Shown: in pieces, positions 1-64,000 of the stretch | Layout: every line of letters starts with the position of its first letter | Numbering within the stretch: the first letter of the stretch is position 1 | DNA from: Escherichia virus TH57 | Strand: one strand, 5' to 3' | Length of the DNA: 64,000 bases | Sequence record: MT446422.1 | Notes under the pieces: model-generated | What the model was told of the DNA's origin: nothing | The model's input: the letters and a program-made list of their open reading frames with translations, nothing else | Database searches by the model: none | Translations under genes and position numbers: made by a program

Positions 1-80
1 ATCTGGAAGAATTTGCTAATCGATTTGATGAGAAAGAAAACGAATTAATAGCTTATGTGAATACGCTTTAAGAAGGTGAT

Positions 81-653
81 ATGGCGAGTTTAATTTATCA
101 TTACGCAGCAATGAATGCAGGCAAAACAGCTTCATTGCTGACTGCAGCTTATTCCTATAAAGAGCGTGGAATGAGTGTGCTTTTGCTAAAGCCTGTTATT
201 GATAATCGGGACTCGGAATCTGAAATTAAATCACGTATTGGTATTAGTCAGGAAGCAAACCTGGTAACGGCCGACATGAACCTGTTTGAATTCTATAAAT
301 GGGCCGAGTCTCAAAAGGATATCCATTGTGTCCTGGTCGATGAAGCTCAATTTTTGTTACCAGAGCAAATTGACCAGTTAGCTCAAGTGGTTGATAATTA
401 CAATATCCCCGTTATGTGTTACGGGCTAAGAACAGATTTTCGGGGTCAGTTATTTCCCGGTTCAGCCAGACTTCTGGCTATTTCGGATAAACTGGTTGAA
501 TTAAAGGGCGTCTGCCATTGCGGCCGGAAAGCAACCATGACCGCTCGAGTAATCGACGGTGCTGCTGTAAAGGACGGCGAGCAAGTATTGGTCGGTGGGA
601 ATGAATCGTACGTATCTTTATGCAGGAAACATTGGCTCGAATTGACAAGCTGA
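81..653 (+). CDS. tk: thymidine kinase
   Basis: 190 aa, P-loop NAGKT, strong match to recalled T4 Tk; followed by rI as in T4. Confidence 0.9.
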   Translation: MASLIYHYAAMNAGKTASLLTAAYSYKERGMSVLLLKPVIDNRDSESEIKSRIGISQEANLVTADMNLFEFYKWAESQKDIHCVLVDEAQFLLPEQIDQLAQVVDNYNIPVMCYGLRTDFRGQLFPGSARLLAISDKLVELKGVCHCGRKATMTARVIDGAAVKDGEQVLVGGNESYVSLCRKHWLELTS

Positions 654-660
654 GGTCCTT

Positions 661-936
661 ATGATATATAAGATTTGGACGTATATCTCTATTTTTGTTA
701 TTGCTGGAATTGCATTTATCCCCACACAAACAGATAGCGAGAGATATGAAAGGGAAATTGAAATAGTAGCAAGCACGTATCATTCTGTTAATAAAGAATG
801 CCCGAATAAAAATGGAATAAATTTACAAAAAGCACATTATATGCTGACTGTTACTAGTCCGGTGCAAAGAATATGGGTTGATAGCCATTTTTCTGATTTA
901 TTTGCAATATATTGTTTCAAGTTTAAAAGATTATAA
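661..936 (+). CDS. hypothetical small membrane protein (rI.1 position)
   Basis: 91-aa ORF with N-terminal hydrophobic segment, 8 nt after tk stop. Confidence 0.5.
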   Translation: MIYKIWTYISIFVIAGIAFIPTQTDSERYEREIEIVASTYHSVNKECPNKNGINLQKAHYMLTVTSPVQRIWVDSHFSDLFAIYCFKFKRL

Positions 937-1010
937 ATACAGTTACTAACTAGTATTCCGCTATGTTAAGGCTGCAAAGCGTAATCATGACCAACAATAA
1001 GGAGTCCTTT

Positions 1011-1304
1011 ATGGACCTTATTCGAGGACTTTCTCTAAGTCTATTACTAATGGGCTGTTTAGGCCCAAATCTGTCCTCTGCTACAGATGGTAAATTTACA
1101 CAGTATGCAGATAGTGCGATGCAAATCTATTCGCAATTCAAAGAACCTAGCGTCGAGCAGTCCGAACAATTTTGGGCTTTTATTAAAACCGAATGGAACA
1201 ATAAGAGTCAATGTGTAAATGAAATCACATGTCAAATTGATGGCCGTGCTGCTGCAGTCGAATACGCTAAATTAATGAAGGTAAAATTGGAAGATGAAAT
1301 TTGA
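1011..1304 (+). CDS. rI: lysis inhibition regulator rI
   Basis: 97 aa from internal ATG with AAGGAG SD; signal-anchor N-terminus; C-terminal half resembles T4 RI. Confidence 0.75.
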   Translation: MDLIRGLSLSLLLMGCLGPNLSSATDGKFTQYADSAMQIYSQFKEPSVEQSEQFWAFIKTEWNNKSQCVNEITCQIDGRAAAVEYAKLMKVKLEDEI

Positions 1305-1677
1305 TGATTTCGTAACGGGTCGTGGGTCTGAGGTGGATTCATATATTGGGTGGTTGTTAGTCTCTTTGGCTTATTTTAAATCCGCCCATCTTGAAACCAA
1401 AAGTTACGCCCGCCATAAAGCTTATGATTTCTACTTCACAGAAATCCAAGGTCCACTCGACCAGTTCAGTGAGCAATGGTTAGGTTACAGCGGGAAACAA
1501 TACAAAGCTGCATTACCGTCCGCCTCGGACTTGCCGAAAGATACAATTTTGTTTTTAGATGAAATGATTAAAAGCTCGGAAAGAGTCTATAAAGTTGTAC
1601 CCAAGGCTATTCAATCGACTCTGGACGATATCGTTGGAGTTTTCTTTCAGACTAAGTATCTGTTAACATTAGAGTAA
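1294..1677 (+). CDS. hypothetical protein (rI.-1 position)
   Basis: 127-aa ORF overlapping rI stop; synteny. Confidence 0.55.
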   Translation: MKFDDFVTGRGSEVDSYIGWLLVSLAYFKSAHLETKSYARHKAYDFYFTEIQGPLDQFSEQWLGYSGKQYKAALPSASDLPKDTILFLDEMIKSSERVYKVVPKAIQSTLDDIVGVFFQTKYLLTLE

Positions 1678-1682
1678 TTCAA

Positions 1683-1712
1683 AAGGTCTGCCTTCGGGTG
1701 GACCTTTTTTCA
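1683..1712 (+). terminator. rho-independent terminator-like hairpin with T-run
   Basis: GC hairpin with TTCG core followed by TTTTTT. Confidence 0.5.
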
Positions 1713-1720
1713 TTTAGGGG

Positions 1721-1778
1721 GTTTACATCCTCATCAAAAGGGTGTACTATTATCCCATCAACTACTGAGGAGAACACA
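1721..1778 (+). promoter_or_regulatory. early promoter cassette, CATCAACTACTGA leader type
   Basis: -35 GTTTAC, 18-bp spacer, -10 TACTAT, conserved leader TATCCCATCAACTACTGAGGAG, then ATG. Confidence 0.55.
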
Positions 1779-1982
1779 ATGAGAATTAAAAATATCAAGA
1801 TTGATGCAGTTAATACTGGTGATGAGGTTGTTATCTATCTTAATGATTATGCAATCTTTATGGACAGTGCCACTGATGAAGAAATGGTTGAACTCTTACA
1901 GAAAGCTCCATTTGAACTGTGTGAAGAAGATGCTACCCATCTTTCATCAGCAATTTTCTCATTATCATATGTGGTGGAATAA
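1779..1982 (+). CDS. hypothetical protein
   Basis: 67-aa ORF from ATG directly after the conserved leader with GAGGAG SD. Confidence 0.5.
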   Translation: MRIKNIKIDAVNTGDEVVIYLNDYAIFMDSATDEEMVELLQKAPFELCEEDATHLSSAIFSLSYVVE

Positions 1983-2218
1983 TGAAACTTACAAATACCA
2001 TGGTTTCATTGGAATATGAAACCAATAATCATATTCTTGAAATTAAGATATTTGATGACGGAAGCATATTTGCTGATTACCGCGGATATAGAATTCGCCT
2101 GGAAAAGGAACAGCTTAAAGATGTTGAGCTTTTTAAAGAAACATTAAAAAGTTGTGGGTGTAAACTGAAAAATACTCAAGTCCAAGAATTAATTTCTACC
2201 ATCAACAAATACTGGTGA
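1982..2218 (+). CDS. hypothetical protein
   Basis: 78-aa ORF, start overlaps preceding stop. Confidence 0.5.
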   Translation: MKLTNTMVSLEYETNNHILEIKIFDDGSIFADYRGYRIRLEKEQLKDVELFKETLKSCGCKLKNTQVQELISTINKYW

Positions 2219-2222
2219 TATT

Positions 2223-2405
2223 ATGTTAACTACTGAACAAATTGAAAAAATTATTAAACTCGCCTGGCATATTGAAAATGCATCTAATGACCTGGCAGTG
2301 GAATTATGTGAAGGCTATTCATATTCTGGAATAGAACAGTGTAAGCGTGATTTGAATAGTTCTAAAGCTAATTTGGTTGAATATCTGAATGGGTTGAAAG
2401 CATAA
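2223..2405 (+). CDS. hypothetical protein
   Basis: 60-aa ORF in operon tiling. Confidence 0.45.
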   Translation: MLTTEQIEKIIKLAWHIENASNDLAVELCEGYSYSGIEQCKRDLNSSKANLVEYLNGLKA

Positions 2406-2662
2406 TGGCTGTTGGATTTGCAAAAGATGGCGCTGAACAGTTAGAGATGGAAGCGGTTGTACAAGCCGCTATCACCCATGCGAGAGCACAGGTTGCAGTT
2501 GAAAGGGAGTCTGCTGAATTCTGTTTTGACTGCGACGAAAAAATTCCTGAAGCGCGGAGACAAGCGATTAAGGGTGTGATATATTGTGTTGGTTGTCAAT
2601 CAATGCATGATGAAATTTTTAAACGTGAGCCACGAAACTGTTGGCACAGGAGCATGAGATGA
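2405..2662 (+). CDS. DksA/TraR-family C4 zinc-finger protein
   Basis: 85 aa; C-F-D-C ... C-V-G-C with intervening IPEARRQA fits the DksA/TraR C4 signature. Confidence 0.6.
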   Translation: MAVGFAKDGAEQLEMEAVVQAAITHARAQVAVERESAEFCFDCDEKIPEARRQAIKGVIYCVGCQSMHDEIFKREPRNCWHRSMR

Positions 2663-2753
2663 TTTACTATCTTGAACCTTGGGCTTGGTTAATAATGGCT
2701 GTAGGGCCTGTTTTAATTGGTTTATTCTTTTCATGGTTAGCGAGGAAACTGTA

Positions 2754-2969
2754 ATGTTATATGACCCTAGTGGTAATTCTGAAAATGGTGTGATTGTTCT
2801 GGAGCCTGAGCATCCAGTTGGTGACGTATACCGCCCGGTTGAAGTGTGCGAATGTAATTTTGTTAAAGGTAATACTGGTGGTATTTCCATTGAGCAAGAT
2901 GATGATGTTATTTACCTGGATGCAAGCCAAGTAGAAGCGCTTTATAGTATTTTAAAACACAACCGGTGA
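2754..2969 (+). CDS. hypothetical protein
   Basis: 71 aa from ATG with GAGGAA SD; track ORF 2679 begins at an upstream TTG. Confidence 0.45.
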   Translation: MLYDPSGNSENGVIVLEPEHPVGDVYRPVEVCECNFVKGNTGGISIEQDDDVIYLDASQVEALYSILKHNR

Positions 2970-3167
2970 TTTATGAAAACTAAAGAAAAGCATTTAAAGC
3001 TTGAAGAGCTTATCGAGGCCTTATGCAGGTACAGTTGCTAGATTCGAAACAGCATTTTGTCACCAATACTCGGTTGATGATTGTACTAGGCTTTCTAAAG
3101 AAGAAGATAATGCCCTTAAAGAATTGCTAAATTTTATTAAACAAAATGTGAAATGAGGAAATAGAAA

Positions 3168-3728
3168 ATGATTATTGAAACGACTGAATTGTTTGGCGAA
3201 CTGACCGCTGAAGTAGTTAATAACGCAATTGAGCTTTGTCAAGAAGACGATAAAATCGTACTGACTATCGCTGATATTAAACCGCTTTATGATTTAATGG
3301 TTTTGGATAGACACGATTATCTTAATGGTCGTGCTAGTGCTCCTATTGATATCAATGATGATATGTATGCCTATATCTATAAAAATGAAGCTGGGTTTAA
3401 TCTGGAAAATGGTATTGAATGTCTGAGCATCAGCGATTCTGATAAATTCTTTGATTGTATTTTCAAACTCTTTCAGGAAGAATGTAAACCAGAAGTTGAA
3501 TGGAAAGTCCCAGGACAAGACGCACTGATTCGTTCTAGCGAAACGTTTGAAGGCGATGAAGAGGAATTAGATTATAACACTGAACTGACTGTGCATCAAC
3601 ATAACGGCCGTGACTTGTTGTCCATTGTCCAAAGACATGACGGCGAAAGTGAAGTAGTATTTACTAAGGACGAGCTAAAAGTTTTAGTCTCTTATCTGAA
3701 CTCTGTTATCCCAACTATGAACGCTTAA
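3168..3728 (+). CDS. hypothetical acidic protein
   Basis: 186-aa ORF with GAGGAAA SD, D/E-rich. Confidence 0.55.
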   Translation: MIIETTELFGELTAEVVNNAIELCQEDDKIVLTIADIKPLYDLMVLDRHDYLNGRASAPIDINDDMYAYIYKNEAGFNLENGIECLSISDSDKFFDCIFKLFQEECKPEVEWKVPGQDALIRSSETFEGDEEELDYNTELTVHQHNGRDLLSIVQRHDGESEVVFTKDELKVLVSYLNSVIPTMNA

Positions 3729-3738
3729 GGAAAATATT

Positions 3739-4191
3739 ATGATTATCAATACAAACTCATGGCACGCTCGTTTCCACGACCGTTTTTATGACCGCCATTC
3801 TCGACCACACTCTTTGTGTGCTTACTTTTGGAAAATTGTATGGGCCTGCTTTATTTGTTCTGTGCTTGCAGGTAGTACAATCTTCGCCTTATCTGCTGCA
3901 GGTGCTGGTATATTGGAGCAGTTCTTTGTATTAAGTATTCCTGTTGGTTTAGGGTTAGGGTTTATTTTAGGACTAGCTACAGTAGCTCTTATTCTGGCTG
4001 TAGCATTTGGTTTAATGTACGGTCTAATGAATTTATGGTCCTGGTACGATTTACATAAAGAAGAAAAAGAATGGAAACGTATTCAAGCTGAGCGTGAAGG
4101 CCGAGAAACTAAAGAAAACGTTTTCATTCAATATATCAAAGCTCGTAAATCTAAGATGTGTCCGGTAATCCATTTTGAGGCGAAGAAATGA
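3739..4191 (+). CDS. hypothetical membrane protein
   Basis: 150 aa, two long hydrophobic segments, basic C-terminus. Confidence 0.55.
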   Translation: MIINTNSWHARFHDRFYDRHSRPHSLCAYFWKIVWACFICSVLAGSTIFALSAAGAGILEQFFVLSIPVGLGLGFILGLATVALILAVAFGLMYGLMNLWSWYDLHKEEKEWKRIQAEREGRETKENVFIQYIKARKSKMCPVIHFEAKK

Positions 4192-5198
4192 GAACAGTTA
4201 TGAAAGGCTACTTCGGTAGCCATCTTTATGGAACAAGTACTCCTGAATCTGATGTCGATTTTAAGGAAATCTTTGTTCCACACCCACGTGATATTCTGTT
4301 AGGTACGGCTATGAACCATACCAACTTGAACACGAATAATACGGCATCCAAAAACACTAAAGACGATGTTGACCACGAGCTTTATAGTCTGAAATATTTC
4401 TTTAAACTGGCGGCTGAAGGCGAAACTGTTGCTCTGGACATGATTCACACTCCGGCTAACCTGGTAGTCAAATCCGATTTACCAGATGTATGGAAATTTA
4501 TCCAAGACAACCGTTCACGGTTCTATACAACTAACATGAAAGCCTATTTGGGGTATGTCCGTAAGCAAGCTTCAAAATATGGTGTTAAAGGTTCTAGACT
4601 GGCTGCTCTGCGTGGTGTACTGGCAATTGTTAACCAGATTCCTGAACAGTGGGTCGATTATCAAGAAGATGGTTCTGTTAAACAGCGTCGAACTAAGGTA
4701 GAAGATATTAAGCACCGACTCCCTGAAAACGAGTTCTGTGAATGGGTATTTCATAACCATGAGAAAACAGGTCCTCAAACGTTCTATACTGTCCTCGGTC
4801 GTAAATACCAAACCACTTTGTCGTTAATCGAGCTTAAGCAATCTCTGAATAAGCTTGATTCTGAATATGGTGAACGTGCTCGCAAGGCCGAAGCCAATGA
4901 AGGTATTGACTGGAAAGCTCTGAGCCACGCTTATCGTGCTGGATATCAGTTGAAGGAAATTTATATGACCGGTGACCTTCAATATCCTTTACGAACAGCC
5001 CCATTTATCCTTGAAATCAAACAAGGCCTACACGCTTTTAAAGATGTACAAGCTGAACTTGAAGCAATCGTCGATGAAGTCGAAACCAATGCCATCTGGG
5101 CGGCCAAGAACGGCATGCCAGACAAGGTAGACATGAAGTTCTGGGACAAGTTTGTTGAAGAGGTATATCTTGACAACCACAATTCCTATTATTGTTAA
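4188..5198 (+). CDS. putative nucleotidyltransferase-fold protein
   Basis: 336 aa; N-terminal GSHLYG...SDVDF resembles the minimal NTase motif; ATGA overlap with upstream ORF. Confidence 0.45.
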   Translation: MRTVMKGYFGSHLYGTSTPESDVDFKEIFVPHPRDILLGTAMNHTNLNTNNTASKNTKDDVDHELYSLKYFFKLAAEGETVALDMIHTPANLVVKSDLPDVWKFIQDNRSRFYTTNMKAYLGYVRKQASKYGVKGSRLAALRGVLAIVNQIPEQWVDYQEDGSVKQRRTKVEDIKHRLPENEFCEWVFHNHEKTGPQTFYTVLGRKYQTTLSLIELKQSLNKLDSEYGERARKAEANEGIDWKALSHAYRAGYQLKEIYMTGDLQYPLRTAPFILEIKQGLHAFKDVQAELEAIVDEVETNAIWAAKNGMPDKVDMKFWDKFVEEVYLDNHNSYYC

Positions 5199-5203
5199 AT
5201 TCT

Positions 5204-5229
5204 AAGGACCCTTCGGGGTCCTTTTTTTA
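5204..5229 (+). terminator. rho-independent terminator
   Basis: GGACCC-TTCG-GGGTCC hairpin followed by TTTTTTT. Confidence 0.75.
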
Positions 5230-5242
5230 TTTTAAAAAGTAG

Positions 5243-5311
5243 TGTACGACCAGATGGTTATGAGGCATAATGATTCCATACTGAGTTACCAAATAAAAAC
5301 TGGAGAATAAA
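5243..5311 (+). promoter_or_regulatory. early promoter cassette, CCATACTGAGTTACC leader type
   Basis: AAAAAGTAGTGTAC -35 region, 17-bp spacer, CATAAT, conserved leader GATTCCATACTGAGTTACCAAA..CTGGAGAATAAA ATG. Confidence 0.6.
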
Positions 5312-5518
5312 ATGTTAGAATTAATCAAAGCTGCTGGTGAAAAAGGTCTGATGGTTAACACTCGTGACCCTGAACAACGTCAAGCATTTGGTGAGTTAAA
5401 AGCCAAAGGTCTGGTTAAAGCATCCCTTGGTATTGGCAATGCTTTGCGTGTGACTTTGACCCCTGCAGGTAAAGCAATGTTCTTCCCTAAACCATTACCA
5501 AAACGTCGTCGCAAGTGA
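5312..5518 (+). CDS. hypothetical small basic protein
   Basis: 68 aa, C-terminal KRRRK, directly after promoter cassette. Confidence 0.5.
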   Translation: MLELIKAAGEKGLMVNTRDPEQRQAFGELKAKGLVKASLGIGNALRVTLTPAGKAMFFPKPLPKRRRK

Positions 5519-5524
5519 GGAATT

Positions 5525-5827
5525 ATGAAAAAGTATGAAATTGACATGATTGATGCATGTCTTAAATCTGCTGACCATTTTAAGTTGAAAATGCACAAGT
5601 TAAGAGGAATGGTCAAAACTCCAGAAGAGAAGAAACGTTATGCTCTGAAGGAGAAATGTAAAGCTCTTATCATGATGGATAAGTTGCAAATAGTCGCCGC
5701 AGAAGCTCACAGGACACGTAAAGCTGAGGCCCTTAGTGTTTATATGGCAGAACAGCTACAGCGCGCACAGCAAGCCGTTAAGAGCGCGTGGTTCAGTGGT
5801 GAAAATACTGAAAGAACTTTTAATTAA
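5525..5827 (+). CDS. hypothetical protein
   Basis: 100-aa ORF with GAGG SD. Confidence 0.5.
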   Translation: MKKYEIDMIDACLKSADHFKLKMHKLRGMVKTPEEKKRYALKEKCKALIMMDKLQIVAAEAHRTRKAEALSVYMAEQLQRAQQAVKSAWFSGENTERTFN

Positions 5828-5829
5828 AT

Positions 5830-5896
5830 GTGTACATAGTATGGGGATAGCCGTATAATGTTCCCATACTGAGTTACCAAATAACTGGAGAATAAA
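5830..5896 (+). promoter_or_regulatory. early promoter cassette, CCATACTGAGTTACC leader type
   Basis: GTGTAC, 18 bp, TATAAT, then TTCCCATACTGAGTTACCAAATAACTGGAGAATAAA ATG. Confidence 0.6.
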
Positions 5897-6421
5897 ATGG
5901 AAGCCAAATCAATCTTTAATCTGATTAATTACAATAATGGTAATTTTAAATCAGAAGCACAAAGTAAGTTCTTTAATGATGTTGCTTGTGTGGGTGAGAT
6001 TACAGTATCAGGTGGTCAGACTTATAAAAACGCCTGGAACTGGATTGTGACTGTTGATTCAGTTGGTATTGTTGATGTATATAAAAACACCAATAAAAAT
6101 CGCTCCTTGTTCTGGTCAAGAGAGACTAATGCTGAGTATCAGGCAACAAGAGCAAAGAAAAATATGCCTACTGAATCTGATGTACAGAACATCAAATCAG
6201 ATATCCAATATTATGATGGTCTGATTGCTGAACAACAAGCGGTGCTTGATAAGTTCAATGAAATCAAAGCATGTAAAGAGATTCCTGAATTCATGCGGGA
6301 ATCGGTTAATGAACAATACAATCTCACTTCAGAGCGTATTGAAACCTATACCAAACAAAGAGCAGAGCGCCAGGTACTCCTTCAGAAGTTTGAAGAGCGT
6401 TTAAAGACGGTTCACGCATAA
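5897..6421 (+). CDS. hypothetical protein
   Basis: 174-aa ORF after promoter cassette. Confidence 0.55.
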   Translation: MEAKSIFNLINYNNGNFKSEAQSKFFNDVACVGEITVSGGQTYKNAWNWIVTVDSVGIVDVYKNTNKNRSLFWSRETNAEYQATRAKKNMPTESDVQNIKSDIQYYDGLIAEQQAVLDKFNEIKACKEIPEFMRESVNEQYNLTSERIETYTKQRAERQVLLQKFEERLKTVHA

Positions 6422-6423
6422 AC

Positions 6424-6447
6424 GCTTTATACCAAGGATGGTATAAT
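6424..6447 (+). promoter_or_regulatory. putative middle-type promoter
   Basis: GCTTTAT MotA-box-like element about 12 bp upstream of TGGTATAAT. Confidence 0.4.
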
Positions 6448-6484
6448 GGTTCTGACCTTTGATTAATCTATTGAGGAAATTATT

Positions 6485-7333
6485 ATGTCACAAGCAATTA
6501 ATGAAATTCGTTCTGAAGTTAAAAAAGTTGTTAAATTCGGGCGTATTCCAAGCACTAAAGATGTGGTTTTAAATGTTCTATATATGATGTGGAATAAGTT
6601 CAATGTTTGTACTAATTCCGCTGAATTCACTAAAATCTTTGAAAAGACCAACGGTCTTCTTACATTAGAAGACCGAGTCATGAAATCTCTTCATCGTTCA
6701 GGTATGTTGTCTCGTGCTAATGCCAAAATTATTCTTAAAAAATATAACAAAGGTTACGACCTTTATGGTCGTGCGATTAGCACCATGACGTTTGATGAAG
6801 TGGTTAAAGACCTTTGGAAAAACCAGCGCCGTTTATTGGCATTAGGTGCTCGTTTAGCAAGCGGTCAAGATAAACAAATGACCTTTAAAACCAATAATTC
6901 TTTAGATTATAAACTATTTAATGTTATTAAAGGTCAAAATGAAGGCGAATACAGTATTTCTTCTTTTAGTGGATGTCAATACGAAAACTGGAAATTCCAC
7001 CTCCGTTTGGCTTTGTCTGAACTCGAATGTCACGGGGTTCTTACCTTTTATGATGTTAAAACTGGAGGCGTCCAGCGTATTAAATTATGTCAAATTAAAG
7101 ACCGAGTTGAAGTCGAGAGCCCCATTGAACAAGCTCCTAAAATGGAACCTGTTCCAGTGCGAAGCAATGAAAAATATTCAGAGCAAATTGAGCTTTTCAC
7201 TAAACAGATTGAAGAGCTCAACATCACCATCCAGCAGCAAGATGATGAAATTTTCCGTCTGTCGGGACTGAACAATGCAGCGAAAGCCGAACGTCAAAAA
7301 CTGATGAACGTTATTGAATTGCTTAAGGATTAA
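6485..7333 (+). CDS. hypothetical protein with C-terminal coiled-coil
   Basis: 282 aa; C-terminal ~45 aa heptad-like (QIEELNITIQQQDDEIFRL...). Confidence 0.55.
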   Translation: MSQAINEIRSEVKKVVKFGRIPSTKDVVLNVLYMMWNKFNVCTNSAEFTKIFEKTNGLLTLEDRVMKSLHRSGMLSRANAKIILKKYNKGYDLYGRAISTMTFDEVVKDLWKNQRRLLALGARLASGQDKQMTFKTNNSLDYKLFNVIKGQNEGEYSISSFSGCQYENWKFHLRLALSELECHGVLTFYDVKTGGVQRIKLCQIKDRVEVESPIEQAPKMEPVPVRSNEKYSEQIELFTKQIEELNITIQQQDDEIFRLSGLNNAAKAERQKLMNVIELLKD

Positions 7334-7334
7334 T

Positions 7335-7550
7335 ATGACCATTTTGATTATCAGTATTATTTTTGGTTATCTTTTGACGGGATTTATTACTACCCTGTTG
7401 CTCCACAAGTTTGATAGTCCCTACGAAAGTGGGGACGAGTATGATGCGGTGTTCACAACATTTTGCTGGCCTATATTCTGGGTAGTCGCTGTTATAATGT
7501 GTGTGACCTGGCCTTTTGCTAAACTCTATGAAAAATTACTTGGAATATGA
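7335..7550 (+). CDS. hypothetical small membrane protein (CWP-motif family)
   Basis: 71 aa from ATG right after upstream stop; two TM segments; CWPIFWVV motif shared with 10288..10455. Confidence 0.5.
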   Translation: MTILIISIIFGYLLTGFITTLLLHKFDSPYESGDEYDAVFTTFCWPIFWVVAVIMCVTWPFAKLYEKLLGI

Positions 7551-7551
7551 T

Positions 7552-8439
7552 ATGAACATTAAAACACGTAAAGAATATTCTCGATTTGAACAGCGTGAAG
7601 GTCGTGCGACTCGTCTTATCGCGATGAATTCTCTGGTTAACTTTGGCAAAATTAAATCAGGTTCTGCCACCCAGGGGTATGGACAACGTATTGTAAGAAT
7701 TAACTCTCTGAATGATTACTGCCGCCGCCCGGCGTTTTTGTTTGGTGCCACAGTTCGTAAGAGCATCAAGGAAATCCTGGCTGCTGGGCTTCGTATTCGT
7801 AAAGCTCCGGTTAACATCAAGAACTATAATTTCAATTCTAGTAACTTGATTATCAATATCAAGAATGATGGTGTGCAGATTAAGTTCAAGCCAACTACTA
7901 AAGGCGATGTTGCCCTTTGTGATACCTTTAAAGAGGTTATGGGTATTGCTCTGTTTTATATGCGTCATGCTGTTGAAGCATACACGTTTGAAGAAGATAC
8001 AAATTATATCCATCAAACAGAAAAATTCCTTAAAACTATAACCATTGATATTAAATTAACTAAAGAATATCTTTTGTCTTATGCTCCTTATCAAGAGAAA
8101 AATGAACCAGAAGAGAAAAAGGAATCAGAAATGGAACGTATCCCTACTGCATCATATGGCCCAGCATTTGCAGGTCAGTATAAAACACAACCTATTTCAC
8201 CACCGGACGTTAAAAATATGTACAAATGGAACGTCCAGCCATCCAGCTCTCTTGGAATCTTTAACCCATCAATGAAACCTATTGAGAGCCATCATGCTGA
8301 TGCTATCCAGGAATCAGTCAACCGCTTAAACGGTCTGATTGAAGATGAGAAAAAGGGTATTCAGGACGTCCTGAATCGCATCAAGAACATGGAAAAACAA
8401 CGCAATAAATTGCAAGCTGCAATCAAAGCATTAAAATAA
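7552..8439 (+). CDS. hypothetical protein with C-terminal coiled-coil
   Basis: 296 aa from in-frame ATG just after upstream stop; C-terminal heptad-like tail. Confidence 0.5.
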   Translation: MNIKTRKEYSRFEQREGRATRLIAMNSLVNFGKIKSGSATQGYGQRIVRINSLNDYCRRPAFLFGATVRKSIKEILAAGLRIRKAPVNIKNYNFNSSNLIINIKNDGVQIKFKPTTKGDVALCDTFKEVMGIALFYMRHAVEAYTFEEDTNYIHQTEKFLKTITIDIKLTKEYLLSYAPYQEKNEPEEKKESEMERIPTASYGPAFAGQYKTQPISPPDVKNMYKWNVQPSSSLGIFNPSMKPIESHHADAIQESVNRLNGLIEDEKKGIQDVLNRIKNMEKQRNKLQAAIKALK

Positions 8440-8440
8440 T

Positions 8441-8470
8441 GTTTACTTCCAAGGATGGAGGGAGTATAAT
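8441..8470 (+). promoter_or_regulatory. early sigma70-type promoter
   Basis: GTTTAC, 18 bp, TATAAT. Confidence 0.5.
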
Positions 8471-8496
8471 GAATTCCTACTTTTGAGGAGAACACT

Positions 8497-9489
8497 ATGA
8501 CACGTAATGAATATATCCGGGCCTTTAACACCACTATCGATGCAAAAGTAAAACCATTAATAGGTGAATCGGCTATCCTTTCGATTATCAATTTCTGGTT
8601 AAATCAGATTGACGCATCGATTGTTGCATCCGGTCGTTTTAAGAAAGACATCATGACTATTGCGAGTCGTGCTGGTAATGATGATATCAAGAAAACTTTT
8701 AAAGGTTCCCGAGTCCTGGCATACCTGGTTAATAAAGACCTTCTTAATAAGTTTGGTGTTGAATCCAGACGTGGTAAAGGTACAATTGGGTATCATTGGT
8801 TTGGTGATGTTGAAAAATACTACCTTGATACGCAAGGCTATACTGTTTCTGAATTCGCAAATTGTTGGGCTCGTGAATTCAGAGATAACAAAATGTCTAT
8901 CATCAAATCAGCGACAAAAATGATGGGTGGTGATTTTCGCACTATCTCCCATTTGGCTGAGCACATGATAAATGTTAAAGATTCTGGTGAAAACCAGGTA
9001 ATTATTGCAGTTAAGTATGAATTCTTTACGCCAGTGGCTACCCCAGAAAATGTCAAAAAGTATCTTGATGTTGCATGTGTTCTTACTCATCAGCTGCAGT
9101 GTGCCCTTAACTATATGCGTACTGTTGAAAAAATTAAAGTAGACCCTATCACCAGTACTCATGGTTGGAAGGGTTATAAAATTGTGGTAACATTACGCAA
9201 AGTTAAATGTGCAAAGCAACCAACTGTTGCAGAAATCCATAAAAAGAAAAGTGAGGAAATTATGAATGCACCGCAAGAAGTTACCACCCTTGAAGACCTG
9301 ATTGATAATCTGAATAATGAACCAGTGAAACAAAAAGCGCCTGAAATTGTTGCCCTGGAAACAGCGTATAATGAAGCTCTTGTTATTAATAAAAAGGCAA
9401 CTGAAGATTATACAAAAGCCAAGCGACTTTGGGAAGAATCAACCAATCGTCTGGATAAACTGGAACAGGCTCTGGAGCTGCTGAAATGA
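8497..9489 (+). CDS. hypothetical protein with C-terminal coiled-coil
   Basis: 330-aa ORF, GAGGAG SD; C-terminal heptad-like tail. Confidence 0.55.
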   Translation: MTRNEYIRAFNTTIDAKVKPLIGESAILSIINFWLNQIDASIVASGRFKKDIMTIASRAGNDDIKKTFKGSRVLAYLVNKDLLNKFGVESRRGKGTIGYHWFGDVEKYYLDTQGYTVSEFANCWAREFRDNKMSIIKSATKMMGGDFRTISHLAEHMINVKDSGENQVIIAVKYEFFTPVATPENVKKYLDVACVLTHQLQCALNYMRTVEKIKVDPITSTHGWKGYKIVVTLRKVKCAKQPTVAEIHKKKSEEIMNAPQEVTTLEDLIDNLNNEPVKQKAPEIVALETAYNEALVINKKATEDYTKAKRLWEESTNRLDKLEQALELLK

Positions 9490-9803
9490 AAAATCGTTTA
9501 AGAGAAGATATTGCTGCGGCCTCTAATACAGATTTATTGAAATTTATTAAAGAAGCCGAGCTCGATGAAGTTAAATTGAATGGAAAAATTCATGGCTGTG
9601 ATGATTATAGCCGAGATATTCCTGATTGGAATGCTATTATTAAAATTGTCGAACGTCGTGAAAAAGCTTCTAAGAACGTTCCTAACTGTCCTATGTGTGG
9701 AACTGAACAAGTCCAGTTGATTCAATGGCGACATAATCCGCTTCAGTATAAATGTCGCATGTGTAAACACAAATTTGAGCGAGATGAAAATGGCAAAGCG
9801 TAA
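9486..9803 (+). CDS. hypothetical zinc-ribbon protein
   Basis: 105 aa; C-terminal CPMCG...CRMC. Confidence 0.5.
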
Positions 9804-10035
9804 AGAATATGTTGAGACCGCCGAAAGGGTGGTCCGTGAATTAACTCTGGCCTATTATAAAGAACACGGCAAATTTCCGGATAGTTATTCGGTATTGAAA
9901 TCTGCTTTAACTCGTTCATATAATAATATCCTTACTGAAGTGCATGATATCAGAAATGCGCACCTTAAAGAAACCGGAACAGAGCTTGACCGCTCTGAAG
10001 TATTCAAACAAGTATTAGGAATTCAAGATGTTTAA
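9775..10035 (+). CDS. hypothetical protein (nrdC.1 position)
   Basis: 86-aa ORF; true start may be a downstream in-frame ATG. Confidence 0.45.
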
Positions 10036-10291
10036 AGTATATGGCTATGATTCAAACATTCATCGTTGTGTTTTCTGCGACAATGCAAAACGTCTACTTG
10101 ACGTTAAAAAACAGCCTTACGAATTCATCAACGTGATGCCTGAAAAAGGTGTGTTTGATGATGAGAAGATTGCTCAACTCCTGGCTGCACTTGGTCGCGA
10201 ATCCCAAATTGGTTTGACTATGCCACAAGTGTTTGCTCCTGACGGAAGTCATATTGGTGGCTTCGACCAACTGCGAGAATATTTCAAATGA
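10028..10291 (+). CDS. nrdC: thioredoxin/glutaredoxin NrdC
   Basis: 87 aa, CVFC active site, near-identical to recalled T4 NrdC. Confidence 0.9.
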
Positions 10292-10455
10292 TTGAATTAA
10301 TGTTGGGTGTTTTGTATCTTATCATTGGTATTGGTTATGCTAAGACCCTAGCTAAATTAGATGATTTCGGTGCAGGTGACTTTTGCTGGTGGCTGACGTC
10401 TATGATTTGTTGGCCTTTATTTCTGGTTGGTGCTTCATTCTGGAACTTTAAATGA
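10288..10455 (+). CDS. hypothetical small membrane protein (CWP-motif family)
   Basis: 55 aa, ATGA overlap with nrdC stop; CWPLFLVG motif; not in ORF track (below 60 aa). Confidence 0.4.
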   Translation: MIELMLGVLYLIIGIGYAKTLAKLDDFGAGDFCWWLTSMICWPLFLVGASFWNFK

Positions 10456-10477
10456 TTGACGAATTTATGGTGGAATT

Positions 10478-10786
10478 ATGATTGGATTAAATGAACAGAC
10501 TATTTTTCTAGGTGATGGTACCGAAGATGACCTAGAATATAAACTCTATGAATACATGGTAGCCCTGGCGAAAGAAGAAGGTATTGACTTTGCTGTGGCT
10601 AATCCATATGGCGAGAACACCGTTGTAATCGGTGGCACTGCTTATGAAGTCCAATGGCAATACGTTGGGCTTGAATCTGAAGAATATGAAGAAGATAAGC
10701 ATGGCGATTGGCATCCGGTTGGTCCTTGGTATTGGGACGACGGTGAGCCTGATTTTGAAGTATCAAGCTATTGGAGTGACCAATGA
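10478..10786 (+). CDS. hypothetical acidic protein
   Basis: 102-aa ORF. Confidence 0.5.
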   Translation: MIGLNEQTIFLGDGTEDDLEYKLYEYMVALAKEEGIDFAVANPYGENTVVIGGTAYEVQWQYVGLESEEYEEDKHGDWHPVGPWYWDDGEPDFEVSSYWSDQ

Positions 10787-11103
10787 CTATTGAAAATGAA
10801 TTAGATGTTGATGCTGTTTTAAGCGAAATCATTGAAGACCATGATGCGTTTACCGAATCATACGAGTTTGAATTTTCGGACTACCTGGTTCCGGTTGAAT
10901 TAGGCGAATGGACACAAACCGGCAAATACCAATATCGCCAGGCAATTTATTTCAGCAAAAAACATAATGTGCATGTGGCTGTAAACGAAACTCGTACCGG
11001 CTCTTATCATACCGATTGGGACTATATGGTCCCGACTGTTGAACTGGTTAAGCTCCAAGAACGTGTCGTAACCCAAACTATCAGAGAATGGATTACGCTA
11101 TAA
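10783..11103 (+). CDS. hypothetical protein
   Basis: 106-aa ORF, ATGA overlap. Confidence 0.5.
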   Translation: MTIENELDVDAVLSEIIEDHDAFTESYEFEFSDYLVPVELGEWTQTGKYQYRQAIYFSKKHNVHVAVNETRTGSYHTDWDYMVPTVELVKLQERVVTQTIREWITL

Positions 11104-11220
11104 AACCATGGTATACCGCTCGATGGGAAACTGTCGAGCCAGAGGAACCTGTTTACAACGATTCCGAAATAGATTATAATGAACCTTCAAACAATGATTT
11201 AATCGATATGGAGTTTGGAT

Positions 11221-11394
11221 ATGAGTACCAAAATTGAAGTTGGCCGCCACAAAGGTCGTTTAATTGAACATTCACTTTACGAATTGTCGGATTCTCGTAA
11301 GTTACCCGATGAAGAATCTGCTTTAATTTTTGCCGCGGCGGATTATATCCATTGGCTTGAAGCACAACTTCGCTTTTCTGATGAGGTCTTTTAA
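11221..11394 (+). CDS. hypothetical small protein
   Basis: 57-aa ORF whose stop overlaps the next ATG; not in track. Confidence 0.35.
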   Translation: MSTKIEVGRHKGRLIEHSLYELSDSRKLPDEESALIFAAADYIHWLEAQLRFSDEVF

Positions 11395-11663
11395 TGTTTT
11401 TAGAAATTGTTAATATTCATGCTGCTCAATCAGGTTTTATGAAAGAGCTTCAAGACGCAGGATTTAAAAATGGCGATGTTATCCAGGCGTTAAGACAACG
11501 TTTTGACCCTGATGTTGAATGTAATGTTTGGGACGTTGTTGAAACAGATGAATACCTTTTTGATACCATAGAAATTGAAGGGTCATGGACTTGTATCACT
11601 GAGTATATGATAATTGATAATGGTAACGTTGAATGCCATTATCCTTGTTTTAGGATTGTTTAA
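11394..11663 (+). CDS. hypothetical protein
   Basis: 89-aa ORF. Confidence 0.5.
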   Translation: MFLEIVNIHAAQSGFMKELQDAGFKNGDVIQALRQRFDPDVECNVWDVVETDEYLFDTIEIEGSWTCITEYMIIDNGNVECHYPCFRIV

Positions 11664-11839
11664 TGAAAACTAAATTAGTCTATACTGAAAAGTTAAATGG
11701 TGCCAAGGTCTGGAAACTTCTTATCAAAGGAAGTCCTACTGACCAGTTTATGGCCACCTGTGTGGGATTGTATACTCGCCCTACCAAAAAGATGATTCGT
11801 CAATTTAAACGGTTGCATCGCTCGTTCTATAATATTTAA
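11663..11839 (+). CDS. hypothetical small protein
   Basis: 58-aa ORF, TAATG overlap with upstream gene; not in track. Confidence 0.4.
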   Translation: MKTKLVYTEKLNGAKVWKLLIKGSPTDQFMATCVGLYTRPTKKMIRQFKRLHRSFYNI

Positions 11840-11844
11840 TAAAT

Positions 11845-11869
11845 ACCCTTATCTAATAATGGTAAGGGT
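11845..11869 (+). promoter_or_regulatory. 5' UTR hairpin sequestering the gene 49 ribosome-binding site
   Basis: 7-bp stem ACCCTTA/TAAGGGT with 11-nt loop; the AAGGG SD lies in the 3' arm 6 nt before the ATG. Confidence 0.5.
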
Positions 11870-11874
11870 TTATT

Positions 11875-12348
11875 ATGTTGTTGACTGGCAAATTATACAA
11901 AGAAGAAAAACAAAAACTTTATGATGCACAAGCTGGTAAGTGTCCAATTTGCCACCGTGATTTGGACTCTGATGTTCAGGCCAACCATCTTGACCATGAC
12001 CACGAATTGAACGGGCCAAAAGCCGGTAAGGTTCGCGGGTTACTATGCAATCTGTGCAATGGAACAGAAGGGCAAATGAAGCATAAGTTCAGCCGTTCGG
12101 GTCTGAAAGGTCGTGATGTTGACTACCTGGAATGGTTGGAGAGTTTGCTTGTCTATCTGAAATCTGATTATACCGAAAACAATATTCACCCCAATTTTGT
12201 AACAGACAAAGCCAAAGAGTTTGGCCGCCTGGGGAAAGAAGAAATGATTCGGGAAATGCTTTTGAATGGTATGACTTATAATGAATCTGACACCAAAACA
12301 CAATTAATGGCTTCATTTAAGAAGCAGCTTAGAAAGAGTTTAAAATGA
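11875..12348 (+). CDS. 49: endonuclease VII, Holliday junction resolvase
   Basis: 157 aa, near-identical to recalled T4 gp49 including Zn-binding cysteines. Confidence 0.92.
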   Translation: MLLTGKLYKEEKQKLYDAQAGKCPICHRDLDSDVQANHLDHDHELNGPKAGKVRGLLCNLCNGTEGQMKHKFSRSGLKGRDVDYLEWLESLLVYLKSDYTENNIHPNFVTDKAKEFGRLGKEEMIREMLLNGMTYNESDTKTQLMASFKKQLRKSLK

Positions 12349-14162
12349 CAATTGAAAACGAAATTGAAGGATTGATTCATAAAACTAATAAAGACCTTTT
12401 AAACGAGAATGCTAATAAAGATTCTCGTGTTTTTCCAACTCAACGTGACCTTATGGCTGGTATTGTATCTAAACACATTGCCAAAAATATGGTCGCGTCT
12501 TTTATTATGAAAGCACATGAAAGCGGAATTATTCATTTCCATGATATTGATTATTCCCCTGCTCTTCCATTTACTAATTGCTGTTTAGTAGATTTAAAAG
12601 GAATGCTTGAGAACGGATTTAAGCTTGGTAACGCACAGATTGAAACTCCTAAATCAATTGGTGTTGCTACTGCAATTATGGCACAAATTACTGCACAGGT
12701 TGCTTCTCACCAATATGGTGGAACGACTTTTGCTAATGTAGACAAAGTATTTTCTCCTTATGTTAAACGTACATACGCAAAACATATTGAAGACGCAGAA
12801 AAATGGCAAATCACTGATGCATTGAATTATGCCCAATCTAAAACAGAAAAAGACGTATACGATGCATTCCAAGCTTATGAATACGAAGTAAATACTCTCT
12901 TTAGTTCAAACGGACAAACGCCTTTTGTAACCATTACATTTGGTACGGGAACTGACTGGACTGAACGAATGATTCAGAAAGCAATTCTGAAAAATCGTAT
13001 CAAAGGTCTTGGTCGCGATGGGATAACTCCTATTTTCCCTAAACTTGTTATGTTCGTTGAAGAAGGTGTTAATCTTTATAAAGACGACCCGAACTATGAT
13101 ATTAAGCAGCTTGCTCTAGAGTGTGCAAGCAAAAGAATGTATCCTGATATTATTTCAGTTAAGAATAATAAAGCTATCACCGGTTCATCTATTCCTGTTT
13201 CTCCAATGGGTTGCCGTAGTTTCTTGAGCGTATGGAAAGATTCGACTGGTAATGAAATTCTTGATGGACGTAATAATCTTGGCGTTGTAACACTGAATCT
13301 TCCTCGTATTGCATTAGATTCTTATATTGGAACACAGTTCAATGAACAGAAATTTATCGAATTGTTTAATGAGCGAATGGATTTATGTTTTGAAGCATTG
13401 ATGTGCAGAATTAGTTCCTTAAAAGGAATTAAAGCGACTGTTGCTCCTATTCTTTACCAAGAAGGTGCGTTCGGGGTTCGTCTTAAACCTGATGATGATA
13501 TAATTGAGTTATTTAAAAACGGTAGAAGTTCAGTGTCTTTGGGATACATTGGTATTCACGAATTGAATATTCTTGTCGGTCGTGATATTGGGCAGGAAAT
13601 TTTAACTAAAATGAATGCTCGTCTTAAGCAGTGGACCGAAAGAACCGGTTTTGCTTTTAGCTTGTATTCTACTCCCGCTGAAAACCTTTGTTATCGATTC
13701 TGTAAACTTGATACTGAAAAATATGGAAGTGTAAAAGATGTTACCGATAAAGGATGGTACACTAACAGTTTCCATGTTTCAGTAGAAGAAAATATTACTC
13801 CGTTTGAAAAGATTTCTCGCGAAGCACCATATCATTTCATTGCGACAGGTGGTCACATTTCTTATGTTGAACTTCCTGATATGAAAAATAACTTAAAAGG
13901 TCTTGAGGCTGTATGGGATTATGCTGCACAACATTTAGATTATTTTGGTGTTAATATGCCAGTAGATAAATGTTTTACGTGTGGAAGTACCCATGAGATG
14001 ACTCCTACTGAAAACGGATTTGTTTGTTCTATTTGTGGAGAAACTGACCCTAAAAAGATGAACACAATAAGAAGAACATGCGGCTATCTTGGAAACCCGA
14101 ACGAACGCGGATTTAATCTCGGCAAAAATAAAGAAATCATGCATAGGGTTAAACACCAATGA
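12345..14162 (+). CDS. nrdD: anaerobic ribonucleoside-triphosphate reductase
   Basis: 605 aa uninterrupted; C-terminal CxxC Zn site; T4 NrdD-like. Confidence 0.92.
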   Translation: MTIENEIEGLIHKTNKDLLNENANKDSRVFPTQRDLMAGIVSKHIAKNMVASFIMKAHESGIIHFHDIDYSPALPFTNCCLVDLKGMLENGFKLGNAQIETPKSIGVATAIMAQITAQVASHQYGGTTFANVDKVFSPYVKRTYAKHIEDAEKWQITDALNYAQSKTEKDVYDAFQAYEYEVNTLFSSNGQTPFVTITFGTGTDWTERMIQKAILKNRIKGLGRDGITPIFPKLVMFVEEGVNLYKDDPNYDIKQLALECASKRMYPDIISVKNNKAITGSSIPVSPMGCRSFLSVWKDSTGNEILDGRNNLGVVTLNLPRIALDSYIGTQFNEQKFIELFNERMDLCFEALMCRISSLKGIKATVAPILYQEGAFGVRLKPDDDIIELFKNGRSSVSLGYIGIHELNILVGRDIGQEILTKMNARLKQWTERTGFAFSLYSTPAENLCYRFCKLDTEKYGSVKDVTDKGWYTNSFHVSVEENITPFEKISREAPYHFIATGGHISYVELPDMKNNLKGLEAVWDYAAQHLDYFGVNMPVDKCFTCGSTHEMTPTENGFVCSICGETDPKKMNTIRRTCGYLGNPNERGFNLGKNKEIMHRVKHQ

Positions 14163-14629
14163 ATTACGATAGAATATATCCTTGCGATTTTATTAATGGT
14201 CCTGGCTGCAGGGCCGTTCTTTTCGTTACAGGTTGTTTGCATAAATGCGAAGGGTGTTATAATAAATCAACATGGAATGCTAGAAATGGTGTTCCATTCA
14301 CTGGTGAAACACTAGAACAATTAATTGAATGTTTGAATAATGATTATATAGAAGGATTGACTATAACTGGAGGAGACCCTCTCTATCCCGATAACCGAGA
14401 TGTTATTCACTCTGTGGTTCAAACTATTAAAAATCTTTATCCCAATAAAAGCATTTGGTTGTGGACCGGATATAAGTTTGAAGATATTAAACAACTAGAA
14501 ATGCTTAAATATGTTGATGTTATTATTGATGGGAAGTATGAGAAAAATCTTCCGACCAAAAAACTGTGGCGAGGGTCAGATAATCAGCGACTTTGGTCAA
14601 ATACCGATGGGGTGTGGAAACATGATTAA
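14159..14629 (+). CDS. nrdG: anaerobic RNR activating protein (radical SAM)
   Basis: 156 aa; CxxxCxxC cluster motif near N-terminus; ATGA overlap with nrdD. Confidence 0.9.
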   Translation: MNYDRIYPCDFINGPGCRAVLFVTGCLHKCEGCYNKSTWNARNGVPFTGETLEQLIECLNNDYIEGLTITGGDPLYPDNRDVIHSVVQTIKNLYPNKSIWLWTGYKFEDIKQLEMLKYVDVIIDGKYEKNLPTKKLWRGSDNQRLWSNTDGVWKHD

Positions 14630-14743
14630 ATTTAATTATATTATGGACACTATAAATGATATGATTTTTCATTTTGGTCCAGAATTTTATTCGCAGTATA
14701 GTTTAGTGTTTATCAATGCTTGGTTAATCAATTAAGGGTAAAT

Positions 14744-14959
14744 ATGAATAAATTTCGTAATGCTACAGCAGATATTCTGGCAAACATAACGCTTGTGTTG
14801 TTCATCGTTTGTCTGCTTATTCTGGCTATCCCGTTTGGTTTACTGTTTGTTATCATCGGTTGGTTAAGCACCAATCCTGGCCTAGAAAGCTCTGAATTCA
14901 ACAAACGAATCCAGGCTATTCATAGTACCATTGCAAAAATGATGAAGGTGAAAGAATGA
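14744..14959 (+). CDS. hypothetical membrane protein
   Basis: 71 aa from ATG with AAGGG SD; one long TM segment. Confidence 0.45.
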   Translation: MNKFRNATADILANITLVLFIVCLLILAIPFGLLFVIIGWLSTNPGLESSEFNKRIQAIHSTIAKMMKVKE

Positions 14960-15255
14960 AACGTTTTGAAGAATATGTAGCTACTAATTGGACCGCGTGG
15001 GACAAATTCGGTGATGAATGGTACTTCCACGACTGTGACCTGGACCCGAAATTCTTTGCTGATAAAGAAGAAGACCTTAAAGATATCTATGCTCTATCTG
15101 AGATTCATGGAATCAAACCGACGGTTTATTTCTCTTTCAATGACACAGGTTTCCTTATTCAGGTTTATGTCCCGTATGCAACCGCCAGCGATGAAGAAGT
15201 TATTAAAACCTGGAACTACCAAGGAGTGATTTCCTGTGGGCCAAAACTCGACTAA
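14956..15255 (+). CDS. hypothetical protein
   Basis: 99-aa ORF, ATGA overlap. Confidence 0.5.
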   Translation: MKRFEEYVATNWTAWDKFGDEWYFHDCDLDPKFFADKEEDLKDIYALSEIHGIKPTVYFSFNDTGFLIQVYVPYATASDEEVIKTWNYQGVISCGPKLD

Positions 15256-15553
15256 GATTGAAATTTATGGTATCCCCGAAGAAGTCGGTCGATGCCCTGG
15301 TTGTATGCACGTAAGGAGCCTTCTGGGCTCCTTAAACCTTCCTTATACATTCTATTCAGTCCTTAACAAACAAGGCTCTGAAATCGCTTATGACAGGCCT
15401 TTAATCATGTCTTTGGCTAAGCGTGCTGGATATCCTACCCTTAACATTCGTTACCCAGTGATTTTTGTCAATGATGAAAAAATGACAAATATTCCTGCCT
15501 TTAAAACAAAACTGATATCCCTGGGGTACGACCAGGACTTAATTGAAGATTAA
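15236..15553 (+). CDS. glutaredoxin-like protein (nrdH-like)
   Basis: 105 aa from GTG with AAGGAG SD; CPGC dithiol motif; position matches T4 nrdH. Confidence 0.5.
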   Translation: MGQNSTKIEIYGIPEEVGRCPGCMHVRSLLGSLNLPYTFYSVLNKQGSEIAYDRPLIMSLAKRAGYPTLNIRYPVIFVNDEKMTNIPAFKTKLISLGYDQDLIED

Positions 15554-15620
15554 AAAGGGGTGTACAAGCCCCTTTGAACGGTGTATCATTATCCCATCAA
15601 CTACTGATGAGGAAAACAAA
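15554..15620 (+). promoter_or_regulatory. early promoter cassette with stem-loop, CATCAACTACTGA leader type
   Basis: AAAGGGG/CCCCTTT hairpin enclosing GTGTAC, then TATCAT and ATCCCATCAACTACTGATGAGGAAAACAAA ATG. Confidence 0.55.
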
Positions 15621-15803
15621 ATGGTTATTGAAGATAAAGAAATTAAACTTGACCATTATTATTCTGTAAATGGTTATCCTATACAAGTAACCAAAGTGAC
15701 TGACCAAGATGTATGGTATCGTCCTTTGAAATGGCCAGACGCTCCGTTGATGGTGTGCGACCGTAGCTTGTTCAATACAGTTGCGAAAGGACCTAAATTA
15801 TGA
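15621..15803 (+). CDS. hypothetical protein
   Basis: 60 aa from ATG right after conserved leader. Confidence 0.5.
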   Translation: MVIEDKEIKLDHYYSVNGYPIQVTKVTDQDVWYRPLKWPDAPLMVCDRSLFNTVAKGPKL

Positions 15804-16054
15804 GCCTGAAATTACACTCAATGAAAAATATCATTACCCTTAATCTGGATGATGAGCGCCTGATTTTTCTCACCGTCACTGATAAGAATATTGAAATTGC
15901 AAATGGTCCTAAGACTTATTGTTGCCCAGTGAAGAATTGGAAACATGTAACCTTTTTGACCCTGGGTGAACGCCTGAAAGACCTTAAGTTGGATTTGGAT
16001 GTCAAAGATATCCAGTACATTAAAAATCTTATTGGATACAAACTGTTGAGGTAA
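15800..16054 (+). CDS. hypothetical protein
   Basis: 84-aa ORF, ATGA overlap. Confidence 0.5.
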   Translation: MSLKLHSMKNIITLNLDDERLIFLTVTDKNIEIANGPKTYCCPVKNWKHVTFLTLGERLKDLKLDLDVKDIQYIKNLIGYKLLR

Positions 16055-16056
16055 CT

Positions 16057-16350
16057 ATGGGTAAAACTATCCGTCGTAAAGAATTGTCTGTAAAAGATTT
16101 TTATTATTCCGGACGTCGTAAAGCACCAGACGGTGTAAGTCAGGAACAAGTTGAAGAAAATATTTTCCGTTCAGACAAATGGAAGCGTATGCGTGGCGTT
16201 GATTCAGAAGTCAAGAATGAAATGAATCGTCAACTGCGCAAAGAAGTTCGCCAGTTGAAAAAAGATGTATACGTTGAGGATGATTTTGATTATAATACTT
16301 CTCACCGTGTTGCAAAGCGTAAATCAAATGAATGTTATCGTTACAGTTGA
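16057..16350 (+). CDS. hypothetical basic protein
   Basis: 97 aa, K/R-rich. Confidence 0.5.
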   Translation: MGKTIRRKELSVKDFYYSGRRKAPDGVSQEQVEENIFRSDKWKRMRGVDSEVKNEMNRQLRKEVRQLKKDVYVEDDFDYNTSHRVAKRKSNECYRYS

Positions 16351-16357
16351 GGAAAAT

Positions 16358-16489
16358 ATGAATATCAAACGTATGCTTTTTAAACAAGGGTTATACACTT
16401 TAAATTCTGCTCCAAAAGGCGATACAACCAAGTGGTCAGTAAATGACTGGATTGAATTTATTGATGAAAACGGTAACTGGAAAATTTAA
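16358..16489 (+). CDS. hypothetical small protein
   Basis: 43 aa from ATG with GAGGAAAA SD. Confidence 0.35.
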   Translation: MNIKRMLFKQGLYTLNSAPKGDTTKWSVNDWIEFIDENGNWKI

Positions 16490-16687
16490 ATGAACCCTGA
16501 ATCTAAATTATCACAGCGAATTGCTGAAGCTCGTCGCCAGTTTTTTGAAAATATGATAGCTCAAGGTATCGATGACGAAGTTTTTCTAAACTGGTTTTGG
16601 AATCACAAGTATTCAAGTTGTTCAGGAGCGATATTCATATCAGCCGCAATGATGTATGAAGGCTGGAAAGCGGCTAAAGCGCAATAA
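16490..16687 (+). CDS. hypothetical protein
   Basis: 65-aa ORF. Confidence 0.45.
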   Translation: MNPESKLSQRIAEARRQFFENMIAQGIDDEVFLNWFWNHKYSSCSGAIFISAAMMYEGWKAAKAQ

Positions 16688-16694
16688 AAACCAA

Positions 16695-16759
16695 CGGGGT
16701 CATGGTATAATGACCCTAGGATAATAAAATTTTAATTTAATGAGACTGAGGAATATATC
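16695..16759 (+). promoter_or_regulatory. early promoter with inverted repeat flanking -10
   Basis: GGGTCAT-GGTATAAT-GACCC. Confidence 0.45.
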
Positions 16760-17086
16760 ATGACTGCATCTATCACTAACATCATCGCTAATTTCGCATT
16801 TACTAAAGTTAACACTCTGATGAAATCTGGTTTTGTTACTCCTGAGATTCTGGACCAGTGGGAAGGCGATGTACAGAAACTGATTATTGCAGAAGGTCAG
16901 ACAATGGGTAAAGCGCGTATTCGTGAAAGCCTTGTCCAGTATATCCTGAATGAATTTGATGTAGTAGCGTTTGGTTTACCGCTTCTGCGTGAAAACAAAG
17001 AAGTTTCTGATAAAGCTATCAAGCGTATGAAGTCCCAACGCAAGAAGGGGTTTGTTGACCTGAAAATTGTTAAGGGTGCAAAATGA
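16760..17086 (+). CDS. hypothetical protein
   Basis: 108-aa ORF with GAGG SD. Confidence 0.5.
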   Translation: MTASITNIIANFAFTKVNTLMKSGFVTPEILDQWEGDVQKLIIAEGQTMGKARIRESLVQYILNEFDVVAFGLPLLRENKEVSDKAIKRMKSQRKKGFVDLKIVKGAK

Positions 17087-17346
17087 TGTGCCCTGCTATT
17101 GAATTACCTGAAGGTGTTGCGGTAATAGTATCCTACAAACATACGTATGCTAATGGAATTCGCCGAGCTCATAAAATTAGTCACGGTTACTATTTACAAA
17201 GGACTTTAAATTATTTCATTTCAATGGGATATGAATTCAGAATCTATCCTATGTGTACTAAAACCAAGTACACTAAAATCGATGCTTGGGAAGCTTGGGC
17301 GGAAGGCATGACATTAGACGAATTCCTGGACTACTTAAATGATTAA
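17083..17346 (+). CDS. hypothetical protein
   Basis: 87-aa ORF. Confidence 0.5.
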   Translation: MMCPAIELPEGVAVIVSYKHTYANGIRRAHKISHGYYLQRTLNYFISMGYEFRIYPMCTKTKYTKIDAWEAWAEGMTLDEFLDYLND

Positions 17347-17605
17347 AATAAAACTCTCTAATTACGATAAAAACCTGGAAATGATTACTATGAAAGAAGA
17401 ACTCCTGAATGATGTCCGCTTGACGGGTTATGCAGTTCAATTTAATGATGTTGGTGTCCTCCAGATTGAAGGCGACCACTTTATTATTGAATATGAATTC
17501 CATCAGTATTGGTTGTATGCCAAAGATGAAGTAGGTGGGATTGATTATGTTGACCAGTTTGATAAGCTTGACGATGTTTTAGAAGCTGCCCAGATGGTTT
17601 ACTGA
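17339..17605 (+). CDS. hypothetical protein
   Basis: 88-aa ORF; start uncertain (alternative ATGs at 17381 and 17390). Confidence 0.45.
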   Translation: MIKIKLSNYDKNLEMITMKEELLNDVRLTGYAVQFNDVGVLQIEGDHFIIEYEFHQYWLYAKDEVGGIDYVDQFDKLDDVLEAAQMVY

Positions 17606-17871
17606 TGCACATCAATCATACAATGATATCCGTCCAGGACCTGGGAACGTTTTGGGTGGATGAATTTATGAAAATAACATTCTTCCCGCATGCAGAAGGG
17701 TATGGCTCTTGGGAGTCTCATATCGGTATGCTGAATGAAGGACAATACCGCAACGAGCATGACCGTTTGATGGAATTCATTAGCGATGCCGAGGTTATTC
17801 CTTATATTGACATCCATGAATTTAAGGCAATTATGGAGAAGGTCTTTCAGGCTTACTGTTTACTTCGCTAA
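17605..17871 (+). CDS. hypothetical protein
   Basis: 88-aa ORF, ATGA overlap. Confidence 0.5.
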   Translation: MHINHTMISVQDLGTFWVDEFMKITFFPHAEGYGSWESHIGMLNEGQYRNEHDRLMEFISDAEVIPYIDIHEFKAIMEKVFQAYCLLR

Positions 17872-17896
17872 TGCTTTGTATTAAGGATGATATAAT
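17872..17896 (+). promoter_or_regulatory. middle (MotA-dependent) type promoter upstream of gene 55
   Basis: ATGCTTTG MotA-box-like element, 12-13 bp, TATAAT. Confidence 0.5.
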
Positions 17897-17919
17897 ATTC
17901 ATATACTAAGTGAGGCGAT

Positions 17920-18477
17920 ATGAACGAAATTAAATTAACCAAGAATAACTATGTAAATAATAAAGAGCTTTTGAAAGCTATTTCGGAGTGGAAACAGAAG
18001 CTGAATGCGAACACCGACCCGAACAAAATTATTCGCCAGAACGATGTTATTGGTCTGGCGATTATGCTTATAGCCGAAGGTCTTAGCAAACGTTTCAACT
18101 TCTCCGGATATACCCAATCCTGGAAGCAAGAAATGATAGCAGACGGAATTGAGGCCGCAATAAAAGGTCTTCATAACTTCGACGAAACAAAATACGATAA
18201 TCCACATGCTTACATAACAATGGCTTGCTTCAATGCTTTCGTTCAGCGTATCAAAAAAGAACGTAAAGAAATGGCAAAGAAATATAGCTACTTCGTCCAT
18301 AACGTATATGATTCACGTGACGACGATATGGTGGCTCTGGCTGATGAAACATTTATCCAGGACATCTACGACAAAATGACACAGTACGAATCCTCTTTAG
18401 TTAAAGCGCCAGGGTCTGATAAGAGCGCCAAAGATAAAGAAGGTGATTTGGATTTTTTATATGGAACATCAATTTGA
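17920..18477 (+). CDS. 55: late-transcription sigma factor gp55
   Basis: 185 aa; long stretches identical to recalled T4 gp55. Confidence 0.92.
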
Positions 18478-18694
18478 TATTACCGATTTTTTAGATAAAA
18501 TCGAGGAAGACTTTACTGCGCTCCCATATTTCATTAAACTTTATCTGCGAGACATAAAAGGTCTTCCAATTGATATCGACCCTTTAAACGTCCGGAATCT
18601 GGAATTTACTTCACCGGATAATAACGTTGATTACCGTTATCATGTGGATAATGCTAATCTATATTTTACAATTGAGTTAACTCCCAAGGATTAA
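18461..18694 (+). CDS. hypothetical protein (55.1 position)
   Basis: 77 aa from internal ATG; start uncertain. Confidence 0.4.
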
Positions 18695-18695
18695 T

Positions 18696-19007
18696 ATGCA
18701 AGCTCCAGATATTTCTCAACTGACCGATAAGCAGATTGAAGAAGCACAGGAACGTCTCGAAGAAGCGAACGCACTCGAAGCGCAGAGTCAAGCAGCAAAG
18801 ATTCTGAAAAAGAATGCTCGTGAAATTGCACGACTGAATAAGCATGCTCAAGGGGCAGTGCTGGAAAACAATTTTGAAGCATACAAATATGCTTTAGTTA
18901 AACTGCGTGGAATTTACCGCCAACCAGTTACGGAAGACCTGATTAAGTTGATGTGGGAAACTACTCGCAAACAAATTTGGGAAATCGTAAATGGCATTAG
19001 TAAATAA
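18696..19007 (+). CDS. hypothetical protein
   Basis: 103-aa helical ORF. Confidence 0.5.
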   Translation: MQAPDISQLTDKQIEEAQERLEEANALEAQSQAAKILKKNAREIARLNKHAQGAVLENNFEAYKYALVKLRGIYRQPVTEDLIKLMWETTRKQIWEIVNGISK

Positions 19008-19194
19008 ACCTTTTAAACGGCTTCTTGTTGGAGCCGCTTTCAGACTTCGCTCATACGGTAATATCTGTATCAAGCAGACCGAAACCGAATATAAAATGGT
19101 TGGTCAGTATTCTGATGGTATTTTTCAGATTGAGCCTGTGGCCAAGGTTTGGGTGGATTCACACCAACTTAAGAAATGGTGGCAACGATGGTAG
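18991..19194 (+). CDS. hypothetical protein
   Basis: 67-aa ORF. Confidence 0.4.
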   Translation: MALVNKPFKRLLVGAAFRLRSYGNICIKQTETEYKMVGQYSDGIFQIEPVAKVWVDSHQLKKWWQRW

Positions 19195-19284
19195 GATTTT
19201 ATGAAAGCGGATGTAACGAAGACGAACATCCGGATTTTTAAGCTTATGAACGACGAATAAGAAAAAGTTTAAGAGGTTTTATGA

Positions 19285-19458
19285 ATGACGAATTCGACGG
19301 ATTTTGATAAGATTAAATCTGGCAAAAATGAGATGATACTTCAATTTGAAGCCGCTCGTATTAAAGCAGAAAATGAAGGCACTATTACCCATAAGAAAAT
19401 CAAGTTCAAGTCTAATCGCGAACCTCTGTATGGTGTATTAATTGGAAAGGAAGCCTAG
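19285..19458 (+). CDS. hypothetical small protein
   Basis: 57 aa, AAGAGG SD, terminator overlaps its end; not in track. Confidence 0.35.
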   Translation: MTNSTDFDKIKSGKNEMILQFEAARIKAENEGTITHKKIKFKSNREPLYGVLIGKEA

Positions 19459-19470
19459 TGCTTCCTTTTT
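19446..19470 (+). terminator. rho-independent terminator
   Basis: AAAGGAAGC-CTAGT-GCTTCCTTT followed by TT. Confidence 0.65.
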
Positions 19471-19493
19471 GCTTTATATTCGGGATGATAAAA
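19466..19493 (+). promoter_or_regulatory. middle-type promoter upstream of 47
   Basis: TTTGCTTTAT MotA-box-like element, then GATAAAAT. Confidence 0.4.
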
Positions 19494-19514
19494 TGAACCA
19501 ACTGAGGAGAACAT

Positions 19515-19658
19515 ATGGAATTATTTTTAGGATATGTTGTGTTATTCATGGCATTCTACACATTCACACGAGCTTGTTGGATAGGATTCTTTTCTACTCC
19601 TGACGGGTTCATTTCAATAATTTTATTTTGCACTGCGATAACGGCGCTTGGCTTATGA
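19515..19658 (+). CDS. hypothetical small membrane protein
   Basis: 47 aa, GAGGAGAA SD, ATGA overlap with gene 47; not in track. Confidence 0.4.
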   Translation: MELFLGYVVLFMAFYTFTRACWIGFFSTPDGFISIILFCTAITALGL

Positions 19659-20674
19659 AAATTTTAAATTTAGGTGATTGGCACTTGGGTGTCAAAGCTG
19701 ACGACCCATGGGCTCAAAACATTCAACGTGATGGTATTTTACAGGCGATTGCATATTCCAAAGCGAATGGAATTAAAGTTTGGATTCAATATGGTGATAT
19801 TTTTGACGTCCGTAAGGCCGTAACGCATAAGACAATGGAATTCAGCCGCGAGATTATGGAACTCCTTCGTGAAGCAGGAATTACTATGCACACGATAGTC
19901 GGGAACCATGACATGAATCTGAAGAATAAGATTCATCCTAATGCTATCACCGAACTCCTGAATAAGTATGACCATGTTAAAATCTACGACAAGCCAACGA
20001 CTGTTGATTTTGACGGTTGTCAGATTGATATGATTCCATGGATGTGTGACGAGAACGCGACTGACATTCATCAACACATCAAAACTTCTGGTGCCGAATA
20101 TTGCATCGGTCACTGGGAATTAACCGGGTTTTATTTCTATAAAGGATTGAAATCCCACGGGCTTGAGCCTGATTTCCTTAAGAAGTACAAGCAAGTTTGG
20201 TCTGGGCACTTCCATACCATTTCAGAAGCTGCGAACGTTAAGTACATAGGAACGCCATGGACATTAACAGCAGGTGATGAGAATGACCCGCGCGGATTCT
20301 GGGAATTTGATACAGAAACCGAAGAGATGAAATTTATTCCGAATGAAACCACCTGGCATCGGAAGATTTTTTATCCAAACGAAACTATTAACTACGACGA
20401 CTTCAAAGACTTATCAGTCCGTGTTATTGTAGAAAAAGTCGATAAAGACCTGACCAAGTTCGAATCTGAATTAGAAAAGCGTGTACATGAATTGCGTGTT
20501 GTCAATAAGGTTGATAACAGTGTTGATACGACTGACTCCGAAGAAGAGTTAGACATAAAACGCTTAACTGATATGATGGCAGAATATATTGATGCATTAC
20601 CTGACACCAATGAGAAAGAATCAAAAGCTCTTAAAGCATTGGCCAACAAATTATATCTTGAGGTGCAACCGTGA
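19655..20674 (+). CDS. 47: recombination endonuclease subunit gp47 (Mre11/SbcD-like)
   Basis: 339 aa from MKILNLGDWHLG; phosphoesterase motifs GDxHLG, GDxFD, GNHD. Confidence 0.9.
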   Translation: MKILNLGDWHLGVKADDPWAQNIQRDGILQAIAYSKANGIKVWIQYGDIFDVRKAVTHKTMEFSREIMELLREAGITMHTIVGNHDMNLKNKIHPNAITELLNKYDHVKIYDKPTTVDFDGCQIDMIPWMCDENATDIHQHIKTSGAEYCIGHWELTGFYFYKGLKSHGLEPDFLKKYKQVWSGHFHTISEAANVKYIGTPWTLTAGDENDPRGFWEFDTETEEMKFIPNETTWHRKIFYPNETINYDDFKDLSVRVIVEKVDKDLTKFESELEKRVHELRVVNKVDNSVDTTDSEEELDIKRLTDMMAEYIDALPDTNEKESKALKALANKLYLEVQP

Positions 20675-20934
20675 GACTTTATGATTTTAATGAAGCGGGG
20701 CTTGAACATATCCGCGAATGTGATGTGGTTGACGACGATAATCAACCGAATACTATTAAGTATTGGTTTGAAGCTATCACTGACCGGGAAACCGGTCAAC
20801 TTATCAAAGTCTATGTAGTCACCGATTGGGCCGTAGAATTTAGTTTTAATGTAATGGAAGATGATACTCCAGAAACATTAATTCATATGGCTGAATCATG
20901 CATCAAGGATGCTTATAATGATGAAAATGTATAA
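20671..20934 (+). CDS. hypothetical protein
   Basis: 87-aa ORF, ATGA overlap. Confidence 0.5.
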   Translation: MRLYDFNEAGLEHIRECDVVDDDNQPNTIKYWFEAITDRETGQLIKVYVVTDWAVEFSFNVMEDDTPETLIHMAESCIKDAYNDENV

Positions 20935-21133
20935 ACATGATTTTCATATTGGCGATGGCTGGTTCGGTAATGTAGAATGGGACGTGGATGGTTCTTGGTA
21001 TACCGGAACTATGTATGTCACTTCTGAATATTCTGAAGGTGTTTCATGGGTCATGGAACTTGACGACGTGTTTGCTTCTTCCGAAGAAATGCTAGAATAT
21101 GCTGAACAAACAATTCGTGAGAACAATACATGA
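20927..21133 (+). CDS. hypothetical protein
   Basis: 68 aa from in-frame ATG; start uncertain (track gives 20909). Confidence 0.4.
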   Translation: MYKHDFHIGDGWFGNVEWDVDGSWYTGTMYVTSEYSEGVSWVMELDDVFASSEEMLEYAEQTIRENNT

Positions 21134-22812
21134 AAACGTTTAAGCTTAAGAAAGTTATCTATAAAAATATTATGTCGGTTGGTGCTCAACCGATTACTGT
21201 TGAACTGGATAAAGTCCAGAAAACTCTTGTAACTGGCAAGAATGGCGCAGGGAAATCTACGTTCCTTGAAGCGGTTACCTTTGCTATGTTCGGTAAGCCT
21301 TTCCGTGATGTAAAGAAAGGTCAGCTGATTAACTCGAGCAACAAAAAAGATATGCTCGTTGAATTGTGGATGGAATATGATGGAAAAGAATACTATATCA
21401 AACGCGGGCAAAAACCCAATGTTTTTGAAATCTCTTGTGGCGGTAAACGTCTTGATGAATCTGCCAGCAGTAAAGACTTCCAAGCGGAATTTGAACAGCT
21501 TATCGGAATGTCATACGCAAGCTTCAAACAAATTGTCGTACTCGGCACAGCTGGATATACCCCTTTTATGGGCCTATCCACTCCTGCCAGAAGAAAGCTT
21601 GTCGAAGACCTTTTAGAGGTTTCTGTACTGGCCGATATGGATAAGCTGAACAAATCTCTTATCCGCGAAGTCAATAGCCAAATCCAGGTGATGGATGTAC
21701 AGCATGACGGTATCGTTCAACAGATTAAAATCTATCAGGACAACGAAGACCGTCAAAGAAAATTGTCAGGCGATAATCTGTTGCGACTGCAAACGATGTA
21801 TGATGAACTTGCCACAGAAGCACGTGGAATCAAGGCAACTATCGAAGAAGCAACGACAAGACTGACCGAGATAATCTTGGGAGAAGACCCTGAGCACGAA
21901 CTCACAAAGTTAAAGCAGGAATCATTCCTGATTAAATCGAAGATTGACGATTATCGAAAGGTTGTTGGTCTGTACGAGAAAGGTGGTTGTTGTCAGACCT
22001 GTGCCAGTCAGTTGCATCCAGGAGACCCTATTGTCGCCAGGATTGAGTCAAAGATTGAAGAATGTAATGCATCGGCTGATAAGCATAAAGCTCGCCAGAA
22101 TGCTGTTCAGGAGCAATTTGATGCGTATACCAAGGCAAGACAAAACCAGCGTACAATAGCTCAAGACATTCAAACTAAGAAACAAACCTTAGTCCAGACT
22201 GTCGAAAAAGCTAAAAAGGTTAAAGCATTAATCGAGCAAGCCAAGTCAGAATTCATTGACCATGCAGCAGACATTAAAATGCTTCAAGACCAGCTTGATA
22301 AAATAGTCAAACAGAAATCTGACCTTGTGATGGAAAAATATCAACGTGGTATCCTAACGGATATGTTGAAAGATTCTGGTATCAAGGGCGCGATTATTAA
22401 GAAATATATTCCTATCTTTAATAAGCAGATAAACGCTTATCTTAAAGTTATGGAAGCTGATTATAGCTTTACGTTAGATGAAGAGTTCAACGAAACGATT
22501 AAATCTCGTGGACGTGAAGACTTTAGCTATGCATCATTTAGCCAGGGTGAAAAAGCTCGTATAGATATTGCATTGCTGTTTACATGGCGCGATATTGCTG
22601 CGAAAGTATCTGGTGTTAATATTAACACATTGATTCTGGATGAAGTTTTTGACTCGGCCACTGATGTAGAGGGTGTTAAAGCAATTGCTACCATCCTGAA
22701 CAAATTGGAAGACACCAACATTTTTATTATCAGTCACCGAGACCATGACCCGGAAGCATACGGGCAACATCTCCAGATGAAAAAAGTTGGTCGATTCACC
22801 GTTATGGAATAA
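21130..22812 (+). CDS. 46: recombination endonuclease subunit gp46 (Rad50/SbcC-like)
   Basis: 560 aa; Walker A GKNGAGKST; CxxC zinc hook; strong match to recalled T4 gp46. Confidence 0.92.
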   Translation: MKTFKLKKVIYKNIMSVGAQPITVELDKVQKTLVTGKNGAGKSTFLEAVTFAMFGKPFRDVKKGQLINSSNKKDMLVELWMEYDGKEYYIKRGQKPNVFEISCGGKRLDESASSKDFQAEFEQLIGMSYASFKQIVVLGTAGYTPFMGLSTPARRKLVEDLLEVSVLADMDKLNKSLIREVNSQIQVMDVQHDGIVQQIKIYQDNEDRQRKLSGDNLLRLQTMYDELATEARGIKATIEEATTRLTEIILGEDPEHELTKLKQESFLIKSKIDDYRKVVGLYEKGGCCQTCASQLHPGDPIVARIESKIEECNASADKHKARQNAVQEQFDAYTKARQNQRTIAQDIQTKKQTLVQTVEKAKKVKALIEQAKSEFIDHAADIKMLQDQLDKIVKQKSDLVMEKYQRGILTDMLKDSGIKGAIIKKYIPIFNKQINAYLKVMEADYSFTLDEEFNETIKSRGREDFSYASFSQGEKARIDIALLFTWRDIAAKVSGVNINTLILDEVFDSATDVEGVKAIATILNKLEDTNIFIISHRDHDPEAYGQHLQMKKVGRFTVME

Positions 22813-22836
22813 TGCTTTAAACAAGGATGTTATAAT
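22811..22836 (+). promoter_or_regulatory. middle-type promoter
   Basis: AATGCTTTAA MotA-box-like element, 12 bp, TATAAT. Confidence 0.5.
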
Positions 22837-22846
22837 AGAGGCTATT

Positions 22847-23038
22847 ATGGCTGACTTCTTAACCGGGCAGCATTTACTGGCTGTCCCTGAAATTAAACGG
22901 TATGTGTTAGTTAATACCTTTTCGAAAGATGAACACCTTGTCACTGAACGTGACTTGCAAAACGCTTTCGGTGAAGAATATGTTAAAATAATCGCGAACA
23001 GACACAATGCCTGGTTCGCATATGAATACTTTGATTAA
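22847..23038 (+). CDS. hypothetical protein (45.2 position)
   Basis: 63 aa from ATG after middle promoter. Confidence 0.4.
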   Translation: MADFLTGQHLLAVPEIKRYVLVNTFSKDEHLVTERDLQNAFGEEYVKIIANRHNAWFAYEYFD

Positions 23039-23062
23039 TTGATAATGAATAGAGAGAATATT

Positions 23063-23470
23063 ATGAACAACGTAACTGCTAAAGATATCCAAGTTAAAAC
23101 CATCCGCACTGACGCTAACCCGCATAACCAAAACCGTGTGCGCAAATCCTGGGTTCTGGCCTGTGATGAAGCATCTGCTACCCGTCTGCAGTCTCTGCCG
23201 CAAGAAATTAAATTCATGCTGTACGGTGTGATTGATACTGATGTATCTGATAAGTGGATTGAACTGATGCGTAATCACTACAACGATTCACTGGCTGCTG
23301 GTGCTAAACTGGTTATCGACCGTGATGGTTCCGAACGTCTTGAAGATGATTATTGTGTTAACTCGGACGACCATCTGGTGCAAGCCGGTTCTATTATTGC
23401 TGCGCAACTTCCAGAGTATATTGAATCTCTTCCGGAAGCTATCCGCAAACAAATGGCAGTTGTTGCTTAA
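23063..23470 (+). CDS. rpbA: RNA polymerase-binding protein RpbA (positional)
   Basis: 135 aa from ATG after GAGAGAA SD; position between 46 and 45 as in T4. Confidence 0.55.
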   Translation: MNNVTAKDIQVKTIRTDANPHNQNRVRKSWVLACDEASATRLQSLPQEIKFMLYGVIDTDVSDKWIELMRNHYNDSLAAGAKLVIDRDGSERLEDDYCVNSDDHLVQAGSIIAAQLPEYIESLPEAIRKQMAVVA

Positions 23471-23500
23471 TTAATTTTGATTTGAATAAAAGGTAATTAA

Positions 23501-24196
23501 ATGAAATTCTCTAAAGACACTATCGCAGTTCTGAAAAACTTCACCTCCATCTACTCTGGCATTATGCTTAAGCCAGGTAATACCATCCTGACCCGTTCTG
23601 TAACTGGAGCGTCATATGGCGAAGCCGAAATCAATGATACAATTGACTTTGAAGCTGCGATTTATGACCTGAACGGCTTCTTAAGTATCCTGGGCCTGGT
23701 AACTGACCAAGCTGAAGTATCTCTGGCTGAAGATGCATCGAATATCATTATCAAAGACCAACGTTCAACGATTCACTGGCCTGCAGCAGACCCGAGCACT
23801 ATCGTGTTCCCTGCTAAGAAGATTCCTTTCCCGGTAGCTAAGGTTATCTTCGACCTGAAAGGCAGTGACCTGCAGCAGCTTCTGCGTGTGGCTGGTGGTT
23901 TGTCTCTGGATACTTTTGCAATCACCAACAAAGACGGTAAGATTGTTATCCATGGTTATAACCAGCTCGAAGATAAAGAATTAGCGCGTCCATTGTATTC
24001 CCTGGTGTGTGGTGATTACGAAGGTGATGCAGCGTTTAAATTTATCATTAACAAACTGAACATGAAAATGATTCCGGCTGATTACCGTGTTATGCTTTGG
24101 GCAAAAGATGATAAATTTGCTACGAAGTTTGAAGGTACACAAGCAAGCTATGTGATTGCAATGGAACAAGGCTCTAGCCACGAATTCCAAGATTAA
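23501..24196 (+). CDS. 45: sliding clamp gp45
   Basis: 231 aa; extensive identity to recalled T4 gp45. Confidence 0.93.
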   Translation: MKFSKDTIAVLKNFTSIYSGIMLKPGNTILTRSVTGASYGEAEINDTIDFEAAIYDLNGFLSILGLVTDQAEVSLAEDASNIIIKDQRSTIHWPAADPSTIVFPAKKIPFPVAKVIFDLKGSDLQQLLRVAGGLSLDTFAITNKDGKIVIHGYNQLEDKELARPLYSLVCGDYEGDAAFKFIINKLNMKMIPADYRVMLWAKDDKFATKFEGTQASYVIAMEQGSSHEFQD

Positions 24197-24254
24197 TAAA
24201 TGGGGCTTCGGCCCCATGGAGTACAAAGTAGAAACTAATATGAGGAAAATAATA

Positions 24255-25232
24255 ATGGCAACAGTAATTAACGGTCTAACAGTCAACGAATCCGACTTCA
24301 TGTGGGAACAAAAATACCGCCCAGGCACATTATCAGAGTGTATTCTGCCGGCTCATGATAAAGAAACGTTAGAGGCGATTGTTAAAAAAGGTTTGATTCC
24401 TAACTTGATTCTGGTCAGTAGTTCCCCTGGCACCGGTAAGACAACAGTTGCGAAAGCTATGTGTGCGGATACGAATTCTGATATGTTGTTTGTTAACGGC
24501 TCCGATTGTCGAATTGACTTTGTGCGTAATGAATTGACTCGCTTTGCATCATCCAAATCAATCGAAGGGCGCCGTAAGGTAATCGTTATCGATGAGTTTG
24601 ACCGTGCAGGTCTGGCAGAATCCCAGCGACATCTTCGTAGTTTCATGGAAGCTTATTCGAGCAACTGTTCAATCATTATGACCGCGAACAACATCGATGG
24701 TATCATCACTCCATTGCAGTCCCGTTGCCGTGTGATTAAATTCGGTGAGTCAACCGATGAAGACCGTACCTCCATGCTTAAACAGATGATTCATCGTTCA
24801 GTGGCTATCTGTAAGAACGAAGGTGTTGAAATCGAAGACCTGAAAGTTGTTGCTGCCCTGGTTAAGCATAACTTCCCGGACTTGCGTAAGACAATTAACG
24901 AGCTTGACCGTTACTCTGCGAAGGGTGTTATCGATTCTGGTATCTTAAGTATCGTGACAAATAATCGCACTCCAATCGATGATGTGATTGATGCCCTTAA
25001 GGACCGTAACTTTAAAGTTCTCCGTGGCCTGGCACCGAAATTTGCAAATGATTATTCAAACTTCATTGCCAAGCTCGCTGATGAAATGTACGGCAAACTG
25101 ACTGGTGCAAGCATCATCCGTATGTATGAGATTGTGGGTGAGAACAATCAGTATCACGGGCTGGCAGCGAACACCGAAGTTCACTTGACTTATCTGTTTG
25201 CTCAACTGGCTGGGGAAATGAAATGGCTGTAA
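24255..25232 (+). CDS. 44: clamp loader large subunit gp44
   Basis: 325 aa from ATG with GAGGAAAA SD; Walker A SPGTGKTT; track ORF extends upstream in frame. Confidence 0.9.
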   Translation: MATVINGLTVNESDFMWEQKYRPGTLSECILPAHDKETLEAIVKKGLIPNLILVSSSPGTGKTTVAKAMCADTNSDMLFVNGSDCRIDFVRNELTRFASSKSIEGRRKVIVIDEFDRAGLAESQRHLRSFMEAYSSNCSIIMTANNIDGIITPLQSRCRVIKFGESTDEDRTSMLKQMIHRSVAICKNEGVEIEDLKVVAALVKHNFPDLRKTINELDRYSAKGVIDSGILSIVTNNRTPIDDVIDALKDRNFKVLRGLAPKFANDYSNFIAKLADEMYGKLTGASIIRMYEIVGENNQYHGLAANTEVHLTYLFAQLAGEMKWL

Positions 25233-25801
25233 GTCTCTTTGATGATGACGTTCAATTAAACGAACATGAGGTTGCGTGGAAATCACGTGACTTTAACAAA
25301 ATTCAGGAATTGTCCGATTCATACAAAGAGAAAGCAGAAAATGAATTGTTCGCGATTCTTAATGACATAACCGTTAGCAAAAAACCACGGAACCTGATTC
25401 AATCGGAAAACTACAATAAATTCTGGTTGGAAAACGCATTGAGCCAACATGTCGATTGCATTATGCAGGTGAACGTGATGAACTTAATCGGTTCCGGGTT
25501 AACAGACCAACAGCATTATAATTATTTGCTGCATGCGGTTCCACAAGGCAAACGTTATGGTAAATGGGCAAAGGCTGAGCCGGATGCGGTCAACGTCCAG
25601 CTTGTGTTAAAGCTTTTAATGAAATATTATACAATTAATGCAGATGATGCTTTGATGTATATGGAAACATTGAAAGTCAAAGGTAGTCTTAAAGATGTTT
25701 TGAAAAAGACAAAAGGTCTGGTAACGGATGAATTCTTAAAGACCGTTACCAGTAATGTGAAAGAACAAAAAGAAATTAAAAAACAAATATTGGAATGGTA
25801 A
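25223..25801 (+). CDS. 62: clamp loader small subunit gp62
   Basis: 192 aa, overlaps gene 44 end; synteny. Confidence 0.85.
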   Translation: MAVSLFDDDVQLNEHEVAWKSRDFNKIQELSDSYKEKAENELFAILNDITVSKKPRNLIQSENYNKFWLENALSQHVDCIMQVNVMNLIGSGLTDQQHYNYLLHAVPQGKRYGKWAKAEPDAVNVQLVLKLLMKYYTINADDALMYMETLKVKGSLKDVLKKTKGLVTDEFLKTVTSNVKEQKEIKKQILEW

Positions 25802-25802
25802 A

Positions 25803-26171
25803 ATGATTGAAATTACATTAAAGCAACCTGAAGACTTCCTGAAAGTTAAAGAAACTCTGACCCGTATGGGCATCGCAAATAATAAAGACCGTGTGCTGTA
25901 CCAGAGCTGCCACATCCTCCAGAAGCAAGGTCGTTACTATATTGTTCACTTCAAAGAAATGCTGCGTATGGATGGTCGCCAGGTAGATATTGATGGTGAA
26001 GACTATCAGCGCCGTGATTCCATTGCTCAACTGCTCGAAGACTGGGGCTTAATCACTATCAAAGAAGAAGAGCATAATGAATTGTTCGCAGTAACAAACA
26101 ACTTCCGTGTTATCTCCTTTAAACAAAAAGACGACTGGAAGCTCGTAGCCAAATATACAATTGGTAATTGA
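25803..26171 (+). CDS. regA: translational repressor RegA
   Basis: 122 aa, near-identical to recalled T4 RegA. Confidence 0.92.
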   Translation: MIEITLKQPEDFLKVKETLTRMGIANNKDRVLYQSCHILQKQGRYYIVHFKEMLRMDGRQVDIDGEDYQRRDSIAQLLEDWGLITIKEEEHNELFAVTNNFRVISFKQKDDWKLVAKYTIGN

Positions 26172-26172
26172 T

Positions 26173-26388
26173 ATGAAGCATGAAATTGAAACATGCGAAC
26201 GCCTTAAAGAAATATATGGACTTTCCCCAACTCAAACTATTTTTGACCTTTCCGAAGAACTTCAAATAGAATTTCAAAAGGAACTCAAGAAATTATTGCA
26301 TCCTGGGCAGAGAGTCTTCCAGGCTATGGTTAGAACTAAAGATGAAAAGGGGAATCCGACCATCGAACGTCGTACAATAGAAATTTAA
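26173..26388 (+). CDS. hypothetical protein
   Basis: 71 aa between regA and the gene 43 control region; start uncertain. Confidence 0.4.
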   Translation: MKHEIETCERLKEIYGLSPTQTIFDLSEELQIEFQKELKKLLHPGQRVFQAMVRTKDEKGNPTIERRTIEI

Positions 26389-26391
26389 AGC

Positions 26392-26413
26392 AAAGGGACT
26401 TCGGTCCCTTTTG
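26392..26413 (+). terminator. rho-independent terminator
   Basis: AGGGAC-TTCG-GTCCCT followed by TTT. Confidence 0.65.
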
Positions 26414-26416
26414 TAG

Positions 26417-26473
26417 TATAATAGCGTCAAGTCATAAAACAAAAGTCAATCACTCGACTATAAAGGAAACCAA
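26417..26473 (+). promoter_or_regulatory. gene 43 promoter and putative translational operator hairpin
   Basis: TATAAT at 26417-26422; hairpin AGTC-AATCACTC-GACT (26444-26459) then AUAAAGGAAACCAA AUG, like the T4 gp43 operator layout. Confidence 0.4.
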
Positions 26474-29188
26474 ATGCAAGAATTTTATTTAACTATCGAA
26501 CAAATCGGTGACAATCTGCTTGAACGATACATTGACAAGAACGGTCATGAACGTGTTCGTGAAATCCCTTATGCTCCATGCTTGTTTATGCATGCCCGTG
26601 AAGACCAGGCTGCAAAGTATACAGACATCTATAATAAAGGTTGTGTGAAAAAAGAATTCGATTCCATGCGTGATGCATCCCAGTGGATGAAGCGAATGAA
26701 TGACATGGGTCTCGAAGCTATGGGTATGGATGACTTTAAACTCGCATACTTGTCCGACCGTTACCCGCACGAAATCAAATACGATTCAAGTAAAATCCGT
26801 GTGGCTAACTTCGATATCGAGGTGACATCTCCTGATGGGTTCCCTGAGCCGTCTGAAGCACGTCACCCTATTGATGCCCTGACGCACTATGATTCGGTAG
26901 ACGATAAATTCTATGTCTTTGACCTTTTGAGCTCACCATACGCCACTGTGGAGCAATGGTCTATCGATATTGCTGCTAAGCTGCAAGAAGATGGCGGCGA
27001 TGAAGTCCCCGAAGAAATCCTGGAAAAAATTGTTTATATGGCCTTCGATTCAGAAGAAGAAATGCTCCAGCAGTATTTGGTATTCTGGAACGAGAAAACT
27101 CCGGTTATGTTGACTGGTTGGAACATCGAGAAGTTTGATATTCCATATATCTACAACCGCCTTAAAAATGTGTTTGGTGAAGCTACGGCAAAACGTCTGA
27201 GTCCACATCGTCGTACAAAAGTTAAGGTCATTAACAACGGATTCGGTGAAGAACAAGAAATCATTCAGATTCTGGGTATCTCTGTTCTGGATTATCTGGA
27301 CCTGTATAAAAAGTTCAGCTTCACAAACCAACCATCTTATTCGTTGGATTATGTTGCAGAATCTGAGCTGGGTGTTGGTAAACTCCCGTATGATGGTCCG
27401 ATTTCTAAACTGCGTGAATCAAATCACCAACGGTATATTTCTTATAACATCATCGACGTTTATCGTGTTGTGCAGATTGACCGTAAGCGACAGTTTATTA
27501 ACCTAAGCCAGTCAATGGGTTATTATGCAAAAATGCAGATTCAGTCTGTATTCAGCCCAATCAAAACTTGGGATGCGATTATCTTTAACAGCCTGAAGAC
27601 GCAAAACAAAGTCATTCCGGAAACCAAATCGCATGTTCGCCAATCGTTCCCTGGTGCATTTGTTAAGGAACCGATTCCGAACGCATACAAATACGTTATG
27701 AGCTGTGACTTAACATCTCTGTATCCGAGCATCATCCGACAGATTAACATCAGTCCAGAAACGATTGCCGGGTCATTTGCACCTGCGCCGATGTACGAAT
27801 ACATTGCAGGAACTGCTGACCGTCCATCTGATACATTTAGTTGTGCTCCAAACGGTATGATGTATTTTAAAGATGTTGCGGGTATTATTCCGACAGAAGT
27901 CACCAAGGTGTTTAATCAGCGTAAAGAACACAAAGGCTATATGCTTGCGGCTCAACGTAATGGTGAACTGATTAAGGAAGCTCTGCGTAATCCAGGAACT
28001 GGTACAACCGAGCCTGAAGTTGATTATCGTTATGACTTTGATGACAATATGAAAACAACCTTGCATGGTCTGAATCAAACAGTCCTGAATGGTATGTTGT
28101 ACAAAGCGCAGATGGAAGAAGTTGCTGGTATGACCGCACAGATTAACCGTAAACTGCTTATCAACAGTTGTTATGGTGCTCTGGGTAATATCTGGTTCCG
28201 TTACTTTGACCTGCGAAATGCAACCGCGATTACATCTTTCGGGCAACTTGCATTGCAGTGGATTGAGCGTAAAGTTAACGAATATTTTGATAGTGTTTGT
28301 GGTACAAGTGGTGAAACATATGTATTCTATGGCGATACTGACTCCATTTATATCCAGTGCGATAACCTGATTAAAAAGGTTGGTGGCGAATCTAAATTCC
28401 GCGATACAAACCACCTGGTTGACTTCATGGACAAGTTTGCGAAAGACCGTCTGGAACCAGCAATCGATAAAGCTTTCCGTGAACTAGCTGAATACATGAA
28501 CAACAAACAGCACCTTATGTTTATGGACCGTGAAGCGATTGCATGTCCTCCACTTGGTTCTAAAGGTGTTGGTGGATTCTGGACGGCGAAGAAGCGTTAT
28601 GCTCTGAACGTGTACGATATGGAAGGCACACGATATGCTGTTCCGAAACTGAAAATCATGGGTCTGGAAACTCAAAAGTCGAGCACACCAAAAGCATGTC
28701 AGAAAGCTCTGAAAGAATGTATCCGCCGTATGTTGCAAGAAGGTGAAGAATCTCTGCAGACGTACTTCAAGGAATTCAACAAGGAATTTAATGAGCTTAA
28801 TTACATGACCATCGCAGGTGTATCATCGGTTAACAACATCCAGAAATATAATGAGGGTGGTTTCCCTGGATTTAAGTGTCCGGCTCATATCAAAGGCGTG
28901 CTTGCTTACATGCGTGCAACCAAAGGGCTGAAGACTGTTCCACAAATCATGGAAGGGGAAAAGGTGTATGTGCTTCCTCTTAAAGTTGGTAACCCGTTTG
29001 GCGAAACCGTGATTGCGTGGCCATCAGGGATTGAACTCCCGATTGAAATTCGTGACCAAGTCTTGCAGTGGATGGACTACAACACACTGTTCCAGAAGAC
29101 TTTTGTTAAGCCATTGACAGGGTTCTCTGAAGCAGCTAAGGTTGATTACGAGAAAAAAGCATCTCTTTTTGATATGTTTGACTTTTAA
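26474..29188 (+). CDS. 43: DNA polymerase gp43 (family B)
   Basis: 904 aa, uninterrupted; exonuclease and polymerase motifs (FDIE, YGDTDS). Confidence 0.95.
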   Translation: MQEFYLTIEQIGDNLLERYIDKNGHERVREIPYAPCLFMHAREDQAAKYTDIYNKGCVKKEFDSMRDASQWMKRMNDMGLEAMGMDDFKLAYLSDRYPHEIKYDSSKIRVANFDIEVTSPDGFPEPSEARHPIDALTHYDSVDDKFYVFDLLSSPYATVEQWSIDIAAKLQEDGGDEVPEEILEKIVYMAFDSEEEMLQQYLVFWNEKTPVMLTGWNIEKFDIPYIYNRLKNVFGEATAKRLSPHRRTKVKVINNGFGEEQEIIQILGISVLDYLDLYKKFSFTNQPSYSLDYVAESELGVGKLPYDGPISKLRESNHQRYISYNIIDVYRVVQIDRKRQFINLSQSMGYYAKMQIQSVFSPIKTWDAIIFNSLKTQNKVIPETKSHVRQSFPGAFVKEPIPNAYKYVMSCDLTSLYPSIIRQINISPETIAGSFAPAPMYEYIAGTADRPSDTFSCAPNGMMYFKDVAGIIPTEVTKVFNQRKEHKGYMLAAQRNGELIKEALRNPGTGTTEPEVDYRYDFDDNMKTTLHGLNQTVLNGMLYKAQMEEVAGMTAQINRKLLINSCYGALGNIWFRYFDLRNATAITSFGQLALQWIERKVNEYFDSVCGTSGETYVFYGDTDSIYIQCDNLIKKVGGESKFRDTNHLVDFMDKFAKDRLEPAIDKAFRELAEYMNNKQHLMFMDREAIACPPLGSKGVGGFWTAKKRYALNVYDMEGTRYAVPKLKIMGLETQKSSTPKACQKALKECIRRMLQEGEESLQTYFKEFNKEFNELNYMTIAGVSSVNNIQKYNEGGFPGFKCPAHIKGVLAYMRATKGLKTVPQIMEGEKVYVLPLKVGNPFGETVIAWPSGIELPIEIRDQVLQWMDYNTLFQKTFVKPLTGFSEAAKVDYEKKASLFDMFDF

Positions 29189-29190
29189 GT

Positions 29191-29257
29191 GTTTACAACG
29201 GCAAAGGACTGCCGTATGATTACTCCATCAACTGATGAATAACTTAAGGATATTAAA
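29191..29257 (+). promoter_or_regulatory. early promoter, CATCAAC leader type, upstream of imm
   Basis: GTTTAC, 18 bp, TATGAT, TACTCCATCAACTGATG leader. Confidence 0.5.
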
Positions 29258-29500
29258 ATGGAAACATTAATTGCGGGTACTGTTGTTCTGGGTGCTGGCT
29301 CTTTCTTCCTGGCTGCACTGGCATATTTTCTGCCGTGGATTATCGCACTACTGCGAGGAACCAAAAGTAATTGCGGAATCTTCTTTGTTAACCTCCTGTT
29401 AGGTTGGACAATGGTCGGATGGTTTATTGCATTTATCTGGGCACTCGTTGCTGAGCGTAAATCAAACGCACAAGTAATTATCATCAAGGAAACCAAATGA
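29258..29500 (+). CDS. imm: superinfection immunity protein Imm
   Basis: 80-aa two-TM protein with YFLPWIIA motif; downstream of 43 as in T4. Confidence 0.8.
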   Translation: METLIAGTVVLGAGSFFLAALAYFLPWIIALLRGTKSNCGIFFVNLLLGWTMVGWFIAFIWALVAERKSNAQVIIIKETK

Positions 29501-29640
29501 AGATAATTACAATTATTATACTGATTGCATTTTTTAGTATGTCAATCTATTGGGCAATAATGACTCCGCATATGATTCCAACTTTAATTTTGGGTTGGGT
29601 ATTTTTGGGGCTCCAAGCTCGCTATGAATGTTTTAATTGA
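29497..29640 (+). CDS. hypothetical small membrane protein (imm.1 position)
   Basis: 47 aa, ATGA overlap with imm; not in track. Confidence 0.4.
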   Translation: MKIITIIILIAFFSMSIYWAIMTPHMIPTLILGWVFLGLQARYECFN

Positions 29641-29650
29641 GGAAAATACA

Positions 29651-30154
29651 ATGAAAAAGTTAGCTATCGCAGCTGTTATGCTGCTATCTGGTTGTGCTTA
29701 CCAGGGCGATGTAGTTAATGTCAGTGAAATTGGTAAAGCGCGAATTGCTGCAGACCGTCAGGTGCATAATGGTTCCTTTGATTTCAAAGGTGGTACTGGA
29801 CTTATCTACAAACGCGACAACAATCAATGTGGAAACAACTGCGCAAAATATGCTCAACAAGAAATTGAGTACAAACGCGAGCAAGCTGCAAAGCATGACG
29901 AAATCATTGCCAAGCTGGAAGCAGAAACTAAGCGACAAAATGACTTGGATACTGTTAACCAGATTTCACAGGTCTGCATGTCATACATCAATATGCAGAT
30001 AAACATCATGCGCGCGGAAGCTTATCAGGCAGCGGAGACGGGTTCTCCAAAAGCCAATGAGTATCGCGATATGTATCAGCGGTCTGCTCAAAATCGTCTG
30101 AGCTATATTAATAAATGTGTGGCTAAAGAGAAAGCCCGCCAAGGTATTAACTAA
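29651..30154 (+). CDS. hypothetical lipoprotein
   Basis: 167 aa from ATG with GAGGAAAA SD; signal peptide plus lipobox LSGC; sits where T4 has 42 and beta-gt. Confidence 0.55.
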   Translation: MKKLAIAAVMLLSGCAYQGDVVNVSEIGKARIAADRQVHNGSFDFKGGTGLIYKRDNNQCGNNCAKYAQQEIEYKREQAAKHDEIIAKLEAETKRQNDLDTVNQISQVCMSYINMQINIMRAEAYQAAETGSPKANEYRDMYQRSAQNRLSYINKCVAKEKARQGIN

Positions 30155-30177
30155 CATTAATTGCTCTAAAAATACAG

Positions 30178-30186
30178 TGATATAAT
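30178..30186 (+). promoter_or_regulatory. extended -10 promoter element upstream of uvsX
   Basis: TGATATAAT. Confidence 0.35.
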
Positions 30187-30239
30187 TATCCTATCTTAAA
30201 CCTGTGAGAAAAATATAATGGTGCCTATGGAAAAAATGA

Positions 30240-31418
30240 ATGTCTATTGCAGATTTGAAATCCCGTTTGATTAAAGCTTCTACATCCAAAATGACTGCGA
30301 CTCTTACTAAGTCCAAGTTTTTTAATGATAAAGATGTAGTTCGTACAAAAATCCCGATGCTGAACATTGCAATCAGCGGTGCACTAGATGGTGGTATGCA
30401 GTCAGGTTTGACTATTTTTGCTGGTCCGTCAAAACACTTTAAATCCAATATGGGTTTAACGATGGTCTCTGCATATATGAACAAATACCCCGAAGCAATC
30501 TGTTTGTTCTATGATTCAGAATTTGGTATCACAGAAGCCTATCTGCGTGCAATGAAAGTAGACCCGGAGCGTGTTATCCACACACCAATCCAGTCGGTTG
30601 AACAATTGAAAGTTGATATGGTTAACCAGCTTGAAGCAATTGAGCGTGGTGAAAAAGTCATTATCTTTATTGACTCAATCGGTAACATGGCGTCAAAAAA
30701 AGAAACAGAAGATGCGATGAACGAAAAAGTCGTTGGCGATATGACTCGTGCTAAATCCCTGAAATCTCTGTTCCGTATTGTTACCCCATATTTTAGTATC
30801 AAGGATATTCCTTGTGTCGCGGTTAACCATACAATCGAGACGATTGAGATGTATAGCAAAACCGTTATGACCGGTGGTACAGGTGTTATGTATTCTGCGG
30901 ACACCGTATTCATTATCGGCAAACGCCAGATTAAAGAAACTGGTAAAGAACTTGAAGGTTTCCAATTTGTTCTGAATGCCGAAAAATCTCGTATGGTCAA
31001 AGAGAAAAGTAAATTCTTCATTGATGTAAAATTCGATGGTGGTATTGACCCGTATTCTGGCCTGCTTGATATGGCAATGGAAATCGGATTTGTAGTGAAA
31101 CCGAAAGTTGGTTGGTATAACCGTGAATATCTTGATGTTGAGACCGGTGAAATGGTCCGCGAAGAAAAATCATGGCGTGCAAAAGATACTAACTGTACTG
31201 AATTCTGGGGCCCGTTGTTTAAGCACGAACCTTTCCGTGACGCAATCAAACGCCATTACCAACTGGGTGCAATCGATAGCAATGCTGTTGTTGATGCCGA
31301 AGTTGATGCGCTTATTGCCTCCAAGGTTGAAAAATACTCTGCCCCTGAAGGTAAGGCAAAACCATCTGCGGCAGATATCGAAAACGATTTAGATATGATG
31401 GAAGACCTTGATGAATGA
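30240..31418 (+). CDS. uvsX: recombinase UvsX (RecA-like)
   Basis: 392 aa; Walker A GPSKHFKS; high identity to recalled T4 UvsX. Confidence 0.95.
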   Translation: MSIADLKSRLIKASTSKMTATLTKSKFFNDKDVVRTKIPMLNIAISGALDGGMQSGLTIFAGPSKHFKSNMGLTMVSAYMNKYPEAICLFYDSEFGITEAYLRAMKVDPERVIHTPIQSVEQLKVDMVNQLEAIERGEKVIIFIDSIGNMASKKETEDAMNEKVVGDMTRAKSLKSLFRIVTPYFSIKDIPCVAVNHTIETIEMYSKTVMTGGTGVMYSADTVFIIGKRQIKETGKELEGFQFVLNAEKSRMVKEKSKFFIDVKFDGGIDPYSGLLDMAMEIGFVVKPKVGWYNREYLDVETGEMVREEKSWRAKDTNCTEFWGPLFKHEPFRDAIKRHYQLGAIDSNAVVDAEVDALIASKVEKYSAPEGKAKPSAADIENDLDMMEDLDE

Positions 31419-31752
31419 TATCGATTTATCTGATTTAGATAATTTCGAGAAAGATGCGGAGGGAGCTAAGGCTCCTTCTGTGCCTTACTACGAAAAAAGT
31501 TTGGAGATTATCCGGCAATCCATGGGAACCGTACGACAGGAAATTCTGTTATCACTCCCTGATGGGTCCAATCACATTGTGTACGTAACCGGAATTAAAA
31601 TTGAACCATCTGGAAAAGTTTCCGTTGATTTCGGCACCCCTTCTGAAGACCGCAAAGCGGAGCTTGCAGTGCATGTAGAAAAGTGTGTTACAATGCAAAT
31701 ACAAGATGAAATTGATAAGATTAAAATGAAAAAGAGGTGGTGGAAGTGGTAG
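31408..31752 (+). CDS. 40: gp40-like protein (positional)
   Basis: 114-aa ORF between uvsX and 41 as in T4. Confidence 0.5.
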   Translation: MMNDIDLSDLDNFEKDAEGAKAPSVPYYEKSLEIIRQSMGTVRQEILLSLPDGSNHIVYVTGIKIEPSGKVSVDFGTPSEDRKAELAVHVEKCVTMQIQDEIDKIKMKKRWWKW

Positions 31753-33176
31753 AAACTATTTTATCCCAGCTACTCTTTAACAAGGAATATTTTGTTAAAG
31801 TCTGGCCATATCTTAATAACACATATTTTGAAAAGGGTCCAGCAAAGACCCTTTTTAATACGATTAACGAACACGTAAAAGAATATCAAGCGGTACCAAC
31901 TAAGACTGCACTTGATATCGCGCTCGACAGTTCTGACCTTTCTGAAGTCGAATATGAAGGCACAAAGAAACTCTTAGGAGTCCTGGCCGATACTCCAGAA
32001 GACCAGGAATGGTTGGTCAAAGAAACCGAGAAGTATGTACAGAAGTCTGCGATGTTCAATGCCACATCCAGGATTATCGAAATCCAGAGTAATGCCGAAC
32101 TTCCAAAAGATAAACGTGATAAACGAATCCCAGATATTGGGGCTATCCCTGACATCATGCGCGATGCATTGTCCATCTGTTTTGACTCTGCTCTGGGGCA
32201 TGACTGGTTAAACGATTACGAAGCTCGATTCCAGACTTATCTGAACAAATCGAAGAAGGTTCCGTTCCGTATTAACATCCTGAATAAAATCACGAAGGGT
32301 GGAGTTGAGTACGGCACAGAGAACGTTTTACTGGCCGGGACAAACGTCGGCAAATCCCTTGGACTTTGTTCGTTAGCGGCTGACTATCTTCAGACTGGTC
32401 ATAACGTGCTTTATATAAGCATGGAAATGGCTGAAGAAGTATGTGCCAAACGTATTGATGCCAACTTGTTGGATGTATCTCTGGATGATATTGATGAAGG
32501 TCATGTGTCATGGGCAGAATACAAAAGTAAGATGGAAAAATGGCGTGCTTCCGGGACTCTCGGGACTCTGAAGATAAAACAATATCCAACTGGGGGCGCG
32601 CATGCGGATACCTTCCGTGCATTACTGAACGAGTACAAACTGAAGCAAGGATTTGTACCGGATGTGATTATTGTTGACTACCTGGCAATCTGCGCAAGCT
32701 CAAGACTGAAAACGTTTACCGAAAACAGTTACGGCCTGATTAAGATGGTTGCAGAAGAACTTCGTGGTCTGGCGGTCGAGAAAAATGTGGTCCTGTGGAC
32801 TGCAGCACAGACAACCAGGGGCGCAAACGTTGCAGCTGAGATTGACATGGCTGACATCGCAGAATCCTTTGGTATTGCTCACACGGCTGACTTTATGTTG
32901 GGTGTTGTTGAGACCGAAGAATTCGCTCAAATGGGACTGCAGTTAATCAAACAGCTTAAGTCTCGTTATGGCGATAAGAACTACTATAATAAATTCAAGA
33001 TGGGTGTTAAGAAAGGTAATCAACGCTGGTATGAGGTTGATGATGATTCAGCTCCTAAACAAGGCCCTACGGTGAAAGAAGCCACTGGTGAGATGAATCG
33101 TCAGGCTGAAATGAATAGACAAACCAGGGTCAACAGGAGCGACCTGGATGACCTTGCCGCTCAAATGAAATTTTAA
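31746..33176 (+). CDS. 41: replicative DNA helicase gp41
   Basis: 476 aa from GTG with GAGGTGG SD, N-terminus aligns with T4 gp41; Walker A GTNVGKS. Confidence 0.9.
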   Translation: MVETILSQLLFNKEYFVKVWPYLNNTYFEKGPAKTLFNTINEHVKEYQAVPTKTALDIALDSSDLSEVEYEGTKKLLGVLADTPEDQEWLVKETEKYVQKSAMFNATSRIIEIQSNAELPKDKRDKRIPDIGAIPDIMRDALSICFDSALGHDWLNDYEARFQTYLNKSKKVPFRINILNKITKGGVEYGTENVLLAGTNVGKSLGLCSLAADYLQTGHNVLYISMEMAEEVCAKRIDANLLDVSLDDIDEGHVSWAEYKSKMEKWRASGTLGTLKIKQYPTGGAHADTFRALLNEYKLKQGFVPDVIIVDYLAICASSRLKTFTENSYGLIKMVAEELRGLAVEKNVVLWTAAQTTRGANVAAEIDMADIAESFGIAHTADFMLGVVETEEFAQMGLQLIKQLKSRYGDKNYYNKFKMGVKKGNQRWYEVDDDSAPKQGPTVKEATGEMNRQAEMNRQTRVNRSDLDDLAAQMKF

Positions 33177-33184
33177 AATATTTT

Positions 33185-33209
33185 AAAAGGGGCTTACAGC
33201 CCCTTTTTC
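33185..33209 (+). terminator. rho-independent terminator
   Basis: GGGGC-TTACA-GCCCC followed by TTTTT. Confidence 0.7.
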
Positions 33210-33215
33210 TTATGT

Positions 33216-33247
33216 TATAATGACCCTATCAACTACTGGAGAATAAA
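33216..33247 (+). promoter_or_regulatory. early promoter cassette, CATCAACTACTG leader type
   Basis: TATAAT, then GACCCTATCAACTACTGGAGAATAAA ATG. Confidence 0.55.
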
Positions 33248-33565
33248 ATGAAAACTATTGATTGCAAAGCGGAATACAAAGTTTATTATCATGGCTCAAG
33301 CTCTAATGCTGGAATCCAAAATATGCTTTGCCCTCCTGATGCAACTGGTGTTCTGTCAGAAGTTGGGCGCAAGAAAAATTTAGGGCGTGTGTTTTTTACT
33401 GAAGATATTGGTTTGGCCCGTATCTATGCAGGAAGAGCAGCTCGCTCGTATGGAGGAGAACCCCGTCTTTATCGTGTGATTGCACCTGTTGACGTGGTTT
33501 GTTTAAATGATACTAAAGGTGCTACAGTTTATCACGCTGACTGGGCCTTCTGTGAGGAAATCTAA
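33248..33565 (+). CDS. hypothetical protein
   Basis: 105-aa ORF directly behind a terminator-promoter cassette, between 41 and dmd. Confidence 0.5.
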   Translation: MKTIDCKAEYKVYYHGSSSNAGIQNMLCPPDATGVLSEVGRKKNLGRVFFTEDIGLARIYAGRAARSYGGEPRLYRVIAPVDVVCLNDTKGATVYHADWAFCEEI

Positions 33566-33778
33566 ATGTATAAATTAGAGAACGTAGTGTTTATTGGTTG
33601 GTTTGAAAATGGTAATATGTTTACCAAAGAAACTGCACTAGATGTTAGCGACCAAAATATGATTGAATGGGTCACAGTGCAGTATGCAGAAGTGAATAAT
33701 GCGCTGGTGAAAGCCTTTGTTAATGACAATAAAGTTTTTGAATATGATTATCGTATCCACTTATCTGAGGAAATCTAA
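33566..33778 (+). CDS. dmd: Dmd antitoxin (inhibitor of RnlA/LsoA-type toxins)
   Basis: 70 aa; VVFIGWFENGNMFTKE...YAEVNNALVKAFVNDNKV closely matches recalled T4 Dmd; position downstream of 41. Confidence 0.75.
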   Translation: MYKLENVVFIGWFENGNMFTKETALDVSDQNMIEWVTVQYAEVNNALVKAFVNDNKVFEYDYRIHLSEEI

Positions 33779-34120
33779 ATGGCTTTTAATCCAGAAGACC
33801 GCGTAAAAGTAACAATCAAAGTGAGTGCTGTTGGTGTACCATCTTTTGAACGTTCTAGCATGTTCCACCCAGCAGGTATTCACTGGTATGTCCAGAAGAC
33901 TGCTGATAACTATAATGCACTGGTTGAAGCTTTTGTTGATGACAAGCTAATTCATAAAGTAGACATGCGTAAGGGTACTGCATTGCGTAATCTGATTTTG
34001 ACCGTTGAAGCTCAACTGGTAAATGAAGAAATCTGCCTTACTGATATTGAAGCAGCTCTTCATATTGCGCGTGCTGAATATTACAACTTGACTGGTTTTT
34101 CAGTTGAAGGCGAAAAATAA
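33779..34120 (+). CDS. Dmd-like paralog
   Basis: 113 aa; shares the NALVEAFVDDKLI core with the adjacent Dmd. Confidence 0.5.
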   Translation: MAFNPEDRVKVTIKVSAVGVPSFERSSMFHPAGIHWYVQKTADNYNALVEAFVDDKLIHKVDMRKGTALRNLILTVEAQLVNEEICLTDIEAALHIARAEYYNLTGFSVEGEK

Positions 34121-34178
34121 GTGTACAACAAAGGGATAATGCTGTATATTATCCCTATCAACTACTGAGGAGATTGAA
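34121..34178 (+). promoter_or_regulatory. early promoter cassette with inverted repeat, CATCAACTACTGA leader type
   Basis: GTGTAC; AGGGATAAT...ATTATCCCT inverted repeat around -10; TATCAACTACTGAGGAG leader. Confidence 0.55.
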
Positions 34179-34472
34179 ATGAAAAAGTTATTAATTGCAG
34201 CAATTCTTACCGTAGCATCATGTGGTACAGCTCCAGTTACTGCTGGGCTTGATAAAGACCTTTGTGAGTGGTCTATGACCGCTGACCAGACTGATGTTGA
34301 ACATCAGATTTATGCTGATATCATGAACATAACTAAACGTGACCGTCCTGATATGGTTAAAGAAGTGTCTGACCAACTGGCTTCTGGTGACGTTATGCAG
34401 TATAACTATGTTCTGTATTGCGATGCTTCATTCGACAACAGCAAAATTGTTCAATGGGTTACAGGTGAATAA
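34179..34472 (+). CDS. sp: spackle-like periplasmic protein Sp
   Basis: 97 aa, signal peptide with lipobox-like VASC; size and position match T4 sp; CEWSMTADQT motif. Confidence 0.6.
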   Translation: MKKLLIAAILTVASCGTAPVTAGLDKDLCEWSMTADQTDVEHQIYADIMNITKRDRPDMVKEVSDQLASGDVMQYNYVLYCDASFDNSKIVQWVTGE

Positions 34473-34473
34473 A

Positions 34474-34911
34474 ATGATTAACAGAAATTTGGTTATCAAA
34501 AAACTTCGCTGTAAAAATCCAAATGCGCAAGCATACAGAGTGTTTTGGAGCGACGAGATTCAATATCTGGGTTATTTTCTTGTTGACAGTGATAATAGAA
34601 TTACGTTTGCTCATAAGCTTCTTAACAAAGAATTAAACCATTGGCAAGAACTTATTGCAGTCAAGTCTAAATTATTTTCATGCAATGCAATGCACCAATT
34701 GGTTTATTTTTTCGCTGATGGTATTCCTGACAAGGTTGAGTTTGAAGGGTTTGAATTTAAAGACATCAATCCAGACAATGAATTGAATAATGATGTTGTT
34801 AATATGGGTATCCCTGGTAAGTACATCAAAAACAGTCTTTTGAAAATTCTGGAAAATCCTGTTTATTCAGTTGACGACCAAATTTTTAATGCCTTTATGA
34901 AGCGAGATTAA
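34474..34911 (+). CDS. hypothetical protein (61.2 position)
   Basis: 145 aa from in-frame ATG after sp stop; C-terminus DDQIFNAFMKRD. Confidence 0.5.
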   Translation: MINRNLVIKKLRCKNPNAQAYRVFWSDEIQYLGYFLVDSDNRITFAHKLLNKELNHWQELIAVKSKLFSCNAMHQLVYFFADGIPDKVEFEGFEFKDINPDNELNNDVVNMGIPGKYIKNSLLKILENPVYSVDDQIFNAFMKRD

Positions 34912-34912
34912 T

Positions 34913-35269
34913 ATGAGTTATTATAATTTTCTGAATTTTGAACTGGCCAGCAATAATGATGGTAATGCTCGTTATGAATTTCGTGAGCCTCGGTTTAATC
35001 AGGCGATTGGTTATATTATCGTTAAAGATGATGTTATCATAAAGGCTCGCTCATTTATGGTAATGGATGGACCTTATGAAGATACTCGTGGATACCCATT
35101 TGATAAAAAGAATGTGCGCGATTGCGCAATCTGGATAACTGGGAACCCTGAAATTGGGGTCATGATATCTACTGAAGCGAATGACATTCTGGAAGGGGTA
35201 GCCAAAGCTCAAGAACCGCCTACTGATATTGATGACCAGATTTTTAATGCCTTCATGAAGCGAGGTTAA
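34913..35269 (+). CDS. hypothetical protein (61.1 position)
   Basis: 118-aa ORF; C-terminus DDQIFNAFMKRG repeats the upstream gene tail. Confidence 0.5.
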   Translation: MSYYNFLNFELASNNDGNARYEFREPRFNQAIGYIIVKDDVIIKARSFMVMDGPYEDTRGYPFDKKNVRDCAIWITGNPEIGVMISTEANDILEGVAKAQEPPTDIDDQIFNAFMKRG

Positions 35270-35270
35270 T

Positions 35271-35492
35271 ATGTTTGTTTTGACCCAATTCTCTAAAGCA
35301 ATATATAGTTACTCTTGCCAGTGGGAAGTCTTTATTGATACTCCTTCGCCTAAGTATGGTGTTTTTGGACGAGTAACTACTCAAGCTTATGTTGCACGAC
35401 CGACTAAACGTCAGATTCGTAAACTTAAAAAGGCACATCGTCAATTGATTAAAAGAAGGGAACAATATGAGTGCAATGTGTACGGGCTCTAA
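35271..35492 (+). CDS. hypothetical basic protein
   Basis: 73-aa ORF. Confidence 0.45.
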   Translation: MFVLTQFSKAIYSYSCQWEVFIDTPSPKYGVFGRVTTQAYVARPTKRQIRKLKKAHRQLIKRREQYECNVYGL

Positions 35493-35658
35493 GATTTCGG
35501 TCTTCCAGATTTTTGAAGAATATGAAATCGTGTCGCAAGACCAAGAAGCAATCCATGTTATCGCTGATGATGGTGTTACCTGGATTATTCCGTTGTATCA
35601 TGAAGACACTTATGAAGTGACTGATGCAAATGGTGATAAAGCTATCTTCGTTGTATAA
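35467..35658 (+). CDS. hypothetical protein
   Basis: 63-aa ORF. Confidence 0.45.
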   Translation: MSAMCTGSKISVFQIFEEYEIVSQDQEAIHVIADDGVTWIIPLYHEDTYEVTDANGDKAIFVV

Positions 35659-35661
35659 ATA
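35654..35661 (+). promoter_or_regulatory. late promoter TATAAATA
   Basis: exact TATAAATA 17 nt upstream of the 35678 ATG. Confidence 0.5.
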
Positions 35662-35677
35662 GCGGAAAGGGGGTGTT

Positions 35678-35845
35678 ATGAAAACATTCAAAGATTTTAT
35701 AAACGAAGATATGGTTGCCGGTGATGCAGGTGGAAACCCAACTAATATCGCAACAGGTACCACTTCCGGGGCAGTTGTCAATAAAGGCCCTGAACAAATC
35801 CCATCAAAAAAGCGTAAGAACAAAGACGATAAACCTACAGTATAA
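35678..35845 (+). CDS. hypothetical small protein, possibly late-expressed
   Basis: 55 aa, AAAGGGGG SD, K/R-rich tail, followed by GGTCCC-CC-GGGACC hairpin; not in track. Confidence 0.4.
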   Translation: MKTFKDFINEDMVAGDAGGNPTNIATGTTSGAVVNKGPEQIPSKKRKNKDDKPTV

Positions 35846-35877
35846 TGGTCCCCCGGGACCATTGAAATGAGGAAACT

Positions 35878-36906
35878 ATGTCATATATTGATAAAGAATT
35901 TGCGGTCAGAGCTTTATCGTATCAACCACGTTATAGAGAAGTCACCGGGAGCACATTTAAAGCAAACTGTCGTTGTAAGGTTTGCGGGGACTCCCAGAAA
36001 GATTCACATAAGGCTCGATTCTGGGCGTATACCAATCCGTCTGATGGTGCGGTTTACGTGAAATGTTTTAACTGTGACTACTCCACGCATATAAGCAAAT
36101 ACATAAAAGAGTTTGAGCCGGATTTGCACCGGGAATATATGGTTGAGAAGTACAAGGAAAATGCCTTCGGTCGACAACGTAATGAAGTTGCAGAAACTCC
36201 GAAAGAACCAGAAAAAACTCCGGTTATTGAAGAGCTTGCTTTTTGCGAAAGAATCGATACTTTACCAGAAGCACATCCGATAGTTAAGTATGTGAAAAGT
36301 CGGTGTATTCCGAGCAATGTTTGGAACCGGTTATGGTTTACAAACAAATGGCCTGCATTAGTTAACTCCGTTAATCCTGGGACGTATAAGAATGAAACGA
36401 ATGAACCACGCTTGGTTATTCCTATCTTCAACGGCAAAAAAGAAATCGAATCTTTCCAAGGACGAGCTCTTCGCAAAGATGCACCACAAAAATATATCAC
36501 AATCAAAGCTCACCCAGAAGCTTCCAAAGTCTATGGCGTAGACAAGATTGATGAGCGCAAGCGCGTGTGGGTAATGGAAGGTCCGATTGATAGTTTGTTT
36601 ATCCCTAACAGCATTGCGATAACCGGTGGAACATTAGCATTGGAAGCCGTTCCTTATGCTGAAACCCGAGTATGGGTAATGGACAACGAGCCAAGACATC
36701 CGGATACGATTAAACGTATGAAGAAACTCGTTGAAGCTGGCGAAGCTGTTATGTTCTGGGACAATGCACCATGGCATACGAAAGACATAAATGAGATGGT
36801 TAAATCGGAGGGTGCAACCCCTGAACAAATCGAATCATATATGGCCGATAACGTTGCTCAAGGGCTGATGGCGAGAATGCGACTTTCGAAGTACGCAAAA
36901 GTTTAG
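35878..36906 (+). CDS. 61: DNA primase gp61
   Basis: 342 aa; N-terminal zinc ribbon CRCKVCGDS...CFNC; same length as T4 gp61. Confidence 0.9.
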   Translation: MSYIDKEFAVRALSYQPRYREVTGSTFKANCRCKVCGDSQKDSHKARFWAYTNPSDGAVYVKCFNCDYSTHISKYIKEFEPDLHREYMVEKYKENAFGRQRNEVAETPKEPEKTPVIEELAFCERIDTLPEAHPIVKYVKSRCIPSNVWNRLWFTNKWPALVNSVNPGTYKNETNEPRLVIPIFNGKKEIESFQGRALRKDAPQKYITIKAHPEASKVYGVDKIDERKRVWVMEGPIDSLFIPNSIAITGGTLALEAVPYAETRVWVMDNEPRHPDTIKRMKKLVEAGEAVMFWDNAPWHTKDINEMVKSEGATPEQIESYMADNVAQGLMARMRLSKYAKV

Positions 36907-37014
36907 GAAGGGATTCCGGTAAAGTAACCGATGATGGAATGGATATGTTCCATTGTGACCTGAGGTAAGTGTACCCCTTGTGATGCAGCGATAGGCATAA
37001 CCAGTAAGTTCTAC

Positions 37015-37212
37015 CTATATAAGGCCGATTAATGCCAGTGAAACATCTACAACTGATTCGAGTGCGATGACTGGCAATATAACGCCATGTGCCAATGCAA
37101 CAGGGGCAACAATGAAATTCCAGAGTAGAACTAAACAGAGTATCGAAAGGACTAGAATCGTTCGCTTACGACTGCCTTTGATGGCTTGAATTAGACTAGA
37201 TAGTTTTAGCAT
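37015..37212 (-). CDS. hypothetical small membrane protein on opposite strand
   Basis: 65 aa from ATG with AAAGGAGG SD; two hydrophobic segments; only minus-strand ORF with a strong RBS inside the early block. Confidence 0.5.
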   Translation of the reverse strand: MLKLSSLIQAIKGSRKRTILVLSILCLVLLWNFIVAPVALAHGVILPVIALESVVDVSLALIGLI

Positions 37213-37296
37213 ATATCCTCCTTTCTTGTATTTATGCTTCAAACCAATATGATATAATTAACATACAAACAACATGAATTGATAAGGAAAAATATA

Positions 37297-37815
37297 ATGG
37301 CTCATTTTAATGAATGTTCACAACTGATTGCTGGTGTTGACAAAGCTGAAGAAGCTTATGACAATGCAATTATCGAAGGCACTGACCCGCTGCAGATTAT
37401 GCTTGATATGCAGAAATCATTGCAGGTCCGTTTGGCTACTGAAAAACCAGAATACAACTCACATCCAGACGAATTGGCTACCGCCGGCGATGTTGTTGCA
37501 TGGCTTCGTAACCAGAAAGATTATGTTGATGATGAATTCCGTGAACTTCTAACTTCTCTCGGTGGTATGTCTAATGGCGAGAAAGCTGCATCTAGTGTAT
37601 GGAAGCCTTGGAAAGCCCAACATGCTGAATTCCGTAATCGTCGTATTGATGAGTTGTCTCCTGAAGACCAGCTCGAAATTAAATTTGAGATGATTGACAT
37701 CCTGCACTTTGTTCTGAACATGTTCCATGGTCTTGGCCTGTCGGCAGAAGAAATCTTTAAATTGTATTACCTGAAAAATGCTGAAAACTTTGCTCGTCAA
37801 GACCGAGGTTATTAA
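37297..37815 (+). CDS. 56: dCTPase-dUTPase gp56
   Basis: 172 aa from MAHFNEC; strong match to recalled T4 gp56. Confidence 0.9.
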   Translation: MAHFNECSQLIAGVDKAEEAYDNAIIEGTDPLQIMLDMQKSLQVRLATEKPEYNSHPDELATAGDVVAWLRNQKDYVDDEFRELLTSLGGMSNGEKAASSVWKPWKAQHAEFRNRRIDELSPEDQLEIKFEMIDILHFVLNMFHGLGLSAEEIFKLYYLKNAENFARQDRGY

Positions 37816-38096
37816 TGGCTCGTTTAAATAAACGACAGCTTAAGAAAGCTCGTAAGAAGCATATTAATGATATAATTGAAAACGCTAATGTTGAAATCTT
37901 TGTAGAACTTTTAGCCAATCAACTAAAAAATTTATCTAAACAAGAAATTGCTATGAATACTGAAAATGCTAAAAATGTAATCGAAACTCATAATGTTTTT
38001 GCCCAAGCTACTGCTGAATACATTGCTAATCCTACTGCTGAAAATCTAGCTAAAATGACCGAAGCCAATAAAGCAGTCCAAGCCGCCAAATTGTAA
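37815..38096 (+). CDS. hypothetical protein
   Basis: 93-aa helical basic ORF, ATGA-type overlap. Confidence 0.5.
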   Translation: MARLNKRQLKKARKKHINDIIENANVEIFVELLANQLKNLSKQEIAMNTENAKNVIETHNVFAQATAEYIANPTAENLAKMTEANKAVQAAKL

Positions 38097-38098
38097 GT

Positions 38099-38106
38099 TA
38101 TAAATA
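38099..38106 (+). promoter_or_regulatory. late promoter TATAAATA upstream of soc
   Basis: exact TATAAATA about 30 nt upstream of soc ATG; soc is a late gene in T4. Confidence 0.6.
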
Positions 38107-38137
38107 CACCTGTAATTAAACATCAAAGGAGTTTATT

Positions 38138-38371
38138 ATGGGTGGTTTCGTTAATATCAAAACCTTCACGCATGCAGCTGGTGAAGGTAAAGAAGTTAAA
38201 GGTACTGAGGTTTCAGTTCCATTTGAAATCTATTCTGATGCGCATCGTATTGCTAATGCTCATTATCAGACTTTCCCTTCGGCCGTTGCAGCCTATTCTA
38301 CCGTAGTGACTGATGCTGCTGACTGGAAGACCAAGAACGAGGCAATGTTTACGCCGACCGATATTGTTTAA
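38138..38371 (+). CDS. soc: small outer capsid protein Soc
   Basis: 77 aa; VNIKTF...YSDAHRIANAHYQTFPS matches recalled T4 Soc. Confidence 0.85.
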   Translation: MGGFVNIKTFTHAAGEGKEVKGTEVSVPFEIYSDAHRIANAHYQTFPSAVAAYSTVVTDAADWKTKNEAMFTPTDIV

Positions 38372-38375
38372 TTAT

Positions 38376-38401
38376 AGGGAACCTTCGGGTTCCCTTTTTG
38401 C
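38376..38401 (+). terminator. rho-independent terminator
   Basis: GGGAACC-TTCG-GGTTCCC followed by TTTTT. Confidence 0.75.
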
Positions 38402-38422
38402 TTTTAATAGAAGCGGTATAAT
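38397..38422 (+). promoter_or_regulatory. middle-type promoter
   Basis: TTTGCTTTT MotA-box-like element, 11 bp, TATAAT. Confidence 0.45.
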
Positions 38423-38447
38423 TATTTCAATTACAGAGGAGAATACT

Positions 38448-38645
38448 ATGTTAAACCGTTGGATTAAACCAAATAAAGCTTTAGATGAAATTATTGCTCA
38501 TGATGTCCATTTTAAGTACGGATTGGGTGTGTTTGATGAGGTTATCGTACATTCATTCATGATGCATGACGATGACTCTTTAGAATTCAATATTGAAATC
38601 CGTTATGATGATGGTCAAGTTGAATTTAAACGAGGTTTCCTATGA
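38448..38645 (+). CDS. hypothetical protein
   Basis: 65 aa from ATG with GAGGAGAA SD. Confidence 0.45.
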   Translation: MLNRWIKPNKALDEIIAHDVHFKYGLGVFDEVIVHSFMMHDDDSLEFNIEIRYDDGQVEFKRGFL

Positions 38646-39001
38646 TTAGTTGGCTCAAGAATTTGTTCAAGACCAAACCAAACGAGGGTGTGGTTCCGGT
38701 TAGCCTGCCGGATGTTAAGCTAAGAGAATATGTTTACATGGGTGACGGCATGATGGAAGAAGTTCGTCGACGTCCAGAAAAAGCCGGTAATGTCGGGCCA
38801 GGTGCATTACCATTGAATTCGAAAAAGTTAAAAGAGCATCTGGATTCAAGACGTCCTGCAAACCATATTAATACCACTCCAGTTATCGATACTACTTCGA
38901 TTGTGGTTACGGCCGCTGCAGTCAGTTCCTGGACCGGTGATTCGTCTTATTCCTCCTATGATTCGGGAAGCTGTGATTCGTCTTCCAGCTCGTGTGATTA
39001 A
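38642..39001 (+). CDS. hypothetical protein with Ser-rich C-terminus
   Basis: 119 aa; tail SSYSSYDSGSCDSSSSSCD. Confidence 0.5.
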   Translation: MISWLKNLFKTKPNEGVVPVSLPDVKLREYVYMGDGMMEEVRRRPEKAGNVGPGALPLNSKKLKEHLDSRRPANHINTTPVIDTTSIVVTAAAVSSWTGDSSYSSYDSGSCDSSSSSCD

Positions 39002-39196
39002 ATGAGAATTACAAGTTGGCTTAAAGATTGGTTGGTTACTCCAGGGATTGATGATTCCTGGGTGGCCAGAGCCGAGGAAGAAATGCAACGCGAAGCCGAA
39101 GAATGGGCTGTTAACGGGCTTAAAGCCATGCAGGAAAAGAAGACTGAACGAGCAGCGCTTAAACTGATGCGTGATATCTACGGAGATAAATCATGA
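39002..39196 (+). CDS. hypothetical protein
   Basis: 64-aa ORF. Confidence 0.45.
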
Positions 39197-39342
39197 CACA
39201 AGAAGATGCTGAACGCCGAGCAAAAGAAGCACTGGATTTGCTTTTGAAAATTGGCAGTAAAATGATGGAAGAAAACGAAAAGTACATCAAGGAAAATAAA
39301 GTTCCTGATGGTCCATTAGTCGGTAAGAGGAAAACATTATGA
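39193..39342 (+). CDS. hypothetical small protein
   Basis: 49 aa, ATGA overlaps on both sides; not in track. Confidence 0.35.
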
Positions 39343-39827
39343 AAGTATATGAATTAGAATTCTATGTCCGTGATTCGGCAGGTCAAACACGACCTTACGA
39401 TGCTACCGCATGCCTTATCATGGTTTACAATGGCATGGATTCGGTTACTGAGTTAGAAACAAAATTAATGAACCTGACGATGCCAGAAAATGTCATGATG
39501 AAGGTATTTCATAACAAAAACGTTAATGTGGCTGAAGGGTGTCCGTTTACTGTTTCTGAAGCTCTGCACATCAAAGGCTATCGTCACCCGGACCCTTATG
39601 CAGAAGGTACTGCGGATATTTTCTATAAAGATACCGATAGAATTTCAGAAGAACGCCTTAAAGGTCGCACATATCTGATTTCCACTACCGACGACCTTGC
39701 TGAAGTTGAACGTCAGATTTGGAAGCACTTTGATATTGGCTTACGCTTTACTTTAACAGAAGAAGCTATTCAAGATACTAAAATGCGTGCTCATATGTAT
39801 GGTTACGGTCCGATTGGTGGTTACTAA
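39339..39827 (+). CDS. hypothetical protein (possible mrh by position)
   Basis: 162-aa ORF upstream of the modB/modA-like pair. Confidence 0.5.
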
Positions 39828-40006
39828 TGGATTTATTTGAACTTTTTGAAGAGCCTAAAGCTCATACGGAAGCCCGTGTGGACCTAGTTGACGAACTTGA
39901 TGCGATTATACAGAAGCACGGTTTTAGTCTCCCAATGGAAGTTCTACGCGACCTGGCCTCATATTACGACGACCCACCTCCATGGGCACCATGGGTGAAA
40001 CAATGA
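39827..40006 (+). CDS. hypothetical small acidic protein
   Basis: 59 aa; not in track. Confidence 0.35.
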   Translation: MDLFELFEEPKAHTEARVDLVDELDAIIQKHGFSLPMEVLRDLASYYDDPPPWAPWVKQ

Positions 40007-40236
40007 ACTGGTTAACAAATATCCCCACATCGGCACTGGATATCGACCGTAAACATGCTCATAAGGAAATTGAGCAACAAAAAATTAATCGTTTACAAAG
40101 GCTTAAGACTGAATCCGAGACAATTAAAGTCAAACGCCCGACAGAATCGAAAAGTTCTTACTCATCATATCAATCTCCGATTGGCATGGCCGTAGACATT
40201 GCAGTCTTTGGCACCCCACTTGGAGTATTTAAGTAG
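40003..40236 (+). CDS. hypothetical protein
   Basis: 77 aa from in-frame ATG; contains SSYSSY. Confidence 0.45.
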   Translation: MNWLTNIPTSALDIDRKHAHKEIEQQKINRLQRLKTESETIKVKRPTESKSSYSSYQSPIGMAVDIAVFGTPLGVFK

Positions 40237-40292
40237 TTTACTTACTCCCCTCCTAATGACATAATGGTCTTTCTTACAACAGAGAGGCCATT

Positions 40293-40853
40293 ATGAACAT
40301 CATCAAATCTGATACCGAACCCAACCAGTTAAAATTTAGTGAAATGGAGATAGCTTCATTATTTGAGTGCCGTACAGCAAAGGTTGATAAGACCTTGCAT
40401 TCAAATGTCAACTCAATCATCAAGTCAAGGTTATCTATACCCGATACAGTCTTGTATCGTGGGGTAACCCAGCAAGAGATTGATTTATTAGATGAAGCAA
40501 AAGAATCAATGCAACCTTTTGAATTTGGAAGGATAACCTCCTTTACAGAAGACTATGGTATTGCCAGGGATTTTGCTGCAATGGAATATGTATCAAGGAC
40601 TATCATCAGATTGAATCATACAAAAGCTTTTTGTTACCATGATGCGATGCGCAAAATTGCGCTTGATGTTCCACTGGAATTCTTCAATACTGCTTCTGGT
40701 TCCGAACAGGCGGCAACGTTAAGACGTGAAGAATATATGGACATGATTGATTCTGAGCTTGAATGGTTTGTTCCAGCTGACCAGAAATTCGTGATAGTTG
40801 ATGCTGGATTTGTTGGTGATTATTATGTTCTTGACTGTGTACAAGAGCAATAA
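40293..40853 (+). CDS. modB: ADP-ribosyltransferase, ModB-like
   Basis: 186 aa; R (LYRG), S-x-T (TSFTED) and E-x-E (SELEWF) motifs; synteny with srd and dda. Confidence 0.6.
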   Translation: MNIIKSDTEPNQLKFSEMEIASLFECRTAKVDKTLHSNVNSIIKSRLSIPDTVLYRGVTQQEIDLLDEAKESMQPFEFGRITSFTEDYGIARDFAAMEYVSRTIIRLNHTKAFCYHDAMRKIALDVPLEFFNTASGSEQAATLRREEYMDMIDSELEWFVPADQKFVIVDAGFVGDYYVLDCVQEQ

Positions 40854-40897
40854 GACACGTTAATATGTTCCTATCAACTACTGATGAGGATAATAAA
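40837..40897 (+). promoter_or_regulatory. early promoter cassette, CATCAACTACTGA leader type
   Basis: GTGTAC inside the upstream gene's 3' end, 18 bp, TAATAT, CTATCAACTACTGATGAGGA leader. Confidence 0.5.
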
Positions 40898-41512
40898 ATG
40901 CTGTACACTGATGATGTTTTGAATGGAATTATTGACACTGCTGCTTCTAGTGAGTCTTTTCGTGACCAATGTCAAGCGGAGATTGATGCTCTTTATACAG
41001 ATGAAGAGCAATCGGTACTCTGGCAGTGTATGGAAAATAAACCCGACTTGATTCAAGAAGACTTAACCAGGATTATCCGCAACAATCTGAATACTGCACC
41101 GCCTGCGGCATTGTTCCGTGGTATATCAAAGAAAACTATGGAATACCTGGAAGATTTAAGATATGTTGGTGCGACAATTGAGTTCAACCGTGTAATGAGT
41201 TTTTCCAGGGACTGGCAGGTTGCAAGAAATTTTGCATCATACAGTTTCTATGGCACAAGGAACATTTTCTGTATAAACAATGCACCATATGCGTATAACT
41301 ATCAGGAAGCAATCTTCAAAATGATTTGCGGTGCTCCTCCTGAAGAGTTCAATGGTGCATATCCAGAAGCAACCAGGAAGTCAAACTTGCACCTGGTTAA
41401 TGATGAAGATGAGTTTATGTTTCCCGCTGGGACTACGCTCCGCGTAGACTTGATTGAAACACACCCATTGAATAACCTGTATACTGTTTGGCATTTAACT
41501 GTTTTGAACTAA
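40898..41512 (+). CDS. modA: ADP-ribosyltransferase, ModA-like
   Basis: 204 aa; R (LFRG), S-x-S (MSFSRD), E-x-E (DEDEFMF). Confidence 0.6.
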   Translation: MLYTDDVLNGIIDTAASSESFRDQCQAEIDALYTDEEQSVLWQCMENKPDLIQEDLTRIIRNNLNTAPPAALFRGISKKTMEYLEDLRYVGATIEFNRVMSFSRDWQVARNFASYSFYGTRNIFCINNAPYAYNYQEAIFKMICGAPPEEFNGAYPEATRKSNLHLVNDEDEFMFPAGTTLRVDLIETHPLNNLYTVWHLTVLN

Positions 41513-41572
41513 CCAAAGACCTTAGAACCATTATACACAGTAAAAATAAAAGCGTTAAAGGTGAAAAAGTAG

Positions 41573-41645
41573 TGTACATAAAAGATGAATAGTATATAAT
41601 GATTCCGTACTGAGTTATTCACGTCCGTAAGATGAGAAAAATATC
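41573..41645 (+). promoter_or_regulatory. early promoter cassette, CCATACTGAGTTA leader variant
   Basis: AAAAAGTAGTGTAC, TATAAT, GATTCCGTACTGAGTTATTC leader. Confidence 0.55.
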
Positions 41646-42392
41646 ATGACTTTATCAAAAACCAAAACACTGAAAGTTAAACGTCGTCTGGAACACACTC
41701 AAGCTTCTGCTAAACGTCGTGGTAAGGACTTTAACCTGGATTTCAATTACCTGGTTAACATTCTTGACCAAAAAGTTTGTGCTTATTCTGGTGAAGCATT
41801 TAATAACTCTGTTGAAGACGAGAAGTTATCATTAGAACGTTTTAACAATGATATTGGTTATATCAAGGGTAATGTTATTCCTGTTAAAAAGAAATACAAC
41901 ACCATGCGTTCTGATTGGTCCCTGGATGAGCTTAAACAACGTCGTGATGATGTTGCTGTAAAAATTGCTCGCCCGTCCGCCAAGAAGATTGAAAAGTTAA
42001 ATCTGACTTCAGAGAAATGGGAACAGATTAAAAAGGCATATAACCATATAAAGAACATTCAGCACAAACGTGAGAATCGCGTTAAGCATTATGCTCAAAT
42101 GAGTAAATCAGAACAGTCCAAAGAAAACCAATTAAAAATGGTTGCTTTGAAGGCTCGCATTGATGGTTCCCGTGTTGCGGAAGGTCATGAGCTTACTAAA
42201 TTGAATGTTTTGCTCAAAGGCAATGACTGGAAAGTTACCAAGAAATTAACTGATGCTGAAACGCTTTTTGATTGCTATGATAAAATCATTCAAGGTCTTG
42301 AGCGTTTTGAGAAGATTGGTTTTATTGGTAAATTAAAACTGAAACGTGGTTTGCCTTTGAACGCGTCAATTTTTAAACTGATTAGAGGTTAA
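41646..42392 (+). CDS. srd: Srd-like protein (positional)
   Basis: 248 aa basic helical protein; position next to dda.1 and dda; size matches T4 Srd. Confidence 0.5.
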   Translation: MTLSKTKTLKVKRRLEHTQASAKRRGKDFNLDFNYLVNILDQKVCAYSGEAFNNSVEDEKLSLERFNNDIGYIKGNVIPVKKKYNTMRSDWSLDELKQRRDDVAVKIARPSAKKIEKLNLTSEKWEQIKKAYNHIKNIQHKRENRVKHYAQMSKSEQSKENQLKMVALKARIDGSRVAEGHELTKLNVLLKGNDWKVTKKLTDAETLFDCYDKIIQGLERFEKIGFIGKLKLKRGLPLNASIFKLIRG

Positions 42393-42393
42393 T

Positions 42394-42693
42394 GTGATGT
42401 ACTACGCATATGTGCTGGTCCACAAAGATAAAGATGGTTTTGAACACCCATTGGAGTATGATGGAAAGGTGACCTTATACACCACAAAAGCTGGCGCAGA
42501 TTATGAACTTGCCAACTATTCATATACTACAAACCGCTATTTACGCATGGGACGTATTGAAACACGGTATATTCCCAGGAAGTGGTGGTTTGATAAGCGT
42601 GAAACAAAAACTGTTTTTCCTACTGAAGAACGCGCACGAGAATTGAAATTAGTTTTAGATACTTTATATGTTAAGCGAGTAAAATTGGCATGA
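42394..42693 (+). CDS. hypothetical protein (dda.1 position)
   Basis: 99-aa ORF. Confidence 0.5.
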   Translation: MMYYAYVLVHKDKDGFEHPLEYDGKVTLYTTKAGADYELANYSYTTNRYLRMGRIETRYIPRKWWFDKRETKTVFPTEERARELKLVLDTLYVKRVKLA

Positions 42694-44018
42694 TTAAATT
42701 TGAAGACTTGAACACAGGACAAAAAGAAGCTTTTGATTATATCACTGAAGCTATTCAGCGACGTTCAGGGGAATGTATCACTCTGAATGGCCCAGCTGGC
42801 ACAGGTAAGACCACTCTGACAAAATTTGTCATTGACCACTTAGTGCGTAATGGAGTTATGGGAATTGTGCTCGCTGCACCAACTCACCAGGCGAAAAAAG
42901 TTTTATCTAAATTGTCTGGTCAAACAGCGAATACAATCCATAGTATCCTGAAGATTAACCCGACCACATATGAAGACCAAAACGTTTTTGAACAGCGCGA
43001 AATGCCTGACATGTCAAAATGTAATGTTCTGGTTTGTGATGAAGCAAGTATGTATGACGGGTCTCTGTTTAAGATTATTCTTAACTCTGTTCCCGAATGG
43101 TGTACTATTCTTGGGATTGGTGATATGCACCAGCTGCAGCCAGTTGACCCAGGAAGCACACAACAAAAGATAAGCCCATTCTTTACGCATCCTAAGTTCA
43201 AACAGATTCATCTGACTGAGGTCATGCGAAGTAATGCTCCTATCATTGAAGTGGCGACAGAAATTCGCAATGGTGGTTGGTTCCGTGACTGCATGTATGA
43301 AGGCCATGGCGTGCAAGGTTTCACCTCACAAACCGCTTTAAAGGATTTCATGATAAACTATTTCAGTATTGTAAAAGATGCTGATATGTTGATGGAAAAC
43401 AGGATGTATGCATACACGAATAAATCAGTTGAAAAACTGAACAATATTATTCGTCGCAAGCTATATGAAACGGACAAAGCATTTTTACCGTATGAAGTCC
43501 TGGTTATGCAAGAGCCACACATGAAAGAGCTGGAATTTGAAGGTAAGAAATTCAGCGAAATTATTTTTAACAATGGTCAGTTAGTTCGCATCAAGGATTG
43601 CAAATACACTTCCACCATTCTCCGCTGTAAAGGCGAATCGCACCAGTTAGTGATTAATTACTGGGACCTGGAAGTTGAGTCAATTGATGAAGATGAAGAA
43701 TATCAGGTTGACCGCATTAAAGTTTTACCAGAAGACCAGCAACCAAAATTCCAGGCATATCTGGCGAAAGTTGCTGACACATACAAACAGATGAAAGCCG
43801 CTGGTAAACGTCCAGAGTGGAAAGACTTCTGGAAAGCGCGCAGGACCTTCTTGAAAGTTCGTGCTCTTCCGGTCAGTACAATCCATAAGGCACAGGGCGT
43901 TTCAGTGGACAAAGCATTCATCTATACTCCATGCATCCATATGGCCGAAGCTTCATTAGCGAGCCAGTTGGCTTATGTAGGAATCACACGAGCGAGGTAC
44001 GACGCATATTATGTATAA
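42690..44018 (+). CDS. dda: DNA helicase Dda (SF1B)
   Basis: 442 aa; Walker A GPAGTGKTT; extensive identity to recalled T4 Dda. Confidence 0.93.
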   Translation: MIKFEDLNTGQKEAFDYITEAIQRRSGECITLNGPAGTGKTTLTKFVIDHLVRNGVMGIVLAAPTHQAKKVLSKLSGQTANTIHSILKINPTTYEDQNVFEQREMPDMSKCNVLVCDEASMYDGSLFKIILNSVPEWCTILGIGDMHQLQPVDPGSTQQKISPFFTHPKFKQIHLTEVMRSNAPIIEVATEIRNGGWFRDCMYEGHGVQGFTSQTALKDFMINYFSIVKDADMLMENRMYAYTNKSVEKLNNIIRRKLYETDKAFLPYEVLVMQEPHMKELEFEGKKFSEIIFNNGQLVRIKDCKYTSTILRCKGESHQLVINYWDLEVESIDEDEEYQVDRIKVLPEDQQPKFQAYLAKVADTYKQMKAAGKRPEWKDFWKARRTFLKVRALPVSTIHKAQGVSVDKAFIYTPCIHMAEASLASQLAYVGITRARYDAYYV

Positions 44019-44256
44019 GGTACATAAAGAAGATTTAGATAATCTTATCTATGGTATTCAGGACGCGGTTGAATTTTTCGAAGATAATCCAACTATCGTC
44101 GTGCAGGGTAATTACGTTTTGCTGGAACTGAATCTTATTCGGAAACGTATGGCCGCGATTGAATATTTTAACAATGAAGAGCCAGGGATTTTTATCTCCG
44201 ACTATGTTGCTGGTGAAATTCAGAAATTAAAAGAGATGTGCGATGGTTGCTGGTGA
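44011..44256 (+). CDS. hypothetical protein
   Basis: 81-aa ORF whose last 17 codons run into the 40-bp tandem duplication. Confidence 0.45.
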   Translation: MYKVHKEDLDNLIYGIQDAVEFFEDNPTIVVQGNYVLLELNLIRKRMAAIEYFNNEEPGIFISDYVAGEIQKLKEMCDGCW

Positions 44257-44285
44257 AATTCAAAAATTAAAAGAGATGTGCGATG
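44206..44285 (+). repeat. 40-bp direct tandem duplication (2 copies, 1 mismatch)
   Basis: GTTGCTGGTGAAATTCAGAAATTAAAAGAGATGTGCGATG at 44206-44245 and again at 44246-44285 with G to A at unit position 18. Confidence 0.9.
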
Positions 44286-44966
44286 ATTGATGCTATTATT
44301 GACTTTGAAACTCTAGGAAACGGCTCGAAGGGAGCCGTTATTGACCTGGCTCTGATTACATTCGAATCTGACCCTGCTATTGTGGAATCATTCGAAACTC
44401 TGGTTAATCGCGGCAAACGTATTAAGTTCAGCCTCGAATACCAAAAAGGTAAGCGGTTGTTCGACACAACAACCATGGGTTGGTGGAAAAAACAATCACC
44501 AGAAGCTCGTGTTAACCTGACTCCTTCTGCGCATGATGTTGATACTCTGACCGGTATCCAACAGGCGATTGACTATCTGAATGGCAATGGAATTAACAAA
44601 TACGAAAGCCTTATGTGGTGCCGTGGAATGTCTTTTGACTTCCCGTTGTTTGTCGACCTTATCCGCGACCTACAGCGCAATGAGGGGATTCCTGAGCGTG
44701 AATTGAATACCTACGGTCTGGAGCCGGTTGTATTCTGGAATCAGCGAGATATCAGGACAGCCATCGAAGCCTTATCACTCGTCCGTAAGATGTGTGAAAC
44801 CCCATTACCGAAAGGGACTTTAGATGGATTTGTGGCGCACGATTCGGTACATGACTGCGCGAAAGATATTTTGATGTTGAAGTACGCCCAACGCTATGCT
44901 CTTGGTTTGGATGAAGTTCCTTCCGAAGAAGATGCAGACCCGTTATCTTTACCGAAAAAACGATAA
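44283..44966 (+). CDS. dexA: exonuclease A DexA
   Basis: 227 aa; DFET exonuclease motif; strong match to recalled T4 DexA. Confidence 0.9.
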   Translation: MIDAIIDFETLGNGSKGAVIDLALITFESDPAIVESFETLVNRGKRIKFSLEYQKGKRLFDTTTMGWWKKQSPEARVNLTPSAHDVDTLTGIQQAIDYLNGNGINKYESLMWCRGMSFDFPLFVDLIRDLQRNEGIPERELNTYGLEPVVFWNQRDIRTAIEALSLVRKMCETPLPKGTLDGFVAHDSVHDCAKDILMLKYAQRYALGLDEVPSEEDADPLSLPKKR

Positions 44967-44973
44967 AAAGTAG

Positions 44974-45033
44974 TGTACAAGGCCAATAGAAAGAGACATA
45001 ATCATCTCATCAACTACTGATGAGGATAACAAA
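44974..45033 (+). promoter_or_regulatory. early promoter cassette, CATCAACTACTGA leader type
   Basis: AAAAAGTAGTGTAC, CATAAT, CATCTCATCAACTACTGATGAGGA. Confidence 0.55.
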
Positions 45034-45291
45034 ATGATTACTTCTTTTGAAATTGGCCAACAATATGAAATGTCTGCTCTTCAAGCTGCTGAAGCAGGTC
45101 TGACTAAAGCGTTTGAATGTGCATTTGCAAATATTCGTGGTAAAATCTTTACTGTCAATAAAATTGCGGTATATGATAAAGAAACAGACATGAACAAAGG
45201 CATCTACCTGAACGTGTCAAATGCAAAAGGCCGTCGTGAAATTATGGTTGTACAACCTAATCAACTGGCGATGTTCAATAAGGTTGCATAA
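45034..45291 (+). CDS. hypothetical protein
   Basis: 85-aa ORF after promoter cassette. Confidence 0.5.
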   Translation: MITSFEIGQQYEMSALQAAEAGLTKAFECAFANIRGKIFTVNKIAVYDKETDMNKGIYLNVSNAKGRREIMVVQPNQLAMFNKVA

Positions 45292-46046
45292 TGAAACCAG
45301 AATTTATTGACTTTGATGTTGTAAGCACTTATGTGTGTCCAATTAAACCATTAAAACTTGAGAAACAAAATATGACTATTGAAATTAACAAAACTTATCA
45401 ACTGATTGAACCTATTATTCAAAACGCAGCTATGATTTCTGGGTATAATACTTTGACTGATGCTTTAGGTGAAGGTGAATTTGTTGTTGAAACTTTTGTA
45501 AAAAGTAACTGGTTTGATAAAGCATATATTTTGCATGCCCGTCGTCTGGATACTAATGAAGTGGAAAAAATTATGGTTTATGAAGCTGAGATTGAACTTT
45601 TCAAAGAAGTTGAAGAAACTCCTATCAAAGTTGGTAAAACATATCAGCTTATTGAAGATGGTAGTCAGTTTGATAATGCTATCGCACTGCATGCAGGCTG
45701 GCGTGTGCTGAAAGGTATTTTTGGCTTTGCTCCATTTACCGTTGAAACAGTTAAGTACCACAATCACTTAAATATCTTTGAATTTACTGCAATTAATGAA
45801 TCAGGTGACAATCTTGAAGCTATCCTTTATCCGCGTGAATCTGTACTGTTGGAAGAAGTTAACGAACTGGGTGACCCTATTGACTTGTTATGTAAACCAG
45901 TTCAAATCAAACGCCCATTTAACAGTTCCATTTGTGGTTGGGTAACAGACCAGTGGATTGAAGATGGGGTTGAACTCCTGAACGTCGTCCATGCTGGTGA
46001 ATTTACTGTTGTCCCACGTTCCATGGTTGTTCAAATTTTTAATTAA
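45291..46046 (+). CDS. MotB-like paralog with internal duplication
   Basis: 251 aa; two KTYQLIE-containing segments; C-terminal region similar to the next ORF. Confidence 0.5.
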   Translation: MKPEFIDFDVVSTYVCPIKPLKLEKQNMTIEINKTYQLIEPIIQNAAMISGYNTLTDALGEGEFVVETFVKSNWFDKAYILHARRLDTNEVEKIMVYEAEIELFKEVEETPIKVGKTYQLIEDGSQFDNAIALHAGWRVLKGIFGFAPFTVETVKYHNHLNIFEFTAINESGDNLEAILYPRESVLLEEVNELGDPIDLLCKPVQIKRPFNSSICGWVTDQWIEDGVELLNVVHAGEFTVVPRSMVVQIFN

Positions 46047-46052
46047 GTTTAG

Positions 46053-46123
46053 TGTACAAACTCTTGGGGTCGGAGTATAATGACCCCACTGGAGAATAAA
46101 CTTATTAACCAAGAGAGAAAATT
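46053..46123 (+). promoter_or_regulatory. early promoter cassette with inverted repeat around -10
   Basis: GTGTAC; GGGGTC-GGAGTATAAT-GACCCC; CACTGGAGAATAAA leader. Confidence 0.55.
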
Positions 46124-46615
46124 ATGAAAGTTGAAGCTGGTGATATTGTACGTGTTTCTAAAGAATCTCGTTCCAAAGCTGCTGGTCGTTTTGTTGAGGT
46201 TGTGGGTCTTCGCACTAATTTAGCAGGTGGAATTAAAGAAGTTAAAGTGCGCATCATTCCTAAAAATGGTCAGACTGAAACTCAATTGGCTTATGTGCAT
46301 CCTAAATTCCTGGAATCAACCGAATTTACTGGGTACATCGCTCCTGTGGCCGAAGAAGTTGAAACTATTGACCAGTCTCATGTTGGGGTTGATTTTAAAT
46401 GGAAATTGGGCAAAGGTGTCTTTTTTGTTTCACCTAAACCGTTTGAATATAATTGTCAGTATGGTCCGACTTATGAAACCACTAGCATGTCTGGTTATAT
46501 CACAGACCAATGGGTTGAAGAAGGTGTCAAACTGTATAATATCGTGTTCCTTGGAACCTTTAAGGTTGTTCCTGAGAGCTTTATTGTCGAGTATGCTGAT
46601 ATTCATTTTGCCTAA
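46124..46615 (+). CDS. motB: MotB-like protein (positional)
   Basis: 163 aa; position between dexA and 39; size as T4 MotB. Confidence 0.5.
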   Translation: MKVEAGDIVRVSKESRSKAAGRFVEVVGLRTNLAGGIKEVKVRIIPKNGQTETQLAYVHPKFLESTEFTGYIAPVAEEVETIDQSHVGVDFKWKLGKGVFFVSPKPFEYNCQYGPTYETTSMSGYITDQWVEEGVKLYNIVFLGTFKVVPESFIVEYADIHFA

Positions 46616-46662
46616 ATTATAAAAATGATAGGGTAATTTGCCCTATCAATGAGGAGAATATT

Positions 46663-46887
46663 ATGTTTAATGAAGATTGTGTGACCACTTCCCTGACTGC
46701 TGAAGAGTTTTGGGATACTGCTGAAAGTGATAAAGTGATTGTGAAGAAAAACATCAATGAATTTCTTTGCACCACTGATATCATTTATGTGTATGCAGAC
46801 AAAGACGCAGAACTACCTAGCTATGCGTTGTTCCGTGAAGAATCAGAAGATGGTACAGATTTTTGGAAGGAGATTTATAATGTCTAA
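46663..46887 (+). CDS. hypothetical acidic protein
   Basis: 74-aa ORF with GAGGAGAA SD. Confidence 0.5.
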   Translation: MFNEDCVTTSLTAEEFWDTAESDKVIVKKNINEFLCTTDIIYVYADKDAELPSYALFREESEDGTDFWKEIYNV

Positions 46888-47239
46888 ATTTGAAACTGAT
46901 AAGTGGTATTATTTTAAAGATAATGTTGCTGAAAGCAGATTCCGTTTGTTATGCACAGATAATGATAATATAGCCAATGCTATAATCAATGGCGAGGGAT
47001 TTAGACCAGTCAGAATTGAAGATGGTGATGTGTGTAAAATGGAATTATCAACTGGTGAATTTGTGAGCCTATTCATAAAGGAAGATGAATTCCGTTTCTT
47101 TGAAGAAGAAAAAGATGACGGCGATGAAGAAACTGAAGCTCCAGAAATCACTGCATTCCCATTGACTAAAATCACCATTAGTAATAATGAAGAAGCCTGG
47201 TCAGTTTTCCAGATGTTGAAAGCACACTTTAAGGAATAA
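46880..47239 (+). CDS. hypothetical acidic protein
   Basis: 119 aa from in-frame ATG with GGAAGGAG SD. Confidence 0.5.
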   Translation: MSKFETDKWYYFKDNVAESRFRLLCTDNDNIANAIINGEGFRPVRIEDGDVCKMELSTGEFVSLFIKEDEFRFFEEEKDDGDEETEAPEITAFPLTKITISNNEEAWSVFQMLKAHFKE

Positions 47240-47246
47240 TTTAGAG

Positions 47247-47420
47247 ATGCCACTTTATGATTACAAATGCCAATCTGAAGACTGCGCAAAAGAATACGAA
47301 AAAATCAAGAAAATCTCTGAAAGAGATAATGATGTTTGTCCTGATTGTCATCGGCTGGCTGTTCGGCTAGTCTCGGCCCCCAAACATGTTAATGGTGGGG
47401 TTTACGACCTGCTTAAATGA
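47247..47420 (+). CDS. FmdB-family zinc-ribbon protein
   Basis: 57 aa; MPLYDYKC..C ... CPDC fits the FmdB pattern; not in track. Confidence 0.5.
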   Translation: MPLYDYKCQSEDCAKEYEKIKKISERDNDVCPDCHRLAVRLVSAPKHVNGGVYDLLK

Positions 47421-47426
47421 GGAAAT

Positions 47427-47687
47427 ATGAAATATATTAATCGTTCTATTGCCGCGCTGGTTTTGGCAGTTTCATTGACTGGTTGTACTGATGCAGATAA
47501 TGCTGTTCGCGTATTAGATGCAAACGGCTATGAGCAAATCCAAATCACCGGATATAACTGGTTTGGATGCTCTAAAGATGATTTCCAGCATACTGGTTTT
47601 ACAGCAGTGGGTTCAACTGGTAAGAAAGTTGAAGGAACTGTTTGTTCTGGATTGTTGTTCAAGAATTCAACCATCCGATTTGAATAA
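47427..47687 (+). CDS. hypothetical lipoprotein
   Basis: 86 aa; signal peptide plus lipobox LTGC. Confidence 0.55.
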   Translation: MKYINRSIAALVLAVSLTGCTDADNAVRVLDANGYEQIQITGYNWFGCSKDDFQHTGFTAVGSTGKKVEGTVCSGLLFKNSTIRFE

Positions 47688-47705
47688 GGCCTTCGGGCCT
47701 TTTTG
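47686..47705 (+). terminator. rho-independent terminator
   Basis: AGGCC-TTCG-GGCCT followed by TTTT. Confidence 0.7.
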
Positions 47706-47728
47706 CTTTAAAATATGTGACTTATAAT
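47702..47728 (+). promoter_or_regulatory. middle-type promoter upstream of gene 39
   Basis: TTTGCTTTA MotA-box-like element, 12 bp, TATAAT. Confidence 0.5.
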
Positions 47729-47750
47729 ACCTCCATACACAAGAGGAAAG

Positions 47751-49583
47751 ATGATGATTAATAATGAAATTAAAGTACTCTCGGACGTCGAGCATATCAA
47801 AAAACGTTCCGGGATGTATATTGGTTCCAGTTCAAATGAAGCGCATGAGCGATTCTTGTTTGGTGAATATAAGTCCGTAAGCTATGTTCCTGGTATTGTA
47901 AAACTGATTGATGAAATTATTGATAACTCTGTTGATGAAGCAATTCGCACCAGTTTTAAATTTGCCAATAAAATTGATGTCCAAATTAAAGATAATCAGA
48001 TTTCGGTTTCTGATAATGGCCGTGGTATTCCACAGGCAATGGTTACAGACCAAAACGGTGAACAAATCCCTGGCCCTGTTGCAGCATGGACTATTCCAAA
48101 AGCAGGTGGCAACTTCGGCGATGATGCTGAACGTAAAACTGGCGGGATGAATGGCGTCGGGTCTTCTCTGACCAATATTTTCTCCGTATTGTTCACCGGG
48201 ATTACCGCTGATGGGGCGAACGAAATTACTGTTAACTGCTCCAACGGTATGGAAAACAAATGTTGGTCGACTAAGAAATCAAAGGGTAAAGGTACGACTG
48301 TTATATTTATTCCAGATTTTAGTCACTTTGAAGAAAATAGTCTGTCCCAGATTTATCTGGATATTACATTGGACCGTCTGCAGACTCTTGCTGTTGTTTA
48401 TCCGGATATTCAGTTCACCTTTAATGGTAAAAAGGTTGATGGCAACTTCAAGAAGTTCTCCAAGCAATTCGGAACCGAAGTTGTTATTCAGGAAACTGAT
48501 ACAGTATCGATGGCCTTTACGACCAGCCCAGACGGTTTCCGTCAGTTGACTTATGTCAACAACATTCATACAAAGAATGGCGGACACCACGTTGAATGTG
48601 TTATGGATGATATCTGTGAACACCTTCAGCCGGCGATTAAGCGCAAATATAAAGGCATTGAGGTGACCAAGGCACGAGTTAAAGAATGTCTCACCATGCT
48701 TATGTTCATCCGCGATATGAGCAACATGCGATTTGATTCCCAAACCAAGGAGCGATTGACTTCTCCGGCTGGTGAAATCCGAAATCACATTAAGATTGAT
48801 GCTAAGAAAATCGCGCAAGCTATTCTGAAAAATGAACCGCTGATTATGCCGATTGTTGAAGCTGCATTAGCCCGTAAATTGGCTGCAGAGAAAGCAGCAG
48901 AGACTAAGGCAAATAAGAAAGCTTCAAAGGCCAAGGTACAAAAGCATATCAAGGCCAACGAATGGGGCAATGATAAGTTGGAAACGACTCTATTCCTGAC
49001 CGAAGGGGATTCTGCAACTGGCCCATTTATCAAGGTTCGCGACCGTGAATTGCAGGGTGCTTATCCATTACGGGGCAAGTTTAAAAACACATGGGGCCTG
49101 AAAGCTATTGACGTTATGAAGAACGCTGAAGCCTTTGATGTGTGTGCAATTACTGGATTAACGATTGGACAACCGGCCGAGAATATGAATTACCGAAACA
49201 TTGCTATCATGACAGATGCGGATGTGGATGGTGTCGGTAGTATCTATCCATCGTTATTGGCGTTTTTCAGTAACTGGCCAGAGCTGTTCCATGAAGGACG
49301 AATTCGCTTTGTGAAAACTCCTGTTATTATTGCGCAGCTCAAAGATAAACAAGAATGGTTCTATTCTCTTCCTGACTATGAAGAAGCTAAGGATAAACTT
49401 CCGAAGCACACCATCCGATACATCAAGGGACTTGGTTCTCTGGAAGATGCCGAGTACAAACGCGTATTGCTCGAACCGGTATTCGAAGTTGTTCAATTGC
49501 CTGACAACTGGAAAGAACTGTTTGAAATGTTATTCGGTAAAGATTCCCAGCAGCGCAAAGATTGGATGAATGCGACGCTATAA
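47751..49583 (+). CDS. 39: DNA topoisomerase II large subunit gp39 (ATPase), unsplit
   Basis: 610 aa continuous ORF covering the region that T4 splits into genes 39 and 60. Confidence 0.92.
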   Translation: MMINNEIKVLSDVEHIKKRSGMYIGSSSNEAHERFLFGEYKSVSYVPGIVKLIDEIIDNSVDEAIRTSFKFANKIDVQIKDNQISVSDNGRGIPQAMVTDQNGEQIPGPVAAWTIPKAGGNFGDDAERKTGGMNGVGSSLTNIFSVLFTGITADGANEITVNCSNGMENKCWSTKKSKGKGTTVIFIPDFSHFEENSLSQIYLDITLDRLQTLAVVYPDIQFTFNGKKVDGNFKKFSKQFGTEVVIQETDTVSMAFTTSPDGFRQLTYVNNIHTKNGGHHVECVMDDICEHLQPAIKRKYKGIEVTKARVKECLTMLMFIRDMSNMRFDSQTKERLTSPAGEIRNHIKIDAKKIAQAILKNEPLIMPIVEAALARKLAAEKAAETKANKKASKAKVQKHIKANEWGNDKLETTLFLTEGDSATGPFIKVRDRELQGAYPLRGKFKNTWGLKAIDVMKNAEAFDVCAITGLTIGQPAENMNYRNIAIMTDADVDGVGSIYPSLLAFFSNWPELFHEGRIRFVKTPVIIAQLKDKQEWFYSLPDYEEAKDKLPKHTIRYIKGLGSLEDAEYKRVLLEPVFEVVQLPDNWKELFEMLFGKDSQQRKDWMNATL

Positions 49584-49586
49584 ATA
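49579..49586 (+). promoter_or_regulatory. late promoter TATAAATA overlapping the gene 39 stop
   Basis: exact TATAAATA. Confidence 0.45.
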
Positions 49587-49591
49587 GATGT

Positions 49592-49607
49592 GGGAGAATA
49601 TTCTCCC
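49592..49607 (+). repeat. perfect 16-bp palindrome
   Basis: GGGAGAATATTCTCCC between the late promoter and the next ATG. Confidence 0.9.
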
Positions 49608-49623
49608 GCTACTAGGAGACAAT

Positions 49624-49776
49624 ATGACTAAATACTGGATTACACTCGCTACCGGTGAATATGGTTTTCTCTGGGCAGAGAAAAAGCCTTTGTTTGCAGA
49701 ATTTGTAACAATCACGTGCGAAACCTGGGAAGGTGAAACTTTCATGGCGTATGGTCAAGTCTATAAAGTAGAATAA
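49624..49776 (+). CDS. hypothetical small protein
   Basis: 50 aa from ATG with AGGAGA SD; followed by terminator. Confidence 0.4.
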   Translation: MTKYWITLATGEYGFLWAEKKPLFAEFVTITCETWEGETFMAYGQVYKVE

Positions 49777-49780
49777 AATT

Positions 49781-49806
49781 TGGTCTCCTTCGGGAGACCT
49801 TTTTAT
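49781..49806 (+). terminator. rho-independent terminator
   Basis: GGTCTCC-TTCG-GGAGACC followed by TTTTT. Confidence 0.75.
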
Positions 49807-49854
49807 TATGTACAAGCCACAAAAATTGTGTTAAGATGTCTTTGAGGTGAAAAT

Positions 49855-50139
49855 ATGATTATGTCTGACGGAAGTTTAGTTAATCTGCAAAATGTTGCAC
49901 GGTGTATTATGGAAGCAGGTCTAAGGAAGGTGCAGGGGCTCCCAGATAACGACAGGAAGCGAAGTTACTTGTTAGCTGTAAGAACAACAGCCATGAGCAT
50001 TAAGGCTGGCCAGAAGGTCCCTGAGGAGCGAATTGAAGCACTCCTTGCATTGATATACCATGACCAAGAACATAAAGCTACCATGCGTAGTATGAGAAAA
50101 ATATTACAGGAGATTGGAAATGACGAACTTCAAAGTTAA
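49855..50139 (+). CDS. hypothetical protein
   Basis: 94-aa ORF. Confidence 0.5.
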   Translation: MIMSDGSLVNLQNVARCIMEAGLRKVQGLPDNDRKRSYLLAVRTTAMSIKAGQKVPEERIEALLALIYHDQEHKATMRSMRKILQEIGNDELQS

Positions 50140-50323
50140 TATGGAACTGTTTGATAAGGCTATCCATAAAGAGTACCGTGTTATCCAACGATTTTTTGAT
50201 ATAAGAGAAGCTGAAGAGTTTAAAGAACGCTTCAAAGAAATCCGTATTAAAATAGCTTCTGACGCCGCAACAAAGGATGAACTTCTTGAAGTTGCAGAAT
50301 TAATCAAACGTAACATAAAGTGA
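50114..50323 (+). CDS. hypothetical protein (rIIA.1 position)
   Basis: 69-aa ORF; start uncertain. Confidence 0.45.
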   Translation: MEMTNFKVNMELFDKAIHKEYRVIQRFFDIREAEEFKERFKEIRIKIASDAATKDELLEVAELIKRNIK

Positions 50324-50330
50324 GAAAAAC

Positions 50331-52565
50331 ATGATTTTAGAAACTGAAAAGGAAACAATCCTTGGTAATGGTGCCAAGGCATCAGCATTCACAATCCAGG
50401 CATCTCCAAAGGTGTTTAAGATTCTGACCAGCGACCTTTATACAAACAAGGTGCGCGCGGTTGTTCGTGAGCTGATTACCAATATGATTGATGCTCATAT
50501 GCTCAATGGTTGTCAGGATAAATTCATTGTGCAAGCTCCTGGTGAACTGGACCCACGTTTTGTATGTCGTGACTTTGGTCCGGGTATGAGTGATTTCCAG
50601 ATTCGTGGTGATGAAAATACTCCAGGTCTGTATAACAGTTTCTTTGCATCATCCAAGGCTGAATCCAACGATTTTATTGGTGGCTTTGGCCTGGGTTCTA
50701 AATCTCCGTTCAGTTATACCGAGACGTTTAGCCTGATTTCATATCATGATGGTCAAGTTAACGGTTATGTCGCTTATATGGATGGCGATGGCCCACAGAT
50801 TAAGCCAACCTTTAGCGAACCAATGAAACCTGGTGACCGCACAGGGATTGAAGTTGTTGTCCCGGTTGATAGTAATGATTTTGGTAAGTTCCGCTACGAG
50901 ATTGCGTATATCATGCGTCCATTTGCTGGACTGGCTGAAGTGCAAGGCGTAGGCGAAATTAATTACTTCCCAGAATTTGATGATTATTATGCTCCAGCGC
51001 GTATTGATTATAGCAGCCCAGAACGTTATGGACTTTATGCAATTTACGGCGGTATTGTTTATCCGATTGGTGACGGTTATACAAAGAAAACCTGGATGAC
51101 TGCCAAAAATGATGTTGTCTTTATTAAGTTCCCGATGGGTTCGTTGGATATTGCACCTTCTCGCGAAGCATTATCACTGGACAAACGTACGGTCGCAAAT
51201 ATCGTTGAACGTATTGAATCGCTTGATAAGAAGGTCATGGAAGATGATTGTAAGAAATGGCAGGAATCAGAATGTATCCGCCATACGTATCGCGAATTGC
51301 AGAGTCTGAGTTATGAAGCTCGTAATTTTCTGAAAGCTCGTAATGCTGAAACGAAATTTACAAAATCACAATTGACTTTTAACCAGATGTACGAAATGTT
51401 CGAGCTGGACAAAGACCTTATTAATGCCGGGGTTGTCTATGATATCTATAGCACCACCCGTCTGAAACGTCTGCGTAACTCAAGCTCGAACACGAATACT
51501 GCAAGCCTGACAAGCATGTTTGGTATTCATAATGATACCTTGAATATTGTTATTGACGATGCTAAAGGGCGAATTGCGATGATTCGTGGTATCAGTTCAA
51601 TGCTGTATGACACCAGCGCGAAAGCCAAAAAGCTCAAAGCATCTGGTAAAGTTCCGACTGTGCAGGGTAGTAGTCTATTGTTCGTTGACCCAACCAGCGA
51701 AATTCAAACACGTCTGATGGTTCAACTTCAAGAACGATTTAAAGGCGATACAGTTAATATCTATCGTACGTCTGAACTGACCGCCCTTGTAAAAGACTGG
51801 ATTCCGGTTGCGGACCCGAAAGAGCGTGTTAAGTCAAAGACTCCATCGGTGATTCGTTGGACTAAAACCAATGGTCGATGGCAGGCTGTTGAAGAATTTA
51901 CATGCGCTGCTGATGCAGAGGAAATCGATGGTTATGCTGTATTCATTAACCGTAGCAACATTTCCCCGTTGAATCAGGATTATGGCGTCACGAACTTCGG
52001 GACCCAGACATTGTGCAAACTGGCAAACCTGTTGGAAATCAATGAATTCTGTGTTATTCGTCCACAGCTTCAGAAAAAGGTTACCAAGCTGGCGCAGTGT
52101 GATTGTCTGATTGAAGCTGCAGTCAATCGTTATGTGGAATTGATTGATTCAGTTGATGCGGACCAGTACATTGCCGCTTCAAGCCGTTCGCGTTATTATA
52201 TTCCTATCCTGTCTGAATATGCAGAACTGAATTTTATGTTCAAGTATTTTTATGCAAAAGATGTTCAGAAAGATGTGAACACTGACTATGCCGAACTAAT
52301 GCAGTTCAATAAGTTCTTTGCTTATAACGCATATAACAGTGGAACAGTTGATAAGACCATGCAGGAAACTCTGGTCCTTTGTAATAAGATTTATGACGAC
52401 CTGACCAAAAACGCTTCGGTAACAAGCGATAAAATGGTTTTTGAATTTGAAAAGAATCACCCGATTGTTTCACACTTTTTATATAACCGTAACGCCATGT
52501 CAACTGAACAAGTACAGAACGTTGCTCAAATCATGAAGGCCGTGGAAGCGGCCAATAAGGAATAA
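50331..52565 (+). CDS. rIIA: rIIA protein
   Basis: 744 aa; N-terminal region matches recalled T4 rIIA. Confidence 0.93.
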   Translation: MILETEKETILGNGAKASAFTIQASPKVFKILTSDLYTNKVRAVVRELITNMIDAHMLNGCQDKFIVQAPGELDPRFVCRDFGPGMSDFQIRGDENTPGLYNSFFASSKAESNDFIGGFGLGSKSPFSYTETFSLISYHDGQVNGYVAYMDGDGPQIKPTFSEPMKPGDRTGIEVVVPVDSNDFGKFRYEIAYIMRPFAGLAEVQGVGEINYFPEFDDYYAPARIDYSSPERYGLYAIYGGIVYPIGDGYTKKTWMTAKNDVVFIKFPMGSLDIAPSREALSLDKRTVANIVERIESLDKKVMEDDCKKWQESECIRHTYRELQSLSYEARNFLKARNAETKFTKSQLTFNQMYEMFELDKDLINAGVVYDIYSTTRLKRLRNSSSNTNTASLTSMFGIHNDTLNIVIDDAKGRIAMIRGISSMLYDTSAKAKKLKASGKVPTVQGSSLLFVDPTSEIQTRLMVQLQERFKGDTVNIYRTSELTALVKDWIPVADPKERVKSKTPSVIRWTKTNGRWQAVEEFTCAADAEEIDGYAVFINRSNISPLNQDYGVTNFGTQTLCKLANLLEINEFCVIRPQLQKKVTKLAQCDCLIEAAVNRYVELIDSVDADQYIAASSRSRYYIPILSEYAELNFMFKYFYAKDVQKDVNTDYAELMQFNKFFAYNAYNSGTVDKTMQETLVLCNKIYDDLTKNASVTSDKMVFEFEKNHPIVSHFLYNRNAMSTEQVQNVAQIMKAVEAANKE

Positions 52566-52566
52566 T

Positions 52567-53541
52567 ATGTTTAATATTAAAGCTTTATCCAAATTTGACC
52601 AAAACCAGGTAGTTTCTCTTTATAAAACTGGTAATTATACCCAACAGGAACTAGCAGATAATTTCGGTGTATCGGTTGACACCATTCGCCGTGTTTTGAA
52701 AAATGATAAAGAATCAAAATTATCTAAAACCATTTCTGCATCACTGAAAGCAGCTGTTGGTGTGGCGATTAATGCTCCGGTGACAGTAACGGTTGAAGTC
52801 CCGGTTGTTGAAGATACAATCGGCGGGAGCCGCCCGGAAATCGTATGGAATGCATCAAGCAAATTCGTTTCCATCACCGAAGGTCGTACGGTCTGGAACG
52901 CAACAAAAGACCATAAACACTTTAATGATATTATTCAGGCATTGATTGAATCTCGTTTTGATGATGCTATCGAGTTTATCTCAATCAAAGCTGCAGTACA
53001 AAAATATGTGAAAGGCGATGTGCGTATTGAAGGTGGTAGTTTGTTCTATCAGGGAATTGAACTGCGCTCTGGCCTGGTTACTCGTATCATTGATTCAATG
53101 CAAAATGGCGAAGACTTTGAATTCTATCTGCCGTTCCTTGAGAATCTCCTTGAGAACCCGAGTGAGAAAGCTGTACAGCGTTTGTTTGACTTCCTGGTTG
53201 CAAACGATATCGAAATCACCGAAGATGGCCATTTCATCGCCTGGAAAATGGTTCGTTCAACCTACAAAGATTGCCACTCAAACACATTCGACAACAGCCC
53301 TGGCCAATATGTTAAAATGCCGCGCTCTCGTGTGAATGACAATGACGAACAGACCTGTTCAACTGGGCTGCACGTTTGTTCTAAAGGTTATATCGGAAGT
53401 GGCTTTGGTCATGGTGATGGGCGCATCGTATCCTGTAAAGTTCACCCGCGCGATGTTGTAAGCATCCCGGTGGATTATAATGATTCCAAAATGAGGGTAT
53501 GTGGTTATCTGGTCCTTGATGATGTAACTGAACAATTCTAA
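52567..53541 (+). CDS. rIIB: rIIB protein
   Basis: 324 aa immediately downstream of rIIA. Confidence 0.85.
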   Translation: MFNIKALSKFDQNQVVSLYKTGNYTQQELADNFGVSVDTIRRVLKNDKESKLSKTISASLKAAVGVAINAPVTVTVEVPVVEDTIGGSRPEIVWNASSKFVSITEGRTVWNATKDHKHFNDIIQALIESRFDDAIEFISIKAAVQKYVKGDVRIEGGSLFYQGIELRSGLVTRIIDSMQNGEDFEFYLPFLENLLENPSEKAVQRLFDFLVANDIEITEDGHFIAWKMVRSTYKDCHSNTFDNSPGQYVKMPRSRVNDNDEQTCSTGLHVCSKGYIGSGFGHGDGRIVSCKVHPRDVVSIPVDYNDSKMRVCGYLVLDDVTEQF

Positions 53542-53574
53542 ATGAATCGGGGCTTCGGCCCCTAATGAGGCTTT

Positions 53575-53772
53575 ATGTTAGGTTTCCAAGCACGTGTAGT
53601 TGAAGAATATGACCAGCTGGTTTTGAAAATCAATGCTCTTGAAGAATTTATTAAGGGCGGTGTTTTTGAAACTCTCGATGCTCGTCAACAAGGTCTTTTG
53701 ATTGCCCAGTTAGATGCAATGGGTGCTTATGCTCATGTACTGGCAATTCGTATCTCTTATTTTGGTGAATAA
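53575..53772 (+). CDS. hypothetical protein
   Basis: 65-aa ORF. Confidence 0.45.
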   Translation: MLGFQARVVEEYDQLVLKINALEEFIKGGVFETLDARQQGLLIAQLDAMGAYAHVLAIRISYFGE

Positions 53773-53775
53773 ATT

Positions 53776-54045
53776 ATGATTAAGCATTTCAATGTGTCAG
53801 ACCGTGACATCAAAGTTTCAAATCTCCGGGGTCACCATTACGCAGGAATAGTTTACTGTGGCAAGCTCATCAAGCATGAAGGTGATGTTCACTATGGCTG
53901 GTTGGAATGTGATGAAGTAGTTGTTGGGGAATTCCCTGACCCGGATTCTGATACATTTGATGCTAATGACCGTTTGTATTATGGCGAGCTTCATATCCGG
54001 GGAATCGTCGGTATCGATGAGGTAAAAGATGATTCAGAAGAGTAA
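53776..54045 (+). CDS. hypothetical protein
   Basis: 89-aa ORF. Confidence 0.5.
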   Translation: MIKHFNVSDRDIKVSNLRGHHYAGIVYCGKLIKHEGDVHYGWLECDEVVVGEFPDPDSDTFDANDRLYYGELHIRGIVGIDEVKDDSEE

Positions 54046-54622
54046 AACATGGGAGCATCTGAAAAAGATGCCCTCCTTTCTTTATACAAAGGAAGACTTA
54101 ACACCTGAATCCCTACAAAAGATTGTAGACACGGCCAGGTATTCATTGCGTAAAGACCCAGGTCAAGACCGTGAGCAAGTCATGCAAAGATGTATGGTGG
54201 CTACAATGGCAGAACAAGCTATTGCTAAATGGACCTCCGGCTTTTTATGCGGCGGTGATGAAGATTACGATAATCCTTATTCCTTTGCATTTGATGTAGT
54301 TTCGAAGGAAGGGGTAAGAATCGAAGTCAAGACCCACCAGTCTGGTTCCAAATGGATATCCGTGCATACTGGTAGTCAGGGCGATTATCCACATGGTTAC
54401 GGGATTAATCTTGGTCCTTTTATGCAACACAAGCTTGCTGACCTTATGATTATGTTTAATGTAAAAGAGACTATCAAAGGTTATAGATTTAAACCAAAAT
54501 TCCTTGCTGGGCCTGGGGCTTTTGTTCCTGAGTCCGGTCTTGTGCAGAAGTCACAAGGGGATGGCTGGTACCTCCGTTCTTGTTCAGAAGAAAAATTCCC
54601 CTATCACCGGTTTACAAGCTGA
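54029..54622 (+). CDS. hypothetical protein (possibly denB-like by position)
   Basis: 197-aa ORF between rIIB and ndd; no motif recognised. Confidence 0.45.
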   Translation: MIQKSKTWEHLKKMPSFLYTKEDLTPESLQKIVDTARYSLRKDPGQDREQVMQRCMVATMAEQAIAKWTSGFLCGGDEDYDNPYSFAFDVVSKEGVRIEVKTHQSGSKWISVHTGSQGDYPHGYGINLGPFMQHKLADLMIMFNVKETIKGYRFKPKFLAGPGAFVPESGLVQKSQGDGWYLRSCSEEKFPYHRFTS

Positions 54623-54669
54623 ACCAACCATGTAATAATGTCCTCACACCAACAAATGAGGACATTATC

Positions 54670-54945
54670 ATGGACCACGTTACTACTCACAACATTAAAC
54701 AAATTCTTATTCAAGCACTCAAAAACAACAACATCAATTTTCCAACCCATGAAATTTTTGATGTGGTATTCAACGAAGTCCAGGGTCAAGTTGCATATTA
54801 TGACGTTATCGTTTATCTTTCAGAATTTGAAGTCTACCACCTGACTGAAATCGCTTTCTATCTCTATCGTGGAACAGCAGATTTTACTGGTGTCGTGAAT
54901 GCAGTTGGCGCATATAAAGAAGTTAAAGAACAAATGCACAATTAA
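54670..54945 (+). CDS. hypothetical protein
   Basis: 91 aa from in-frame ATG. Confidence 0.45.
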   Translation: MDHVTTHNIKQILIQALKNNNINFPTHEIFDVVFNEVQGQVAYYDVIVYLSEFEVYHLTEIAFYLYRGTADFTGVVNAVGAYKEVKEQMHN

Positions 54946-54955
54946 TTAAAAAGTA

Positions 54956-55019
54956 GTGTACATCAGTATGGAGTCTATGTATAATGATTCCATACTGAGT
55001 TACCAAACTGGAGAATAAA
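54956..55019 (+). promoter_or_regulatory. early promoter cassette, CCATACTGAGTTACC leader type
   Basis: AAAAAGTAGTGTAC, 18 bp, TATAAT, GATTCCATACTGAGTTACCAAACTGGAGAATAAA ATG; AGTATGGA...TCCATACT inverted repeat around -10. Confidence 0.6.
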
Positions 55020-55175
55020 ATGAAACCTGCTCAATATGCAATGACTTTATACCTTGAAGTTAATGGCGATATTACTGAATTTTTTAAATTAATGCAACAG
55101 CGTGGAAAAAGTTTTGCAGTTACTGAGCGTCAATTTTACGCTTGCCGTAAAAATACATACAATCGTTATGCATGA
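55020..55175 (+). CDS. hypothetical small protein
   Basis: 51 aa directly after conserved leader; not in track. Confidence 0.4.
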   Translation: MKPAQYAMTLYLEVNGDITEFFKLMQQRGKSFAVTERQFYACRKNTYNRYA

Positions 55176-55185
55176 GGAAAATAAA

Positions 55186-55452
55186 ATGGATATTAAATTA
55201 TACTACGCCAAACACAAAGTTACAGGTATGGTTGTTGCCGCTATGTATGATGCGTCAGGTGATGGTGATGATGTTACCACAGAATTGTCTCTTTCTGATT
55301 GTAAATTTCTTCGTCCATTGATTGCATCAAAGGAAGATTTGGAAAAGCTTATTGATGGAAAACTGGATAATGTTGATGGCATAGATATTCTTTATGACCT
55401 TCGCACCGCATTGCACAGGGGTCTGATTGAAATAAAAGAGGTGATATTTTGA
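55186..55452 (+). CDS. hypothetical protein
   Basis: 88 aa from ATG with GAGGAAAA SD. Confidence 0.45.
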   Translation: MDIKLYYAKHKVTGMVVAAMYDASGDGDDVTTELSLSDCKFLRPLIASKEDLEKLIDGKLDNVDGIDILYDLRTALHRGLIEIKEVIF

Positions 55453-55542
55453 GCAGCAAAACCTGGTGTCTTATCTGGATGCTGTGTATCCCAGTAATTT
55501 GCGTTTGTTTTAGTTTATTATTAATGAAACTTGCATAAAAGA

Positions 55543-55597
55543 GTGTACATCTCCGGTGGTTGTAGTATAATGAACCTATCAACTACTGGAGATGATT
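55543..55597 (+). promoter_or_regulatory. early promoter cassette, CATCAACTACTG leader type
   Basis: GTGTAC, 17 bp, TATAAT, GAACCTATCAACTACTGGAGATGATT ATG. Confidence 0.55.
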
Positions 55598-55714
55598 ATG
55601 AAAAAGTTACTTAAAGCCATTTGGAACATGTTTGTATTGTTTGTTGTCCTGAGCATTTTCCCAATTGTTTTTATGATTGACCATGTGCGCGTTTACTTTA
55701 ACTATTTCTTTTGA
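55598..55714 (+). CDS. hypothetical small membrane protein
   Basis: 38 aa, one TM segment; not in track. Confidence 0.35.
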   Translation: MKKLLKAIWNMFVLFVVLSIFPIVFMIDHVRVYFNYFF

Positions 55715-55724
55715 GGATAATATT

Positions 55725-55931
55725 ATGAATTACAATTCACAATTTCAGAAATCCAATCGTCGCTTTGACTTTATGTTCAAGTTTATTGTGGCGATGATTA
55801 TCCTGATTTTCATTGGTGCCATTGCAATGATTAGTTTCCAGCTCTGGATTGCTGCTGAAGTGTTCACACAAATCCAGGATAATGGTTTGAAGTCTGTTGT
55901 TGATGTAATTTGGAATGGAGCTAAGCAATGA
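55725..55931 (+). CDS. hypothetical membrane protein
   Basis: 68 aa from ATG with GAGGATAA SD. Confidence 0.45.
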   Translation: MNYNSQFQKSNRRFDFMFKFIVAMIILIFIGAIAMISFQLWIAAEVFTQIQDNGLKSVVDVIWNGAKQ

Positions 55932-56173
55932 AACTTTTTAAAGACATTGCAGTTGGTGAAAAATTTGTCCTGGGTAATGGTCAACAACTGATTCGCATTT
56001 CGCCTTTAATGGATAACAGCGAGCGCCCCGTGCGCACTGAAAACTGTTTGGATTATCCTTTTTATCAGAAGCGTTTTGCAATTGAAAATAATACTGAGTG
56101 CTTCACAGTTGATGAACTGATGGAATCATCAGAAGAAGTTGACTTGTGGGATGGCGCAGTAGACCCTGAATAA
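55928..56173 (+). CDS. hypothetical protein
   Basis: 81-aa ORF, ATGA overlap. Confidence 0.5.
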   Translation: MKLFKDIAVGEKFVLGNGQQLIRISPLMDNSERPVRTENCLDYPFYQKRFAIENNTECFTVDELMESSEEVDLWDGAVDPE

Positions 56174-56188
56174 ATTGAGGAAATCATT

Positions 56189-56530
56189 ATGTCTAAATTA
56201 TTTTTTGGTAATGCCAATGTTATGTTCTTTAAGAACCTTAGTCTCCAAGATGCAGCTTTATGTAATCAAGGGCAGATTCCAGGGTTACATTTAAAAACTG
56301 TAATGAGCACAGATTTTGTTTTTGTTCAAGACCCTGATACAGGTTTTTACAGATTTATTAAATTCCGTATGTGCATGGACCCCGACTATCGCAATGCTTA
56401 CTATGTAAGTTATGAAAATGTTATTAAAGAATTACGTAATACCTATGGATATGCTTTGATAAACCTGAATAAGGTGTATAACGCTACTTGTTACACCCCC
56501 GAATTTATTTTAGAACAACTTCAAAAATAG
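56189..56530 (+). CDS. hypothetical protein
   Basis: 113-aa ORF with GAGGAAA SD. Confidence 0.5.
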   Translation: MSKLFFGNANVMFFKNLSLQDAALCNQGQIPGLHLKTVMSTDFVFVQDPDTGFYRFIKFRMCMDPDYRNAYYVSYENVIKELRNTYGYALINLNKVYNATCYTPEFILEQLQK

Positions 56531-56603
56531 TGTACAAACTCATGGGGTCAGAGTATAATGACCCCACTGGAGCACAAAACTTTAACTTACTGAGGAAATT
56601 AAT
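56530..56603 (+). promoter_or_regulatory. early promoter cassette with inverted repeat around -10
   Basis: GTGTAC; GGGGTCA-GAGTATAAT-GACCCC; CACTGGAGCACAAAAC leader. Confidence 0.55.
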
Positions 56604-57053
56604 ATGACTACTTACATGACCCGTCGTGACGTACTGAATGCTGGCGCTACCACTGTTGCTCACATCCATAATGGCAATTATGTTGTAGGGCGTCCAACTA
56701 AAGAAGCTATCACCCAACCAGGTTTTTATTTCGTGGTTAAAGGTGAAGGCGAATCACGTATTGTTGCTGCACGTTTTTACGTTGGTAACCAACGTTCACA
56801 ACAAGGGTTTGACACTGTATTAAGTCACATCCGCAAACAGCGTTCACAACTGTCGCGCACAATGGCGAACAATGGTGTTATCTATGAAGTCCTGTTTGTT
56901 CCAGTTTCTAAAATGAAACCTTTGACAACTGGTTATGGTAAAGGTCAAATTGCGATGGCGTTCACACGCTCACATAGTTCTGATTGTCAGACCCTTTCAG
57001 AAATGAATCGCATGCTTGCTGATAACTTTAAATTCATTTTGCAGAGCTATTAA
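56604..57053 (+). CDS. ndd: nucleoid disruption protein Ndd
   Basis: 149 aa; [14 protein letters not shown]...[12 protein letters not shown]...[11 protein letters not shown] matches recalled T4 Ndd. Confidence 0.9.
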
Positions 57054-57054
57054 T

Positions 57055-57135
57055 ATGAGTAATTTCCATAATGAACATGTGATGCAATGGCATCGTCATA
57101 ATCTGAAATTAACCGGCGTCTTTGGGCGCCCTTGA
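57055..57135 (+). CDS. stp: Stp peptide (PrrC anticodon-nuclease activator)
   Basis: 26 aa [26 protein letters not shown], near-identical to recalled T4 Stp; not in track. Confidence 0.8.
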
Positions 57136-57142
57136 GGAAAAT

Positions 57143-57298
57143 ATGAATAAATTTGTTTATAGTGTAGCTTTTTTCTGTTGGTCATTTGTATTTGTTGGAA
57201 CATTATTAACTGGAGAAACTTCAGTATTTTCACAGGCGATTGCTCAAGGTACCGTAGCGGTTTTATCACTATTTAAATTATTGGATAAAAATGATTAA
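57143..57298 (+). CDS. ac: Ac-like small membrane protein (positional)
   Basis: 51 aa, membrane; position between stp and 52; same length as T4 Ac; not in track. Confidence 0.5.
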   Translation: MNKFVYSVAFFCWSFVFVGTLLTGETSVFSQAIAQGTVAVLSLFKLLDKND

Positions 57299-57431
57299 GA
57301 AAATCTTGGGCTACTCATTAGCCCTTGCTACCTTATTGGTGGCGCTGTATTATGGAGTTGTATTTGCATTAGTGCAGGTTGTGCTTTTTATTTCTGATGC
57401 TATAATGGCAGTACATTCGTTAATCTGGTAA
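57291..57431 (+). CDS. hypothetical small membrane protein (52.1 position)
   Basis: 46 aa; not in track. Confidence 0.4.
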   Translation: MIKKILGYSLALATLLVALYYGVVFALVQVVLFISDAIMAVHSLIW

Positions 57432-57439
57432 GGTGATAT

Positions 57440-58819
57440 ATGTCTGACGTTTTAAGTATGATGTCCAAACAGTTCAGTGATTCCATGGGGTCCCTTAACC
57501 CACGCAGTCTAAAAGACATTATTGATGTGGAAGCATTGTCATATGCTATCTACACTGTGGAAGGTCGTGCCATCCCAAACATGATTGATGGTTTTAAACC
57601 AGTTCACAGATTTGTTATGGCGAGAGCATTAGACCTGGCTCGTGGCGATAAGAATAAATTCCATAAGGTTGCCTCCATTGCAGGTGGCGTAGCTGATTAT
57701 GGTTATCACCATGGCGAAGCATCAGCGGAAGAAGCAACTTCTGGTCTGGTCGCAACATATAAAAATGAATACCCCATGTTTGATGGGCAAGGCAACTTTG
57801 GTTCCAGAATGGTGCCAGAAGCATCATCAGCTCGTTATGTATTCGCAAGGGTTTCAAAGAACTTTTATAACTTGTTTAAGGATACAGAATATGCTCCGGT
57901 CCATCCTGATGAAGAACATAAGCCTCCTGCTTTTTATCTTCCTGTTATTCCTACTGTATTACTTAACGCCACTTCTGGGATTGCTGTTGGCTTCGCTACT
58001 GATATTCTTCCTCATTCGTTCCAGGACGTCAAGGAAGCTGTTAAAGCTATCGTGGAAGGTCGTGAGCCGGTTGCTCCGAAAGTAAAATATCCAGAATTCC
58101 GTGGTGAAGTTGTTGAGCTGGAAGAGCCTGGTAAGTATGAGCTTCATGGCACGTACAAAATGACTTCCAGGACTCAAATGGAAATTACTGAAATCCCGGT
58201 CCAATGGAACCTGGAAAAGTATACAAGTAAAATCCTGGACCCACTGGAAGAGAAAGGTTTTATCACCTGGAAAGATAACTGTGGCGAGCATGGTTTTGGG
58301 TTTAAGATTAAATTCCGTAAGGAATACAAGCTGGATGGCACTGAAGAAGAAAATCATGAGAAAATCATGAAAGACTTTGGTCTGATTGAGAAGCTCTCCC
58401 AGAACTTAACTGTACTTAATCACAAAGGCAAATTGGCTGAATACACCAACACGCTTGACCTGATTCGCGATTTCGTTGATGTCCGTAAGACTTATGTCCA
58501 AGTGCGAATTGACAGTAAGATTAAAGAAACTGAAGCCGCGTTTAAACTGGCCCGAGCAAAAGTCTTCTTTATTAAAGAAGTGATTGATGGTAAGGTTGTT
58601 ATCCAGGGGAAACCTCGTAAGAAGTTGATTGAGGAGCTCCAGGCGAGTGAAATATATGGCGATTATGCAGAGAAGTTAGTGGCGATGAACATCTACCATA
58701 TGACCTCTGATGAAGCCAAGAAGCTTGCAGACGAAGCAAAGGCTAAGAAAGCCGAGCATGAGTACTGGAAGACAACTGATGTTAAAACTGAATACCTTAA
58801 TGATTTGGAGGCTCTATGA
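57440..58819 (+). CDS. 52: DNA topoisomerase II medium subunit gp52 (GyrA-like)
   Basis: 459 aa; matches recalled T4 gp52. Confidence 0.9.
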   Translation: MSDVLSMMSKQFSDSMGSLNPRSLKDIIDVEALSYAIYTVEGRAIPNMIDGFKPVHRFVMARALDLARGDKNKFHKVASIAGGVADYGYHHGEASAEEATSGLVATYKNEYPMFDGQGNFGSRMVPEASSARYVFARVSKNFYNLFKDTEYAPVHPDEEHKPPAFYLPVIPTVLLNATSGIAVGFATDILPHSFQDVKEAVKAIVEGREPVAPKVKYPEFRGEVVELEEPGKYELHGTYKMTSRTQMEITEIPVQWNLEKYTSKILDPLEEKGFITWKDNCGEHGFGFKIKFRKEYKLDGTEEENHEKIMKDFGLIEKLSQNLTVLNHKGKLAEYTNTLDLIRDFVDVRKTYVQVRIDSKIKETEAAFKLARAKVFFIKEVIDGKVVIQGKPRKKLIEELQASEIYGDYAEKLVAMNIYHMTSDEAKKLADEAKAKKAEHEYWKTTDVKTEYLNDLEAL

Positions 58820-58914
58820 GTTTTGGAGTTGAGTTTGCATTGCTTTGTATTTTCGCGGCAATCGCGGGTGTGATTGTTGGTATGTTTATTGGTAATAAGA
58901 TAGATAAAGACTAG
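58816..58914 (+). CDS. hypothetical small membrane peptide
   Basis: 32 aa, ATGA overlap with gene 52 stop; not in track. Confidence 0.3.
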   Translation: MSFGVEFALLCIFAAIAGVIVGMFIGNKIDKD

Positions 58915-58936
58915 GGCCCTTCGGGGTCCTTTTTTA
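58913..58936 (+). terminator. rho-independent terminator
   Basis: GGGCCC-TTCG-GGGTCC (one mismatch) followed by TTTTTT. Confidence 0.65.
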
Positions 58937-58948
58937 TTTTAAAAAGTA

Positions 58949-59027
58949 GTGTACAAGTCCCTTGACCCGATGCATAATGATTCCATACTGAGTTACACAC
59001 TGAATCATAAAAATTTTGGAGAATAAA
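58949..59027 (+). promoter_or_regulatory. early promoter cassette, CCATACTGAGTTAC leader type
   Basis: AAAAAGTAGTGTAC, CATAAT, GATTCCATACTGAGTTACAC...GGAGAATAAA ATG. Confidence 0.55.
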
Positions 59028-59243
59028 ATGTTTACTGCACAACAGAATGAAGGTCAAGAATACATCAACGCCAAATTCAAATCTAACAAAGAAGCTTGTT
59101 ATTACTACTTTGACATGTTCAAACTGGCAAACTCTAAAGAAGAACGTAAACAAGCGATTGATGTTATTGTTTCTACTTCCCATATGAAACGTACTGTGGT
59201 ACAATCATATGCATCAAATTATATGAAATCTATTAAGGGATAA
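59028..59243 (+). CDS. hypothetical protein
   Basis: 71 aa from ATG after leader (track ORF begins at upstream TTG). Confidence 0.5.
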   Translation: MFTAQQNEGQEYINAKFKSNKEACYYYFDMFKLANSKEERKQAIDVIVSTSHMKRTVVQSYASNYMKSIKG

Positions 59244-59245
59244 TT

Positions 59246-59854
59246 GTGAACAAGTTAAATTATATCGTTAAATGCTCCCAGAACGCCTTACATGAGACTG
59301 ATGTCAATGCCCTGGTGTTTGTATACAAAAACAACTTTGTGCGTCCAGAGGTTGTTTTAAACCAGCAGAACACATCAATTGATAGTGTGCAGACATTGTT
59401 GAATAACAACTATGTTGAAGCTTCTGGTGATGGTTTGATGGTTACAGAAAAAGGTGTTGACCTTATTCTGGATGCAGCTGAACTTTGGGCAAATGAAAAT
59501 AATCCTGACCTTCTGGAAGTGAAGAAGACAAGAACAAAACGCGGTGTGACTGATGAAATGGAAGCGACTGCAGAATATATCAAAGAGCAATTGTTGTCTA
59601 TTGGTATTGACTTTAAGAGCATTTCAGAAGACCGCAGCAATCTGATTGTGAAGTTCAAGCGTGTCAAGACATTAAAACAGATTGATGTACGTCGTGATGG
59701 TCAGATTCGCGTGCATGCGTATAATACTGAACAAAAGATAGTAAAACAGTTTACAGACGTGGGATTTAGCGTTAAAGTGGGTGGATTAAATACCTACATT
59801 GACAACGTTATGTCAACTGAAAACATTCAACATGTTATTAACATCTTAAAGTGA
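59246..59854 (+). CDS. motA: middle-transcription activator MotA
   Basis: 202 aa from GTG; SGDGL and NIQHVI regions align with recalled T4 MotA; adjacent to gene 52. Confidence 0.8.
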   Translation: MNKLNYIVKCSQNALHETDVNALVFVYKNNFVRPEVVLNQQNTSIDSVQTLLNNNYVEASGDGLMVTEKGVDLILDAAELWANENNPDLLEVKKTRTKRGVTDEMEATAEYIKEQLLSIGIDFKSISEDRSNLIVKFKRVKTLKQIDVRRDGQIRVHAYNTEQKIVKQFTDVGFSVKVGGLNTYIDNVMSTENIQHVINILK

Positions 59855-59864
59855 GGAAATTGTT

Positions 59865-60041
59865 ATGAACATCTATCTGATTAAGTACCTAAAAGATGGT
59901 AAAGAACGTGATTACCAAATCCCCGCAAAAAATGAATATGATGCGTGTGTTCGCCTTGGTCAGATTCATGGTGATGACCGTGAATATCGCAATGATGTTG
60001 AAATTGAAATCCAATCTGTAACTTTGAAAGTGAGAGGCTAA
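59865..60041 (+). CDS. hypothetical small protein (motA.1 position)
   Basis: 58 aa with GAGGAAA SD; not in track. Confidence 0.4.
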   Translation: MNIYLIKYLKDGKERDYQIPAKNEYDACVRLGQIHGDDREYRNDVEIEIQSVTLKVRG

Positions 60042-60043
60042 TC

Positions 60044-60376
60044 ATGAATAAGCTGAATATTGTTAATGAATTGCGTGCTTGCGTAGAACCTACTCAAGAG
60101 GGTTGGGATGTTTGGTATCATGGCGCTTACCTTGGGACTATTGTCAAGGTCAAAGCTGGTCAGTATCTTATTCACCGCCAGGATGATGCAACAGCACCGT
60201 TTGGCGTCCGCAAGAACTTCATGGCAGCGATTGGCGCCTTTGTTCCAGCAGCATATGAAGTCTATAAAGCTGACTATAAGGAATACCAGGAATCACAACC
60301 AGTTATTCGCTCAATTGGTGTCAATAAAGCTCAACAGAAAAGTCTGTGGCAACGTGTTAAAGGTTGGTTCAAATGA
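60044..60376 (+). CDS. hypothetical protein
   Basis: 110-aa ORF. Confidence 0.5.
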   Translation: MNKLNIVNELRACVEPTQEGWDVWYHGAYLGTIVKVKAGQYLIHRQDDATAPFGVRKNFMAAIGAFVPAAYEVYKADYKEYQESQPVIRSIGVNKAQQKSLWQRVKGWFK

Positions 60377-60711
60377 TTCCTATGGAGCTAAATTGGGATG
60401 GCGAAGGTCATTCCCTTAAATTGATTGAAGAGCAACGTAACGCTTGGGATGAGCGTTGTGCCCTGGTGAATGGTATTAAGGTAATTTATAACCTTCATCT
60501 CCAAATTGATAATATTCCTCTTGAGTTTGGTATGCAGTTATCACGTTTTCTTGAGATTATTACTATAGAAAAAGTATCCATAACTTCATTTGGTGTATGT
60601 CAAACAGTTGATATCAAATTGGCTTCTTCTGATAAAGGCGAGTTGATTGGTATTGGTGATAAAATTCATGAATTCGTGAAATATAATGGTTATAAGGTGA
60701 TTATCAAATGA
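60364..60711 (+). CDS. hypothetical protein
   Basis: 115-aa ORF. Confidence 0.5.
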
Positions 60712-61196
60712 ATCCATTAAAAGGTAAAGAATTATCTTTTAAAGACCGTATGGCTTTATTGGATAAAGCTCTTTCTCGTGAGACACCTGAAAGTCTAGCG
60801 GCTAAATTACAGGCATCCGGTGACTATACAGAATATACAGAAGAAGATGTTTTAGAAGAAGTCCCAGAAATCTGTTGGCAGATTGCTCATTGGAACAACA
60901 ATGAAAAATATCAGCGACGAATTGTATGCGCTGCCAACCGCTTTAGATTAAAAGATGGCGGGACTTTGGTTATTCCTGGCGCCAGACATTATTCAAAAGA
61001 TATGGCAGAAGTGCTTGACCAGGTAAGTGATAAACTTGTATCAGACCATGTTTGTGGTGATAATCAAGGATTCATTGACCAATACAGCAATTACTGGACC
61101 CGTGAAGAAGCAATGATTATTGCGACTTATGCAAATCAAGTGCGTATTGAACGTGGTGGTAGTGAAAAAGAACTTTACTCTGAGGACCTTTACTAA
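60708..61196 (+). CDS. hypothetical protein
   Basis: 162-aa ORF, ATGA overlap. Confidence 0.5.
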
Positions 61197-61477
61197 TGAA
61201 TCTTAAACAACTCCAGATTGATGCAATCGAAGCCCATATTAACCATATTAAACGTCTGAATGTTATGCTGGAAGACAACTGGGGAACTTATGTCAACCAA
61301 CCGGCCTGGGATGCATTAGACCATGAATATATAAAGAATATTAGTTCCAAGACAATTCATGGAAATATGGAAGGCCTAAAGCCATTCTTGCGTGATATGT
61401 ATATTGCTACTAATAAAGAAATTATTGGCTCTTTGGAATATCAATTAAGGAAATTGCATGAACAATCTGGTAGCTAA
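61196..61477 (+). CDS. hypothetical protein
   Basis: 93-aa ORF. Confidence 0.5.
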   Translation: MNLKQLQIDAIEAHINHIKRLNVMLEDNWGTYVNQPAWDALDHEYIKNISSKTIHGNMEGLKPFLRDMYIATNKEIIGSLEYQLRKLHEQSGS

Positions 61478-61577
61478 ACACGATTTCAATAAGGCATCTG
61501 TCCATAAGGACAAGAAGAAAAATTTTAAAGAGTCCAATCGCAAACAGAAACATAAGGGTAAAGGCTATGATTACTAA
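61458..61577 (+). CDS. hypothetical small basic protein
   Basis: 39 aa, K-rich; overlaps neighbours; not in track. Confidence 0.25.
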   Translation: MNNLVAKHDFNKASVHKDKKKNFKESNRKQKHKGKGYDY

Positions 61578-61857
61578 ACTCCATACATATCAAGCAACTG
61601 AATTGGTTATTCTTATTGATGAGCTTTTTAAAATCCATGCTTCAGTTCCAGCCGAAATCTATGCAGAAATTCTTTGTGATTTGGATAGCAGCTTTGGCTA
61701 TATTCAACCGGAATATACAATTAGATTCTCTAGTGAACGACCTGGCTACGCTAAAGTGGTTTTTGGTCCTGGATTAGATGAAGAACAAGTATTAAGAGAA
61801 ATTCAAGAAGAAATTGATGATTTTGGTTTAGAAGATTACATCGAGGAATCACTATGA
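61567..61857 (+). CDS. hypothetical acidic protein (possible Arn-like by position)
   Basis: 96 aa, strongly acidic, two ORFs upstream of asiA where T4 encodes Arn. Confidence 0.4.
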   Translation: MITKLHTYQATELVILIDELFKIHASVPAEIYAEILCDLDSSFGYIQPEYTIRFSSERPGYAKVVFGPGLDEEQVLREIQEEIDDFGLEDYIEESL

Positions 61858-62018
61858 GTCATAACTTAGAGAACACCATCACTGGCCAACGTACACACGA
61901 ATCGACTTGCTTTGATGAATTCCTGGGAGCCGATTTTAAGTTCCAGGAACCAGTTGAACAGATGTATCAGGAATATGTTGTACAGATGGAAAATCATGTG
62001 TACAACCCAGAGGAATAA
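61854..62018 (+). CDS. hypothetical small protein (asiA.1 position)
   Basis: 54 aa, ATGA overlap; not in track. Confidence 0.35.
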   Translation: MSHNLENTITGQRTHESTCFDEFLGADFKFQEPVEQMYQEYVVQMENHVYNPEE

Positions 62019-62076
62019 TAGTACAATATCCTTACTGAATAATTGAATGTCTTATTGAATACTTGAGTAAATTAAA

Positions 62077-62352
62077 ATGACTAAATTTGAAATTGTTTCT
62101 GAAATTGTTACTATAACTTCAATTTTGATTAAAACCGACCGGGAAGATATTACGATGAAGCGTGATGTGTTTATCGCGTTTTTGAATGAGTTGGGATTAA
62201 GGAATGAGAATGGTAATGAGTTAAACAATGTATCGTTTAACAAGTTGTTTAAAAGTTTATCTGAAGATGAAATTGAACAAATCATTGAACAATTTAACGA
62301 AGGATTCGAAGATATACACCGATATCTGATGATGTATACCTCCGGATTCTAA
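62077..62352 (+). CDS. asiA: anti-sigma70 factor AsiA
   Basis: 91 aa; ITSILIK..REDI...FIAFLNE...EQFNEGFE..HRYL matches recalled T4 AsiA. Confidence 0.9.
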   Translation: MTKFEIVSEIVTITSILIKTDREDITMKRDVFIAFLNELGLRNENGNELNNVSFNKLFKSLSEDEIEQIIEQFNEGFEDIHRYLMMYTSGF

Positions 62353-63002
62353 CGTGTACGCCCGAGCGTACGACCTGCTTGCCCACACATAGCAGAAAGC
62401 CTATCAAAACTAAGGTCGGGTTTTTGCTTATACCAGTACAGCGAGACTGTACCTGCATAAACGTTTTCCAAATTAAAGAATGGGCAGCTGAACATATATT
62501 CGAAGCTGCTTTTTTTCTTTGTTGGTAAGAATACAGATTCCGTGCCGGATTCAAAATAATTACCATTAACCCCCGCCAAATATTCCGCTGAAGTTTTATC
62601 TATTGGAAACCCACCCAAGTTTTTTTCGTCGACTGTATCAGGTAATATCCCCTCATAACCCACCATATCCACGAAGTAGTTAAGGTTAGTTGGTCTAAAA
62701 GAATATATTGCTGTAAAGTCTGCCCCACTTGATGAGTGAACTATCTGGATTTGCTCGATAGCTGCAATTTTAAATCTGTTATCCTGGTCTTGCCTTATCA
62801 TTTCTGTGTACGAGGCATATGAAGCATCCCTATACGCATCTAAAATTGCATCACCTTTATACCAGATTACCGCCATTAAAAATAATAGAACAATAACTAG
62901 TACCCGGGAAAAAACAACTTTCCCGGTTGCATTATCTTTAAAAATTCTATCAAGAAGTCCAAAAAGTAGGTCGGGTATTGAGATTCCTACTTTTGGTTCC
63001 AT
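62349..63002 (-). CDS. t: holin T
   Basis: 217 aa; N-terminal LLFGLLDRIFKDNATGKV and TM segment match recalled T4 holin; stop overlaps asiA stop. Confidence 0.9.
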   Translation of the reverse strand: MEPKVGISIPDLLFGLLDRIFKDNATGKVVFSRVLVIVLLFLMAVIWYKGDAILDAYRDASYASYTEMIRQDQDNRFKIAAIEQIQIVHSSSGADFTAIYSFRPTNLNYFVDMVGYEGILPDTVDEKNLGGFPIDKTSAEYLAGVNGNYFESGTESVFLPTKKKSSFEYMFSCPFFNLENVYAGTVSLYWYKQKPDLSFDRLSAMCGQAGRTLGRTR

Positions 63003-63020
63003 ACTTTTCTCCTTTAAAGA

Positions 63021-63028
63021 TATTTATA
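63021..63028 (-). promoter_or_regulatory. late promoter TATAAATA for gene t
   Basis: TATAAATA on minus strand about 18 nt upstream of the t ATG, with AAAGGAG SD. Confidence 0.6.
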
Positions 63029-63042
63029 ATGCTTTTGCGTTA

Positions 63043-63588
63043 TTATTTTTTAAACAATCCTTTGAAGAATGATTTTTTCTCTTTCTCTGGCCAAGCCGGG
63101 AATTCACCACCAAGGTGTTCGTGTTTTTCTAAAAGAGCAAAGAAACGTTTAAGATTCTGGTGATAGAATTTTTCTTTCTTATCGGCGACTGAGGCTTCAA
63201 CCATATTACTTAATACCTGGAATTCTTTATACAAATCGTCAATTTTTCGATTACGAATTAAAACGCGTTTATAGGTTTCGTCTTCTTTCCAGCCATCGTC
63301 GGTCCACACATCAAATTCACCAGGCTCGTCAAAAGATATACCGACTGGGCTTCCTATGTCATTTATTAAGATTTCTTCTTTATTAAAAGTCCATGCACGT
63401 TTGCCTCGATGGTCTTCTTCATAAATCCAATCTTGAACGCGTTCATCAAATACAACGGCGAAACCTTCTTTAGGTTCCAATGGTTCCTTTGTGGTTGAGT
63501 GAGCCGGGAGACCAAGACCTTTAATGGGTTTATAATTTTCTTCTTTGTAAAATTCTTTTGTGTCAAAATAAAAATGATAAATTTTCAT
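63043..63588 (-). CDS. 38: tail fibre assembly protein gp38 (T4-type)
   Basis: 181 aa from MKIYHFYFDTKEFYKEENYKP, near-identical to recalled T4 gp38 (track ORF starts at upstream TTG). Confidence 0.9.
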   Translation of the reverse strand: MKIYHFYFDTKEFYKEENYKPIKGLGLPAHSTTKEPLEPKEGFAVVFDERVQDWIYEEDHRGKRAWTFNKEEILINDIGSPVGISFDEPGEFDVWTDDGWKEDETYKRVLIRNRKIDDLYKEFQVLSNMVEASVADKKEKFYHQNLKRFFALLEKHEHLGGEFPAWPEKEKKSFFKGLFKK

Positions 63589-63592
63589 ATTC

Positions 63593-63615
63593 AAAAGGGG
63601 CCGAAGCCCCCTCTC
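63593..63615 (-). terminator. terminator-like hairpin between 37 and 38
   Basis: minus-strand GGGGGC-TTCG-GCCCC followed by TTTT. Confidence 0.5.
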
Positions 63616-63616
63616 C

Positions 63617-64000
63617 TTATGCTAAACGAACGATATAGTTAAAAGCAATGTTTTTAACCGTGTTTTCTGTATTACCTGTACTATTTACAGTGATAGTATG
63701 ACCGTGCGAACCAATTGCTACCGAGTGGGTATGAGCACCAATACCTACAGTATGTGTATGGGCACCAATACCTACAGTATGCGCGTGGTTACCTGTGGTA
63801 CTTGTGGTTCCTGACCAAGAGTGGGTATGAGCACCATCATTTGATGTTTTACCAATAGAGCTACTAATACCGATAACACTGGTTGAATTAAATCCAGTCA
63901 TACCAGACGAGGCAGATACTGAATTAACACCGTCTGGAAATAACCCGTTTGGATTATTTCCACTCGAATATCTAGGACCTGAACGAGCGTGCTGGTGAGC
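63617..64000 (-). CDS. 37: long tail fibre distal subunit gp37, C-terminal part (partial)
   Basis: frame stays open to the window edge; ends NIAFNYIVRLA like T4 gp37; His-box repeats GAHTH. Confidence 0.85.
   Translation of the reverse strand, partial: AHQHARSGPRYSSGNNPNGLFPDGVNSVSASSGMTGFNSTSVIGISSSIGKTSNDGAHTHSWSGTTSTTGNHAHTVGIGAHTHTVGIGAHTHSVAIGSHGHTITVNSTGNTENTVKNIAFNYIVRLA
63735..63788 (-). repeat. 27-bp tandem repeat (2 units) encoding the gp37 His-box motif
   Basis: GCACCAATACCTACAGTATG core repeated; encodes two copies of TVGIGAHTH. Confidence 0.8.

Follow-up and report, generated by a model that had tools for sequence, protein, structure and literature searches.

What is the 40-bp direct repeat that spans the start of dexA in Escherichia virus TH57 (sequence record MT446422.1): an error of assembly, a recent accident in one genome, or an established allele, and what does it do to the two genes that meet there? 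The stretch of DNA analysed here, referred to as the window, is 64,000 nucleotides long. A sequence-only reading of it had described a 40-bp unit present twice in direct tandem with a single mismatch, and both the coordinates and the lone mismatch are exact. According to direct reading and a script, the copies are 40 nt each and lie head to tail with a spacer of 0 (Table 1). They are identical at 39 of 40 positions (97.5 %), and the sole mismatch, at unit position 18 (G at 44223, A at 44263), is CAG versus CAA in the frame of the upstream ORF, encoding Gln either way. Tandem Repeats Finder gives a period of 40, 2.1 copies and a score of 154, by far the top score of the 64-kb window. A search of the window for the unit with up to 3 mismatches found only these two copies (expected 0.00, from 100 shuffles), and a second repeat search agrees. 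The repeat register stops at the left edge, while rightward three of four further bases match (ATTG versus GTTG). The duplicated span begins at codon 66 of a small gene and ends with the last base, G, of the dexA start codon. A consensus scan of 43700-44700 found no promoter-like or terminator-like site inside the repeat, and no inverted repeats or hairpin signals were found at or around the junction.

Table 1. Features at the dda-dexA boundary of the window
Feature	Position	Strand	Details
dda helicase	42690..44018	+	Carries Dda SH3 and AAA_30 domains (Pfam); listed as context, with a stop that overlaps the DexA.2-like start
Block identical to TH54	43635..44302	+	668 bp including the repeat; dense SNPs on both sides
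DexA.2-like small ORF	44011..44256	+	81 aa, ending ...EMCDGCW and stop; phrog_5263 / PF26837 (Phage_T4_Y00H_G); function unknown
Copy 1 of the 40-bp unit	44206..44245	+	Sequence GTTGCTGGTGAAATTCAGAAATTAAAAGAGATGTGCGATG; encodes the conserved C-terminal ...VAGEIQKLKEMCD of the DexA.2-like ORF; also bears a duplicate of the dexA Shine-Dalgarno and ATG
Duplicate Shine-Dalgarno-like AAAGAG	44230..44235	+	7 nt before the copy-1 ATG (44243); predicted about half unpaired
Novel junction	44240..44253 (between 44245 and 44246)	+	GCGATG/GTTGCTGG; identical in 14/14 distinct two-copy sequences examined
Mini-ORF	44243..44290	+	MVAGEIQKLKEMCDD and stop, 15 codons, made by the duplication; starts at the copy-1 ATG; putative translation
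Copy 2 of the 40-bp unit	44246..44285	+	A replaces G at unit position 18 (44263); the upstream ORF now stops here (TGA, 44254-44256); also contains the functional dexA ribosome site and the ATG (44283-44285)
dexA Shine-Dalgarno-like AAAGAG	44270..44275	+	7 nt before the ATG (44283)
dexA, 3'-5' exonuclease A	44283..44966	+	227 aa, intact; phrog_255 (E 6e-75); PF16473 (E 9.4e-16), above cut-off

The first consequence concerns the upstream gene. Since 40 is not a multiple of 3, this ORF enters copy 2 out of frame: copy 1 is read in frame as VAGEIQKLKEMCD, and copy 2 is then read as G-C-W-stop. The reading frames thus agree with the earlier proposal that the duplication gave the upstream protein a frameshifted tail and an altered C-terminus, with the stop in copy 2. 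When either copy is deleted in silico the result is a 79-aa protein, ...EMCDD, whose TGA overlaps the dexA ATG in ATGATTGA. The duplication therefore changes the protein by D79G and two extra residues (79 to 81 aa), and in the two-copy allele its stop is shifted to 26 nt upstream of dexA. With the new tail comes a C-x-x-C motif (CDGC), whose two cysteines are the only ones of the protein. A single-sequence AlphaFold model, which is poor (pLDDT 56), gives a weak hint that the last helix may end at the junction, leaving GCW unstructured.

We assign the 81-aa ORF to the DexA.2-like genes because of its similarity to phrog_5263, PF26837 and the T4 and CC31 proteins. The match to phrog_5263 has an E-value of 2.9e-32, and with a profile of 77 positions it ends at residue 78 of the window protein. 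The match to PF26837 is a precomputed one on the record, while the Pfam scan run here gave none. In pairwise blastp comparisons the ORF is 31 % identical to T4 DexA.2 (E 4e-9), 28 % to T4 DexA.1 (E 8e-4) and 32.5 % to the equivalent ORF of CC31 (E 1e-13). It sits between dda and dexA in the window and its relatives, as placement in this family requires, and the records of VR7, VR20 and ECML-359 likewise annotate it as DexA.2-like. The C-terminal ends of family members are unlike one another (MCDD, KEMT, ARKI, IIND). In several relatives the small ORF is annotated as 12 codons longer (91 or 93 aa, MLESHERGTTHI-MYKV...). In the window (43975-44011) the second codon of this extension is TAG (ATG TAG GAA...), so that the longer start is closed and the usable start is the ATG at 44011. 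The T4 RefSeq record (NC_000866.4, 1144-1389) calls the dexA.2 product 'dextranase', apparently a misannotation prompted by the name of the gene.

The second consequence concerns the start of dexA. As the sequence-only reading had noticed, copy 2 supplies the dexA ATG, which is formed by the last three bases of that copy, and the initiation region is duplicated, AAAGAG and ATG being found in both copies. The dexA start is homologous to the annotated starts in relatives, CC31 and T4; the N-terminus MIDAIIDFE aligns with those of relatives, and T4 dexA begins MFDFII. The ATG of copy 1 opens a mini-ORF whose stop (44290) is the ancestral TGA overlapping the real dexA ATG in ATGATTGA. In predicted mRNA folds of 200-240 nt, compared between one-copy and two-copy alleles, the dexA Shine-Dalgarno sequence is 0.51-0.59 unpaired and the AUG 0.04-0.10, with little difference between alleles. 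The AUG is predicted to lie within a weak hairpin in both. The small gene and dexA are intact ORFs in the one-copy and in the two-copy state.

Which of the two states is the older can be judged from more distant phages. Outside the genus, DNA similarity is limited to dexA, and a protein search reaches homologues in Karamvirus. In CC31, a Karamvirus, dda is followed by the small ORF and then by dexA, whose ATG overlaps the small-ORF stop (...KEMT and stop, ATGACATGATT). T4 has TAATG at the dexA.1/dexA boundary and ATGATTGA at the dexA.2/dexA.1 boundary. In the divergent group of VR7, VR25, VR26, TH15 and TH40, all five genomes are single-copy. Because CC31, T4, the VR7 group and the end of the phrog_5263 profile all point the same way, the single-copy state, with the small-gene stop overlapping the dexA start in ATGATTGA, is shown to be ancestral and the duplication derived.

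A megablast search with positions 44011-44450 gave 33 phage records, corresponding to 27 distinct genomes, all of which were retrieved; the matches that bear a taxonomy are all Gaprivervirus (T4-type phages, VR7/SP18 group). Two copies are found in nine of the 27 genomes, with 439-440 bp in one aligned piece (TH54, MN01, TH22, TH55, UPEC07, ECML-359, TH41, VR20 and UPEC01). The comparison with related phages that the sequence-only reading had suggested does find single-copy versions: 18 of the 27 genomes have a span of 399-400 bp with otherwise colinear flanks and the exact sequence that results from deleting either copy in the window. The two-copy genomes come from the USA, Bangladesh, Uganda and Lithuania and have the same junction, GCGATG/GTTGCTGG. 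In VR20 and UPEC01 megablast reports a second place, which is probably an off-diagonal match of the repeat and not another locus. Adjacent copies of high identity, relatives with a single unit and an ancestral single copy together mark this as a short tandem duplication allele.

The allele is also found beyond isolated phages. The 81-aa product occurs exactly in at least 24 contigs, ENA metagenomes and Logan read-run assemblies included, and the 79-aa form in 19 contigs of the cluster listing; such exact-protein look-ups recover only alleles with an intact ...CDGCW tail and are uninformative on constraint of the tail. The Logan contig SRR11772948_46 is identical to the window across 3,246 bp. 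Scans of IMG/VR yielded no further two-copy alleles, with three contigs whose repeat regions match VR20, VR26 and VR25, and a DNA scan of metagenomes yielded one contig, which has a single unit between otherwise colinear flanks. Among the sequences compared only two states were seen, and no allele with three copies. The GenBank record of VR20 is the first to carry the allele, annotated merely as an 81-aa hypothetical protein; we found no description of it in the literature searched.

Several other loci drew our attention. A 27-bp repeat at 63710-63781 (2.7 copies, Tandem Repeats Finder score 88) lies in a minus-strand ORF (63617-63901) and encodes G-x-H-x-H repeats. This ORF adjoins a 183-aa ORF at 63043..63594, and the pair looks like a histidine-rich tail-fibre tip and its assembly protein. 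Downstream of dexA, a MotB.1-like ORF of 251 aa (45291-46046, plus strand) has three direct repeats within it, at 45392, 45638 and 45944; these are diverged, show a KTYQLIE.. / DQWIEDG motif and have spacings of 246 and 306 nt, which suggests an internally triplicated domain. In relatives, the ORF that lies downstream of dexA is followed directly by motB.1, motB and cef. In Escherichia phage DCP80 (PQ671644.1, recorded as a 'complete genome' of 140,978 bp) that place is taken by terminase and tail-sheath genes (3484-5400), an order that suggests a large deletion or a misassembly.

The distribution of the two-copy allele among genomes does not follow that of their flanks. Within 2.5 kb on each side of the repeat no biallelic site is linked to copy number above an r2 of 0.47, and two-copy genomes are non-monophyletic both in the left 800 bp and in the right 800 bp. 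The block that the window shares with TH54 (Table 1) is, judged by its SNP pattern, a clear local recombination mosaic around the allele. The closest relative of the window's right flank is the single-copy PSD2001. The single-copy EAWsc9 is identical to the two-copy TH22, TH55 and UPEC07 over 400 bp on each side, the left flank of the single-copy YenP8 is identical to the same three over 400 bp, and the right flank of M719 is identical as well. Among the single-copy genomes, A at unit position 18, elsewhere a variant of copy 2, is found in M719 alone. The simplest reading would be that the allele moved between backgrounds by homologous recombination, with an occasional collapse from two copies to one, in which the remaining unit would keep the variant of copy 1 or of copy 2 according to the point of exchange. 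Some single-copy records with flanks equal to those of two-copy phages could be collapsed assemblies instead of revertants. A collapse by a de Bruijn assembler with k of 21 or more would be expected to leave G at unit position 18 and not the A of M719.

Taken together, we consider it likely that the window carries a derived structural allele, formed by a single 40-bp tandem duplication across the boundary of the DexA.2-like gene and dexA, that has one origin, segregates in Gaprivervirus and is near-neutral. One duplication would have occurred in an SP18/VR20-like Gaprivervirus ancestor, possibly through an illegitimate template switch or recombination essentially without microhomology. As a result the small gene reads ...EMCD, GCW, stop, ending ahead of dexA, and dexA and its ribosome site are left untouched. 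The spare ribosome site and ATG of copy 1 open the mini-ORF of 15 codons, ending at the old overlapping stop; ribosomes on it would still terminate on the dexA start, much as in the ancestral coupled arrangement. From there the allele may have spread onto different backgrounds through the homologous recombination of T4-type phages, and may occasionally have been lost when one 40-bp copy recombined with, or slipped against, the other.

The number of origins can be approached through the variants within the unit. We coded each two-copy sequence by its bases at unit positions 5, 9, 18 and 36, giving copy 1 before and copy 2 after a slash. The 14 distinct sequences form five haplotypes: CTGC/CTAC in nine sequences, the window included, with the same G/A difference between copies in all nine; CTGC/CTGT in VR20 and UPEC01; and CTGT/TTAC, CCGC/TTGC and CTGT/CTGT (haplotype E) in one sequence each. 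Variants at unit positions 9, 18 and 36 are found in single-copy alleles too. A T at unit position 5 is found in copy 2 only; read in the frame of the new tail it leaves the amino acid unaltered, and in the mini-ORF it replaces Ala by Val. As for the breakpoints, the single-copy allele has 0 nt of exact microhomology there, and only a TTG matches, one base in. In its period-40 register the left mismatches are T/G and A/T and the first base on the right is G/A, and the direct-repeat ATG triplets are spaced 39 nt apart, not 40.

These data could be read as a recurrent hotspot, in which the same 40-bp duplication arose several times, for example on a TGC and on a TGT background, owing to a site-specific tendency to slip or break. 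Two-copy alleles on unrelated flanks whose nearest neighbours are single-copy would fit such recurrence, as would the TTG one base from each breakpoint and haplotype E, whose two copies are identical to each other, as after a fresh duplication, and to the DK13-type allele with one copy. Nevertheless, we regard recurrence as unlikely. Because the breakpoints lack exact microhomology, separate events would not obviously be steered to the same base. Newly duplicating the commonest single-copy allele should give CTGC/CTGC, a combination that is absent among the 14 two-copy sequences, and the copy-2-private T at unit position 5 is common to two otherwise different haplotypes. Moreover, region-wide homologous recombination accounts for the pattern with a single event. 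The best explanation of the haplotypes would therefore seem to be one old event, whose copies later exchanged variants with single-copy genomes, in a region that recombines too much for proof.

The two-copy allele is probably near-neutral, because the C-terminal residues of the small protein are unconserved, the dexA site is unchanged and the mini-ORF would keep termination on the dexA start; a frequency of about one third across continents could, however, also reflect selection. The allele might be a selected expression variant, with DexA output altered by two ribosome entry sites or by coupling through the mini-ORF, or with some property of the CDGC tail favoured, and with copy number as a reversible switch. 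This would be compatible with an intermediate frequency (9/27) on several continents, with the interleaving of one-copy and two-copy states on identical backgrounds, and with the finding that the one mutation private to copy 2 is synonymous when read in the frame of the new tail. The predicted weak hairpin at the dexA AUG also means that coupling might matter. We nonetheless judge selection improbable. Both genes are intact in both states and no three-copy allele was seen; the dexA site hardly differs between alleles in predicted openness; and the small protein is of unknown function with an unconserved C-terminus. One synonymous change is no test of selection, and it was found by a look-up restricted to identical proteins.

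In a stronger form of the same idea, toggling between one and two copies by repeat recombination would tune the translation of DexA, and balancing selection would keep both alleles. We think this a long shot. Were it true, the direct coupling of dexA to the small gene would give way to coupling through the 15-codon mini-ORF, which would have a ribosome entry site of its own, and a role for the C-x-x-C tail would be possible; this minority reading would then offer a simple natural system for the study of translational coupling.

The sequence-only reading had also supposed that the duplication was recent, or possibly an artefact of assembly, and neither suggestion holds. That the event is private to this isolate or its immediate ancestor is very unlikely: the copies are 97.5 % identical, as a young repeat would be, but nine GenBank phages and metagenome contigs have the allele between flanks separated from those of the window by tens of SNPs per 1.6 kb, in five haplotypes that include a copy-2-private variant, and the G/A difference between copies is repeated in nine sequences. 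Short tandem repeats are error-prone for assemblers, but an assembler that circled a repeat loop twice over what is truly one copy is scarcely credible and is excluded for practical purposes because the junction k-mers (GCGATGGTTGCTGG) cannot come from a single-copy template; in addition, the junction occurs in 14 distinct sequences from varied countries and pipelines (GenBank isolates, ENA metagenomes, Logan), SNPs distinguish the copies, in five haplotype combinations, and the whole 80-bp array is probably shorter than a typical sequencing read. A remnant of a whole-gene duplication followed by deletion was also considered and set aside, as it needs two events where one suffices. The duplication is thus not an error, and the 81-aa annotation is legitimate. 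Its junction is also a handy natural marker for tracking recombination in Gaprivervirus.

Duplication and frameshift mutants of the T4 rII and lysozyme genes are classical. Those are laboratory loss-of-function mutants, whereas the window allele is natural, widespread and located at a gene boundary. The allele resembles short tandem duplications that arise by slippage or illegitimate recombination in its head-to-tail copies without a spacer, its single-copy relatives, its shift of frame and its collapsible pair of copies. Microhomology-mediated tandem duplications (MTDs) are spontaneous short tandem duplications defined by microhomology, according to a preprint on them (bioRxiv 10.64898/2026.02.28.708716). 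The window differs from MTDs as characterised there, and from classical slippage, in that its breakpoints are without exact microhomology, the only match being the TTG one base away.

Another parallel lies at the same locus in T4. There, DexA.1 and DexA.2 are tandem paralogues, 35 % identical (E 9e-8), which indicates that the dda-dexA locus has duplicated in tandem before. The T4 pair belongs to the same protein family as the small gene of the window, and in its upstream member the stop lies within ATGATTGA and overlaps the start of the following gene. The two cases differ in scale and age, as T4 has a diverged duplicate of a whole gene of about 240 bp, while the duplication in the window is confined to the final 40 bp of the gene, in near-identical copies. 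By analogy, we conjecture that a common mechanism might underlie the T4 gene duplication and the 40-bp duplication.

Two other known systems were compared with the locus and rejected. T4 gene 60 bypass is similar in that it occurs in a T4-type phage and skips a gap of tens of nucleotides, and the window has identical GAT codons at 44242 and 44282, which might in theory act as sites of take-off and landing. Here, the GAT (44242-44244) is followed by GGT TGC TGG before TGA, with no immediate stop, no specific hairpin was found, and matched codons arise trivially from any tandem duplication. Nor does the array behave as a phase-variable (contingency) repeat, as no gene is switched off, both ORFs being intact with one copy and with two, and only two states were seen.

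A further comparison is with translational coupling by overlapping stop and start codons (ATGA, TAATG, ATGATTGA). The single-copy allele, CC31 and T4 all have a stop that overlaps or abuts the dexA start. In the two-copy allele the full-length small gene differs from these in stopping 26 nt before dexA, so that putative coupling would be possible only through the 15-codon mini-ORF, which ends at the same overlapping stop. On a small scale, the locus illustrates that overlapping genes can tolerate a duplication which shifts the frame, since the stop/start overlap is rebuilt by the added copy through a mini-ORF.

Follow-up and report, generated by a model that had tools for sequence, protein, structure and literature searches.

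Two neighboring open reading frames (ORFs) of Escherichia virus TH57 (MT446422.1) raise the question of what was duplicated at this locus, when, and which of the duplicated parts might bind DNA. The window, i.e., the whole stretch of DNA analyzed, comprises 64,000 nucleotides. A first-pass annotation of it, made from the letters alone, described a pair of MotB-like paralogs, the upstream one with an internal duplication and each with its own promoter cassette, and interpreted the pair as the product of duplication and divergence of a DNA-binding module. The ORFs of 251 and 163 aa are present as first described, and the interpretation is partly right: the C-terminal paralogy, the identity of MotB, and the two repeated segments stand, while the DNA-binding module, a recent duplication, and the promoter cassette of the upstream gene are not supported. 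The core of the paralogy interpretation is, moreover, already published.

The source DNA is that of a T4-like phage, and the 1.8-kb region around the pair shows 92 to 97% DNA identity to the Gaprivervirus genomes ECML-359, SP18, and VR26. The product of the downstream ORF matches Pfam family PF17613 with an E value of 7.5e-52 (175.9 bits, the cutoff being 25); the match connects aa 1 to 162 with positions 1 to 161 of the 162 profile positions, and the protein is 100% identical to MotB of ECML-359. The upstream ORF matches the motB.1 family phrog_2333 (E 1.7e-79) with the family profile aligned end to end, and its orthologue in SP18 carries the annotation motB.1. The last ∼40 residues of this protein also match PF17613 partially (35.8 bits against the curated cutoff of 25). 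The gene order dexA-motB.1-motB-cef-goF is the same in SP18 and T4, with a T4_Cef match next door; motB is located between motB.1 and cef within the dexA-gp39 early region, whose genes follow the T4 order. The sequence matches identify the pair as motB.1 and motB, two early genes of a T4-like phage of the genus Gaprivervirus (Table 1). Antisense and alternative-frame ORFs inside both genes show no PHROG match, and no Rfam family is found in positions 43500 to 48000, where the scan returned one hit at an E value of 0.62.

Table 1. Features of the motB.1-motB region; coordinates refer to the 64,000-nucleotide window
Feature	Position	Strand	Remarks
dda	42690-44018	+	
81-aa ORF	between dda and dexA	+	
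dexA	44283-44966	+	
Promoter-like site upstream of 85-aa ORF	44974..45002	+	sigma-70-like TGTACA-17-CATAAT, 9/12 (consensus scan)
85-aa ORF	45034..45291	+	phrog_17795, E 3.5e-59
motB.1, 251 aa	45291..46046	+	N-terminal motif, barrel A, barrel A', MotB-type C-terminal domain
MotB.1 aa 1-27	45291..45371	+	conserved motif (E)FIDFDVVSTYVCPIKPL, predicted disordered (pLDDT below 50)
Barrel A (repeat 1), aa 28-110	45372..45620	+	topology β1-helix-β2-β3-β4-turn-β5
Barrel A' (repeat 2), aa 111-194	45621..45872	+	topology of barrel A; extra unit, absent from 180-aa homologues
MotB.1 C-terminal domain, aa 195-251	45873..46043	+	common to MotB; five strands; acidic
PeSL-type cassette before motB	46050..46094	+	TGTACA-17-TATAAT, -10 box in loop of 8-bp GGGGTC/GACCCC stem
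motB, 163 aa	46124..46615	+	PF17613
Shared segment in MotB, aa 103-159	46430-46600	+	
Stable stem-loop between motB and cef	46626..46648	.	-13.5 kcal/mol, z -3.3
cef	46663-46887	+	
goF, 119 aa	46880..47239	+	phrog_622, E 2e-30
39.2, 39.1, gp39	after goF	+	

The paralogy of the two genes is confined to their C-terminal region and is confirmed by two comparisons. BLASTP aligns aa 211 to 248 of MotB.1 with aa 119 to 156 of MotB (19 of 38 residues identical, 29 of 38 positive, E 3e-12), and hhalign of the family profiles connects the C-terminal 57 residues of MotB.1 to aa 103 to 159 of MotB with a probability of 100% and an E value of 3e-38. In both the MotB and the MotB.1 families, no other part is as well conserved as this domain. 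It contains the invariant run CGWVTDQW.ED.ELLNVVH.G in MotB.1 and shows dN/dS values of 0.07 to 0.13 among five Gaprivervirus orthologues. Son et al. (2021; PMC7827196) had already described MotB.1 as the product of the gene upstream of motB that carries the C-terminal domain of MotB; its N-terminal regions differ, and the authors assigned them to categories 2 and 4. They also proposed a duplication.

MotB itself consists of a basic KOW barrel (aa 1 to 66), a disordered acidic linker (aa 67 to 87), and a C-terminal β-domain (aa 88 to 163). An AlphaFold2 (AF2) model of moderate quality (pLDDT 78, pTM 0.46) predicts strands at aa 8 to 11, 23 to 31, 37 to 44, and 54 to 58 in the KOW-like barrel (aa 8 to 64), leaves aa 67 to 84 of the linker disordered, and places five strands in the C-terminal domain (aa 98 to 157), at aa 98 to 110, 116 to 132, 135 to 142, 145 to 150, and 154 to 157. 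The last four of these strands make up the segment shared with MotB.1. The arrangement of an N-terminal KOW-type barrel, a linker, and a C-terminal β-domain is present in this protein, which is 53% identical to T4 MotB over its full length and shares with it the KOW-plus-C-terminal-domain layout and the position flanked by motB.1 and cef. The two proteins differ only by sequence divergence, with net charges of +6 in T4 and -3 here. T4 MotB (PF17613) was reportedly treated by Patterson-West in 2018.

Whether the shared domain is the part that binds DNA bears on the function of both proteins. T4 MotB is an abundant early protein with tight, non-specific DNA binding; H-NS and StpA co-purify with it on DNA, and it alters H-NS footprints and, when overexpressed, de-represses H-NS-controlled genes (PMC7827196). 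For its C-terminal domain, Son et al. predicted an OB fold, with HHpred relating the domain to the cold-shock-type OB fold, and left DNA binding by the domain open (PMC7827196). The tight binding and the cold-shock relationship, together with the high conservation of the domain in both families, the conservation of aromatic residues (GW/Y..DQW) that could stack on nucleic acid, and the near-neutral charge of the T4 MotB C-terminal domain (+1), speak for a duplicated and diverged DNA-binding module through which MotB and MotB.1 would both bind DNA. The charges of the proteins studied here oppose this reading, albeit indirectly, and it is considered unlikely. The shared domain has a net charge of -3 in MotB.1, the shared segment one of -5 in MotB, and the means across 235 homologues are about -4; MotB.1 as a whole carries -18 (pI 4.6). 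The sole basic part of the pair is the unshared N-terminal KOW barrel of MotB (+5, pI 10). The label of a DNA-binding module is therefore unsupported for this acidic domain, and from the charge distribution we infer, with moderate-to-low confidence, that the DNA binding of MotB resides in the KOW barrel and not in the shared domain. This distribution can guide the choice of the MotB domain to be tested.

According to the mechanism preferred here, MotB would bind DNA through the basic KOW barrel and would remodel H-NS-DNA complexes, while the shared acidic C-terminal domain would serve as a protein-contact module for self-association, for association between MotB and MotB.1, or for contact with a common partner. 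MotB.1 is probably an acidic adaptor that does not bind DNA and presents two ligand-binding barrels. A more far-reaching and quite doubtful proposal takes the conserved acidic C-terminal domain as a dedicated protein-protein module, which MotB.1 would use either to pair with MotB or to compete for the partner of MotB. The variable barrels (KOW, or one or two of the GoF type) would then be exchangeable units attached to the same anchor. In that case, MotB.1 would modulate or redirect the action of MotB, which is bound to DNA and perturbs H-NS, and a second ligand would be added by the second barrel in Gaprivervirus. In T4, motB.1 is dispensable, its deletion being without phenotype, and no confident AF3 multimers were obtained for T4 MotB.1 (Kim et al., 2025; PMC12152347).

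The segments in front of the shared domain of MotB.1 form an internal repeat. The motifs IEINKTYQLIE (aa 30 to 40) and IKVGKTYQLIEDG (aa 112 to 124), around which the first-pass annotation had built its internal repeat, are found in MotB.1 as quoted, and the repeat is borne out by several measures. Residues 24 to 110 align with residues 106 to 195 at 34.8% identity over 89 columns (E 2.6e-7), and the Smith-Waterman score of 65 is reached by none of 2,000 shuffles, which average 25.9 ± 4.5. Comparison of the repeat-1 family with the repeat-2 family by hhalign gives a probability of 97% and an E value of 1.1e-10 over 80 columns. With a barrel HMM, two domains are detected over their full length, at aa 28 to 109 (E 3e-35) and aa 110 to 192 (E 2e-27); the homologous units comprise ∼84 aa each, with 32 to 36% identity. 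In MotB.1 of this phage, the small β-barrel is present twice instead of once. Relative to the 180-aa form of the protein, repeat 2 is an exact, clean insertion of 85 columns (alignment A1).

The AF2 model of MotB.1, which is of moderate quality (30-sequence alignment, pLDDT 75, pTM 0.41), agrees with two units. In barrel A, it predicts strands at aa 35 to 38, 63 to 71, 78 to 85, 91 to 97, and 104 to 106 and a helix at aa 46 to 59; in barrel A', the strands lie at aa 117 to 120, 149 to 157, 162 to 169, 174 to 179, and 187 to 190 and the helix at aa 131 to 144. The matching elements of the two units (aa 35 to 106 and 117 to 190) follow each other in the same order with an offset of 82 to 86 residues, and barrel A' is folded with a pLDDT of 70 to 85. 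The C-terminal domain is modeled with strands at aa 203 to 206, 214 to 224, 227 to 234, 237 to 242, and 246 to 248. In the N-terminal motif, D7, D9, and P20 are invariant in the 30 sequences. A split domain composed of this motif and the C-terminal domain was considered and is unsupported, AF2 leaving aa 1 to 27 disordered.

The barrels connect MotB.1 to a known superfamily. Kim et al. (2025; PMC12152347) described the N-terminal domains of T4 MotB.1, GoF, and Frd.2 as one family of five-strand "LSm-like"/SH3-like barrels. In agreement with those authors, profile comparisons assign the two MotB.1 barrels, which are acidic, to the GoF/MotB.1/Frd.2 superfamily: the repeat-2 family matches the N terminus of T4 MotB.1 (E 3.6e-5) and that of GoF (probability 76%, E 2.3e-5) in hhalign, and aa 28 to 111 of MotB.1 match phrog_622 (GoF) weakly (E 0.0039). 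GoF and Frd.2 have a single barrel per protein and C-terminal domains unrelated to that of MotB.1. The goF gene sits 0.8 kb downstream in the same DNA stretch. The KOW barrel of MotB shows no signal against the shared C-terminal domain or the MotB.1 barrels (hhalign probability at most 1.5%). Multi-barrel Tudor and KOW proteins (53BP1 tandem Tudor domains and Spt5 KOW arrays) show a resemblance of fold only, at 5 to 21% identity and with no sequence relationship. Fold searches used the complete multi-domain models, so that their hits apply to each model as a whole.

A single N-terminal barrel of the GoF/MotB.1/Frd.2 type, as in T4, is not the arrangement found here. T4 MotB.1 (P39415) agrees with the protein studied here in gene position, in ending with the MotB-type C-terminal domain, and in the superfamily of its barrel; it contains one barrel of type B, whereas MotB.1 of this phage contains two, of types A and A', and it is without the N-terminal motif. 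The phrog_2333 profile still matches end to end, so that the two-barrel MotB.1 represents a variant architecture of the family. Among the papers searched, only Son et al. (2021) and Kim et al. (2025) name motB.1, and neither refers to MotB.1 homologues with a barrel in tandem or in duplicate. The two-barrel protein is a modest variant of a known family for which no description was found.

The age of the second barrel was assessed with an identity matrix and a neighbor-joining (NJ) tree of the barrels. Repeat 1 mostly shares 55 to 66% identity with barrels from other genera, in MotB.1 proteins of 171 to 247 aa, down to 38% for the most divergent A-type barrel (P0242), and in the tree it nests inside the A-type clade, formed by the single barrels of the 180-aa MotB.1 proteins of other genera. 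On this basis, barrel A is assigned as the orthologue of the single barrel in the 180-aa proteins. Repeat 2 groups with the barrel of P0095, a one-barrel MotB.1 of 165 aa from a metagenome (54% identity), as sister to all A-type barrels. It is 32% identical to repeat 1 and 26 to 31% identical to foreign A barrels. Tree and identities together indicate that the split between the two barrels is older than the separation of the A barrels of different genera. Barrel A' as a second copy is found in Gaprivervirus; elsewhere it occurs only as the barrel of P0095. For the two-barrel gene, this leaves two origins: an ancient duplication with subsequent losses elsewhere, or recombination that brought diverged alleles together.

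A recent duplication inside motB.1 is not supported by these data, each repeat being closer to barrels of other MotB.1 proteins than to its neighbor. It could be upheld if repeat 1 had been duplicated in tandem in the Gaprivervirus gene and repeat 2 had then diverged very fast, which would fit the exact unit boundaries, the restriction of the two-barrel form to Gaprivervirus among isolated phages, and a non-synonymous evolution that is 3 to 5 times faster in repeat 2 than in repeat 1. This scenario is nevertheless very unlikely: repeat 2 resembles repeat 1 of the same protein no more than it resembles foreign barrels, and its single-copy relative P0095 lies on a distinct T4-like contig with a MotB of only 59% identity. 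The heptapeptide KTYQLIE, identical in both copies, is encoded by DNA that differs at 3 synonymous positions of 21 nucleotides; its conservation is thus attributed to selection and not to recent gene conversion.

The rates of change raise the further possibility that the second barrel has no function of its own and is decaying as a redundant copy. Among the five Gaprivervirus orthologues, dN/dS is 0.18 to 0.52 in repeat 2, compared to 0.04 to 0.14 for most pairs in repeat 1 (0.26 in one near-identical pair), and a variable patch is found at aa 122 to 133. Decay is nonetheless judged highly improbable, since dN/dS lies below 1 in every MotB.1 domain, 33 records that each cover at least 80% of repeat 2 contain no stop codon or frameshift, and AF2 folds the repeat. 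Both barrels are maintained under purifying selection, repeat 2 under a looser or more diversifying constraint. Chance or a composition effect, for which only the shortness of the BLAST match could be cited, is refuted as an explanation for the similarities by the E values of the C-terminal domain and by the repeat comparisons, and its probability is negligible.

The wider distribution was examined in 22 loci and 240 homologues and by searching 1.84 billion representatives with a profile. The MotB/MotB.1 family is narrow, with 22 clusters at 50% identity in this search; the clusters inspected are all of MotB or MotB.1 types and give no support for relatives outside T4-like phages. Two barrel matches occur in one cluster only (P0007). 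By tblastn, repeat 2 is present in 33 of 738 MotB.1-bearing phage records, at 79 to 89% identity, and the named isolates among the 33 (VR7, VR20, VR25, VR26, SP18, and RZ) all belong to Gaprivervirus.

Within these bounds, the MotB.1 family is highly modular, and its architectures vary widely between phages. The T4 type combines a B-type barrel with the C-terminal domain (144 aa when intact), and proteins of 164 to 167 aa place the peptide motif between the two. The commonest form, of ∼180 aa, comprises an N-terminal tail, the motif, an A-type barrel, and the C-terminal domain, and a form of ∼249 aa carries an 82-aa extension in front of it. The metagenomic P0095 consists of the motif, an A' barrel, and the C-terminal domain. 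Further proteins of 126 to 199 aa join a KOW barrel and the motif to a MotB.1-type C-terminal domain, and the 251-aa protein of the phage studied here contains the motif, the A barrel, the A' barrel, and the C-terminal domain. The motif, [IV][IVF]DxD[VI]x[SH]xYxxP, directly precedes the C-terminal domain in KOW-type and B-type proteins (L014, L016, and P0246 to P0253) and is set apart from it by one barrel in the 180-aa form and by two in the 251-aa form. The 82-aa extension was also considered as a barrel; the comparisons were negative, with pairwise z-scores below 3, hhalign probabilities below 6%, and a negative result with the broad HMM. For the 85-aa ORF upstream of motB.1, comparison with the barrels likewise stays under a pairwise z-score of 3 and under a probability of 6% in hhalign with small profiles; the combined barrel HMM matches it end to end at an E value of 7.7e-4 and its orthologues at 4.5e-5 to 9e-3. 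The ORF is possibly a single barrel of the MotB.1-repeat superfamily.

The first-pass assignment of a separate promoter cassette to each gene holds for motB and fails for motB.1. A consensus scan identifies a candidate promoter at 46053-46081 in front of motB, matching 10 of 12 consensus positions and lying within a cassette that folds with -18.2 kcal/mol (z -2.4). A second copy of the cassette at 56528-56572 matches at 43 of 45 nucleotides (2 mismatches; 0 copies expected by chance), and a looser third copy lies near position 16706. T4 and the homologous locus L014 have an orthologous cassette before motB, in which the stems read GGGACC/GGTCCC and represent compensatory changes. PeSL cassettes of T4-type phages are said to have been treated by Arbiol in 2010 and by Comeau in 2014. 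Such promoter-stem-loop cassettes are known in T4-type phages (PMC4122927). Their features recur at motB, with an early sigma-70-type promoter overlapping a stem-loop, near-identical dispersed copies, and neighboring genes that differ from phage to phage; as the -35 box, TGTACA is found here in place of TTGACA or TTTACW, and 2 to 3 copies occur within the 64-kb stretch. For a possible role of the cassette in recombination or shuffling of its neighbors, the wide differences in MotB.1 architecture would be circumstantial evidence. According to the consensus match, motB would be transcribed from its own early promoter inside this PeSL-type stem-loop cassette.

The start of motB.1, in contrast to that of motB, overlaps the end of the preceding gene: its ATG shares the sequence ATAATG (45288-45293) with the TAA of the 85-aa ORF. 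The only candidate promoter for this pair is the site upstream of the 85-aa ORF, which is followed by a 7-bp stem-loop (about 45006-45024) with a fold no better than those of shuffles (z -0.6). motB.1 is probably co-transcribed and translationally coupled with the 85-aa ORF. The stem-loop between motB and cef is terminator-like on the minus strand only, as judged by a scan.

Taken jointly, the identity of the genes, the two-barrel architecture, the old paralogues, the KOW/adaptor mechanism, and the proposed transcription form an explanation that is likely to be correct. Its impact is limited, the gene pair and the shared domain being published and near-identical genes being present in GenBank. 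For work on T4 early proteins, it implies that MotB.1 is modular and that Gaprivervirus has a two-barrel form, and the charge distribution argues against the shared domain as a DNA-binding surface.

The T4 reference MotB.1 shows a peculiarity of its own. It comprises 119 aa, shortened by one extra G, and another T4 assembly encodes 144 aa; its C-terminal domain is truncated, whereas that of the 251-aa protein here is intact. The T4 reference protein used in published experiments stops 29 residues short of the end of the conserved domain, and this truncation may bear on the reported absence of phenotype or activity.

The T4 reference reading frame of motB.1 differs from that of a second T4 assembly (OZ035787.1) by a single extra G, as seen by sequence comparison of the two loci (ATTGGAAGATGG in the reference versus ATTGAAGATGG). 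Because of this one additional nucleotide, the reference MotB.1 stops early, at 119 amino acids, while the next frame keeps the remaining 29 codons intact (EDGVELLNVVHAGEYSVVPRSAVVAILN). OZ035787.1, without the extra G, encodes a MotB.1 of 144 amino acids with a complete conserved C-terminal domain (compare the homologous protein P0244). The T4 MotB.1 form in published work is one of 13.8 kDa (PMC12152347).

Features of the window and of the T4 reference locus
Feature	Location	Description
PeSL-type cassette copies	window 46050-46094; 56528-56572; about 16690-16725	promoter + stem-loop, repeated
Peptide motif [IV][IVF]DxD[VI]x[SH]xYxxP of MotB.1	window 45291-45371	conserved, predicted disordered
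85-aa ORF	window 45034-45291	coupled to motB.1
Stem-loop between motB and cef	window 46626-46648	10-bp stem, stable, -13.5 kcal/mol, z -3.3
T4 reference motB.1	NC_000866.4 (L002), record 7291-7650	119 aa

The peptide motif accompanies the MotB.1-type C-terminal domain in the window, in the phage loci L014 and L016, and in the homologous proteins P0246-P0253. Its spacing from that domain varies by phage, with zero, one, or two barrels or a short helical insert lying in between.

The 85-aa ORF occupies the position held in T4 by motB.2. The combined MotB.1/GoF barrel profile matches it weakly but from end to end, with an E value of 7.7e-4 (4.5e-5 for its orthologues). MotB.1 forms of 249 aa carry a fused N-terminal extension whose last residues, MAAFIRLA, resemble the C terminus of the 85-aa ORF, LAMFNKVA, and this likeness hints at a gene fission or fusion. 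A second ORF, of 83 amino acids (22787-23038), gives a weak and partial match to the same profile (E value of 0.004, residues 37 to 82), and may be another distant barrel member or a chance match.

Further rearrangements of these modules are found in the loci L019-L021 (126 aa), L016, and L017 and in the protein P0254. Some phages carry one gene combining the KOW barrel with a MotB.1-type C-terminal domain, without a separate motB; others have three consecutive MotB-like genes, and one 43-aa ORF is a fusion of the motB.2 start with the C-terminal-domain tail. On the metagenomic T4-like contig encoding the single-A' MotB.1 (L022), the gene at the goF position (1880-2599) encodes 239 amino acids. 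This protein ends in the GoF C-terminal tail, and its long N-terminal region shows no match to the barrel profile.

The window copies of the promoter-plus-stem-loop cassette have the sequence TAGTGTACAAACTC.TGGGGTC.GAGTATAATGACCCCACTGGAG. Sequence comparison shows an orthologous cassette 5' of motB in T4 and L014, with compensatory changes in the stem. In a terminator scan, the stem-loop between motB and cef is terminator-like on the minus strand only.

Follow-up and report, generated by a model that had tools for sequence, protein, structure and literature searches.

In bacteriophage T4, the genes e, soc, 49 and I-TevI are each preceded by an inhibitory leader hairpin, and the late promoter lies in the DNA that encodes the 5′ strand of that hairpin (PMC3014915). 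The T4 late box occupies positions −13 to −6, and in a five-genome survey every predicted late promoter preceded an orthologue of a T4 late gene (PMC1524935); A at −13 is a natural variant present in 9 of 50 T4 late promoters (PMC2988020). In the host, the ompA mRNA of E. coli carries a stabilising stem-loop at its 5′ terminus (Emory, Bouvet and Belasco 1992, as cited in PMC2777011).

Here, we analysed a window of 64,000 nucleotides from Escherichia virus TH57 (MT446422.1), a Gaprivervirus sequence with 97.8% identity to phage 212 and 94% to VR7, in which the end of gene 39 carries a small cassette that is a real variant of the regulatory layout already known in phage T4. As at T4 e, soc, 49 and I-TevI, the gene lies in an early-direction unit, where it is predicted to be read through from an upstream promoter, and a box of the TATAAATA type stands directly against the 5′ arm of a hairpin, so that the late RNA would lack part of that arm. 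The box matches the T4 late consensus exactly, and the A(−13) form used by some relatives is the one found at T4 sites, but unlike T4 late promoters this box precedes a small open reading frame (ORF) for which T4 has no orthologue and which is located in an early region.

Results

The gene 39 transcription unit is bounded on its 5′ side by an intrinsic terminator (47686–47701, + strand; AAGGCC-TTCG-GGCCTT followed by TTTTGC) that ends the 39.1 unit. The predicted middle promoter of gene 39 (47701–47728, + strand) consists of the MotA box tttTGCTTTA (47701–47710), a 12-nt spacer and the −10 element TATAAT (47723–47728), as judged against the published consensus of (a/t)(a/t)(a/t)TGCTTtA at 12 ± 1 bp from TAtaaT (PMC2988021). 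Gene 39 itself (47751–49583, + strand), annotated in VR7 as the fused 39+60 form of the DNA topoisomerase II large subunit (610 aa), terminates in a TAA codon (49581–49583) that falls inside the late box TATAAATA (49579–49586). This box is followed on the same strand by the 16-nt palindrome GGGAGAATATTCTCCC (49592–49607), a Shine-Dalgarno (SD) sequence AGGAGA (49615–49620), a 50-aa ORF (49624–49776, with its ATG at 49624; VR7ORF004c, phrog_4369) and an intrinsic terminator (49782–49804) of the form GGTCTCC-TTCG-GGAGACC, with UUCG as its loop and five T in a row behind it. A preliminary description of this DNA had placed the box across the gene 39 stop and had listed the perfect palindrome, the ribosome site, the ORF and a strong terminator behind it, and every one of these features is present at its position. 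A pattern scan found no terminator-like sites of note between the gene 39 middle promoter and 49782, and read-through RNA of the 50-aa ORF would come from that promoter. Beyond the terminator, a σ70-like promoter candidate (49809–49837, + strand; TGTACA, 17 nt, TGt-TAAGAT) can be discerned, which would serve the next unit of a DUF7367 ORF (49855–50139; Pfam), rIIA.1 and rIIA; a related promoter sequence, GTTTACA...GATACGAT, occurs in Dhakavirus.

The product of the 50-aa ORF gave no Pfam match, and its AlphaFold model (pLDDT 97) predicts four β strands arranged as a small SH3/Tudor/KOW-like barrel. An in-frame upstream ATG at 49588, which would yield a 62-aa form, was rejected because it has no SD sequence and is not conserved. 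We collected the loci of relatives using the C-terminus of gp39 as the query, the 50-aa protein alone recovering two near-identical loci only, and found the ORF after gene 39 in at least ten genera of T4-like phages; the terminator that follows it is kept in every relative examined, with differing stems. A search of the literature found no published description of the phrog_4369 cassette and no mapped late starts in VR7-like or phiR1-RT-like phages.

Within the window, TATAAATA is present as often as chance predicts (5 seen versus 4.9 expected), and a single 16-nt palindrome is likewise unremarkable, since four perfect ones occur against 1.16 expected; it is conservation across relatives, not these within-window statistics, that argues for the reality of both box and hairpin. 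The motif [T/A]ATAAATA is found at 31 of 32 loci that have the 50-aa ORF and at 2 of 47 loci that do not. Across 28 unique orthologous intergenic sequences from at least ten genera, ATAAATA is invariant and position −13 is always T or A, and in an alignment of 27 sequences the only invariant columns are ATAAATA and the ATG. Downstream of the box, relatives share an order of five variable bases, a purine at the predicted late start and then the hairpin. The five-base segment in the window, GATGT, has three A/T positions, within a span of two to five among relatives. By the published distance rule (PMC1524935), transcription is predicted to start at the sixth base after the box, here G49592 on the + strand, and in all 25 unique hairpin-bearing relatives this base is a purine and is base-paired. 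T4-type late promoters depend on gp55, gp33 and gp45; the late sigma factor gp55 is encoded in the window (17920–18474), 100% identical to gp55 of VR7 by tblastn. The VR7 annotation includes gene 45.

These observations bear on the possibility that TATAAATA is not a working promoter at all and persists through the stop codon and an A/T-rich context, with the middle transcript, in which the ORF is the distal gene, as the only source of its expression and with the hairpin as a neutral or structural spacer. Such an account would fit the chance-level count in the window and the overlap of the stop codon with the motif in most genera, but it leaves unexplained why seven bases are fixed while the next five vary freely, why the motif is missing after gene 39 at 45 of the 47 loci without the ORF, and why the sixth base is always a purine. 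Moreover, the motif is still there in phages whose gene 39 stop sits upstream of it: TG1, MHG19 and PspYZU05 have a perfect TATAAATA, and L043 has AATAAATA. We consider a non-promoter origin of the motif quite unlikely. The late-promoter reading put forward in the preliminary description thus gains comparative support from the invariance of the box, its co-occurrence with the ORF, its persistence away from the stop and the presence of gp55, with the start site being predicted.

As RNA, the palindrome corresponds to the hairpin GGGAGA-AUAU-UCUCCC on the + strand (−10.1 kcal/mol, z −2.8), whose full 6-bp stem in the window lineage begins exactly at the predicted +1 and would give a flush 5′-terminal stem-loop. 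On read-through RNA only, an extended hairpin (49585–49614, + strand; −14.6 kcal/mol) adds the pairings GU/GC and UAG/CUA around the core, an extension that is weak in this lineage and comprises five perfect pairs in most other genera. The stem is followed on the + strand by GCUACUAGG, where the U-tract does not come directly after the stem as in an intrinsic terminator, and on the − strand by ACAUCUAUUU, a weak U-tract match. Rfam covariance models run over 49300–50100 returned no meaningful match (best E = 0.99).

Among relatives, the hairpin folds in 27 of 28 unique sequences with minimum free energies of −5 to −19 kcal/mol, and its z-score lies below −2 in about 20 of 25; PspYZU05 has the box and the ORF without the hairpin. 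In 21 of the 25 unique sequences, the first or second base after the box opens the 5′ arm. When pairing was read by position from register-anchored pair tables, positions 1–5 after the box were paired in 18–23 of the 25 sequences, with four to five pair types at each, whereas positions 6 and 7 (+1 and +2) formed purine–pyrimidine pairs in all 25. MAFFT combined with RNAalifold on 27 unique spacers returned no structure, since sequence alignment fails on arms that covary. We therefore rely on an alignment fitted to the structure through a covariance model built from four gap-free sequences; in this model-fitted alignment, which contains four extraneous rows, 97.3% of cells are paired versus 70.3% in shuffles, both sides have changed in nine of ten stem pairs, and the covariation score reaches 0.696 versus 0.223 in shuffles (matched by 0 of 500) and 0.05–0.09 in slid controls. 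In 23 of 25 sequences the + strand also gives the more stable fold (mean −12.2 kcal/mol, versus −9.1 kcal/mol for the − strand), owing to G·U pairs, which are seen only on the + strand.

The preliminary description had offered the palindrome as either a protein-binding operator or an RNA hairpin, and had proposed searching for it elsewhere in the genome. Perfect twofold symmetry placed exactly at the predicted start site is what a DNA operator would offer to a dimeric phage or host protein regulating the late promoter. However, orthologues keep the pairing and not the sequence, their loops vary in sequence and length, G·U pairs make the DNA symmetry imperfect in 21 of 25 relatives, and neither the window nor the first 100 kb of VR7 has a second copy. 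The operator half of the proposal is already contradicted by these comparative data and is highly improbable; the hairpin half is upheld by the covariation and by the strand-specific G·U pairs.

An equally improbable reading takes the hairpin plus TATTTAT as an intrinsic terminator for minus-strand (antisense) transcription, in keeping with a pattern scan that lists the minus-strand orientation as terminator-like and with stems that directly abut TATTTAT on that strand in most genera. Against this, the minus-strand stems are the weaker ones in those 23 sequences, because G·U pairs of the + strand become A·C mismatches; the supposed U-tract is an invariant TATTTAT and not a variable T run; and in the window it stands 5 nt away from the stem. 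The nearest candidate late box on the minus strand that is accompanied by an SD sequence and a gene start lies at about 63 kb, and that gene we take to resemble the holin gene t. On the T4 map, gene t is convergent with asiA. Since its sequence varies while its pairing is kept, and since G·U pairs occur on the + strand only, the comparison across relatives shows the palindrome to be the core of a predicted RNA hairpin in the leader of the ORF, and neither an operator nor a minus-strand terminator.

An RNA hairpin at this site could instead stabilise RNA between cistrons in a generic way, for the benefit of gene 39 and not of the small ORF: after downstream cleavage it would block 3′-to-5′ exonucleases and protect the topoisomerase message, and it would stand next to the late box only because the spacer is compact. 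Tuerk et al. reportedly described in 1988 stable intercistronic hairpins, C(UUCG)G ones among them, in the early regions of T4, and the element studied here resembles them in being short, stable, devoid of a U-tract and placed between two early-strand cistrons. A comparable hairpin stands just before the SD sequence between motB and cef (46630–46648), where there is no consensus late box, and in phages lacking the ORF (L023, L035, L056 and L073) a hairpin that is a true terminator directly follows the gene 39 stop. What is conserved in stability, furthermore, is the whole stem, which exists on read-through RNA only, and not the inner stem. The leader hairpin nevertheless differs from the T4 intercistronic hairpins in keeping register with a late box across genera and in accompanying one particular ORF, PspYZU05 being the exception. 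It is anchored to the box and not to the stop, including in TG1/L033, whose stop codon precedes the box by 9 nt, and a strong terminator hairpin 175 nt downstream already ends the unit. We regard a role confined to gene 39 as unlikely, if somewhat less so than a non-promoter origin of the box.

We therefore favor, with a probability of about 0.55 for the explanation as a whole, a late-expression cassette that is complete in itself and lies within the 3′ end of the gene 39 middle unit. RNA polymerase carrying gp55 would recognise TATAAATA and start at G49592, producing a monocistronic late RNA about 213 nt long, counted to the last T of the run, and the terminator at 49782–49804 would close both this RNA and the gene 39 unit. 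Two RNA forms are predicted to result. Read-through RNA from the gene 39 promoter would carry the whole stem, 8–12 bp in most relatives, whereas the late RNA would begin 5 nt into the 5′ arm and keep the inner stem flush at its 5′ end, losing the five outermost bases because the arm begins directly after the box in most relatives. In most genera the long stem on read-through RNA would abut the ribosome-binding region, its 3′ end lying 11–18 nt upstream of the AUG, and the stem adds a computed cost of 4–8 kcal/mol to opening the −20 to +13 footprint of the 30S subunit. The footprint opening energy is 13.7 kcal/mol for RNA that begins directly after the box versus 9.4 kcal/mol for RNA that begins at +1. 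With the late-initiated RNA more open, the small protein would in these genera be made preferentially late. By the same measure, the difference between early and late forms in the window lineage is about 0 kcal/mol.

No lineage has the SD sequence or AUG within the helix, which ends 1–8 nt before the SD sequence, and the probability that the SD-to-AUG segment is unpaired is 0.46 on early RNA versus 0.54 on late RNA. Any translational effect must therefore be indirect. The same measure gives 0.26 versus 0.40 for soc, and because it discriminates poorly even there, simple accessibility is not our main argument. Control of translation by the hairpin, as raised in the preliminary description, is plausible. 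One tentative form of it, which we hold to be possible and rather less probable than the cassette itself, is a start-sensing hairpin: the late start would split the 5′ arm, so that a long stem occludes the 30S standby region on middle RNA while late RNA presents a flush 5′ stem-loop and an open leader, and the SH3-like 50-aa protein would be limited to late infection.

For Gaprivervirus, in which the outer stem appears to have decayed and the 6-bp G/C-rich core would be kept entire on late RNA, the most likely function is that the flush 5′-terminal stem-loop would protect a short late mRNA from 5′-end-dependent decay and leave the SD sequence free. This would resemble the ompA leader, whose type of stem-loop lengthens mRNA half-life against 5′-end-dependent attack by RNase E, in that the stem-loop is predicted to start at the first nucleotide of the late RNA; the predicted +1 and +2 are paired in 25 of 25 relatives with a hairpin. 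Unlike at ompA, in several genera the inner stem left on late RNA has only 3 bp (−1.2 to −3.4 kcal/mol), too weak for a stabilising role, and 5′ protection therefore cannot be universal.

Three further mechanisms were considered and rejected. Sequestration of the SD sequence, as at e and soc, is rejected on structure. For the window lineage a three-part switch can be drawn, in which AAUAUUCUCC, without the 5′ arm, pairs with the SD sequence and part of the AUG (−6 kcal/mol); it fails as a general mechanism because this complementarity is missing in most genera and because the core is left intact by the stopping ribosome. A ribosome stopping at 49581–49583 should, given the standard ribosome footprint, unwind RNA only to about 49590. 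Cleavage by RegB at the GGAG of the SD sequence is rejected because the Klebsiella-phage, L048, MHG19 and PEi20 lineages have AAGGAA without GGAG.

Discussion

A late box, an RNA hairpin, a ribosome site, a 50-aa gene and a terminator together form what, on comparative sequence evidence, is an evolutionarily conserved unit. The arrangement of its first two elements recurs within the same window, where a hairpin directly follows the box at gene 49 (box 11838) and at soc (box 38099). In VR7 (bases 1–100,000) the box–hairpin layout is found at e, rI, 49, soc and the 50-aa ORF, that is, at five of eight early-strand candidates versus one of eight on the late strand, numbers that are small. The cassette departs from the e, soc, 49 and I-TevI group in its geometry. 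There, the SD sequence and/or AUG is in the helix (in this window, the SD sequence of gene 49 lies in the 3′ arm, and both the SD sequence and AUG of soc lie inside the hairpin), whereas at the 50-aa ORF the helix ends before the SD sequence. Unlike in that group, 5 of the 8–12 bases of the 5′ arm would be removed by the late start and an inner stem would survive on the late RNA; the window lineage would lose almost nothing, just the weak extension (GU/GC, UAG/CUA).

The gain is incremental, because the finding does not leave the range of regulation already known for T4. It extends the T4 rule of a late promoter abutting a hairpin to a case without sequestration of the ribosome site, where such hairpins might shield the 5′ end, occlude a standby site of the 30S subunit or do both; the start-sensing reading, if true, would amount to a separate variant of the mechanism at e and soc. 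For annotation, an early-strand [T/A]ATAAATA with N5, a purine and a stem behind it would point to genes probably expressed late in spite of where they lie. The cassette also flags the phrog_4369 protein, common to many T4-like phages of enterobacteria, as probably having a late function.

Locus setting and sequence elements

The window derives from a T4-like Gaprivervirus and shares 97.8% identity with Escherichia phage 212, 97.4% with Shigella phage SP18 and 94% with VR7; its early and middle genes sit on the + strand. The + strand gene order annotated in VR7 (goF, 39.2, 39.1, 39, VR7ORF004c, VR7ORF003c, rIIA.1, rIIA) places the site under study between the fused 39+60 topoisomerase gene (47751-49583, + strand, by the VR7 annotation) and the rIIA block. 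VR7 has an additional 696-nt ORF, VR7ORF006c, between 39.1 and 39 (VR7 record 4816-5511; 663-1358 of the retrieved VR7 locus, L001), which overlaps the start of gene 39, is absent from the window and may be a mobile insertion. Each element of the preliminary description lies where it had been placed: the T4-type late promoter motif TATAAATA at 49579-49586, with the gene 39 TAA stop inside it; the perfect palindrome GGGAGAATATTCTCCC at 49592-49607; an SD, AGGAGA, at 49615-49620; a 50-codon ORF (ORF50) from the ATG at 49624 to 49776; and a terminator with a UUCG loop and a five-T run at 49782-49804. Neither box nor palindrome exceeds chance inside the window (TATAAATA, 5 observed versus 4.9 expected; perfect 16-nt palindromes, 4 versus 1.16), so the window sequence alone decides nothing. 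The other three such palindromes, TTCAGGACGTCCTGAA, GTGTTAATATTAACAC and TTTAAAATATTTTAAA, occur at 8360, 22613 and 33172.

Upstream of gene 39, a + strand terminator (47686-47701) is directly followed by a predicted + strand middle promoter (within 47686-47728) comprising a MotA box tttTGCTTTA, 12 nt and TATAAT, as matched to a published consensus (PMC2988021); read-through RNA from gene 39 is therefore expected in the middle period. On the other side, a sigma-70-like promoter candidate lies directly 3' of the ORF50 terminator and upstream of a 94-aa DUF7367 (PF24075) ORF that runs 26 nt into the start of rIIA.1 (PF24210; 49855-50323 for the two), and this terminator-then-promoter junction is kept in Dhakavirus and Gaprivervirus.

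A conserved small gene 3' of gene 39

ORF50 was matched by tblastn in 276 phage records, lies directly 3' of gene 39 in 15 of the 15 loci retrieved, and is found approximately 2.3-3.0 kb from the record start where numbering begins at rIIA. Its protein has invariant W5, L8, G11, G14, V28, I30 and G44, and on this protein-level conservation we take ORF50 to be a real gene. It is a member of phrog_4369 with no Pfam family, is modeled by AlphaFold2 as four beta strands (pLDDT 97), and is represented by only eight small clusters among 1.84 billion representative proteins. Judging by the cassette layout, the protein may act late in infection. Translation from an in-frame ATG at 49588 would yield a 62-aa form (49588-49776), on read-through RNA only; this ATG lacks an SD and is not shared among relatives, and extended forms of this type are annotated in some GenBank records (Bp7, AnYang). 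In one IMG/VR contig (L042, ~1716) the ORF50 homologue abuts a truncated gene 39 with zero intergenic spacer, which would be explained by a deletion or else by an artefact of assembly.

A predicted late promoter at the gene 39 stop

We compared 16 annotated GenBank loci and 79 IMG/VR loci, the latter retrieved with the gp39 C-terminus, and took 28 unique intergenic sequences for comparison of the box (27 in the alignment), representing at least 10 genera (Gaprivervirus, Dhakavirus, Kanagawavirus, Jiaodavirus-type Klebsiella phages, Kagamiyamavirus, Winklervirus, Tegunavirus, Moonvirus, Jiangsuvirus and others). All 28 share ATAAATA, preceded by T or A; in the 27-sequence alignment only this stretch and the ATG are invariant. 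The gene 39 stop codon is embedded in the motif in most genera; in TG1, MHG19, PspYZU05 and the L043 locus it lies upstream, and the motif is nevertheless intact. The motif is present in 31 of 32 IMG/VR loci with ORF50 and follows gene 39 in only 2 of 47 without it; T4, which lacks ORF50, has an early promoter at the corresponding place. More distant phages (L076 and L077, ~1716-1780; gp39 52% identical) likewise have TATAAATA soon after gene 39, but there the next ORF is a different one and a hairpin is absent. TATAAATA occupies -13 to -6, where A or T at -13 is common among T4 relatives (PMC1524935) and A(-13) occurs at 9 of 50 T4 late promoter sites (PMC2988020). Positions 17920-18474 of the window encode a late sigma factor, gp55, that is 100% identical to its VR7 counterpart. 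A non-functional box would fit its chance frequency in the window; its invariance and its co-occurrence with ORF50 make that quite unlikely. On these comparative grounds, and with gp55 encoded in the window, the late promoter proposed in the preliminary description is likely functional (probability roughly 0.8), with G49592 as a predicted start.

The palindrome forms an RNA hairpin

The five bases after the box vary, while the sixth, the putative +1, is a purine (G or A) in every one of the 25 unique hairpin-bearing sequences. A hairpin folds at the site in 27/28 unique sequences (MFE -5 to -19 kcal/mol; z < -2 in ~20/25), and it is the pairing that is kept across relatives, not the sequence. 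Positions 1-5 after the box are paired in 18-23 of 25 sequences with 4-5 pair types per position (outer-stem arms include tgtat/ataca, ttacg/cgtaa, tagta/tacta and gtaag/cttac), and positions 6 and 7 each take part in a purine-pyrimidine pair in every case. In a covariance-model alignment, which is fitted to the structure and contains one unrelated hit as well as three self-hits on the reverse strand, 97.3% of cells are paired versus 70.3% in shuffles, both sides change at 9 of 10 stem pairs, and the covariation score is 0.696 versus 0.223 in shuffles (0/500 shuffles; slid controls 0.05-0.09). An Rfam search returned no matching family for the region. Because G.U pairs are frequent on the + strand, folding is more favorable there than on the - strand in 23/25 sequences (mean -12.2 versus -9.1 kcal/mol).

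Covariation and strand-biased folding together imply that the structure acts in + strand RNA. Of the two possibilities raised in the preliminary description, this upholds the RNA hairpin; a sequence-specific DNA operator is ruled out, and an operator reading of the palindrome, with its sequence free to vary, is extremely improbable. A minus-strand (antisense) terminator, weakly suggested by a pattern scan, is disfavored by the + strand folding advantage and is likewise very improbable.

Placement of the hairpin around the predicted start

Base 1 or 2 after the box opens the 5' arm in 21 of 25 unique relatives, and thus late RNA starting at +1 would be without the five outermost arm bases. It would retain the inner stem, flush with its own 5' end, while read-through RNA would carry the entire 8-12 bp stem. 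Whole-stem stability is conserved across genera and inner-stem stability is not (-10.1 kcal/mol in the window; -1.2 to -3.4 in the Klebsiella-phage, L048 and L062 lineages). Covariation at -5 to -1 implies selection on RNA that contains those bases, namely the read-through RNA. A hairpin kept on that RNA could serve gene 39 as an intercistronic decay barrier, which we consider unlikely; we favor a role in the ORF50 leader.

The helix ends 1-8 nt upstream of the SD in all lineages, and SD-to-AUG accessibility is nearly equal between the two RNA forms. On its 3' side the full stem stops 11-18 nt short of the AUG, within the 5' portion of the 30S footprint, and the computed cost of opening -20 to +13 is 13.7 kcal/mol for RNA beginning just after the box versus 9.4 from +1. 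This difference is 4-8 kcal/mol in ~20/28 unique sequences and near zero in Gaprivervirus (the window, VR7, VR20, VR26), Moonvirus and TG1. At 49598-49626 of the window, when the 5' arm GGGAGA is not free, AAUAUUCUCC could base-pair instead with two segments of the SD/AUG region, GGAGA and AAUAU (-6 kcal/mol, z -2.9); this alternative is limited to the window lineage, with VR26 retaining the UCUCC/GGAGA part, and is not conserved in other genera.

Relation to known T4 regulation

At T4 e, soc, 49 and I-TevI, a late promoter lies inside the DNA for the 5' side of a hairpin, and in early transcripts this hairpin hides the SD and/or AUG (PMC3014915). The same geometry occurs in the window at gene 49 and soc, both boxes directly preceding a hairpin. 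Gene 49 (endonuclease VII, 11875-12348) has AATAAATA at 11838, then the hairpin CCCTTATC/GGTAAGGG with the SD as 3' arm, which is the known gene 49 arrangement; soc (77-aa ORF, 38138-38371) has TATAAATA at 38099 and a long hairpin directly after it covering SD and AUG, which is the classical soc arrangement and was used here as a comparison from within the window. Unlike in that T4 class, the SD and AUG of ORF50 lie outside the helix, and the sequestration that defines the class does not extend to it.

Within bases 1-100,000 of VR7, a hairpin starts 1-4 nt past the box at five genes (e, rI, 49, soc and ORF50), which makes 5/8 early-strand candidates versus 1/8 late-strand, a bias that is no more than suggestive, as the numbers are small. 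In the stretch 932-1304, the rI homologue (start MDLIRGLSL...) has TATAAATA at 932, ~70 nt upstream, and a structured leader in which pairing sets in at the first base past the box (-7.1 kcal/mol), as in VR7. The spacer from the motB stop to the cef start (46613-46665) contains ATTATAAAAAT (a late box with one mismatch), a hairpin ATAGGGTA-attt-GCCCTAT and an SD; the ORF50-hairpin covariance model matches this hairpin at 21 bits, and its stem resembles ORF50-site stems of Klebsiella and Serratia phages.

When the cassette is expressed, where its late RNA starts and how it acts on translation or stability are all inferred. It would be a conserved late cassette whose leader hairpin takes a form dependent on the transcription start point. 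For most genera, middle read-through RNA would carry the long stem, which probably lowers initiation at the small ORF, and the late RNA leader would be more open. In the window the palindrome would stay whole on late RNA; its simplest reading, by analogy, is a stem-loop flush with the 5' terminus, like those that stabilize E. coli mRNAs (Emory et al. 1992, as cited in PMC2777011). PspYZU05 keeps box and ORF50 and has no hairpin, and the hairpin is therefore a modulator, not a requirement. The cassette is thus a modified form of a known T4 regulatory design placed on an uncharacterised conserved small gene; it holds little surprise for the specialist, and is an aid to annotation and a neat test case.
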